Below are positions 1 to 29,646 of a stretch of 29,646 bases of DNA, piece after piece. Made by a program: the position numbers and the translations under genes. This DNA is from Candidatus Hodarchaeota archaeon. GTDB taxonomy: Archaea; Asgardarchaeota; Heimdallarchaeia; Hodarchaeales; Hodarchaeaceae. The stretch is from assembly GCA_029856365.1 (NCBI GenBank), contig JAHQWW010000032.1:1-29646 (forward strand). The letters run 5' to 3'. Under the pieces are notes generated by a model that was given only the letters and a program-made list of their open reading frames with translations, did no database searches and was not told where the DNA came from. Positions within the stretch are counted from its first letter, which is position 1, and every line of letters begins with the position of its first letter.

Positions 1-1
1 A

Positions 2-283
2 GTAGTCGAAAGAATGTTAACTCCTTTAGATTTTGAGCGAGATTATAACAGTTATAAAGGTAGTGGCTTCTCTGTTGAACCGATTTTCACTCAATCTGCT
101 TGGTTTAGACCTCATAACAAGTCCGAGGATATAGAAGGTTTATATCTAGTTGGAGCTGGAACCCATCCAGGAGCAGGTCTGCCGGGTGTTATTTCAAGTG
201 CTAAAGTTACTTCAGACCTAATCAAGCGACATTACAATGGATCAACTACCAGAAAAAGACAAAATTATGGTAGCCACAACTAA
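2..283 (+). CDS. crtI: Phytoene desaturase (CrtI family), C-terminal part; gene begins upstream of the window
   Basis: Frame open from base 2 (VVERMLTPLDF...). Typical CrtI C-terminal motifs TPxDF, QSAWFRPHN and GLYLVGAGTHPGAGLPGV. Confidence 0.9.
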   Translation, partial: VVERMLTPLDFERDYNSYKGSGFSVEPIFTQSAWFRPHNKSEDIEGLYLVGAGTHPGAGLPGVISSAKVTSDLIKRHYNGSTTRKRQNYGSHN

Positions 284-294
284 TTTAAGTCTAA

Positions 295-1101
295 ATGATG
301 ATTGGAATGACTTATTTATCATTTCTCTTATTTTTTATCTTAGTTCCCTTAATATTCAATGTTTTATATCTTGTATATAGACATTATTCATACAGAACTA
401 CTGGAAAACCTAATAACTTATTAAAGGCTAGAACATTTTTTACCGCGATCCTAATATTAGCAATTATTGCTTTGTTGTATACAACACCATGGGATAATTT
501 CATTGTAGCTAACAATATCTGGTATTACGATACAAACAAAGTATTAGGGATCGTTATCGGTTATGTCCCGATAGAAGAGTATTCATTTTTTATATTACAA
601 ACATTTCTTGTTGGTGTTTTTACTTTCACATTTATTGGGCCTATGTCTCTTAACTATGTAGATGAAAGAGATAATAAAAATATTCGATTATTATCCTCTG
701 TTTTCCTGTTCATGTTATGGATAGTTTCTCTTATTACTTATGTTTCCCAGGTTAACGCTTTAATATATCTAGATCTAATATTAATTTGGGCTCTTCCTCC
801 AATAATGCTTCAATTATTGTATGGTGCTGATATCCTTTGGGAAAAGAAATTTCCTTTATTTTTAATCATAATAACATTAACAGCTTATCTATCAGTAGTA
901 GATACAATAGCAATATCGGCTGACATTTGGACAATTGCACTGAACACATCAACTGGTATATTACTTGGTGGAATATTACCCATTGAAGAACTACTCTTCT
1001 TTTTAGTAACAAATATGCTTATTATATTTGGATTAACTTTAATTGTGAGCCAAAAGAGCATATCACGATTTAGAGGTTACTTAAACATAATAAAAAGCTA
1101 A
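295..1101 (+). CDS. crtY: Lycopene beta-cyclase, fused CrtYc/Yd-type membrane protein (two cyclase repeats)
   Basis: Hydrophobic. Repeat 1 has PWDN..VANNIW and PIEEYSFF; repeat 2 has D..AISADIW and PIEELLFF. Lies directly after crtI. Confidence 0.85.
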   Translation: MMIGMTYLSFLLFFILVPLIFNVLYLVYRHYSYRTTGKPNNLLKARTFFTAILILAIIALLYTTPWDNFIVANNIWYYDTNKVLGIVIGYVPIEEYSFFILQTFLVGVFTFTFIGPMSLNYVDERDNKNIRLLSSVFLFMLWIVSLITYVSQVNALIYLDLILIWALPPIMLQLLYGADILWEKKFPLFLIIITLTAYLSVVDTIAISADIWTIALNTSTGILLGGILPIEELLFFLVTNMLIIFGLTLIVSQKSISRFRGYLNIIKS

Positions 1102-1125
1102 AAGAAATTTAAAAGAGATGTAATA

Positions 1126-1483
1126 ATGCCACACATTGTAATAAATGGTAAAATTACCATAGAAAGCATATTTCCTGAATTAAAACCTATCTTCTTAACT
1201 CAAGATACTGGAATTCTTAAGACACCAGCCTTATTTATTTCAAGAGACAAGAAATCAATATTGGTCTATTCATTGAGTATTGAAGGAAGTACTAAGTATA
1301 GATTCTTTACTTTGATTAACGAGCGATCAGATGGAGCCGTTATTCGTGTATATCCTGGATTTGAAAATGAAAAAAACACAAGGAGTAAAGAAAATTTTAG
1401 CAGCGATAGCAAAACAGCTATTAGCAATTGATCCACACTTAACAATTGGAAAAACAAATCTTACGGAATATCTAGAAAATTAA
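1126..1483 (+). pseudogene. Small hypothetical protein interrupted by a +1 frameshift at an A7 run (pseudogene or sequencing error)
   Basis: ORF 1126-1431 ends in a low-complexity tail. Removing one A from A7 (1370-1376) gives ...ENEKTQGVKKILAAIAKQLLAIDPHLTIGKTNLTEYLEN* with TAA at 1481-1483, 20 nt before the next gene. Confidence 0.65.
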
Positions 1484-1503
1484 AGATTGAGTTGATTTAA
1501 ATT

Positions 1504-2277
1504 ATGGTTAGCATTACGAGAAAAGAAATATTTATTATTGGAAATATCATAGGATTAGTATTGACGCTATTTGTTAATTTTTTAGCTAATGCCCTTCCAT
1601 TGAATGGGAAAACAACTGGTGAATTATCTGATTCATACCCAAATCTATTTGTACCTGCTGGATATGTTTTTACCATTTGGGGGGTAATATATGTTCTATT
1701 AATTATCTTCGTTGCTTTTCAAGCTTTACCTAAACAAAGAAATGAAGATTTTCATGAACAAATTTCTGCTTTATTTATAATTAGTTCTGTAGCAAATTCA
1801 GTATGGATTTTTCTTTGGCATTATGAGCAGGTATTATTCTCACTCATTGCAATGCTGGTTTTATTGATGTCTTTGATCTTAATCTACTGGCGTCTTGAGA
1901 TAGGATTAAATTCTATCCCTTTAAACACCAAATTAGCTATTCACACTCCTTTTAGTGTTTATCTTGGCTGGATTACTGTCGCAACTGTTGCAAACGTAAC
2001 AGCATTCTTAGTTTCTATTAACTGGGATTGCCTAGGAATTAGTGAGACTATATGGACACTAATAATACTCAGTGTTGCCACTATAATTGTAATAACAATA
2101 ATTTTACAACGAAAAGATGTGGCATATACATTGGTTCCAATTTGGGCATTCATAGGAATTTTTTTTAAGCAAATTGGAAATGCCAATGAAGTTTCTCTTT
2201 ATGCAGCATTTTGTGCTTTAATTCTTATGATTTTACTAGCTACTAGACTAGCTTATGAAAAGTACAAAAATCAATGA
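1504..2277 (+). CDS. TspO/MBR-related tryptophan-rich sensory membrane protein
   Basis: Multiple TM helices; motifs FVPAGYVFTIWGVIY, NSVWIFLWH and FSVYLGWITVA; carotenoid-cluster context. Confidence 0.75.
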   Translation: MVSITRKEIFIIGNIIGLVLTLFVNFLANALPLNGKTTGELSDSYPNLFVPAGYVFTIWGVIYVLLIIFVAFQALPKQRNEDFHEQISALFIISSVANSVWIFLWHYEQVLFSLIAMLVLLMSLILIYWRLEIGLNSIPLNTKLAIHTPFSVYLGWITVATVANVTAFLVSINWDCLGISETIWTLIILSVATIIVITIILQRKDVAYTLVPIWAFIGIFFKQIGNANEVSLYAAFCALILMILLATRLAYEKYKNQ

Positions 2278-2504
2278 ATTCTAGAGTAGGTTTTTTAATT
2301 GATTACACTGAATTGAGCAATAATATTCAGGATTTAAAGGTTTCATTAGAAAATGGAAGATTAAATCGAAAAAATCATTGGAAAAAATATCGAAATACAG
2401 TAAAGCATGCACGGAAAGTCAAAGTAAAAGCTGAGGATCAAGATATTTTAGGGCAAATAGATAAATTTTTTCGAAAGCTGGAACGTCCCAAAATTGTCAA
2501 TTAA
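2274..2504 (+). CDS. Hypothetical basic protein, possibly a truncated membrane-protein remnant
   Basis: ATGA overlap with the upstream stop (translational coupling). A hydrophobic segment continues in the +1 frame from about 2494. Confidence 0.45.
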   Translation: MNSRVGFLIDYTELSNNIQDLKVSLENGRLNRKNHWKKYRNTVKHARKVKVKAEDQDILGQIDKFFRKLERPKIVN

Positions 2505-2602
2505 GGTTGGTACAATACTGCTATTACTAGCTATTCTTCTTCTTTTATGGAGATTTTTGGAAAGCACAACAGGATTATTAACATCCTCTTTAAGTAAGGA
2601 GA

Positions 2603-4090
2603 TTGAGATTGAAACAAAAAAATATTCTTGTACTTGGAGCAACTGGCTATATAGGTTCTAGACTTGTACCAAGACTCTTAAAAAAAGGATACATTGTACG
2701 AGTGGGATTTAGATCAAAACAAAAACTTAATATGCGATTATGGAGTCATCATGAAAATCTAGAAGCAATAAATCTTGATGTTTTCGATATTAAATCCTTA
2801 AAAGAAGCAATGAAAGGAATAAATATAGTTTACTACCTAATCCATTCTATGGAGGGTAAAATAAAAGATTTTATCAAAGCTGATAGAATAGCAGCACAAA
2901 ACACAATTATAGCAGCGGAAGACGCAAAAATTGAGAGAATTATTTATTTAGGAGGATTAGGGGCAGAGGAAGAAAAATTAAGTAAACACCTACAGTCTCG
3001 CATTGAAGTTTCCAAAATACTGGATTCTTGTTCAATACCAGTTACCACATTACGTGCAGCAATTATCATTGGGAGTGGAAGTGCAGCCTTTGAAATGATG
3101 AGGTATCTTGTCAATAGATTGCCAATTATGATTACGCCCAAATGGCTGAGAACTAAGAATCAACCAATAGCTATTAGAAATGTCCTTAAGTATCTAACTG
3201 ACTGTTTAGAAGTACCAGAAACTATTGGTGAAGTTTATGATATTGGTGGTCCAGATATTATTACGTATAAACAATTCATGGAAAGTTATGTAGAAATTAC
3301 TGGATTACTAAAACGTATAATTTTTCCTATCCCTTTCTTCACTCCCAACTTAAGCTCCTATTGGATTAGGCTGATCACAGGAATTCAATCATCCTTAGCT
3401 CGTCCATTAATAGATGGAATGAAGAATGAGGTTGTATGTCATGATTTTAGGATACGAGAATTAATTCCACAAAATTTGATAGACCATAAGAAAGCAATTC
3501 GATTAGCATTAAACCCCAAACAATACCTCAGCTATGGAAGTCATTCTAAATATGATGATCTACCTGCTGAATGGCATATTCCAGGAGATCCTCCTTGGTC
3601 AGGGGGATTAGTTTTCCAAGATCATCGCAAGGTTGTTTTGAATGGAAATTCTCACAATACTTGGCAAAAATTGGTTCATATTGAAAGAAATAATAAATTA
3701 CAATATATTTTTTACTTATGTAAATTTGGTGCTTTTCTGGAAGGGATTTTCAAAGGTTTTAAGAGAATTAAAAAGAAGAAAATTATGCACCTTCAAAATA
3801 TAATTCCAGAGAAAGAATTAACATTGCATACAGATATCATCCTACCAGGTTATGTTATCCTAAGATACCTGTTAAGACGTATTAATAGTAAGAGTTGGGA
3901 ACTTCATCAAATTTTTCGGATAGTCCCTAAAGGTCTAATTGGAATAACATATTGGCTCACATTCCTACCCTTTTTCAATAGGATCTCGAAGAAGGTATTA
4001 GAAGAAATATGTAGTGATATTGATAGAAATTCTCCAATATATCACAAAATATATTCTACTCCTAAACTTTATTATCCACAAAGAAGATGA
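2603..4090 (+). CDS. NAD(P)-binding atypical SDR (YbjT-like) with divergent C-terminal DUF2867-like region
   Basis: Rossmann motif ILVLGATGYIG; YYLIHSM; IIYLGGLG; LRAAIIIGSGSAAFEM; QPIAIRNV; PKGLIGITYW near the C-terminus. TTG start at 2603 or 2609 after AAGGAG. Confidence 0.85.
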   Translation: MRLKQKNILVLGATGYIGSRLVPRLLKKGYIVRVGFRSKQKLNMRLWSHHENLEAINLDVFDIKSLKEAMKGINIVYYLIHSMEGKIKDFIKADRIAAQNTIIAAEDAKIERIIYLGGLGAEEEKLSKHLQSRIEVSKILDSCSIPVTTLRAAIIIGSGSAAFEMMRYLVNRLPIMITPKWLRTKNQPIAIRNVLKYLTDCLEVPETIGEVYDIGGPDIITYKQFMESYVEITGLLKRIIFPIPFFTPNLSSYWIRLITGIQSSLARPLIDGMKNEVVCHDFRIRELIPQNLIDHKKAIRLALNPKQYLSYGSHSKYDDLPAEWHIPGDPPWSGGLVFQDHRKVVLNGNSHNTWQKLVHIERNNKLQYIFYLCKFGAFLEGIFKGFKRIKKKKIMHLQNIIPEKELTLHTDIILPGYVILRYLLRRINSKSWELHQIFRIVPKGLIGITYWLTFLPFFNRISKKVLEEICSDIDRNSPIYHKIYSTPKLYYPQRR

Positions 4091-4138
4091 GGTATTTGTA
4101 ACAAAAAAAGAAGTACAATTCCTCCCCCCTATTGTTTT

Positions 4139-4579
4139 TTAATCGTTTTTAATTCTAATTGGGCCTAATTCTCTAATTTTTTTGGTAAAGTCAGTCATTA
4201 TTTGTGCAAAACGTTTACCTTCACTAGCACTAATCCATTCCAAACGGAACCGATCGATTTCCCATCCAAGAGTCTTTAATGCTTCAACCATTTTGTTCAT
4301 ACGTTCCTCTGCTCTTAAGTTTCCCTCTAGATAGTGGCAATCGCCAGGGTGGCAACCAGCAACCATAACGCCATCAGCTCCTTTCAGGAATGCTTTGAGA
4401 ACGAATGCGGGATCTACCCGTCCAGAACACATTACTCGTACGATACGAATATTAGTCGGATATTGAAGCCGAGAGACTCCAGCTAGGTCTGCACCCGCAT
4501 AACTACACCAGTTACAAGCAAAGACAATGATTTTTGGTTCAAAAAGATCATTGGTAGATTTAATTTCAGCTTGAGTCAT
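4139..4579 (-). CDS. mvhD: MvhD/FlpD [2Fe-2S] hydrogenase/Hdr adaptor subunit
   Basis: FACNWCSYAGADLAG, RVMCSGRVD, GCHPGDCHY, WISASEG. Likely start is ATG at 4579 (MTQAEIK) with AGGTGA RBS, not the ORF-track start inside hdrA. Confidence 0.95.
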   Translation of the reverse strand: MTQAEIKSTNDLFEPKIIVFACNWCSYAGADLAGVSRLQYPTNIRIVRVMCSGRVDPAFVLKAFLKGADGVMVAGCHPGDCHYLEGNLRAEERMNKMVEALKTLGWEIDRFRLEWISASEGKRFAQIMTDFTKKIRELGPIRIKND

Positions 4580-4595
4580 TATTTTTTCACCTTTC

Positions 4596-7500
4596 TTATG
4601 GAGCCTCCATAGATGCTGGTTCTGAGATTTCTTCAACATGGTCTTCTGGTTTAATAAGAATGGACTCGAATTGTCTTTCGATAGTTTTATTGGGGAAGTG
4701 TTTAACCGTAATTGCTCCAACTGGACATGTTACCACACAAACTCCACATCCTTTACAAACAGCTTCGTGTATAACAGCTTTTACTGTTTGAATTGATTTT
4801 GTTTCCAATTCTATTGTCTTTATTTCCAATTCAATTGCCTTATAGGGGCATACCTGTTCACACCTACCACAGCCGCGACAAAGATCTTGATCTACTCTTG
4901 AAATGGCTCCTTCTGATAGTAGATATCCTTTAGCAAGGAGAGCCATTACCCGAACAGCTGCCCCACTCCCTTGAAAAATGCTTTCTGTTGTGAATTTAGG
5001 AAAGTGACATGTTCCTGCAAGGAATATACCGTCTGTAGCAAAATCTATTGGTCTTAATTTCACATGTGCCTCTAGGAAGAACCCATCAGCCCCACGAGTA
5101 ACTTTGAACATCTGACTTAATTCCTCATTTGGTTTGGGAACCAATGGAACACTAAGAACAATTAAATCTGGTTTGATTCTAAGAGTAGCTCCTAACATTG
5201 GATCAAAGATCTCAACTATTCCATCAGGACTTACATTTGGTTTCTGGTCATCAGTATAACGTATAAAAATAGTACCAAGCTGTCTTGTTTCCAGATATTT
5301 TTCTTCTAGTTCACCATAAGTTCGAATATCTTTATAGAGAATGAATACATTAGCATTTGGATTACGTTCTTTAATACGAATACTATTCTTAATAGCTACT
5401 GTACAACATATACGGCTACAATAAGTCCTAGGTGGTTCATCCTCACGTGAGCCTACACATTGAATCATAACTACTGTTTGGGGATTCAGTTCATCAAAAC
5501 GTTCTTCAAATTCCCTTTGAGTTATTATGTTTGGATTTTCTCCATAATGATAGTAGCCATTTGGTACAAATGGCTCAGCTCCCGTTGCAAGAATAACTGC
5601 TCCAAATTTAATTTCCTCGCCCTTAACTGTTCCGTTGAAGTTGCCAACGGCTCCACTAAAGTCTTCAAGCTCCGAATTCGTAAAAACAGTGATTTTTCGT
5701 TCTGCATTAACCTGATTTACCAAATTCTCGATAATCTCTTTGCCCTTAAGTTTGTTGTGAAGTTCTGGTATCTTTAAGAGCTCTCCACCAAGCTGATCTT
5801 CCTTTTCTATCAGATAAACTGGATATCCAGCTCGCGCAAGATCTAAAGCACTGGTCATACCAGCGCAGCCACCTCCAATAACAGCAGCTTTCTGAACTAT
5901 AGGAATTTTTTCTTTAAGCAGAGGTTCAAGTTCACAAGTTCGAGCAATTGCTCCTCTAATCAGGTCTTTTGCCTTTTCATTAGCCTTTTCTGGTTCATTA
6001 GGGTGAACCCATGAAGCGTGTTCACGCAAATTCACAAGATCAAATAGAAATTCGTTTAAGCCTACTTCTTTAAGAGTACTTCGAAATAATGGTTCATGGG
6101 TACGCGGGGTGCAAGAAGCGACTATAATACGATTCAAATTATGTTCCTTTATCGCATCTTTAATTACTAATTGTGTATCTGCAGCACAAGCATACATCGG
6201 ATCCGTTGAGAATACAACATTCGGAAATGACTTGGCGTATTCAGCAACTTCTGCACAATTTATAACTGAGGCGATGTTGTGCCCACAATGGCAAACTAAG
6301 ACCCCTATTCGTGGTTCATCTAATGCATCTACTTTAATTGGACGGGGAAGCTTAATTTCTTCGATTAGAGTGCCTCTCACATTTTTAAGTAATATAGACG
6401 CTTTAGCTGCTGCACCACTTGCTTCTGCAACAGTATCAGGAATATCTTTTGGACTTGAAGCAACTCCACAGACGTAAACCCCTGGTCGATTTGTTTCTAG
6501 TGGTGTTAATGGATCTGTTGCTATAAAACCGTACTCATCTAATGTAAGGTTCATACAGTCTTTTAGAAAATCTGAGTGAGAGGAGGGATCCAATCCAGTA
6601 GATAATACAACCATATCCATCTCCTCAGAGGTGATATCGGATGTGCCTGTAAAATCTTCATATTTGACAATTAAATTGTGATTATTTGGATTTTCTCGTA
6701 TTTCACCAATGCGCGACTTGATGAAGTGTATATTGAACTCATTAATAGCCCGTTGGTAAAACTCTTCAAATCCTTTCCCAAATGCACGTATATCCATATA
6801 GTAAATATATGCTTCAACACTAGGATCGTGTTCTTTGACCATTATTGCTTCTTTTATGGCATACATACAACATGCAGCAGAGCAATAATTTCTATTAAGA
6901 GAAGGATTACGTGATCCAACACACTGTAAGAAAGCTATTTTCTTGGGATGTTTTTGATCTGATGGTCTAATTACTTCTCCTCCAGTTGGCCCTGATGCAT
7001 TAAGCAATCTTTCAAATTGCAATGTTGTAACAACATTGGGAAAACGTCCGAAGTGTAAACTACTTATTTCTTTCGCATCAAAAGGATCAAATCCAGTTGT
7101 TACAATTACTGCGCCAACCTTAATCTCGCGCTCCTCGTCTTTTTGTTCATAATCAATAGCTCCAGGCCCACAAGCTTTTTGACAGAGCCCACACTTCCCT
7201 TTTTGAATATATCGGCATGTCTCAGGTACGAGAAATGCTACCTTAGGGACAGCTTGAGGAAATGGAATAGAAATATTTTTTCTTGCAGGTCTGTCTCTAC
7301 CTCTCCTATCTTTTCTCGTTAAATATTCATTGAAATAATCATCAATATACACTGGACATTTTGCTTCGCAATCCCCACATCCTGTGCATTTTTCTTCATC
7401 AACGTAACGTGCTTTCTTAAGATATCTCAGTGTAAAATTCCCTGCAGATCCTGTAAGAGCTAATGGTTCGCAATAAGTAAGAAGTTTAATATTCGGATGA

Positions 7501-7712
7501 CGTTGAACATCAACTAATTTTGGACCAAGAATGCACATTGCGCAATCGAGAGTTGGAAAAGTCTTGTCTAATTGAACCATTCTGCCCCCTATAGAAGGAT
7601 TACTTTCAACCATGTATACAAGAAATCCTTGATCAGCTAAATCTAATGATGCTTGAATCCCTGCAATACCGCCACCAATAACTGCTACTGAACCTAATGT
7701 TTCTTCTGTCAT
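4596..7712 (-). CDS. hdrA: Large heterodisulfide reductase subunit A with two tandem FAD modules
   Basis: GGGIAG and GGGCAG FAD motifs; LDKTFPTLDCAMCI; QCVGSR..YCS..CC twice; RIGVLVCHCG, ASCTPRTHE, NLREHASWVH; ferredoxin motifs. GAGGTAGG RBS. Confidence 0.95.
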   Translation of the reverse strand: MTEETLGSVAVIGGGIAGIQASLDLADQGFLVYMVESNPSIGGRMVQLDKTFPTLDCAMCILGPKLVDVQRHPNIKLLTYCEPLALTGSAGNFTLRYLKKARYVDEEKCTGCGDCEAKCPVYIDDYFNEYLTRKDRRGRDRPARKNISIPFPQAVPKVAFLVPETCRYIQKGKCGLCQKACGPGAIDYEQKDEEREIKVGAVIVTTGFDPFDAKEISSLHFGRFPNVVTTLQFERLLNASGPTGGEVIRPSDQKHPKKIAFLQCVGSRNPSLNRNYCSAACCMYAIKEAIMVKEHDPSVEAYIYYMDIRAFGKGFEEFYQRAINEFNIHFIKSRIGEIRENPNNHNLIVKYEDFTGTSDITSEEMDMVVLSTGLDPSSHSDFLKDCMNLTLDEYGFIATDPLTPLETNRPGVYVCGVASSPKDIPDTVAEASGAAAKASILLKNVRGTLIEEIKLPRPIKVDALDEPRIGVLVCHCGHNIASVINCAEVAEYAKSFPNVVFSTDPMYACAADTQLVIKDAIKEHNLNRIIVASCTPRTHEPLFRSTLKEVGLNEFLFDLVNLREHASWVHPNEPEKANEKAKDLIRGAIARTCELEPLLKEKIPIVQKAAVIGGGCAGMTSALDLARAGYPVYLIEKEDQLGGELLKIPELHNKLKGKEIIENLVNQVNAERKITVFTNSELEDFSGAVGNFNGTVKGEEIKFGAVILATGAEPFVPNGYYHYGENPNIITQREFEERFDELNPQTVVMIQCVGSREDEPPRTYCSRICCTVAIKNSIRIKERNPNANVFILYKDIRTYGELEEKYLETRQLGTIFIRYTDDQKPNVSPDGIVEIFDPMLGATLRIKPDLIVLSVPLVPKPNEELSQMFKVTRGADGFFLEAHVKLRPIDFATDGIFLAGTCHFPKFTTESIFQGSGAAVRVMALLAKGYLLSEGAISRVDQDLCRGCGRCEQVCPYKAIELEIKTIELETKSIQTVKAVIHEAVCKGCGVCVVTCPVGAITVKHFPNKTIERQFESILIKPEDHVEEISEPASMEAP

Positions 7713-7723
7713 TTTCCTACCTC

Positions 7724-8863
7724 TTAATCACTTTTTTTCGTTGAAAGTTCATCAACTATCATTCCTATTTCTTTCACCTTGATCTGATAATTGTGCTGGG
7801 GTTTTTTATCTTCCAATACACAATTTAGGTGAGCAAAACACTTATTACAGGCTACAACAAGTGTCCCCTGTTCTCCCACTGCCTGAGTTGCTTCTTCTAA
7901 TTTCCGTAGCATCACCGAACGTGATTGATCATCACATCTAAGCCAAGCAGATACTCCACAACAGTTTGTAAATTGTCTATTGAGTGAAAGCTCCTTAAAA
8001 GTTGCCCCAGTGTTTTTTAATACGTTTCGTGGGGCATCATATTCTTTCATAAATCTACCAAGACGACAAGGATCGTGGTAAGCTAATAATGGAGAATTGT
8101 CATCCTTAAACCCAAATGCTTCTAGATGCTCTTCAATAAACTGAGAAATATGCTGAATTTTCACACCTTCAAGCTCATACAATTTTTGGAAAGTATAATA
8201 GCCTTCAGCACAGGATACTACCAAGGTGGTAATCCCTGATTCTTTAATCATCTGTTCATTATATTTACGAACTTTATTAAATGAATTAAGATCACCAGTC
8301 CAATATGCATCATGACCACAACATTTTAAGGATAGAAGATTCGGTTTAATTCCAACCTTGTTCATTATATTGATAGCACTCTGTCCGATTTGATGAAAAT
8401 TAGTTTTTTCTAAATCTAAAAATTTATCAAAGAGATCTGCGCAACCTGGAAAATAAGCTATGTTAGATTTTGGATCTGTTTCCCCTTCATAATTGAACTT
8501 CATGCCTGAATCAATCATTTCTGTCATAAATATCTGAAGAAGATTGAAAATATTATGATGAGCATATCTTTCCTCATTTATTCCCATCTCAACTCGTTTT
8601 AACCGTATAAATTCTGGAAAATCAATCTCTTGTGGACACACTTCTAAGCATTTTCCACAGGTTAAACATGCAGTTAAATCGTCTTCACTCACAGGTTTAT
8701 CTAATAACGAATTATGAATGATTTTTCGTGGATTAAACTTGGAAACTCTTCGCAATGGGCATACACTAGTACAAGATGAGCATTGATAGCACGCTTTCAG
8801 AATTTCTGCCGTTGTATCTGAACTAAATATTTCAAAGCTTGGATGTTTTTCTGAAACTACCAT
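7724..8863 (-). CDS. HdrD-like Fe-S oxidoreductase (HdrC-like 2x[4Fe-4S] plus two CCG domains)
   Basis: CYQCSSCTSVCP and CLTCGKCLEVCP; YFPGC, CCGH, YHDPCRLGR, CCG, ACNKC. Confidence 0.88.
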   Translation of the reverse strand: MVVSEKHPSFEIFSSDTTAEILKACYQCSSCTSVCPLRRVSKFNPRKIIHNSLLDKPVSEDDLTACLTCGKCLEVCPQEIDFPEFIRLKRVEMGINEERYAHHNIFNLLQIFMTEMIDSGMKFNYEGETDPKSNIAYFPGCADLFDKFLDLEKTNFHQIGQSAINIMNKVGIKPNLLSLKCCGHDAYWTGDLNSFNKVRKYNEQMIKESGITTLVVSCAEGYYTFQKLYELEGVKIQHISQFIEEHLEAFGFKDDNSPLLAYHDPCRLGRFMKEYDAPRNVLKNTGATFKELSLNRQFTNCCGVSAWLRCDDQSRSVMLRKLEEATQAVGEQGTLVVACNKCFAHLNCVLEDKKPQHNYQIKVKEIGMIVDELSTKKSD

Positions 8864-8876
8864 ATTTTGTGTCCCC

Positions 8877-9758
8877 TTATGTTTTAGCTCCTTTTAATAG
8901 TTTTTTTGGAGAAACATAGTTAGATCCTAATCCTAGAGATTTATAATCGAGTCCCATCCCCAAGCCAAGTACTTGACTGAAATAAAGCACAGGGATTTCG
9001 AATTTTTCATCTGTGACTCTTTTTATTGCCTGTTTCTGTTGGCCATCAAGGGATAGAGCGCACATTTGACACGCAAGAAGGATGAATTCAGCACCGACAT
9101 CTCTAGCATTTAATAAAATATTTCCCGTCAATGTTTCAACAACAGGTTTAGCAACGAGCATCTGTGTTGCTCCGCAGCATTTTGTTTTCATAGGAAAAAA
9201 TTGCGGTTCTGCTCCCACGACTTCTATTAAATCATCCATGAAGGTTGGATTATCAGGATCCTCAAATTGAATGATATCACCTGGACGTGTGCAAAAACAC
9301 CCATAATAGGAAACAGCTTTTTTCCCTTCCAAAGGATTTCCAGGTACAATTTTCTCTTTTATTTTTTCAATACCCACATAATCTCGAAGGAGTTCCAGGA
9401 TATGCATTGGTTTTACACTATTTGGAGTATACGGGGTTTCTAATAATGAATTTATTTCATCTGCTTTATTTTTATCGTGTACCATTTTATAATTTGTAGC
9501 TATTAATTGGTAAGAACAAGCAGGACATACAGCTATAAGTTGTTCAAATTTCTGTTCTTCTGCCAAAGCAAGATTTCTGGCCACAATGCCTTCAGCTGCC
9601 AAATGGTCAACAGCAGTAACTTCTAAAGCTCCGCAACAGTTCCAATCCTTTAATTCAACTAGTTCAACACCTAATTTTTCCATCACTTTATGTACTGATC
9701 TGTCATATTCTTTGGCCACTTTATGAAGAGAACAACCTGGATAATAACCGACTTTCAT
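8877..9758 (-). CDS. hdrB: Heterodisulfide reductase subunit B
   Basis: YYPGCSLH, WNCCG, CPAC, YYGC...RP, KCCGA, ACQMC, PVLYFSQ. Start likely at ATG 9758 (MKVGYY). Confidence 0.93.
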   Translation of the reverse strand: MKVGYYPGCSLHKVAKEYDRSVHKVMEKLGVELVELKDWNCCGALEVTAVDHLAAEGIVARNLALAEEQKFEQLIAVCPACSYQLIATNYKMVHDKNKADEINSLLETPYTPNSVKPMHILELLRDYVGIEKIKEKIVPGNPLEGKKAVSYYGCFCTRPGDIIQFEDPDNPTFMDDLIEVVGAEPQFFPMKTKCCGATQMLVAKPVVETLTGNILLNARDVGAEFILLACQMCALSLDGQQKQAIKRVTDEKFEIPVLYFSQVLGLGMGLDYKSLGLGSNYVSPKKLLKGAKT

Positions 9759-9768
9759 ATGTATCACT

Positions 9769-10413
9769 TCATTTTTGTATGCTTTTAGCCTTCTTGTATA
9801 TTTTTCTTACTTTTCTGGCGTTTGAATTCCAGGGGTGAAATCCAGGGGGGAAGAATTCGATTTTAAATTTCTTGAGCATACCAAGAATCATAGAAATATA
9901 TCTGAAACCAATCAAAGCCCCAAATGGTAAACCTCGTCCATACATAAAATAACGACCAATGTATTCCGGCTCCCATGTTCGTCCCCATAGCCAAATACTC
10001 TCTGAGAACCGTTTATCGAAGGAATGTTTAAGCCTTCCCTGTTTGGGGAGTTTTGTGCGTTTTTTCTTATCCTTATTTTTTGTATTACGGACAGCAATGC
10101 GACGTAGAGCTTCAATAATTTCTGTAAAACGAACGTTTTGTGGGCAGCGATCAGTACATTCATAACAACCCACACATTGCCAAATAGCTGTTGATTCAAG
10201 GACTTCCTTTCTCATTCCAAGTAAAACCTGCCTAATAATCTTTCGTGGATTGAAATCAAATCCAGCATCAGTAACGGGGCACGTCAACGTACAAGATGAA
10301 CATTGAAAACACTTTTTTAGATGTTCACCCCCTGGTTCATTGACCACCTCATTCTTAAAATTAGGATCGGCGGTACTTAAATCTATGATCTTCTCTATGG
10401 ATATGGTACTCAT
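9769..10413 (-). CDS. hdrC: Heterodisulfide reductase subunit C
   Basis: CFQCSSCTLTCP, NPRKIIR, IWQCVGCYECTDRCP; directly upstream of hdrB. Start likely at ATG 10413. Confidence 0.92.
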   Translation of the reverse strand: MSTISIEKIIDLSTADPNFKNEVVNEPGGEHLKKCFQCSSCTLTCPVTDAGFDFNPRKIIRQVLLGMRKEVLESTAIWQCVGCYECTDRCPQNVRFTEIIEALRRIAVRNTKNKDKKKRTKLPKQGRLKHSFDKRFSESIWLWGRTWEPEYIGRYFMYGRGLPFGALIGFRYISMILGMLKKFKIEFFPPGFHPWNSNARKVRKIYKKAKSIQK

Positions 10414-10493
10414 GATAATCACTTTTCGTGATTTCTAATACATTCAAGTAATTGGAAATAGTCTTTCAAACTCAATCAATAGATGTCGACATA

Positions 10494-10530
10494 AAAATGC
10501 TAATTATACTACATTAAAATGTTAATTATA
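10494..10530. promoter_or_regulatory. 15-bp direct repeat AAAATG(C/T)TAATTATA x2, candidate operator of the hdr operon
   Basis: Copies at 10494-10508 and 10516-10530, one mismatch, 22-bp period, about 80-120 bp upstream of hdrC. Confidence 0.4.
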
Positions 10531-10961
10531 TAGCTTTTTTATATCAATCTTTCTTACTTTGTTCTTGTACAATTGTTAACAATACTTATCTGTAGCGTAT
10601 TGTTATTATAATCACTTTCCAACTATTTTATCAAAAACAAACGGGGATTCTATTTATTTTCAAGTGAGAACTTCATGTGGTTAAATAAGAAGTGTCTGTA
10701 ATCTGATTATAATAAAGGATCCATAAATTAAATATATTCCACAAAAGGTCTTTTGAAGTGTATATTCCATTTAAATACCTTAAATGAAGATTTACCTTCT
10801 AAAATCGTTTTGTTAATTCATGAAAATTCAAAGCATAAAGAATGAATGATAAAGAAGGTATTCTTCTTTTCCAATTAAGATGCAAAGATATAAAAAATCA
10901 ATCAATGAAATCGCTCGATGGTTCTCAACATATTACAAATGTAATAATGGAGTCGTATTTA

Positions 10962-11357
10962 ATGTCCTACGAGTTAGATAGCAAAGCTAAATACTATAAA
11001 GAGCATGATTGGGTCAGAGTAGAAAAAGATGGCTCATGTTTAATTGGAATAACTGATTACGCCCAAAAGGCGCTTAAAGATATTGTCTTCGTGGAACTTC
11101 CAGAAGTTGGTGATACTGTAACATTTGGAGAGGTTTATGGTTCCGTCGAAAGTGTAAAAGCGGTATCAGATATTTATAGCCCCATCTCTGGGGAAATTAT
11201 TGAAGTTAATGAGGAAGTGGAAGACTCCCCAGAGATGTTAAATGAATATCCATATGGAACCTGGTTACTTCGTATTAAACCATCTAATCTTGATGAAGAA
11301 TTAGGAAAACTTATGACACCAGACGAATATGACGAACTTTGTTCTAGTGAAGGATGA
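10962..11357 (+). CDS. gcvH: Glycine cleavage system H protein / lipoyl carrier
   Basis: YYKEHDWV, IGITDYAQ, VFVELP, lipoyl-lysine motif VESVKAVSDIYSPISG. Start likely at ATG 10962 (131 aa). Confidence 0.93.
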   Translation: MSYELDSKAKYYKEHDWVRVEKDGSCLIGITDYAQKALKDIVFVELPEVGDTVTFGEVYGSVESVKAVSDIYSPISGEIIEVNEEVEDSPEMLNEYPYGTWLLRIKPSNLDEELGKLMTPDEYDELCSSEG

Positions 11358-11361
11358 AGTC

Positions 11362-11393
11362 CTTCTTTCCTTTTCAATACCTCTTTTTTTTCC
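11362..11393 (+). terminator. Archaeal-type oligo-T terminator after gcvH
   Basis: Pyrimidine tract ending in a T8 run shortly after the stop, in a convergent intergenic region. Confidence 0.5.
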
Positions 11394-11467
11394 ATTATTA
11401 GCTTCTTATTCTTGATTTCATCTAAGTTCTAGCTCGAAAATCAAAAAATAACCTACTGGAGTTTCTA

Positions 11468-13678
11468 TCAATCCATAGCTTCGAGAACTAATTCTATCAG
11501 ATCTTTAATTTCAATATCCCCTTCTAATTGCTGAGTTTTTGAAGCATCGGTTAGCATACTCGTACAAAAAGGACAAGCTGTTATTAGAATCTTTTTTCTA
11601 GGTTTATCATCTTCTTTATCTTCCGAAAATGAGACCAAGGTCTCTTTGGCTTCTAATATTCGGTGTTCAGAGATACGTGTAGTCACCCACTCTGGAGTCT
11701 CACGAAACATACCACCACCACCACCACCACAGCAGTAACTGAATTGACCATGATTTGGCATCTCTTTCATTCTCACACCTGGGAGGAGTTCTATTATCTT
11801 ACGAGGGGCATCATAAATATCATTATACCTACCAAGGTAACAGGGATCGTGATATGTTACTATATAATTCAATTCATTTGTGAATTTTATCTTCCCCTCT
11901 TCAATAAGCTCAACCAATAATTCTGTGTAATGAACAACATCAAATTCTCCTCCATACTCTAGATACTCATTTTTAATGGCATTATAGGCATGAGGTGAGG
12001 ATGTAACAATTCTTTTGACTTTATTTTTTTTGAACATTCCGATGTTATCTTCAGCAAGCATCTGGAATAGTGCCTCCTCACCTAATCGCCTCATTTCATT
12101 ACCATCATTCTTCTCTGCTTCGCCAAGTGTCCCAAAATCGACACCTGCTTTGGAAAACACCTCATAGGTTGCCCGAGCAACTTTTTGATTTCTTGGATCG
12201 TAAGCTAGTGTATCTCCAGGAAGCCAAAGCAACTTTGATTCGGACTCTTTTATAGTGGGTAGTGTTCCCTCTTTTAACCATTTCACTCGGTCACGTTTTG
12301 GTTGATCCCAGATGTTACCATAATTATATACACTTTCGAGCATTGTAGCAAATGTTGCAGGTATTTCACCCTCCTCAATCAAAGTAGCACGCATCCCAAC
12401 AATCATATTAACATGTCCAATGAGATGAGGACAGGCGTTTGTGCAGGCATAGCAAGTAACACAAGCCCACAAGACATCTCCAGTAATTCCTGATGCTTCA
12501 CCAATAATAGGAACACCTTTATTAGAATTGATTAAACCATATTGTTTTCTACCCCAATTTTTCACGTCTTGAATGATCTTTAATGGAGATAGTGGTTCAC
12601 CTGAATCCTGAGCAGGACAATAATTGTGACAAAAATGACATTTCATGCAAGCCGAGGCTTCAAACAATTGATAAAATGTAAAATCTTCGATTGATTTAAT
12701 GCCTTCAGGGTCGAATTGTAACTGTCCTGCTGGTGATTTCATGTCTGTAAGAACGATATTAGCAAGACCTACTCCAATATGGAAGAATTTACCAAAGGCT
12801 AGATAAGCTGCGCCAATAAAGGCTACTGCGAGGTGTGAGAGATAGAAAGAGAGGTGCAATGCAAAAATTTGCTCATTGCTGGGTGAAAGAGTTTGGAGGA
12901 TTAATGCGAGAGGATATCCAATAAACGAAAAGATCTCGAAATTAATTTCAGCTTGGTTAACTAAACCATACACAATACGAGTGGCTTCAATGAAAAAACC
13001 TGAAATACTAACCCAGATAAGTAACAACAACAGAAAGAGATCCTCGTAACTTGCTTGTGTATAATAATCACGTTCTATAACGTATCGTCTCAGTAATGCC
13101 AAAGCAGTTCCCAAGAATAAGAGTAATCCCGCTAAATCGGCAAAAAGAGAATGAGCCACGTATAGAGGGCCGACCAGAAGTTCTTCATGTAAAAATTCAA
13201 TATATATCCACTCATGGATCGTAGATATAATGGTGGCAATTGCAGCTCCTAGGAAACCCAGCATAATCATTCCATGGATAATGAAACTCGACCATTGCCA
13301 CGTTTTGCGTTTATTAATCCCCGCTCCAATGCCATAGTACAATCTTTTAGGGAATGATCGTGAGAAGATGTTTTTAAAAGCTGTAAGAACAAGACTAAAG
13401 AAAAATGGAATGAATTTCTGACCTTTTTTATCATATTTTCCATGGAACCAAACACGCATCCCACGATAAATGCCAATCAGGACAATTAAAACTGCAATTC
13501 CTGCACTGATATAGATAAGGAAACCAAGTTGGTGCCCATACGTTTCTATATGACGGGGCCAATAAACTTCTCTCCCTGGTTCTTGAAGAACAGAAAGTAC
13601 TTTTTGAATCATTAAGTCCACCAATACTGAATTCATAAGATTATTTGATGCATTTAAATTGTAATTCGACAGAGTCAT
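11468..13678 (-). CDS. Membrane-bound Fe-S oxidoreductase, NarI-like TM domain plus HdrD-like domain (HdrF/FadF family)
   Basis: About 6 TM helices with His residues (IIHG, LSH, KFFH); CMKCHFCHNYCP and CVTCYACTNACP; YHDPCYLGR, CCGGGG, ACPFC. Start uncertain. Confidence 0.85.
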   Translation of the reverse strand: MTLSNYNLNASNNLMNSVLVDLMIQKVLSVLQEPGREVYWPRHIETYGHQLGFLIYISAGIAVLIVLIGIYRGMRVWFHGKYDKKGQKFIPFFFSLVLTAFKNIFSRSFPKRLYYGIGAGINKRKTWQWSSFIIHGMIMLGFLGAAIATIISTIHEWIYIEFLHEELLVGPLYVAHSLFADLAGLLLFLGTALALLRRYVIERDYYTQASYEDLFLLLLLIWVSISGFFIEATRIVYGLVNQAEINFEIFSFIGYPLALILQTLSPSNEQIFALHLSFYLSHLAVAFIGAAYLAFGKFFHIGVGLANIVLTDMKSPAGQLQFDPEGIKSIEDFTFYQLFEASACMKCHFCHNYCPAQDSGEPLSPLKIIQDVKNWGRKQYGLINSNKGVPIIGEASGITGDVLWACVTCYACTNACPHLIGHVNMIVGMRATLIEEGEIPATFATMLESVYNYGNIWDQPKRDRVKWLKEGTLPTIKESESKLLWLPGDTLAYDPRNQKVARATYEVFSKAGVDFGTLGEAEKNDGNEMRRLGEEALFQMLAEDNIGMFKKNKVKRIVTSSPHAYNAIKNEYLEYGGEFDVVHYTELLVELIEEGKIKFTNELNYIVTYHDPCYLGRYNDIYDAPRKIIELLPGVRMKEMPNHGQFSYCCGGGGGGMFRETPEWVTTRISEHRILEAKETLVSFSEDKEDDKPRKKILITACPFCTSMLTDASKTQQLEGDIEIKDLIELVLEAMD

Positions 13679-14060
13679 CCTGAGATATTGTTCTATGTCA
13701 GATTACCATGTAAGGGGACTGATAAACTCAGTCGATCCGCTTCTAGAAATTGACATCGGCCATCTTTCTTTCTTATTTGAAGTTGTCGCGTTCATAATTC
13801 AGCTGCAAGATGAATACTTCATTAAAGCGATGCTTATTTGTATCCAAAGGTATGTCTTTGAACTATAATCTAGAAACATATAGTACTGAAGTTTAATTTT
13901 TTTCCTTGACCTATTTATTATCTAATATGAAAGAAAGAGAAAGGATTTACATTCCTTACGTTTTTATCCTCTTGGATTATGAGATTTCCTTCCTATTTCG
14001 AAATTAGGTCAGTTAAACATAAGAAGAGGGATTCATTTCGTTGATACAAGTGAGAAATCT

Positions 14061-16445
14061 GTGTACTGTCGAATAATGATTAATGGTGTGGTTCAAGGAA
14101 TCGGTTTTCGTCCTTTTGTTTATAATATTGCAAACAAACATGAAATGAAGGGATTTGTTTTGAATCGAGGGGATGCTGGTGTTGAAATTCAAGTCAAAGG
14201 GAATAAAGGCCAGATTGACACTTTCATAAACGATCTGAAAGATCATAAACCAGCTCTAGCTCGCTATGAAACCTTCAAAATTGACTATAATCCTTCAAAT
14301 GTGAACCTAGCCCGATATAATTCATTTCAAATTGCTCCCAGCTCTCTAACACGTAGTACGGAGGGTTCATATATCCCTCCTGATCTTCCTATCTGTAATA
14401 AGTGCCTCTCTGAAATGAAATTTGATTCCCGTCGGATTGATTATCCATTTACTTCTTGTGTGGATTGTGGACCTCGTTACACAGTTATTACTTCGCTTCC
14501 TTATGATAGACCACGAACAGTTATGGATGAGTTTCCATTATGTCCTGATTGCTTAGAAGAATATACTAATCCTTTTGATCGACGTTTTCACGCCCAAACA
14601 ACTTGTTGTTGGAATTGTGGGCCACGTTACTACTTATTAGATAAATTTGGAAATATCATTCTTAACAAAAGAGATTTTCAACATAACTGGCTAGATGTTG
14701 TTGAAATAATTGATGAAGGTGAAATCATCGCAATTAAAGGTATAGGCGGAACTCATCTTGCTTGTTGTACAACCAATGACGATCCTATTCAAAAATTACG
14801 TCAATGGAAGGGGGCACGTGGAGATAAACCATTTGCAGTTATGTCACCCAACATAAATCGCGTAAAAGAATTTGCTATTCTTTCACCAAACGAAACGAAG
14901 CTCCTTCAGTCTTTAATGCGACCAATAATACTTCTTGAGAAGAAGCAAGAATTTCCACTATCTTCATTAATTTCTCCTGCCTTACATAATATTGGTGTCT
15001 TATTACCATATGCAGGTATTCACTTTTTACTTTCAGAGAATATTAACGATCCTGCTCTCATTATGACTTCAGGAAATCCAAGTAATATTCCAATCCTAAT
15101 AGATAATGATGCTATTCAACATCAGCTTGCGTCAATTGCAGATTATTTTCTTGTACATGATAGAAAGATCTATCAACGAGCTGATGACAGTGTTATGCGA
15201 CTTCATATGCTGAACGAATTCGAATATCCCTTACTAATTCGAAGAAGTCGAGGTTATGTTCCTAAACCTATCCAGTTACCATGGTCTTCTCCAAGTTGTA
15301 TAGCACTTGCACTAGGAGCAGAGATGTATAATGTAGGGGCTTTAGGGATTGGTAGTCGTTGCTTCCCAACTCAACATATTGGTCATATGACTACGATCGA
15401 AAATTTAGACTTTTTTAAGTCGACAGTTAATCATATGAGAAATTTATTTGGAATTGAATCCCTAGATGCTATTGGCGGTGACCTTCATCCCGAGTTCTTC
15501 ACTACAAAATTAGGCCAACAACTCTCGTCAGAATTAGATATTCCTTTTTTTCAGTTTCAACATCATTTTGCTCATTTGGGCGCTTTAGCTTTAGAAGCCA
15601 ATGTCGATCCTGAAGAAAGTATAATTTGTGTAACCTTAGACGGAACTGGTTATGGTGAAGATGGTACAATTTGGGGAGGAGAGATACTATTTGGCAATTA
15701 TTCAGGATATGAGCGCGTAGCTCATTTAGAGAAGCAAACTCTTTTAGGTGGAGACCAAGCTGTTTCTAATCCATATAGAGTTCTTCTAGGTATTCTCCTT
15801 TCGAATTATTCACTTGAAGAAGTAACAGAAGATTTTCTAAGGATTCCTTGGTTATCATGGATCCCTAATAAACCTGATTACCCAATCGTAGCTCAACAGC
15901 TTGAGAGAATTATAACTCACAAATCATTAAAGGGCGCTAGTATGACATCGAGTTGTGGACGGCTTCTAGATGCCATCAGCGTTCTCTTGGGCGCGGCAAG
16001 GAACCGAACTTATGAGGGGGAACCAGCAATTAAACTAGAATCATTTGCAGAAATAGCAATAGGAAAAACAAGCGATGTTGACCTTAAACTAAATTCTAAG
16101 CTCACGACAAGTGGAATGATCGAAATTCAAACCTCTCCCCTCATTTACGACTTATGGGAGCGTATCCAACGAAAACAAAATCGTAATGAATTGGCATTGT
16201 TAGTTGAAAAGGCTATTGCAAGAAAATTTGCAGAAATCGCGTTGGATCTTGCTGAAAAGCATGGTGTTACGAAAATTGGGTTGTCAGGAGGGGTATGTTA
16301 TAACCGTGTTATTTTCACTGAATTCTATCATTATATTTCCAAATATGGTAAATCTAATTTCCCTATTGCACATAAAAAAATTCCTTGTGGTGATGGGGGA
16401 ATTGCAATCGGTCAGGTTCCCCTAATTTTGGCTAAAATTCTCTAA
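14061..16445 (+). CDS. hypF: [NiFe]-hydrogenase maturation carbamoyltransferase HypF
   Basis: Acylphosphatase domain GVVQGIGFRPF; Zn fingers (CNKC/CVDCGPRY, CPDC/RRFHAQ..CWNCGP); KGIGG, QHIG, DLHP, QHHFAH, DGTGYG, DGGIAIGQ. Exact start uncertain. Confidence 0.96.
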   Translation: MYCRIMINGVVQGIGFRPFVYNIANKHEMKGFVLNRGDAGVEIQVKGNKGQIDTFINDLKDHKPALARYETFKIDYNPSNVNLARYNSFQIAPSSLTRSTEGSYIPPDLPICNKCLSEMKFDSRRIDYPFTSCVDCGPRYTVITSLPYDRPRTVMDEFPLCPDCLEEYTNPFDRRFHAQTTCCWNCGPRYYLLDKFGNIILNKRDFQHNWLDVVEIIDEGEIIAIKGIGGTHLACCTTNDDPIQKLRQWKGARGDKPFAVMSPNINRVKEFAILSPNETKLLQSLMRPIILLEKKQEFPLSSLISPALHNIGVLLPYAGIHFLLSENINDPALIMTSGNPSNIPILIDNDAIQHQLASIADYFLVHDRKIYQRADDSVMRLHMLNEFEYPLLIRRSRGYVPKPIQLPWSSPSCIALALGAEMYNVGALGIGSRCFPTQHIGHMTTIENLDFFKSTVNHMRNLFGIESLDAIGGDLHPEFFTTKLGQQLSSELDIPFFQFQHHFAHLGALALEANVDPEESIICVTLDGTGYGEDGTIWGGEILFGNYSGYERVAHLEKQTLLGGDQAVSNPYRVLLGILLSNYSLEEVTEDFLRIPWLSWIPNKPDYPIVAQQLERIITHKSLKGASMTSSCGRLLDAISVLLGAARNRTYEGEPAIKLESFAEIAIGKTSDVDLKLNSKLTTSGMIEIQTSPLIYDLWERIQRKQNRNELALLVEKAIARKFAEIALDLAEKHGVTKIGLSGGVCYNRVIFTEFYHYISKYGKSNFPIAHKKIPCGDGGIAIGQVPLILAKIL

Positions 16446-16579
16446 ACAGAATTCATCCTTTTTTCTAGGAAAAATCTTTTTGTTGGAAGAAGGCCCTTTA
16501 CGAATACCTTTAAAACTACTAGCTCTGTATTAACCCTAGAAAAGAATAACCTTTTCCTATCCCGCTTCTTAACCATCCT

Positions 16580-17182
16580 ATGAGAGAAGAGATGAAAATG
16601 ACTGCCCCAGATGAGCAAAAAGAAAAAGGTTACCAAGATTATTTAGCAGATTTACATCAATCATTGAACGTACTTAAGGACCAGTCTTTGCACAATCGTG
16701 ATGAGCTATATAAACAATTAGCAACGGTTGAAGACGCATTGGAGACAGTTTTAAACTGGATAAAACTGGAGAAGAATGGATTACGGAATTTTGAGACCAT
16801 TCTGGAATGGGCGGAAATATTAGCTCAAGAAACTGCGATTAGCAAAGATGAAATCCGCTATCGGTTACGAGTGGTCCTTCAACCTCAAGTTGAGTCATTT
16901 ACTCAAAATCTCACCACTTGTGAATTAAGCGCCTTGAAAATGTTTGATGCTGTTAATAAGGACTTAGAACGACTCCCACATTTGTTAAAAGACTTTCAGC
17001 AGATTAATTTTCAACTACTAAGTATTCTTGGTTATGAACCTGAGAGTAAAACTTCGCACTTAGATTTAGCATTAACTAATTTATATCAGGGACGTTACAA
17101 AGATTTTGAACATGAGTTAAAATCACTGAATGAGAATTTGTCACCCTCCAAAATAGATGAAGACACAGAAACGGTCGTTTAA
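16580..17182 (+). CDS. Hypothetical alpha-helical protein
   Basis: 200-aa ORF with amphipathic helical composition; no recognisable motif. Confidence 0.7.
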   Translation: MREEMKMTAPDEQKEKGYQDYLADLHQSLNVLKDQSLHNRDELYKQLATVEDALETVLNWIKLEKNGLRNFETILEWAEILAQETAISKDEIRYRLRVVLQPQVESFTQNLTTCELSALKMFDAVNKDLERLPHLLKDFQQINFQLLSILGYEPESKTSHLDLALTNLYQGRYKDFEHELKSLNENLSPSKIDEDTETVV

Positions 17183-17246
17183 TTAATATGTTCAATGCAA
17201 AATTAGCATTAAGAATTCCACTCATTATATTATAGTTGAAATCAGC

Positions 17247-17263
17247 CAAAAAGTGTTTTATAG
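17247..17263 (+). promoter_or_regulatory. Putative BRE/TATA promoter for the coiled-coil/MoxR/vWA unit
   Basis: Purine-rich CAAAAAGTG followed by TTTTATA about 47 nt upstream of the TTG at 17309. Confidence 0.35.
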
Positions 17264-17308
17264 CATATTCATAAGAACTCTTCTGATTATAAATGGAAGT
17301 AATGAATT

Positions 17309-19249
17309 TTGGAACGCAAAAATCCCAAATTGGTCTTTATTCAAAGTATTGCAGAGCAAGAACGGCGCTTAGATCAAAAAATATCATCCGAAGCCAAATC
17401 AGTAATCAAAAACCTTCAACGACAACCCAAGTCCTATTATTCAATAGGGGATGTAGAGGATTTAGTTGAAAAGCTCAAAAAACAGATGCAGTCAATCAAT
17501 AAATCAGCTCACACGGAATTTTCGAAGATAGGATTGAAAGGAGTAGATAATCTCGATTTGCTTGGTTCTGAGGCCACGTTGATCACGAATGAGGAGTTTG
17601 AACAACTCAAGGAAGAAAATCAAAAGTTACAAGAGAAAGTATTTGAAAACAATGCATTAGAAATGAAAATTGACGATCTTCATATTTTACTTGATGAAAA
17701 GGAAACAGAAATTGCTCAATTGAAAAACCAATCAGGCATTGATTCTGGGAAAGTTTCGTCACAAATTGAGGACTTAAATCGTCTCCAAGAGACCCTTGAT
17801 GAAGCTCAACGTGAATTGAAGAAAGCTGTTCAAGATCGTGAAAAGATGGAAACTGAATTTGAAACTGTTGGTAATGCATTAATGTCCGCAAGGCTCGAAA
17901 TAGAGCAACTTCAAGAGGTAATTGGGAATAAAGACCAAGAAATTGAGACTATAACTTCTGAAAACAATATCGAAATTGAAAACTTGAAATCAGAGGTTCA
18001 AGTATTAACCACTCAATCTGAGGAGAATGTTAAACTAAAGGAAACAGTTGAAACTCTTCAAAAAGAAATTCACAAACAAAAGACAACATTGAATGAAAAG
18101 CTCCAATTGAAGGAGGATTACATCAATCAAGTGAATCAACAAATCCAAGACATGAAGCAAAACGAAAAACAGCTAAAAGAACAGATTTCAAAGCTGGAAC
18201 AAGAAAATGAAGATTTACTACTAGATTCAGGTGAAACAAGTCAGGAAGCAGTTGCTATTCGCAGTAAATTGGATGAAACACAACAAATTCTTGATCAGAA
18301 AGAAGATGAGAATAGAGAACTCCATCTTAGAGTAGAGAGGAGTGAGAAAGAAGTCGAAATACTTTCAGAACAGATAACTAATCTAAAAGAGGAAAATAAA
18401 CAAGTAAAACAAAATTTTGAAATGTTAACTCTAGAAATAACTACCCAAAAACAAGATTTGGGCGAAAAAACAATTGAAGTAGAAGAGATCCAAGAACGAT
18501 TAGATAATGCCCAAGAACTTATTGACAACCTCCAAAGCTCTAAACGATCATTAGAGACTCGAGTGAATGATTTAGAAATAGATCTGAAAGGAAAAGACGA
18601 ACGTATTTATACAATTGAATCTGATCGTAATGAATTACGGGAAACTCTTACAAGCTTGAAAATTGAGCATGAGAAACAGAAAACATCGTTAGTAGATCTC
18701 AAAACTCAACTTAGCACAAAAGATCGCGAGCTGGAAGGAAGACAAAAGGATTTGGAAGTTTTGAGACAAAGACAAGAAGAAATTACTCAACAAGCCGACG
18801 CCTCTCGTTCTAAACAAGCTGAAATCGCACGCGAGTGCGATAAATATGAAAACATGATAAAAGATCTTCAAACACAGCTGATTGACATTAAAGCAGAGAA
18901 AGAACAAAGTGAGAAGAAGTTAAATGATATTAAAGCTGAATTAAGAGAAAGGGACACAGAAATCTCGACCCTGTCTGACATAAAGTCACAACTAGAACAA
19001 AAATCAGCTAATTTAATGACCGCAGTGGAAACATTAAGGATTAATCTTGCTAAGAACCCCAAATATGCAATATTATTTATTCTACAGGACATTCAACAGG
19101 CAAATTTAACCGAGCTTGCTAAAACTGTTGCCATTCAAAATATCTTTGCAACACGCTTGTTAAAGGAACTTGAATCGGAGGGATGGGTTAGTTTCAACGA
19201 AGAAAATGGTCAGGTTACATTGAAAAAAGCAATCCTAGAACTTGACTAA
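17309..19249 (+). CDS. Long coiled-coil protein with C-terminal winged-helix (wHTH) domain
   Basis: About 480 aa of E/K/Q/L heptad repeats. C-terminus PKYAILFIL..ANLTELAKTVAI..FATRLLKELESEGWVSFNEENGQVTL fits a wHTH pattern. No Walker A motif. Confidence 0.8.
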   Translation: MERKNPKLVFIQSIAEQERRLDQKISSEAKSVIKNLQRQPKSYYSIGDVEDLVEKLKKQMQSINKSAHTEFSKIGLKGVDNLDLLGSEATLITNEEFEQLKEENQKLQEKVFENNALEMKIDDLHILLDEKETEIAQLKNQSGIDSGKVSSQIEDLNRLQETLDEAQRELKKAVQDREKMETEFETVGNALMSARLEIEQLQEVIGNKDQEIETITSENNIEIENLKSEVQVLTTQSEENVKLKETVETLQKEIHKQKTTLNEKLQLKEDYINQVNQQIQDMKQNEKQLKEQISKLEQENEDLLLDSGETSQEAVAIRSKLDETQQILDQKEDENRELHLRVERSEKEVEILSEQITNLKEENKQVKQNFEMLTLEITTQKQDLGEKTIEVEEIQERLDNAQELIDNLQSSKRSLETRVNDLEIDLKGKDERIYTIESDRNELRETLTSLKIEHEKQKTSLVDLKTQLSTKDRELEGRQKDLEVLRQRQEEITQQADASRSKQAEIARECDKYENMIKDLQTQLIDIKAEKEQSEKKLNDIKAELRERDTEISTLSDIKSQLEQKSANLMTAVETLRINLAKNPKYAILFILQDIQQANLTELAKTVAIQNIFATRLLKELESEGWVSFNEENGQVTLKKAILELD

Positions 19250-19282
19250 CATATAATTCATTACTTTGGTTGGGATTATGAT

Positions 19283-20128
19283 ATGGAATCCAAAGTTATC
19301 CTCAGAACATGCCAGGAGAATCTAGTTGGACTCGACGAAGAAATTCAGTTAATCCTTGCTGCAATTAATAGCCAAATTGCTACTGTTATTGAGGGAGAGT
19401 CAGGTGTCGGTAAGACTGAATTAGTTAAAACAATAGCAAAGGCTCTCGGACGACCCTTTTATCGAGTTGACGGAGATGAAAATCTCACAATCACTCACCT
19501 TCGAGGATGGTTTGACCCACCTTTGGTCATGAAAACAGGTTTTGGTGAAGAAAGTTTCATCCCTGGCCCATTAGTCAATGCTATGCAACAAGGAGGATTA
19601 TTTTTCTTTAATGAAGTTAATCGCGCTCCGAGTGAATCCATAAATGGTGTTCTTGCAGCCCTAGATGAACGACAAATTGAAATTCCCCAGCTTGGGCGAG
19701 TTCAAGCAAAAAATGAATTTTACTCAATTTTTGCTAGAAATCCTGCAGAATATATAGGAACCAATCCATTACCAGAAGCATTTTTTGACAGATGTATTTT
19801 AATTCGCTTAGAACACAAATCTGGTGATGAAGCGAAAAGAATTGTTCGACTTAGGACGAATTACACTGATGATGATCTAATAGCGAAAATTGTTCTTTTT
19901 ACTGATCGAACACGATATTCAGCGAATTTTGAAGCAGGAGCAAGTGTACGGGCCGCAATTCAGCTCACTCAACTTCTGAAAAACAGGCCAACAACTCCCG
20001 ATGTTATTTTTCCCGCCATTTATGCGGTTTATTCAGGTAAAGTCAAACTGCATCCAGATATTAATAAAACAGTTGAAGACTGCCTTTTTGAAATCGCAGA
20101 ACCGATTTTTTTCCCAAAAAAATCTTAA
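19283..20128 (+). CDS. MoxR-family AAA+ ATPase (CoxD/GvpN-like)
   Basis: Walker A GESGVGKT, variant Walker B FFFNEVNR, FIPGPL, RNP.EY.GT.PLPEAFFDR, ASVRAAI. Confidence 0.9.
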   Translation: MESKVILRTCQENLVGLDEEIQLILAAINSQIATVIEGESGVGKTELVKTIAKALGRPFYRVDGDENLTITHLRGWFDPPLVMKTGFGEESFIPGPLVNAMQQGGLFFFNEVNRAPSESINGVLAALDERQIEIPQLGRVQAKNEFYSIFARNPAEYIGTNPLPEAFFDRCILIRLEHKSGDEAKRIVRLRTNYTDDDLIAKIVLFTDRTRYSANFEAGASVRAAIQLTQLLKNRPTTPDVIFPAIYAVYSGKVKLHPDINKTVEDCLFEIAEPIFFPKKS

Positions 20129-20150
20129 GGCGGGACAACGATCCCGCTTT
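20107..20150 (+). other. Candidate -1 programmed ribosomal frameshift signal (slippery heptamers plus stem-loop)
   Basis: In-frame T_TTT_TTC (20107-20113) and A_AAA_AAA (20116-20122). Hairpin AAGGCGGGA-caacga-TCCCGCTTT (20127-20150). The -1 frame is open from 20092 into the vWA ORF. Confidence 0.6.
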
Positions 20151-20190
20151 TCATTTTCAGGCTGTTCATGATACAAAAATTCACACCCAT

Positions 20191-21150
20191 TTGCTTGAAA
20201 AAATCTATGAGTATCAGCTACAAAACAAATTAAATATTGAAATCGCTCTAGAATTAACAAAACAGGCACTGGAAACGCAAAACATACAAGTTATCGAAAT
20301 TCTAGCTGAAAATTATCCACGAACTGTTGTAGAAGTTCTGCAAATTGATCCTAATAATGCTGATTTTATTTTAGAATCTAATTCTTTATTTTTTCAAATT
20401 AAAGAGCACTTTTCGCCGAAGGAAAAACAGATACTCTTACAAAAGCTTATTCCTAAATTATTTAGGCAAGCTAAAAGAATATTTCACGCAATTGATCGTA
20501 CAAGATACCCTATGAAGATTCCCTATGTCCCTGGTAGTTCATGGGATTTGGAAAAAACAGTAGCTAATTTTCTTCTTTCAGGGGACTCTTACTTTACTTA
20601 CAATCATGTTATTTGTAGTAAAAGAAAATGGAAACAAAAATATGCTGTATTACTAATTGATAAGAGTCATTCGGTATTAAGTTATCTCAAACTGATTATT
20701 CTCACATCTATTTTGTTTAGCTTAACACTCAATATAAAAGAAATTTCTTTGATTGGCTTCGATACCCGAACAGAAGTTATTAAAGGATTCATTGACTCAC
20801 AGATGACTACACAGGACATCATTACCAAGCTAGTTAATATTCGTTCTGGGGGAAAGACTGATATCTTTTTGGCTTTAAAAGCAGCAAAAAAAGAATTTTC
20901 CCACCAAATTGGAGGAAAAAAAACTCTTATTATAATATCTGATCTCCTTGCCACAAGTGGAATGGATTTTCTACCCATTCTAAGTCAAATGGAGGACGTC
21001 CGTGTCATTCTTACTCCACGACGCCAAACACTCCAACTTACCTCTCCCATTCTCGGAAAACTGAGAAAATTGCCCAATATTAAGCTCTATTTAATGAAAC
21101 CTGATGAACGGACAATTCCTGCAATGTTGGAAAAAGTTCTGTATGATTAA
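20191..21150 (+). CDS. von Willebrand factor A (vWA/MIDAS) protein, CoxE-like MoxR partner; possibly translated as a -1 frameshift fusion to the AAA+
   Basis: MIDAS motif LLIDKSHS, GGKTDI, IIISD; DLEKTV motif. Only a TTG without an obvious RBS near the 5' end. Confidence 0.85.
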   Translation: MLEKIYEYQLQNKLNIEIALELTKQALETQNIQVIEILAENYPRTVVEVLQIDPNNADFILESNSLFFQIKEHFSPKEKQILLQKLIPKLFRQAKRIFHAIDRTRYPMKIPYVPGSSWDLEKTVANFLLSGDSYFTYNHVICSKRKWKQKYAVLLIDKSHSVLSYLKLIILTSILFSLTLNIKEISLIGFDTRTEVIKGFIDSQMTTQDIITKLVNIRSGGKTDIFLALKAAKKEFSHQIGGKKTLIIISDLLATSGMDFLPILSQMEDVRVILTPRRQTLQLTSPILGKLRKLPNIKLYLMKPDERTIPAMLEKVLYD

Positions 21151-22643
21151 GAATCAGTAACAACTTGCGAACGAGTTTCTGCAGTAATGTGTTTTACAAT
21201 TTTTTCATATTTACTTAAATGGAAGATACGATAGATTCTGAGAATTCTTTCTCGAAAACTTGGGTGATCACTGTTTTTTTCAGCTGTTTGAAAAAGTTCG
21301 TGTTCAAAAACCATTTTCTCTGGTTGAGCAATTAATGTGGCAATAAAACTGTCAATTTCCTCGTCTTCAAGAGTTGAACTAGCATCATAATCAAAATGCC
21401 TCCAATCAATGGTTTTTTCCTTTAGAATACTAGGAGTGAAATCTGCCTCATCCGTCTCGTCATCGTCTATTGTCGCAAAGTATTTAGCTCTCTTTTCTAG
21501 TAAAACAGGAACAGCTCTGTTTACAAGATGTTTCCTTGTCTCAATGTCCAGATCTATACCGTAATGAGTCACAAATTCTTCGAGTTTCTCTTCCAAGAAT
21601 AATTTCGGGGCAATTTCACGAGCAACATCCTCGTTAAGTTGTGTTTTAGGAAAACGTTGGTAAATATTCCTTAGAAATGGACTAGAAGGCTTTTTGTCTT
21701 CAGAAAGACTCGACAACCACTCAATCTCTCGTGATAGCACTTGCATTGTTTCACTACGTTGACCTAGATGAATTAAAGAGTTAATTAGAACATCTGAACC
21801 AACCAAAGTAGCTGCAAAATAATCTGCAAGATATTCAGCCTGACGATTAGCAGAATAAAGGAAATGAACTGTAATCTTTGTGACAAATGCTATTACCAAA
21901 TAAACTAATCCCAAAAAAATTATTCGTTCAAATGCTATTCCAGGATTTAATGTATCAAATATTGCATCTAATATGCCCGTAATAATTTGAAGATAGAGGA
22001 AAATGTAAACGAGATTAAGAAACAAACGGGGAATAGACAAAATTAATCGAATTAGACTATCACTATTTTTTATGTGGGCAAGCTCATGAGCAATAACTGC
22101 TTCAATTTCTTTATCATCCAGAATTTCGAGAACATTGGTATTAAGTACTAAGTATGGTCTTCGAAAAAATGGAATCGGGAGAAGATCTAGAGAGAACGCA
22201 TTAGGTACCGCTTTTCGATAAACAAAGATCTTTTTGACTTTGATTCTCACCTTTCTTGATACTCTTGTTACTAGTTCGACAGTTTTATCGACCAACGGAG
22301 CTTCTTCGGGAGCATAAGAGGGGCCATATAACGATTCAGGATAAATCTGAACCATATTCTTATTTGAAAACACAATATTGACCAAAAATCCCAGTAACAA
22401 TAATTGTAACCCAGCTGTTAGCACTATTAACAAAGCAGTAAATCTAGGGTCAGCCATGGGGTTAATAGAAATATAAAAACCTAATATATGCCTTTGAGTA
22501 ATCCATTGAAATTTCAAATATTCTGGTTTTGGTTCTTGACTAACGCTAATCCATGAAACAATTACTATTTGGACCAAAGCTAATGTGAAAAATATCATCG
22601 CATTAGAAATCCGCGAAACTCTGATTCTTAGAATTGAAACCAA
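21147..22643 (-). CDS. M48/HtpX-family membrane zinc metalloprotease with a large C-terminal insertion
   Basis: PNAF, EIEAVIAHELAHIKN (HExxH), RQAEYLAD, C-terminal DHPSFRERI; TM helices. Confidence 0.88.
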   Translation of the reverse strand: MVSILRIRVSRISNAMIFFTLALVQIVIVSWISVSQEPKPEYLKFQWITQRHILGFYISINPMADPRFTALLIVLTAGLQLLLLGFLVNIVFSNKNMVQIYPESLYGPSYAPEEAPLVDKTVELVTRVSRKVRIKVKKIFVYRKAVPNAFSLDLLPIPFFRRPYLVLNTNVLEILDDKEIEAVIAHELAHIKNSDSLIRLILSIPRLFLNLVYIFLYLQIITGILDAIFDTLNPGIAFERIIFLGLVYLVIAFVTKITVHFLYSANRQAEYLADYFAATLVGSDVLINSLIHLGQRSETMQVLSREIEWLSSLSEDKKPSSPFLRNIYQRFPKTQLNEDVAREIAPKLFLEEKLEEFVTHYGIDLDIETRKHLVNRAVPVLLEKRAKYFATIDDDETDEADFTPSILKEKTIDWRHFDYDASSTLEDEEIDSFIATLIAQPEKMVFEHELFQTAEKNSDHPSFRERILRIYRIFHLSKYEKIVKHITAETRSQVVTDS

Positions 22644-22820
22644 TTAAGTACCCCATCTTTCATGAAGTATTTTCTTTACTTATGTTTCAAAAAGAGCGAT
22701 CGTTCTTAAAGTCATTTATACGTAGATAATATCTTTATTTCCTTTTTTTTATGTGGATTCTCTTTCTCTTGCTTTAAATCATATAAACAATCAAGCTTCT
22801 TCTTTCTTCACATCAATAAT

Positions 22821-25589
22821 TTACCAATATCCTGCTATCTTTTTCAACAGAGGTATTCTATGTGCAAGGAATGTCCGAACTTCATCCACAATCACGAGAA
22901 TACTGCTGAAGCCAATAATTACAACCCAATCAATGGGATTAAGTGCAGTAGTGTTGAAAAATGGTTGGAAAAAAGGAATGTAGACTATTAATATATGAAG
23001 AATCACTGAACTTGCAATCGCTAGTAAAAGGTATGGATTTCTAAAGAACTCTTTTCCAAGCAACGAATGTTCTTCTTTCCGAATATTGAGAGCCATAATC
23101 ATTTGAAAAATAATCAGCATTGTGAAAGCAACTGTTTGTGCATGGATTCGAGTATCTTCAGGAGGAAGCTGGCCAGCAATAACATCCGGGTACATGTATA
23201 AGAAAAATAATAGTAATGTTCCAACAGCAATGATGATTCCCGAATACACTATGAAAAAGATAGATTTTTGGGTTAAAATCGGTTCTTTAGGATCGCGGGG
23301 TTGTCTGGTCATGACATCAGGATCAGGAGGATCAACTCCCATGGCTAACGCAGGAAGTCCATCCGTTACTAGATTAACCCAAAGAATTTGAATGGCTAAT
23401 AAGGGTAATATAGGCGTTTCAAAGATCAATGAAGTAAGTAGAATACCAAAGAACATTACAGCGATTTCCCCAGCGTTACAGGAGAGTAGGTAAAGAATAA
23501 ATTTCCTCATATTGTCAAAAATCGTCCTCCCCTCAAGAATTGCCCCAACTATGGTTGAGAAATCATCATCAGCCAAAATCATATCAGAAGCTTCTTTAGA
23601 GACATCTGTTCCTGCAATACCCATAGCTACGCCAATATCAGCTCGCTTCAAAGCAGGTGCATCATTCACCCCGTCTCCCGTCATTGCTACAATCTGATTA
23701 TTTGATTTTAATGCAGAAACAATTTTTAACTTGTGTTCTGGAGAAACCCGAGCATATACATTAATATCCATGACGATGGATGTAAACTCCTCATCACTCA
23801 TCTGAGCTAATTGAGTACCTTCAAAATACTGAGAAGAGTCTTCAGAAGAGACTAAACCTATCTCTGTGGCAACTGCGACTGCTGTTTTTAGATGATCACC
23901 TGTAATCATGACTGGTCGGATCCCAGCTTTTTTACAAATCTCAATCGATGTTTTAGTGCCTTGTCTTGGAGGATCCATGATAGCCATAGCTCCCACATAG
24001 ACCAAATTTGACTCTATCTCTTCAGAATCCTCGGATAATATTATACGGTCAATTTTATCTTCTTCTGGATTTAATGTTTTAAAAGCCATACCAAGCATTC
24101 GATAACCAGTTTTTGCAAGATTCTGCTCTGCTTCTTCAAATCTGAATCGTGTTTCCTCATCAAGTGGTTTAACTTCACCATTAGAGTAGTAATAAGTACA
24201 TAAGTTAATAAGAACATCAGGAGCACCTTTTGAGAAAACAAAATACTCCCCCTGGAGATTCTTAACTAATACACTCATACGTTTTGAATCAGAATCAAAG
24301 GGAATTTCATAAAGACGTTTATATTTTGTCCGATCAAAAACATTCATTCTTTTTGCTACTCTCAATAATGCGATTTCAGTGGGATCACCAATATCTACCT
24401 CCTTTGAACCTCCTCCTTTAGACTCTGCTATTTGTGCATTATTACATTCTAAACCAATGGTGATAATCAAATTAATTGTCTCATTCAAGAATGTATTCTT
24501 AGTTATACTATATTCTTCATCAGCGGTAAGGATTTTCCTGACTGTCATTTTATTTCTTGTAAGTGTTCCCGTTTTATCAGAACAGATAACTGTTGTTGAT
24601 CCGAGCGTTTCAACGGAGGGAAGACGCCTAATTATAGCATTTTTCTTACTCATACGTTGAACTCCAAGAGCTAATGCAAGAGTGACCACGGCAGGTAAAC
24701 CTTCAGGAACAGCAGCCACAGCTAAACCAACAGCAACAATGAACATTTCAATGGGTCCTCGATTTAATAAAATACCAATAATGAAAATGATTGCACAGAT
24801 GGTTAAGCTGCCGATCCCAATCCATTTTCCAAGAGTAGCTAATCTTTTTTGGAGGGGGGTTTCTTCTGTCTTTTCCTCTAATAAACCCTTAGCAATCTTA
24901 CCAAATTCAGTTTGCATGCCAGTTTTGACAATTAGAGCTTGACCACGACCTCGTGTGACACTGGTACCACTAAATACGGAGTTTTCCTGGTCAGCAATAG
25001 AAGCATATTGCGGAACTTGACTCATAGCTTCCTTTGCAGCGGGGAAAGACTCTCCAGTGAGCGCAGATTCATCAACACGAAGAGAATGTGATTCAAGAAG
25101 ACGCCCGTCGGCAGGAATTTTATCTCCTTCTTCAATAAGAATAATGTCTCCAGGTACCAAGAATTGAGCTTCAATTCGTTGTTTCTTACCCTCTCGAATG
25201 ACGGTAGAGAAGGGAGCAGCCATGGATTTCAAAGCTTCGATGGATTTCTCTGCTTTATACTCTTGAATGAAACCGAAAAAAGCGTTAAACGTGACGATGG
25301 CAGAAATTGCCAAAGCATCAATAAAATATTCCACTCTTTGATGCTTATCTGGGGAAAAAAGACCTATAATAACTGATATAACTAAAGCAATAAGTAAAAT
25401 GATAACTAATGGATTTTTGAATTGTTCTAAAAAGAGAAATATTGGATGTCTTTTCTTCACTCGCTCTAATTCATTGAGGCCATATTGTCCGAGCCTTTCT
25501 TCTGCTTCTGCATTCGATAACCCACTATCATCCACCCCTAATTGATCGAATAAAGCTTTGAGAATCTCTGAATGCCAATGTTCATCCAT
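22821..25589 (-). CDS. P2A-type (SERCA/PacL-like) Ca2+-transporting P-type ATPase
   Basis: TGES, AVPEGL, CSDKTGTLT, KGAP, DPPR, TGDGVNDAPAL; M5 SCNAGE and M6 WVNLVTDG Ca ligands. Confidence 0.93.
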   Translation of the reverse strand: MDEHWHSEILKALFDQLGVDDSGLSNAEAEERLGQYGLNELERVKKRHPIFLFLEQFKNPLVIILLIALVISVIIGLFSPDKHQRVEYFIDALAISAIVTFNAFFGFIQEYKAEKSIEALKSMAAPFSTVIREGKKQRIEAQFLVPGDIILIEEGDKIPADGRLLESHSLRVDESALTGESFPAAKEAMSQVPQYASIADQENSVFSGTSVTRGRGQALIVKTGMQTEFGKIAKGLLEEKTEETPLQKRLATLGKWIGIGSLTICAIIFIIGILLNRGPIEMFIVAVGLAVAAVPEGLPAVVTLALALGVQRMSKKNAIIRRLPSVETLGSTTVICSDKTGTLTRNKMTVRKILTADEEYSITKNTFLNETINLIITIGLECNNAQIAESKGGGSKEVDIGDPTEIALLRVAKRMNVFDRTKYKRLYEIPFDSDSKRMSVLVKNLQGEYFVFSKGAPDVLINLCTYYYSNGEVKPLDEETRFRFEEAEQNLAKTGYRMLGMAFKTLNPEEDKIDRIILSEDSEEIESNLVYVGAMAIMDPPRQGTKTSIEICKKAGIRPVMITGDHLKTAVAVATEIGLVSSEDSSQYFEGTQLAQMSDEEFTSIVMDINVYARVSPEHKLKIVSALKSNNQIVAMTGDGVNDAPALKRADIGVAMGIAGTDVSKEASDMILADDDFSTIVGAILEGRTIFDNMRKFILYLLSCNAGEIAVMFFGILLTSLIFETPILPLLAIQILWVNLVTDGLPALAMGVDPPDPDVMTRQPRDPKEPILTQKSIFFIVYSGIIIAVGTLLLFFLYMYPDVIAGQLPPEDTRIHAQTVAFTMLIIFQMIMALNIRKEEHSLLGKEFFRNPYLLLAIASSVILHILIVYIPFFQPFFNTTALNPIDWVVIIGFSSILVIVDEVRTFLAHRIPLLKKIAGYW

Positions 25590-25651
25590 AAAAAATCACT
25601 CTAGATCTTGATAATGACTGTTTTTTTTTATGAAGTTGCTTATTGCGAAAA

Positions 25652-26449
25652 TTATGTTTTAGTATTGCTATGAGTAGCTTGGTCTGAAGATAAGTGAGTT
25701 AATGGAATCTTTATACTGTTTGGGTCACTTTTGGAGTGTATTTTTAGCTTTTTTATGATTGACTTTTTAATAGCTCTTATTAACCCCAAAATAAGAAAAA
25801 TCCTTGATATAGAATCTTTATCATCTAAATTAGGGAATAGAATACTCTTGACCTTTTCTCTCTCGGAATAGACAATAATTCCTAGTAGTAATAAGATTAA
25901 AAATACGTAAAGTAGATTACCAGTTAAATACAAAACGACAAAGGGAATGAAAAACCCAACAATAGCATTGGGAATGAAGTTATCATATGTACTTTGCTTT
26001 TTCTTTAGTTTCTTTCCAAGTTGGATCAAAGGCATTAAAAAGGTGTAAAGAACCAAAAAACTCTCCCAAGAAAGAAATAAGACCACACCACCAAGAGGAG
26101 CTCCACCCTTTCCTCCATGCCATTCCTTTTTATGTAACCAAATCAGAAGCGAATGAATATGTCCAGCAATAATCCCAAAGCTACCAAGAATAATTGCAGC
26201 CTCATAATAAGGAGAAGATTCAAAAAAAATCCTTATGATGAAAAGAGCGAATGCTGCTTTAAAAATATCAAATAATCCCACAAAAATCATTACTGGCCAT
26301 CCTAGAATTCGTCCAGTATTTGAAGCACCTAATTGACCAGTTCCTGCTTTCGTCAAATCGATTCCCTTTACGAAATAAACTAGAAAATAGGAAATGAAAA
26401 TTGATCCCATTAGATATCCAAAAAATCCTGCTATTACGACTTCAATCAT
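25652..26449 (-). CDS. plsY: PlsY-like acyl-phosphate:glycerol-3-phosphate acyltransferase (divergent)
   Basis: GYLMGSI, DL..AGTGQLGASNTGR (motif 1), DIFKA, AGH...GGKGGA (motif 2); multi-TM. Motif 3 is degenerate. Confidence 0.75.
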   Translation of the reverse strand: MIEVVIAGFFGYLMGSIFISYFLVYFVKGIDLTKAGTGQLGASNTGRILGWPVMIFVGLFDIFKAAFALFIIRIFFESSPYYEAAIILGSFGIIAGHIHSLLIWLHKKEWHGGKGGAPLGGVVLFLSWESFLVLYTFLMPLIQLGKKLKKKQSTYDNFIPNAIVGFFIPFVVLYLTGNLLYVFLILLLLGIIVYSEREKVKSILFPNLDDKDSISRIFLILGLIRAIKKSIIKKLKIHSKSDPNSIKIPLTHLSSDQATHSNTKT

Positions 26450-27329
26450 TGATTTTTTCTCCTTTATCTGAATTATCTAGAGAACTAAAACATGAAAGTA
26501 AAATCAAACCTGGTCCTGCATGAGTAACGATCATTGGATCAACGTTTCCTTGGATAATCTCATGATCGGGAAAATTATGTCTGATAATACCCTCAACTAC
26601 TTTCGCTTCTTCATCACAACTGAAATATCCTATTCCTATCATTTTGGGAACGAATTCTATATCTATACTATTAAACACTGATTCAATCATAAGATCAATA
26701 GCTTTTTGCCGATTTCGTGGCTTCCCTAAAAGAGAAATATCATCTCCACGCATCATTAACACAGGTTTGATGGAAAAGGTATTTGCCAGAAAGCTTACAA
26801 TTTTTAATTTAATTCGTCCACTTCTCTGAAGATATTTGAATGAATCAAGGGTTCCTATGATTTGAATCCTTTCACAGTACTCCGTGACCCTTCGAAGTAG
26901 TTCTGATAACTCATCCACTTGTTTTGCTGTGATGGCTGCTGCAATTGCAGTTAATCCAAGCCCCAAAGACCCAACACCGCATTCAAAACGAATTACTCGC
27001 GTTGGATTCTCTAATCGTTTAGCTGCAACTTTTGCTACACTCGAAGTAGCTGTAACCTTACTAGAGCTGTGAATGCTTAAAATAAAATCCACATTATCAC
27101 AAAGGTGTGTATAAGCCTTATAATATTCTGCTGGAGAAGGTGCTCCTGTTCTTAATTTCTTATTATTTTCTTTTATAATGCTTTTAATATCATCTGGATA
27201 TATATCAACTCCGCTACGGTAAACTTCATCCTCAATAAATACTGTGCCAGGAACAATAACAATACCATATTTAATGGCAAGCTTTGGAGGTAAATCACTC
27301 ATTGAATCGGTTACAATACCAACTTTCAA
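26442..27329 (-). CDS. DegV-family fatty-acid-binding protein (FakB-like)
   Basis: KVGIVTDSMSDLP, T..PSP, SIH.SS, YLQRSGRI, IKPVL, HAGPG. Stop overlaps the plsY start (ATGATTGA). Confidence 0.9.
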   Translation of the reverse strand: MKVGIVTDSMSDLPPKLAIKYGIVIVPGTVFIEDEVYRSGVDIYPDDIKSIIKENNKKLRTGAPSPAEYYKAYTHLCDNVDFILSIHSSSKVTATSSVAKVAAKRLENPTRVIRFECGVGSLGLGLTAIAAAITAKQVDELSELLRRVTEYCERIQIIGTLDSFKYLQRSGRIKLKIVSFLANTFSIKPVLMMRGDDISLLGKPRNRQKAIDLMIESVFNSIDIEFVPKMIGIGYFSCDEEAKVVEGIIRHNFPDHEIIQGNVDPMIVTHAGPGLILLSCFSSLDNSDKGEKIND

Positions 27330-27332
27330 TAT

Positions 27333-28349
27333 TTAATCAACTTTTACAGCCTTTTCAATACGCTCAATGAGCTCGTGATTTTGCTCATGCAACGCCTGAA
27401 CTGAAATCAATTCGAAAGAACCAACTAAACTTCCCATTTTGCTTATAACTTTGTTGGGATTAGAAGAATGAATATGAACTTTAATTTCTGATAATGATTC
27501 ATTGCTAATAACTAATAAACAATTTCCTTCCTTCCTGAGCTCAAACTTGATGAGATCCAGAGGCTTCATCAAATTACTAATTCGAAAGATTAACTCAAAT
27601 TCTGGTTCATTCTTTGGTAAATTGATTTTTGGCTTTAAAAATGGAAGCAAATCATTATCAATGGTTTGAAAGGATGTGATAGCAATTGGTAGTTTTCCAA
27701 CTATTGCACTTATAAATCCCTCAAAAATAAGGACTAAACCTATTGCTCCTGCGTCAACAACTCCTGCGAAGTTCGCTTCATGCAAAAGGCGATGAGTATC
27801 TAGTAAGGCAATTTTTGCTTCATCAAAAACCAAAAATAGTAACTCATAAGGACTACTTAAGGTATTAGACCACGTCATAGCCGTTTCTGCGATTATTCGG
27901 GCTACAGTAAGAATAGTTCCTTCCCTAGGATCCTCTATAGCTTGATAGGCTAGGTTAGCTGCTGATTTTAATCCTCTAGCAAATAAAACGCCATCAATAA
28001 TATGAAAATGTTTACATATCTTTTCTAAACCACGAAAATATTCTGCTAGGATAATTCCAGAATTACCAACACTACCTCGAAAAGCTCCAAGAGATGCAGC
28101 AGAAATGATCTTACCACAATGATTACTTTCCTTAACATTTACAATTTCATTTACAATTGATCTAAAAGTCTGGTACATATTGATCCCAGTATCACCATCA
28201 GGCACAGGAAATACATTAATATCATTAATTAGATCAATATATCTTTCCAGCTTCTTAAAAGCTTTAATAAACATAGAATAGAAATCTTTACCTTCAAAAA
28301 ATCTTGGAAAAACATTTTCCTCGACTGGGAGGAAACTGTGTTGCTCCAT
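27333..28349 (-). CDS. DAK2-domain fatty acid kinase catalytic subunit (FakA-like, lacking the C-terminal domain)
   Basis: INVFPVPDGDTGINM, GNSGIIL, EGTILTV, VVDAGA, KVHIH. Start likely at ATG 28349 (MEQHSF). Confidence 0.88.
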   Translation of the reverse strand: MEQHSFLPVEENVFPRFFEGKDFYSMFIKAFKKLERYIDLINDINVFPVPDGDTGINMYQTFRSIVNEIVNVKESNHCGKIISAASLGAFRGSVGNSGIILAEYFRGLEKICKHFHIIDGVLFARGLKSAANLAYQAIEDPREGTILTVARIIAETAMTWSNTLSSPYELLFLVFDEAKIALLDTHRLLHEANFAGVVDAGAIGLVLIFEGFISAIVGKLPIAITSFQTIDNDLLPFLKPKINLPKNEPEFELIFRISNLMKPLDLIKFELRKEGNCLLVISNESLSEIKVHIHSSNPNKVISKMGSLVGSFELISVQALHEQNHELIERIEKAVKVD

Positions 28350-28731
28350 CTTTAATGTCACAACTATGCATCTTTGGTAACATTTACACAAATATTGCTC
28401 TACTTGAACAAGTGACGCAAAGGTTTAAAACTTTTTCGATTTTAGAAAACTTCGTATATGGATTAAAAGATGAGTTGGAAATAGTAAATGTTACTAAACA
28501 AACCCAATTCCTCCTTATAGGAATTTTTTTGGTTGAAGATTCGAAGATTTAGATTTCTTATAAAAAAGTAGAAAAGATCGCCCTGACATATTTCATCTAG
28601 AATCCTTAGGAACTATTCGTAGAGCAAATACCATATTTCCAAATGTTTCAGACAATTCAGAAGTTAAAAATGGGACTTATCATGTAGAATATCGATCTTA
28701 TTAAAGCATTCTAACAAGAATTTCCTGGATC

Positions 28732-29646
28732 TTACGCAAAAACTTGAATCACGTCTCCGTCGTGTAAAACACGATCCAAACCCACTTTCTCCCCATCAAA
28801 CTTTGCCGAGCTTCCCCAAATTCTAGTGAAACGGAAGAATTTTAACATTTTTTTGCTTAACACTTGGATGGCATTTTCAACGGTACTTCCTTTTTTCAAT
28901 ATGATAGGTCTTTCAGCAATCTCCCCTTTGGCATCCCGAGTAAAAACACGAATTTTTCCTAGGTGATTGAATATAATTTCCTCCAATCCCTCAAATCCCT
29001 CTTTTTGTAAAGTAGACGTCGGCACGACCTGTAAATTAAGCTTGGACTCGTTTATAAACTGAAGAAGATCCTCATAATTCTGCTTAGAGCCTTCTAAGTC
29101 TCCTTTTGTACCTATAATTATTGCAGGGAGGTAACTAATCGTCTTATCGAGGGCATCTAGAAATTGATTAACTGTAACAGATGCATGAAAACGGATGATG
29201 GCATTCAAATAACCATTTCCCCGCATAACCTCAATTACAGCCTCTTTTCCTCCTTCACCTTCAAAAAAGTGCTCATTAAATACTTGGATGTTGCCTGAAC
29301 CCACTTTTTCTATCGTTACAGGGGGTTTTGAAACGTTCAGGCGAATTTTTCCCTTATTAAGTTCAGTTAGAACCAGTTGAAGCTGGTGTACTGGCTGTTT
29401 CGATAAATCTACTGTAATCAACACACAATCTGCATTTCGAATTCCTGCTAAGACCAATTTCCCTGACATCTCGCCTTTCACGCTTCCTTCTACCAATGCA
29501 GGCAGTTCCACGAGTTGTAGTCGTGCTCCGTTTGCTGTGACCGATCCTACTTCTGGTTTAACGGTTGTAAAAGGATATGAACCAACTTTTGCGGCCTCTG
29601 ACCGAGCAAGTTCATTCAGAACAGATGATTTGCCAGAATTAACGCT
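28732..29646 (-). CDS. DRG/OBG-family GTPase with C-terminal TGS domain; 5' end lies outside the window
   Basis: Frame open to the window edge: NSGKSS (G1), YPFTT (G2), ELPA (variant G3), TKGD (G4), TGS tail RIWGSSAKFDGEKVGLDRVLHDGDVIQ. Confidence 0.9.
   Translation of the reverse strand, partial: SVNSGKSSVLNELARSEAAKVGSYPFTTVKPEVGSVTANGARLQLVELPALVEGSVKGEMSGKLVLAGIRNADCVLITVDLSKQPVHQLQLVLTELNKGKIRLNVSKPPVTIEKVGSGNIQVFNEHFFEGEGGKEAVIEVMRGNGYLNAIIRFHASVTVNQFLDALDKTISYLPAIIIGTKGDLEGSKQNYEDLLQFINESKLNLQVVPTSTLQKEGFEGLEEIIFNHLGKIRVFTRDAKGEIAERPIILKKGSTVENAIQVLSKKMLKFFRFTRIWGSSAKFDGEKVGLDRVLHDGDVIQVFA

Follow-up and report, generated by a model that had tools for sequence, protein, structure and literature searches.

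We propose that a MoxR-class AAA+ ATPase open reading frame (ORF) and the start-less vWA ORF that overlaps its 3' end are probably a single gene, decoded by -1 recoding at an A_AAA_AAA heptamer that lies just ahead of a hairpin; judging from the sequence and its conservation, we put the probability of this reading at roughly 0.7. The locus lies in a 29,646-nt stretch of DNA, analyzed whole and called here the window, from a Candidatus Hodarchaeota archaeon whose metagenome-assembled genome (G000) comprises 4.24 Mb, is 84% complete, and has a GC content of ~35%. The anatomy of the junction (Table 1) is conserved across two families.

The AAA+ ORF ends ...ATT TTT TTC CCA AAA AAA TCT TAA. In the -1 frame, a TGA at 20089-91 is followed by uninterrupted sequence until the stop at 21148-50, and the first ATG occurs only at ~20512, roughly 107 codons past the TTG at 20191. 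Ribosomes that slipped on the A run would enter the vWA frame at ATC (20122-24) and make the sequence ...IFFPKK/ILRRDNDPAF... (slash at the junction), a product of 280 + 342 = 622 aa; its predicted tryptic junction peptides are ILR and RDNDPAFHFQAVHDTK, after ...IFFPKK. Every coordinate of the original prediction was correct on recheck, as were its 622-aa fusion and 281-aa ATPase. Both of its X_XXY_YYZ heptamers are in 0-frame phase, the vWA frame is free of stops from 20092 as claimed, and the TTG is the sole early start codon, with the first ATG about 100 codons in. Separately, the T7-CCC-A7 inverted repeat at 20104-20124 self-folds as a 9-bp A-U hairpin. We dropped this U7/A7 repeat as a functional element because it is not conserved in relatives; it is probably incidental, although it could compete with ribosome access.

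Table 1. Features of the AAA+-vWA locus in the window, and examples of the sister-family element
Feature	Coordinates	Strand	Remarks
646-aa coiled-coil protein with winged-helix-like C-terminal end	17309..19249	+	Ends 33 nt before AAA+ start
MoxR-class AAA+ ATPase ORF (0 frame; 281 aa, short product)	19283..20128	+	Pfam AAA_5, AAA_3
-1 frame ORF, vWA partner	20092..21150	+	Open from 20092; VWA_2, VWA_CoxE
T7 run	20106..20112	+	T_TTT_TTC at 20107-13 in 0-frame phase; encodes IFF motif
Slippery heptamer A_AAA_AAA (A7), proposed -1 shift site	20116..20122	+	In 0-frame phase
0-frame stop TAA	20126..20128	+	One codon past heptamer
Candidate stimulatory hairpin	20127..20150	+	20127-20135 pairs with 20142-20150; 9 bp, 6-nt loop 20136-41
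TTG, gene callers' vWA start	20191..20193	+	Only early start codon in vWA frame; not conserved
MIDAS motif DxSxS (D-K-S-H-S)	20659..20673	+	D, S, H, S invariant in 17-sequence alignment
Kink-turn-like element, example in L022	L022:2883-2941	-	Behind A7 heptamer
Kink-turn-like element, example in L021	L021:2880-2938	-	Behind A7 heptamer
Kink-turn-like element, example in L056	L056:268-330	+	Behind A7 heptamer

The lengths of the two homopolymer runs matched among independent assemblies, which agree on A7 and T7 and not on A8 or T8. Region 19900-20400 contained no indel in four assemblies drawn from three or more studies, all of them Logan contigs, which cannot display starts, ends, or A-run heterogeneity. 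Two of the four are possibly the source of the window DNA itself, and a third, from another study, spans 19992-20174. The fourth represents a mangrove strain with 11 substitutions; the sole substitution within the hairpin, at 20138, falls in the loop. Among the runs listed as containing this DNA, none was recorded as RNA. Homopolymers are error-prone and fused homologs exist, so a homopolymer sequencing or assembly error, or a recent pseudogenizing frameshift in a once-fused gene, has to be weighed. It is already contradicted, and we give it practically no credence: the phase is identical in 46 genomes, including the closed chromosomes CP070695.1 and CP070760.1, the four assemblies lack any indel, and the vWA ORF is clearly conserved, MIDAS residues included.

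We searched 40 related genomes in six frames and recovered the vWA ORF in 20, among them Candidatus Hodarchaeum mangrovi, Heimdallarchaeota B3_Heim, and two closed chromosomes. At these same-genus loci, identity is 62-94% for AAA+ and 50-86% for vWA. A class-wide profile search of 83 genomes, in which orthologs scored E <= 1e-47 and a paralogous family E ~1e-22, gave a second (sister) family with 26 scored ortholog loci from four genera (43-51% identity for AAA+, 27-32% for vWA).

This comparison led to three main observations. First, the vWA frame was -1 in 20/20 same-genus loci, where it opens 13-91 nt ahead of the AAA+ stop, and in 26/26 scored loci of the second family, where the ORFs overlap by 22-31 nt. 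With -1 in 46 of 46 homologs, the phase is not random. Second, an in-phase A_AAA_AAN heptamer was present at all 46 ortholog loci. It is preceded by a codon for R, P, S, K, T, or L whose third base is always A (46/46), and the AAA+ stop follows 0-5 codons past it in every locus and 0-2 codons past it in 42. The A run varies between 6 and 13 among the 20 same-genus loci, and the second family has an invariant in-phase A_AAA_AAA_G with a stop 1-2 codons later. Third, in the stretch that runs from the heptamer to LLEKIYEYQLQ, the first conserved block, the vWA frame held no stop in either the genus or the second family. The other two frames of the same linker interval held 32 + 37 stops in the genus (463 codons) and 52 + 28 in the second family; linker length differs between loci, with the vWA frame kept throughout. 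Since phase, heptamer, and ORF overlap recur at all 46 scored ortholog loci, the arrangement reflects more than chance.

Two slippery heptamers had originally been proposed, and only the one on the A run held up. The T7 run is not conserved: its codons, which specify a conserved IFF motif, vary synonymously in relatives (ATT TTC TTC, ATA TTC TTC), and roughly half of the congeners, such as L004, L007-L009, L011, L013, and L016-L019, have a -1-frame stop that separates T7 from the A run. Only the A run is therefore credible as a shift site. In L017 and L018, the distance from the -1-frame stop to the 0-frame stop is just 13 nt, an interval containing only the A heptamer.

The expectation that the vWA ORF lacks a proper start was borne out in homologs. 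The position of TTG 20191 reads TTA CTT in the closest relative, and among same-genus loci the earliest potential starts fall anywhere between +1 and +288 nt past the A run. L007 has no possible vWA start within 600 nt, and there is no conserved Met in the 17-sequence vWA protein alignment. Public gene calls for the vWA orthologs range from 288 to 361 aa. We considered that these might be two ordinary genes, with vWA translation starting at TTG 20191 or at a non-canonical codon, perhaps through termination-reinitiation, and with the hairpin acting as an attenuator or processing site. Public annotation does contain separate "VWA domain-containing protein" genes, a TTG is present here, and an internal Met accompanied by a Shine-Dalgarno-like motif is conserved in some relatives. 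However, the closest relative has no such TTG, candidate starts are scattered or, in L007, missing over 600 nt, and translation from the first candidate start would cost several congeners the conserved LLEKIYEYQLQ block. At 46/46 loci the frame is already open, and locked in phase, ahead of any start; relatives contain in-frame fusions, and the T tract behind the hairpin is not conserved. We regard a two-gene arrangement as very improbable.

The second and paralogous families carry a conserved ...RGRM... 25-35 codons past the junction (e.g., L051 and L052). It is written AGA GGT CGA ATG, with a Shine-Dalgarno-like GAGGT 3 nt ahead of an in-frame ATG; the paralog in G000 itself has a Leu (TTA) at the position of this Met. 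Going by the motif, RGRM-bearing loci may also produce free vWA protein through initiation within the ORF. Independent vWA initiation in the window's genus is unlikely.

Natural AAA+-vWA fusions were found in two places. In a third family, the ortholog (L049; G041:C74, 1285-1449) is one 643-aa in-frame AAA+-vWA ORF, and its junction, ...FPPKKRFIPKEPDF... / ...LFPPKKRFIPKEPDF..., parallels the one predicted for the window. The other, P0064 (L056:1501-3357), is a 618-aa fusion from a Hodarchaeales MAG that is colinear with both ORFs, with 37% identity across the AAA+ part and 29% across the vWA part. Immediately upstream of P0064 lies a frameshift-type pair with an A8 run and an 8-bp hairpin, so one genome holds both forms. 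On a vWA tree rooted with paralogs, the frameshift-bearing clade received 100/100 support, and both fusions grouped within it, next to the second family and on long branches. Because they lie within this clade, the fused polypeptide is a real protein form in the orthologous group.

The hairpin behind the heptamer has a dG of -13.1 kcal/mol (z = -3.7 versus shuffles). Its original description, a 9-bp stem with one G-U pair (20129-20148) and a 6-nt loop that begins 4 nt past the A run, with the G-C core beginning 7 nt past, was accurate. The core, GCGGG/CCCGC (20130-34 / 20143-47), is invariant in 16/20 congeners, at a fixed spacing of ~6-7 nt from the heptamer. Its codons are rare in this genome (CGG, 7.9% of Arg; GAC, 21% of Asp; CCC, 15.5% of Pro) and are nonetheless retained in the 16 loci, where synonymous sites are otherwise saturated. 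The outer pair alternates between G-C, A-U, and G-U among congeners; the core never varies, so we offer no covariation for the genus hairpin, and its support comes down to rare-codon invariance. Overlap of the hairpin with a conserved peptide, R-D-x-x-P-A, counts against RNA-level selection.

Four congeners deserve mention. L009 has TCGGGA in place of GCGGGA. L008 has an A10 run, and its hairpin has no 5' arm because of either a deletion or an assembly fault. L013 (A11 run) and L015 (A10 run) have no hairpin, a loss that may mark a switch toward transcriptional slippage. Rfam returned no family at E <= 1 for 19900-20400. We also considered the hairpin and the T tract behind it as a terminator, which would have spoken against the original prediction; because relatives do not keep that T tract, we rejected this reading.

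Three hallmarks of a -1 frameshift site are thus found together at the locus: an in-phase X_XXY_YYZ, a structure ~5-9 nt downstream, and an open -1 ORF without an initiation signal of its own. The programmed -1 frameshift also came through the comparisons among relatives, with a conserved -1 phase and in-phase A-rich heptamer, a hairpin at fixed spacing, and no conserved vWA start.

The second family has a differently sequenced structure at the equivalent place behind the heptamer. Compensatory stem changes, which the original prediction had proposed to look for, are absent from the invariant core of the window's genus but affect 7/8 pairs of the second-family stem. The covariation score of this stem was 0.353, against 0.211 +/- 0.025 for shuffles (0/500 as high) and at most 0.207 for slid controls. 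RNAalifold returned an invariant outer GGU/ACC helix with its base 8 nt past the heptamer. The internal loop, GA opposite GAUGA, matches the kink-turn consensus of a stem, a 3-nt bulge, and tandem G.A pairs. In a purely sequence-based test, the pattern GGN-GA-[canonical stem]-NNN-GA-NCC matched 23/26 sister-family loci and 0/20 loci of the window's genus (window included), with a genome-wide background of 21 matches in 8.5 Mb. A kink turn fits the sister family and not the window, since the window's genus carries a plain GC hairpin. We tried an H-type pseudoknot for the sister family by eye and rejected it because the connecting loops are too short. The sister-family element (GGUGA...GAUGAACC), of the form GGU-GA-[covarying 6-8 bp stem]-GAU-GA-ACC with an invariant core, resembles Kt-7 and box C/D.

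Fused protein could also arise if the polymerase added one A in some transcripts, in which case ordinary translation would give the same product. The spread of A-run lengths from 6 to 13 among congeners fits such transcriptional slippage, as do the long runs of the hairpin-less L013 and L015. Likewise, the yield of chelatase reporters in E. coli increased with run length, with 10%, 40%, and 63% frameshifting on A7, A9, and A11, respectively (PMC3711429). On the other hand, transcriptional slippage needs neither a run phase nor a third-position A, yet both are conserved at 46/46 loci, and a structure at a fixed spacing of ~6-8 nt is the signature of a ribosomal stimulator. Moreover, seven congeners have only A6 (A_AAA_AAC or A_AAA_AAT), a run that is short for efficient polymerase slippage. 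We consider transcriptional slippage an unlikely explanation of the locus overall. The two kinds of slippage may coexist, and the transcriptional kind may be the main one in hairpin-less relatives with A10-A13 runs.

Paralogous pairs have junctions of their own. In the same genome, a MoxR-vWA pair on the minus strand (L024; contig C24, ~2440-2540) overlaps by 37 nt in -1 phase. Its junction reads CGT TTT TTA TAG, with an in-phase T_TTT_TTA, and is followed by a 6-bp GC hairpin, CCCGAG-CAAACT-CTCGGG. Among paralogs of other families (L051-L055 are examples), 6/7 loci have NNT TTT NNN, a stop, and -1 phase. The L025 paralog is in +1 phase and has its own ATG.

Domain assignments place the first ORF in the MoxR class, with the vWA/MIDAS partner encoded directly downstream. 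The first ORF scored 77.5 bits for Pfam AAA_5 (cut-off 22) and 54.8 bits for AAA_3 (cut-off 27), and the second scored 38 bits for VWA_2 (cut-off 27) and 31.3 bits for VWA_CoxE (cut-off 26.4). The closest solved structures to the AAA+ ORF are MoxR 2r44, NorQ, CbbQ, and single midasin AAA domains. We discounted a special relationship with midasin: the E value of 4e-39 is a sum over six AAA domains, and the best single midasin AAA domain, at 40.8 bits, is near the 44 bits of the bacterial MoxR 2r44. ChlD identity was ruled out by the score for the ChlI/ChlD-type equivalog TIGR02031, 19 bits against a cut-off of 499.55, and no Mg_chelatase Pfam family appeared in the first ORF at E <= 0.1. CobN/ChlH (PF02514) was not found in G000, which is 84% complete, while control genomes gave matches.

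We modeled the vWA-frame product with AlphaFold (pLDDT 80). The model has a disordered linker (first 17 residues; 20116-20166), a helical domain (residues 18-125; 20167-20490), and a vWA fold (residues 133-343; 20512-21144). Its top fold match was the NorD VWA domain in NorQD complexes (9qhd_G, E 2e-8), and the MIDAS domains of Rea1 and MDN1 were also among the top matches. These came from the fold search alone; by sequence, the vWA profile found no relative in the PDB. Besides the DxSxS motif, further MIDAS-type residues, the T of SGGKT and the D of SDLLAT, are invariant in the 17-sequence alignment. Upstream, the last 130 aa of the coiled-coil/wHTH protein directly precede AAA+ in 19/19 same-genus loci that have this flank, and this protein is a possible client or partner of the AAA+-vWA module.

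We infer the slip itself, its efficiency, the co-assembly of its product, and the client, and we suggest the following sequence of events. The AAA+ ORF would share one transcript with the -1 ORF that overlaps it. Most ribosomes would read CCA AAA AAA TCT and stop at the TAA at 20126, releasing the 281-aa MoxR-class ATPase. A minority would pause at the GC-rich hairpin, which has its base 4-7 nt past the heptamer, and there the two lysyl-tRNAs on A_AAA_AAA (20116-22) could re-pair one base back, so that translation would resume at ATC 20122. The -1 shift would thus compete with termination one codon later. The long product of 622 aa would consist of the AAA+ domain, a disordered linker of ~17 aa, the helical domain, and the MIDAS-bearing vWA. 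If NorQ6-NorD1, ChlI/ChlD, and midasin are a guide, the fusion may join free AAA+ protomers in a hexameric ring with a tethered vWA adaptor. It is reasonable, by analogy with NorQD and ChlI/ChlD, that a majority of free AAA+ and a minority carrying the vWA would set the stoichiometry of the ring.

The closest precedent is frameshifted chlD, from which the locus differs in AAA+ family, partner, and context. The chlD precedent invoked by the original prediction is real (PMC3711429, PMC9227772): a -1 shift on A7, A9, or A11 runs links the AAA+ half to the vWA half (PMC3711429), and the family is present in bacteria and archaea (PMC3711429, PMC9227772). Shared with it are an A-rich -1 site, usually with RNA structure downstream, that joins AAA+ to vWA/MIDAS (PMC3711429, PMC9227772), a small AAA+ and a medium AAA+-vWA subunit from one gene (predicted, in our case), annotation as two adjacent genes, and the existence of natural fused homologs. 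A C-terminal vWA with a MIDAS is present here as well, whereas a ChlI/ChlD-type AAA+ and CobN/ChlH were not found. The AAA+ is instead MoxR-class (AAA_5/AAA_3), the vWA is CoxE/NorD-like, and the conserved neighbor is the coiled-coil/wHTH protein rather than a tetrapyrrole gene.

NorQ/NorD, CbbQ/CbbO, and RavA/ViaA also pair a MoxR-class AAA+ hexamer with a vWA/MIDAS adaptor encoded immediately downstream (PMC13036017, PMC9976466). In NorQD, the vWA domain sits atop the hexamer, with a finger extension in the central pore (PMC13036017). Those adaptors are separate genes with their own starts, whereas the vWA frame here has no conserved start and would have to be entered from the AAA+ frame. 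Eukaryotic Midasin/Rea1 (AAA_5 x 6 plus a C-terminal MIDAS) similarly combines AAA_5-type modules and a MIDAS in one polypeptide. Another archaeal cellular gene, fucA1 of Saccharolobus solfataricus, has the slippery site A_AAA_AAT. This gene is expressed by -1 frameshifting (PMC1616953; PMC8211752). A 2021 review, which mentions methanogen chelatase genes as candidates, names it as the only experimentally proven archaeal case (PMC8211752). The two ORFs of fucA1 encode one enzyme, which is functional only in its full-length form; here, in contrast, short and long products are expected to cooperate, and the site is conserved over two archaeal families. A literature search for MoxR-vWA or Asgard frameshifting found no paper, and the original prediction likewise knew of no such archaeal MoxR-vWA pair.

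A broader reading is possible but tentative, and we hold it with well under even confidence. It would have a deeply conserved cellular -1 frameshift, in the archaea nearest to eukaryotes, build a ring of free AAA+ subunits and about one AAA+-MIDAS fusion, as a modular counterpart of midasin with its six AAA domains and single MIDAS. The slip site would have been kept while the stimulator turned over, with a plain GC hairpin in the window's genus and, in the sister family, a kink-turn-like element that a protein such as L7Ae could regulate; the same-genome paralog would do likewise on a U run, and recoding would be the normal way to set AAA+:vWA stoichiometry in these archaea.

If the proposed frameshift is real, this would be a second AAA+-vWA family with a frameshift, chelatases being the only AAA+-vWA precedent, and one conserved over two Heimdallarchaeia families, with the natural fused relatives serving as an internal control. 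The vWA genes would then be mis-started or truncated in public annotation. The heptamer-plus-hairpin cassette would offer a defined test piece for frameshifting on ribosomes from Asgard or eukaryote-like archaea, and the arrangement suggests a route by which MoxR rings may gain a sub-stoichiometric vWA adaptor.

What the first reader, a model, noticed from the sequence alone, without database searches (positions are those of the whole stretch)
25652..28349. Bacterial-type fatty-acid kinase plus PlsY operon in an apparently archaeal genome
Seen: tightly coupled DAK2 (FakA-like), DegV (FakB-like) and plsY-like genes, with a 3-nt gap and an 8-nt overlap. Known: in Firmicutes FakAB phosphorylates exogenous fatty acids to acyl-phosphate, the PlsY substrate for acylating glycerol-3-phosphate; archaea normally make isoprenoid ether lipids on G1P. 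Inference: a complete scavenging route to ester-linked lysophosphatidic acid, relevant to chimeric membranes and the lipid divide if the host is an Asgard archaeon.
Basis: partly seen in the sequence, partly recalled or inferred. Interest (0 to 1): 0.8.

Follow-up and report, generated by a model that had tools for sequence, protein, structure and literature searches.

The report
Asgard fatty-acid kinase–PlsY-like operon
An archaeon of the genus Hodarchaeum, among the proposed closest relatives of eukaryotes, carries a conserved three-gene operon that should turn free fatty acids into acyl-phosphate and ester-link them to a membrane acceptor. Both enzymes differ from the bacterial ones, so the lipid made is unknown.

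Summary
Three minus-strand genes (27333-28349, 26442-27329, 25652-26449) lie 3 nt apart and then overlap by 8 nt. They encode a FakA-like kinase, a DegV/FakB-like protein and a PlsY-family membrane protein.

The host is archaeal. It falls in the same GTDB genus as Ca. Hodarchaeum mangrovi, and the contig is syntenic with other Hodarchaeum MAGs, so it is not chimeric.

- The kinase has the N and middle domains only. It lacks the FakB-docking C domain, and catalytic Cys240 is Glu.
- The PlsY-like protein keeps the acyl-phosphate site but has a remodelled glycerol-phosphate pocket (His177 to Glu/Asp, Asn180 to Lys, a clade-specific insert) in all 32 clade members.
- In a sister family the PlsY-like and kinase genes are fused into one ORF, which argues for direct acyl-phosphate hand-over.
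- Related cassettes add an esterase-like hydrolase.
- All three genes are under purifying selection.
- The cassette is accessory: 10 of 22 genomes in the genus have it.
- No GpsA, PlsX, CdsA or fatty-acid synthase was found. GlpK, two G1P dehydrogenases and PlsC-like enzymes are present.

The acceptor, and therefore the product, is unproven. This scan had already found the same operon on other DNA.

The parts
28404..28441 (-). Conserved promoter-like block: purine-rich stretch plus TATA-like TTTTAAA (28430-28424), followed by the conserved TTTGCGTCACTTGTTCAA
   Evidence: Nearly invariant in the three orthologous type-A loci (window, L001, L002) while the flanking intergenic DNA diverges. It lies 55-92 nt upstream of ATG 28349. 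Its function as a promoter is inferred.
27333..28349 (-). Minimal fatty-acid-kinase catalytic subunit (FakA N + middle domains, 338 aa; no FakA_C domain)
   Evidence: Pfam Dak2 plus FakA-like_M. 35-38% identity to bacterial FakA over positions 1-345 only. DGDTG, GNSG, EGTILT, GVVDAG and KVHIH are conserved, while Cys240 is Glu. dN/dS 0.15-0.18.
26442..27329 (-). DegV/FakB-like fatty-acid-binding protein (295 aa, TTG start)
   Evidence: Pfam DegV 3.7e-51; TIGR00762 at 197 bits, over its cut-off. Aligns end to end with solved DegV/FakB structures and keeps the TxxPSP, SSSK, RSGRI and HAGPG motifs. dN/dS 0.24-0.29.
25652..26449 (-). PlsY-family acyl-phosphate acyltransferase homologue with a remodelled acceptor pocket and a 60-aa C-terminal tail (265 aa)
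   Evidence: PF02660 at 81 bits. AF2 model pLDDT 84.7; PlsY structures 5xj5-5xj8 are the only Foldseek PDB matches at E <= 0.001, TM 0.80-0.83. His92, GGKG, Asn42 and Arg45 are kept. S35T, N37Q, H177E, N180K and an insert with invariant Asn157 are present. dN/dS 0.23-0.29.

Best explanation
This is a native, selected, accessory Hodarchaeales operon. It encodes a stripped-down two-component fatty acid kinase feeding a PlsY-family membrane acyltransferase. Proposed mechanism: DegV/FakB binds a free fatty acid; in sister cassettes the fatty acid is probably released by the co-encoded alpha/beta hydrolase. The short FakA (Dak2 kinase domain plus middle domain) phosphorylates the carboxylate with ATP to give acyl-phosphate. 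The PlsY-like protein, whose acyl-phosphate site is intact, takes the acyl-phosphate at the cytoplasmic membrane face and O-acylates a phosphorylated alcohol. That acceptor is most likely a glycerol phosphate, of undetermined stereochemistry, because the acceptor pocket is rebuilt. Shown here: gene anatomy, family membership, residue states, conservation, synteny, the fusion, selection and distribution. Inferred: every catalytic step and the acceptor.
For: Domain and family hits. FakA_N catalytic motifs and the His-x-His of the middle domain are invariant. S. aureus FakA_NL without the C domain is catalytically active, with about 10-fold higher FakB Km (PMC9136124). DegV aligns fully to fatty-acid-binding DegV/FakB structures. 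The PlsY fold is confirmed. The acyl-phosphate site is kept (His92, the hydroxyl at position 41, the GGKG loop; PMC5700162). The order FakA-DegV-PlsY is conserved in 10 of 10 Asgard loci. In sister family f2 the PlsY-like and FakA_NL parts form one 571-598-aa ORF followed by DegV. An esterase-like hydrolase lies directly after or before six related cassettes. dN/dS is 0.15-0.29 for all three genes. The cassette is gained or lost as a unit. A conserved promoter-like block lies upstream. The genome lacks PlsX, so Fak is the only visible acyl-phosphate source. Both GlpK (G3P) and G1P dehydrogenases are present.
Against: There is no biochemical or expression evidence. Cys240, whose Ala and Ser mutants lose most activity (C240A over 100-fold) in S. 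aureus FakA, is Glu in this clade. The G3P-binding residues His177 and Asn180 are replaced; H177E leaves 1% activity in Aquifex PlsY. All three proteins score below NCBI's FakA, FakB1 and PlsY equivalog cut-offs. The cassette is absent from 12 of 22 congeners, so any lipid it makes is dispensable. Cultured Lokiarchaeia have so far shown only archaeal lipids (cited in PMC13400652).
Confidence: 0.55

Rival explanations
1. Canonical bacterial pathway: the PlsY-like enzyme acylates sn-glycerol-3-phosphate to lysophosphatidic acid, and PlsC-like enzymes then make phosphatidic acid.
For: PlsY family and fold. A bona fide GlpK supplies G3P (710 bits, over its cut-off). Three PF01553 acyltransferases with intact HX4D are present. 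Arg45, Lys104 and Asn42 are kept.
Against: Ser35, Asn37, His177 and Asn180 are all replaced clade-wide, and a new insert carries an invariant Asn. H177E and the tested N180 substitutions cripple Aquifex PlsY. No GpsA or CdsA was found. The PlsC-like genes are core to the genus and do not track the cassette.
Confidence: 0.2
2. The donor chemistry is the same but the acceptor is different. The rebuilt pocket would take sn-glycerol-1-phosphate or an archaeal intermediate such as geranylgeranylglyceryl phosphate, giving archaeal-backbone or mixed ether/ester lipids.
For: Both residues that contact the glycerol 2-OH in Aquifex PlsY (Ser142, His177) and two phosphate-clamp residues are changed, while the acyl-phosphate site is kept. 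The genome has two G1P dehydrogenase homologues, GGGPS and CarS. Even bacterial PlsY accepts G1P (PMC13400652).
Against: This is purely inferential. The Glu/Lys pair could be a neutral structural swap. I had no model coordinates and could not dock ligands. The fused relatives have Ser/Thr rather than Lys at position 180.
Confidence: 0.2
3. The module is not for lipid synthesis. It would detoxify, sense or buffer free fatty acids (as Fak does in staphylococcal signalling), with the PlsY-like protein acting as a sink or anchor.
For: The cassette has an accessory, patchy distribution. Core residues of both enzymes are divergent.
Against: The fusion of a membrane acyltransferase to the kinase, the conserved acyl-phosphate site and the linked esterase all point to transfer of the acyl group.
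Confidence: 0.08
4. Bacterial contamination or a chimeric contig.
For: The closest characterised homologues are bacterial.
Against: The same cassette and the same flanks occur in independent Hodarchaeum MAGs, one on a 410-kb contig. A fused relative lies beside archaeal/eukaryote-type ribosomal proteins L5e/L18p, L19e and L32e. G+C is even across the window. The bacterial PlsY loci fetched lack the neighbours.
Confidence: 0.02

Closest known systems
FakA/FakB fatty acid kinase feeding PlsY in Firmicutes (S. aureus, S. suis, B. subtilis YloV/DegV; PDB 7W7H, 7RM7)
   Same: Dak2 kinase domain with its nucleotide/Mg motifs. A middle domain with His-x-His. A separate DegV-family fatty-acid binder. 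A PlsY-family acceptor enzyme. The logic fatty acid to acyl-phosphate to O-acyl transfer.
   Different: There is no FakA_C domain, which is the FakB docking site. Cys240 is Glu. The three genes form one operon with PlsY, whereas the five bacterial PlsY loci fetched here have no FakA or DegV gene beside plsY. The PlsY acceptor pocket is remodelled. No PlsX or FASII was found.
PlsY-DegV fusion proteins of Chloroflexi (Bellilinea, Thermanaerothrix) noted by Li et al. 2017 (PMC5700162)
   Same: A Rosetta-stone fusion that suggests acyl-phosphate channelling from the Fak system to PlsY.
   Different: Here the fusion partner, in sister-family Hodarchaeales, is the kinase subunit (PlsY-Dak2-FakA_M), not the fatty-acid binder. 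DegV stays a separate downstream gene. Only four such proteins surfaced in the 5.8-billion-protein search, plus a fifth in a genome locus.
'Orphan' PlsY/PlsC homologues reported in Asgard, MGII and DPANN archaea (Villanueva 2017; Coleman 2019, PMC6431249)
   Same: PlsY-family genes in archaeal metagenome bins, discussed in connection with the lipid divide.
   Different: Those reports give no acyl-phosphate source. In my survey, other Heimdall-class PlsY homologues have a canonical pocket and (in 9 of the 10 canonical loci) no Fak neighbours, and a 400-aa type in another Asgard family has a degenerate pocket. The Hodarchaeales type is the one linked to FakA and DegV.
DhaL-DhaK dihydroxyacetone kinase
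   Same: A two-protein kinase in which a Dak2 (DhaL) nucleotide-binding subunit phosphorylates a substrate held by a partner protein. FakA has been described as an evolutionary mimic of DhaK-DhaL (PMC10848957). The short FakA plus DegV returns to this minimal arrangement.
   Different: The substrate binder is a DegV fatty-acid protein. A FakA-specific middle domain is present.

Membership tests
PlsY (acyl-phosphate:glycerol-3-phosphate acyltransferase) | Pfam PF02660 match and the 7-TM PlsY fold | tested here: met
   81 bits vs cut-off 24.1. AF2 model matches 5xj5-5xj8 at TM 0.80-0.83, rmsd 2.8 A, with no other PDB match at E <= 0.001.
PlsY (acyl-phosphate:glycerol-3-phosphate acyltransferase) | Acyl-phosphate site: His92, a hydroxyl at position 41, the Gly-Gly-Lys-Gly loop | tested here: met
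   His 32/32, Ser/Thr 31/32 and Lys104 30/32 in the clade. Residue roles come from PMC5700162.
PlsY (acyl-phosphate:glycerol-3-phosphate acyltransferase) | G3P pocket: Ser35, Arg45, Lys104, Asn180 (phosphate clamp); Ser142, His177 (2-OH) | tested here: not met
   Thr35, Glu/Asp177 (32/32) and Lys180 (32/32). Position 142 falls in a clade-specific insert with invariant Asn. Among 130 generic PlsY representatives, position 177 is never Asp/Glu and position 180 is never Lys.
PlsY (acyl-phosphate:glycerol-3-phosphate acyltransferase) | NCBIfam equivalog score (TIGR00023) | tested here: not met
   69.7 bits vs cut-off 137.2.
FakA (fatty acid kinase catalytic subunit) | N-terminal Dak2 domain with Asp-Gly-Asp-Thr-Gly and the nucleotide-binding motifs | tested here: met
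   Pfam Dak2 5.6e-28. The motifs are invariant in alignment A3. 123 bits to the S. aureus FakA_N structures.
FakA (fatty acid kinase catalytic subunit) | Middle domain with catalytic Cys240, His282 and His284 | tested here: inconclusive
   FakA-like_M hit. The His-x-His is invariant, but Cys240 is Glu in all 13 Hodarchaeum-clade sequences. The fused relatives keep Cys.
FakA (fatty acid kinase catalytic subunit) | C-terminal DegV-like FakA_C domain that docks FakB | tested here: not met
   The protein ends after the middle domain. PF13684 is absent from all 22 clade members but present in bacterial hits. The stop codon lies 3 nt before DegV.
FakA (fatty acid kinase catalytic subunit) | NCBIfam equivalog NF038248 / subfamily TIGR03599 score | tested here: not met
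   172 vs 975 bits; 229 vs 396 bits.
FakB / DegV fatty-acid-binding proteins | DegV domain over the full length | tested here: met
   PF02645 3.7e-51; TIGR00762 at 197 bits vs cut-off 99.7. Full-length alignments to 2dt8, 1pzx, 3fys and 4x9x.
FakB / DegV fatty-acid-binding proteins | Carboxylate-binding Thr/Ser/Arg/His network (residue identities recalled from the FakB literature, not re-read here) | tested here: inconclusive
   The corresponding motifs TGAPSP, HSSSK, QRSGRI and THAGPG align with the solved DegV proteins. The His is Asn in the type-B paralogues. The FakB1 equivalog score is 89.6 vs 350 bits.
Fak-PlsY pathway as a functional unit | Acyl-phosphate formation and acyl transfer demonstrated | not testable with these tools
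   Needs enzyme assays. Only genomic coupling (synteny, fusion, co-loss) was shown.

The most novel reading that the evidence does not exclude
Cassette-bearing Hodarchaeales, members of the Asgard group proposed as closest to eukaryotes, would use a membrane-coupled minimal fatty acid kinase and a re-engineered PlsY. With these they would ester-link scavenged fatty acids to a non-bacterial acceptor (G1P or an ether-lipid intermediate). The result would be hybrid archaeal/bacterial-type membrane lipids, a living example of a 'mixed' membrane on the archaeal side of the lipid divide.
Probability: 0.2. Interest if true: 0.85.

Novelty: new variant of a known kind. Interest (0 to 1): 0.62.

Why it matters
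Archaeal PlsY homologues have been cited since 2017 in debates on the lipid divide and on how eukaryotes came to have bacterial-type membranes. They were discounted partly because no acyl-phosphate source (PlsX) exists in these genomes. Here the acyl donor problem has an explicit genomic answer: a dedicated minimal Fak system in the same operon, fused to the PlsY-like enzyme in a sister family. It occurs in the Asgard order proposed as sister to eukaryotes. Three small genes can be cloned and assayed with G3P, G1P and ether-lipid acceptors, which makes the question 'can these archaea make ester lipids, and on which backbone?' directly testable. The clade-specific pocket changes also give a natural experiment on what sets acceptor choice in PlsY.

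Tried and rejected
- Complex prediction of short FakA with DegV gave no verdict (score 0.15). It is not used as evidence either way.
- Rfam and tRNA scans of the window found nothing.
- Co-occurrence of the three PlsC-family genes with the cassette across the genus showed no correlation. These genes are core: 20/22 and 22/22, with strong C33-type orthologues (E < 1e-100) in both cassette-positive and cassette-negative genomes.
- The radical SAM and DUF1786 genes after the fused cassettes look like glycyl-radical-activase-type proteins with no clear lipid link. I did not pursue them.
- Kariarchaeaceae-like short FakA (P0183) has no DegV or PlsY neighbour, so it is not part of this system.
- Two 'short' bacterial FakA hits (P0110, P0130) nest within bacterial full-length FakAs and are probably truncated gene calls.
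- No specific bacterial donor could be named. The archaeal clades sit on long branches outside the sampled bacteria, on a quick tree with a limited bacterial sample.
- The AF2 tool returns no coordinates, so I could not measure where Glu196, Lys199 and Asn157 sit relative to the pocket.
- Contamination or chimerism was rejected on synteny.
Full report
**What is there.** The window is a whole contig (G000:C19) of a 4.24-Mb, 204-contig assembly. The assembly is 84% complete with 4% contamination.
- 27333-28349 has Pfam Dak2 plus FakA-like_M.
- 26442-27329 is DegV.
- 25652-26449 is G3P_acyltransf, the PlsY family.
- The gaps are as described: 3 nt, then an 8-nt overlap.
- ATG 28349 is the conserved start, not the upstream TTG at 28391.
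- A block with a TATA-like TTTTAAA (28430-28424), followed by the motif TTTGCGTCACTTGTTCAA, is nearly invariant in the three orthologous loci, while the DNA around it diverges.
- No RNA family or tRNA lies in the window.

**Whose genome.**
- A scan of 399 genomes of the same phylum places G000 in one GTDB genus with 21 others.
- By matching contig coordinates, one of these (G057) is Candidatus Hodarchaeum mangrovi FT_5_011, of the order Hodarchaeales.
- The upstream DRG-type GTPase and the downstream Ca-ATPase, M48 protease, VWA and MoxR genes lie in the same order, at 75-92% amino-acid identity, around the cassette in two other MAGs. One of those is a 410-kb contig.
- The genome also has two G1P-dehydrogenase homologues, a GGGP synthase and CarS.
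- G+C is even across the window.
- The contig is therefore archaeal and not chimeric.

**The kinase.**
- The FakA-like protein is 338 aa and matches bacterial FakA (about 545 aa) only over the N-terminal Dak2 domain and the middle domain.
- All 22 clade members in the protein database have this short form and lack PF13684, the C-terminal domain.
- Subramanian et al. showed that S. aureus FakA_NL without the C domain is catalytically active, with about 10-fold higher Km for FakB. They also showed that the C domain is the FakB docking site (PMC9136124). The short form is therefore plausibly a working kinase.
- The nucleotide/Mg motifs and the His-x-His of the middle domain are invariant.
- Cys240, whose Ala and Ser mutants lose most activity (C240A over 100-fold) in S. 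aureus, is Glu throughout this clade.
- On a quick maximum-likelihood tree, the Hodarchaeum short forms (support 99), the fused forms (100) and a Kariarchaeaceae-like pair (99) are separate long-branched clades. All lie outside the sampled bacterial FakAs.

**The binder.** The DegV protein passes the DegV family cut-off and aligns end to end with solved fatty-acid-binding DegV/FakB proteins. The motifs that carry the carboxylate-binding residues are retained.

**The acyltransferase.**
- The PlsY-like protein folds as PlsY. The AF2 model has pLDDT 84.7, and 5xj5-5xj8 are the only structural matches at E <= 0.001, with TM 0.80-0.83.
- Using the residue roles established for Aquifex PlsY (PMC5700162), the acyl-phosphate site is kept: His92, a hydroxyl at position 41, and the GGKG loop.
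- The G3P pocket is not kept: Ser35 is Thr, Asn37 is Gln, His177 is Glu and Asn180 is Lys. A 5-aa insert precedes motif 2. A roughly 10-aa insert with an invariant Asn lies where Ser142 would be.
- These states hold in all 32 clade sequences. Among 130 generic PlsY representatives, position 177 is His in 120 and never acidic, position 180 is Asn in 115 and never Lys, and the insert is absent in 129.
- In Aquifex PlsY, H177E leaves 1% activity and raises the G3P Km 30-fold.
- A profile search of 1.84 billion representatives finds 7082 PlsY-family clusters. Only five reach E < 1e-30, plus two fused forms near 1e-28 to 1e-30, before a drop to 2e-20. This is a small, sharply separated subfamily.
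- Other Asgard PlsY homologues are different. Those of other Heimdall-class families have the canonical pocket. A 400-aa type in another Asgard family has a degenerate pocket. Most of these loci have no FakA or DegV gene nearby.

**Evidence that the three genes work together.**
1. The order FakA-DegV-PlsY, with tight spacing, is conserved in all ten related Asgard loci. The five bacterial PlsY loci fetched do not have it.
2. In the two genomes of the sister family in the same order, and in further database entries, the PlsY-like domain is fused in frame to FakA_NL. The fused ORFs are 571-598 aa (PF02660 + PF02734 + PF21645) and are followed by DegV with a 4-nt overlap. One of them lies on a 90-kb contig beside ribosomal proteins L5e/L18p, L19e and L32e. 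Only four such proteins surfaced among 5.8 billion, plus a fifth in a genome locus. The nearest thing in print is a pair of bacterial PlsY-DegV fusions noted by Li et al. 2017.
3. High-quality congeners that lack the PlsY-like gene, including a closed 4.9-Mb genome, also lack the short FakA.
4. A second paralogous cassette type (52-57% identity; one MAG has both types) carries an esterase/lipase-like alpha/beta hydrolase. It lies directly after the PlsY-like gene in four loci and directly before FakA in two. That fits release of fatty acids from ester lipids.
5. dN/dS against two orthologues is 0.15-0.29 for all three genes.

**Pathway context in this genome.**
- No PlsX was found, so Fak is the only visible acyl-phosphate source.
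- No ketoacyl synthase was found, so fatty acids are presumably exogenous or made by another route.
- No true GpsA or CdsA was found.
- A bona fide GlpK is present, which supplies G3P from glycerol, alongside the two G1P dehydrogenases. Either backbone is therefore available.
- Three PF01553 (PlsC-family) acyltransferases with intact HX4D are present. They are core to the genus and do not track the cassette.
- All absences carry the caveat of 84% completeness.

**Distribution.** The cassette is present in 10 of 22 genomes of the genus and in both genomes of the sister family. It is an accessory module, so any lipid it makes cannot be the essential bulk membrane lipid.

**Interpretation.** The most likely function is fatty-acid scavenging through acyl-phosphate, followed by ester formation on a phosphorylated acceptor at the membrane. 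My confidence is about 0.55 in the donor half and the general transfer step, and much lower for any particular acceptor.
- The canonical G3P reading (about 0.2) is weakened by the pocket changes.
- A changed acceptor such as G1P or an ether-lipid intermediate (about 0.2) is attractive but untested. Bacterial PlsY already accepts G1P in vitro (PMC13400652).
- A detoxification or sensing role (about 0.08) and contamination (about 0.02) are less likely.

**Literature and earlier notes.**
- PlsY and PlsC homologues in Asgard bins are published (PMC6431249; PMC13400652).
- Searches for FakA/FakB/DegV together with archaea or Asgard returned no paper describing such an archaeal operon. A 2026 Asgard review does not mention it.
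- Within this scan the same operon was already followed up in another Hodarchaeales genome, and similar stripped-down cassettes were reported in DPANN archaea. I did not test the DPANN claim.
- The PlsY-FakA fusion had no look-alike among earlier notes.

Noticed in passing
L037:4898-6655 (-), L036:2717-4513 (-), L056:6001-7716 (+): Natural PlsY-like::FakA_NL fusion proteins (571-598 aa) in the sister family of the same order. In L037 and L056 they are followed by DegV, a radical-SAM activase-like gene, DUF1786 and an Arf/Ras-like GTPase. The fused forms keep Cys240 and have Asp at the His177 position.
   Followed up: partly
L003:3034-3831, L004:6718-7521, L008:6727-7521, L010:5905-6699; L007:3142-3921, L009:3128-3907: The type-B paralogous cassettes carry an alpha/beta-hydrolase (serine esterase/lipase-like) as a fourth gene, directly after the PlsY-like gene or directly before FakA. 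One MAG (G076, isolate DZ3S.51) has both cassette types.
   Followed up: partly
G000:C109:9946-10275 (-): A 110-codon fragment, 78% identical to the N-terminus of the type-B operon hydrolase, with no cassette genes beside it. It is possibly a relic of a lost second cassette in this genome.
   Followed up: partly
window 25652-25834 (C-terminal 60 aa of the PlsY-like protein): Type-A proteins carry an extra predicted amphipathic/basic helix (residues 213-240) and a disordered tail that type-B proteins lack. In the closest orthologue (L002) the tail is frameshifted, so it looks dispensable.
   Followed up: partly
window 4139-13678 (-) and 10842-11357 (+): A large Hdr-like block: MvhD/FlpD, a 1038-aa HdrA-like flavoprotein with Fer4 domains, and three HdrB/C/D-like CCG proteins. 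A GcvH-like lipoyl-carrier protein (171 aa) sits in the middle of it. The arrangement is reminiscent of sHdr-LbpA sulfur-oxidation clusters (from memory).
   Followed up: no
window 17309-19249 (+): A 646-aa protein with a MarR-type winged helix at its extreme C-terminus. The region has strikingly high AT skew (0.24-0.28). MoxR and VWA genes follow it.
   Followed up: no
G000:C154:20314-21486 and G000:C76:13802-14848: Two paralogous glycerol-1-phosphate dehydrogenase (EgsA) homologues (282 and 329 bits to NF002022) in one genome, alongside a bona fide GlpK (C34) and a second GlpK-like gene (C43).
   Followed up: partly
L045-L049 (an Asgard family outside the window's class, f20): PlsY-family genes of about 400 aa (one database homologue, P0080, carries PF13664 as well), often in tandem arrays of two to four. 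Their substrate pocket is degenerate (Lys104 to Gln/Glu, His177 to Val/Ile/Phe/Ala, Asn180 mostly Asp). No Fak genes are nearby.
   Followed up: partly
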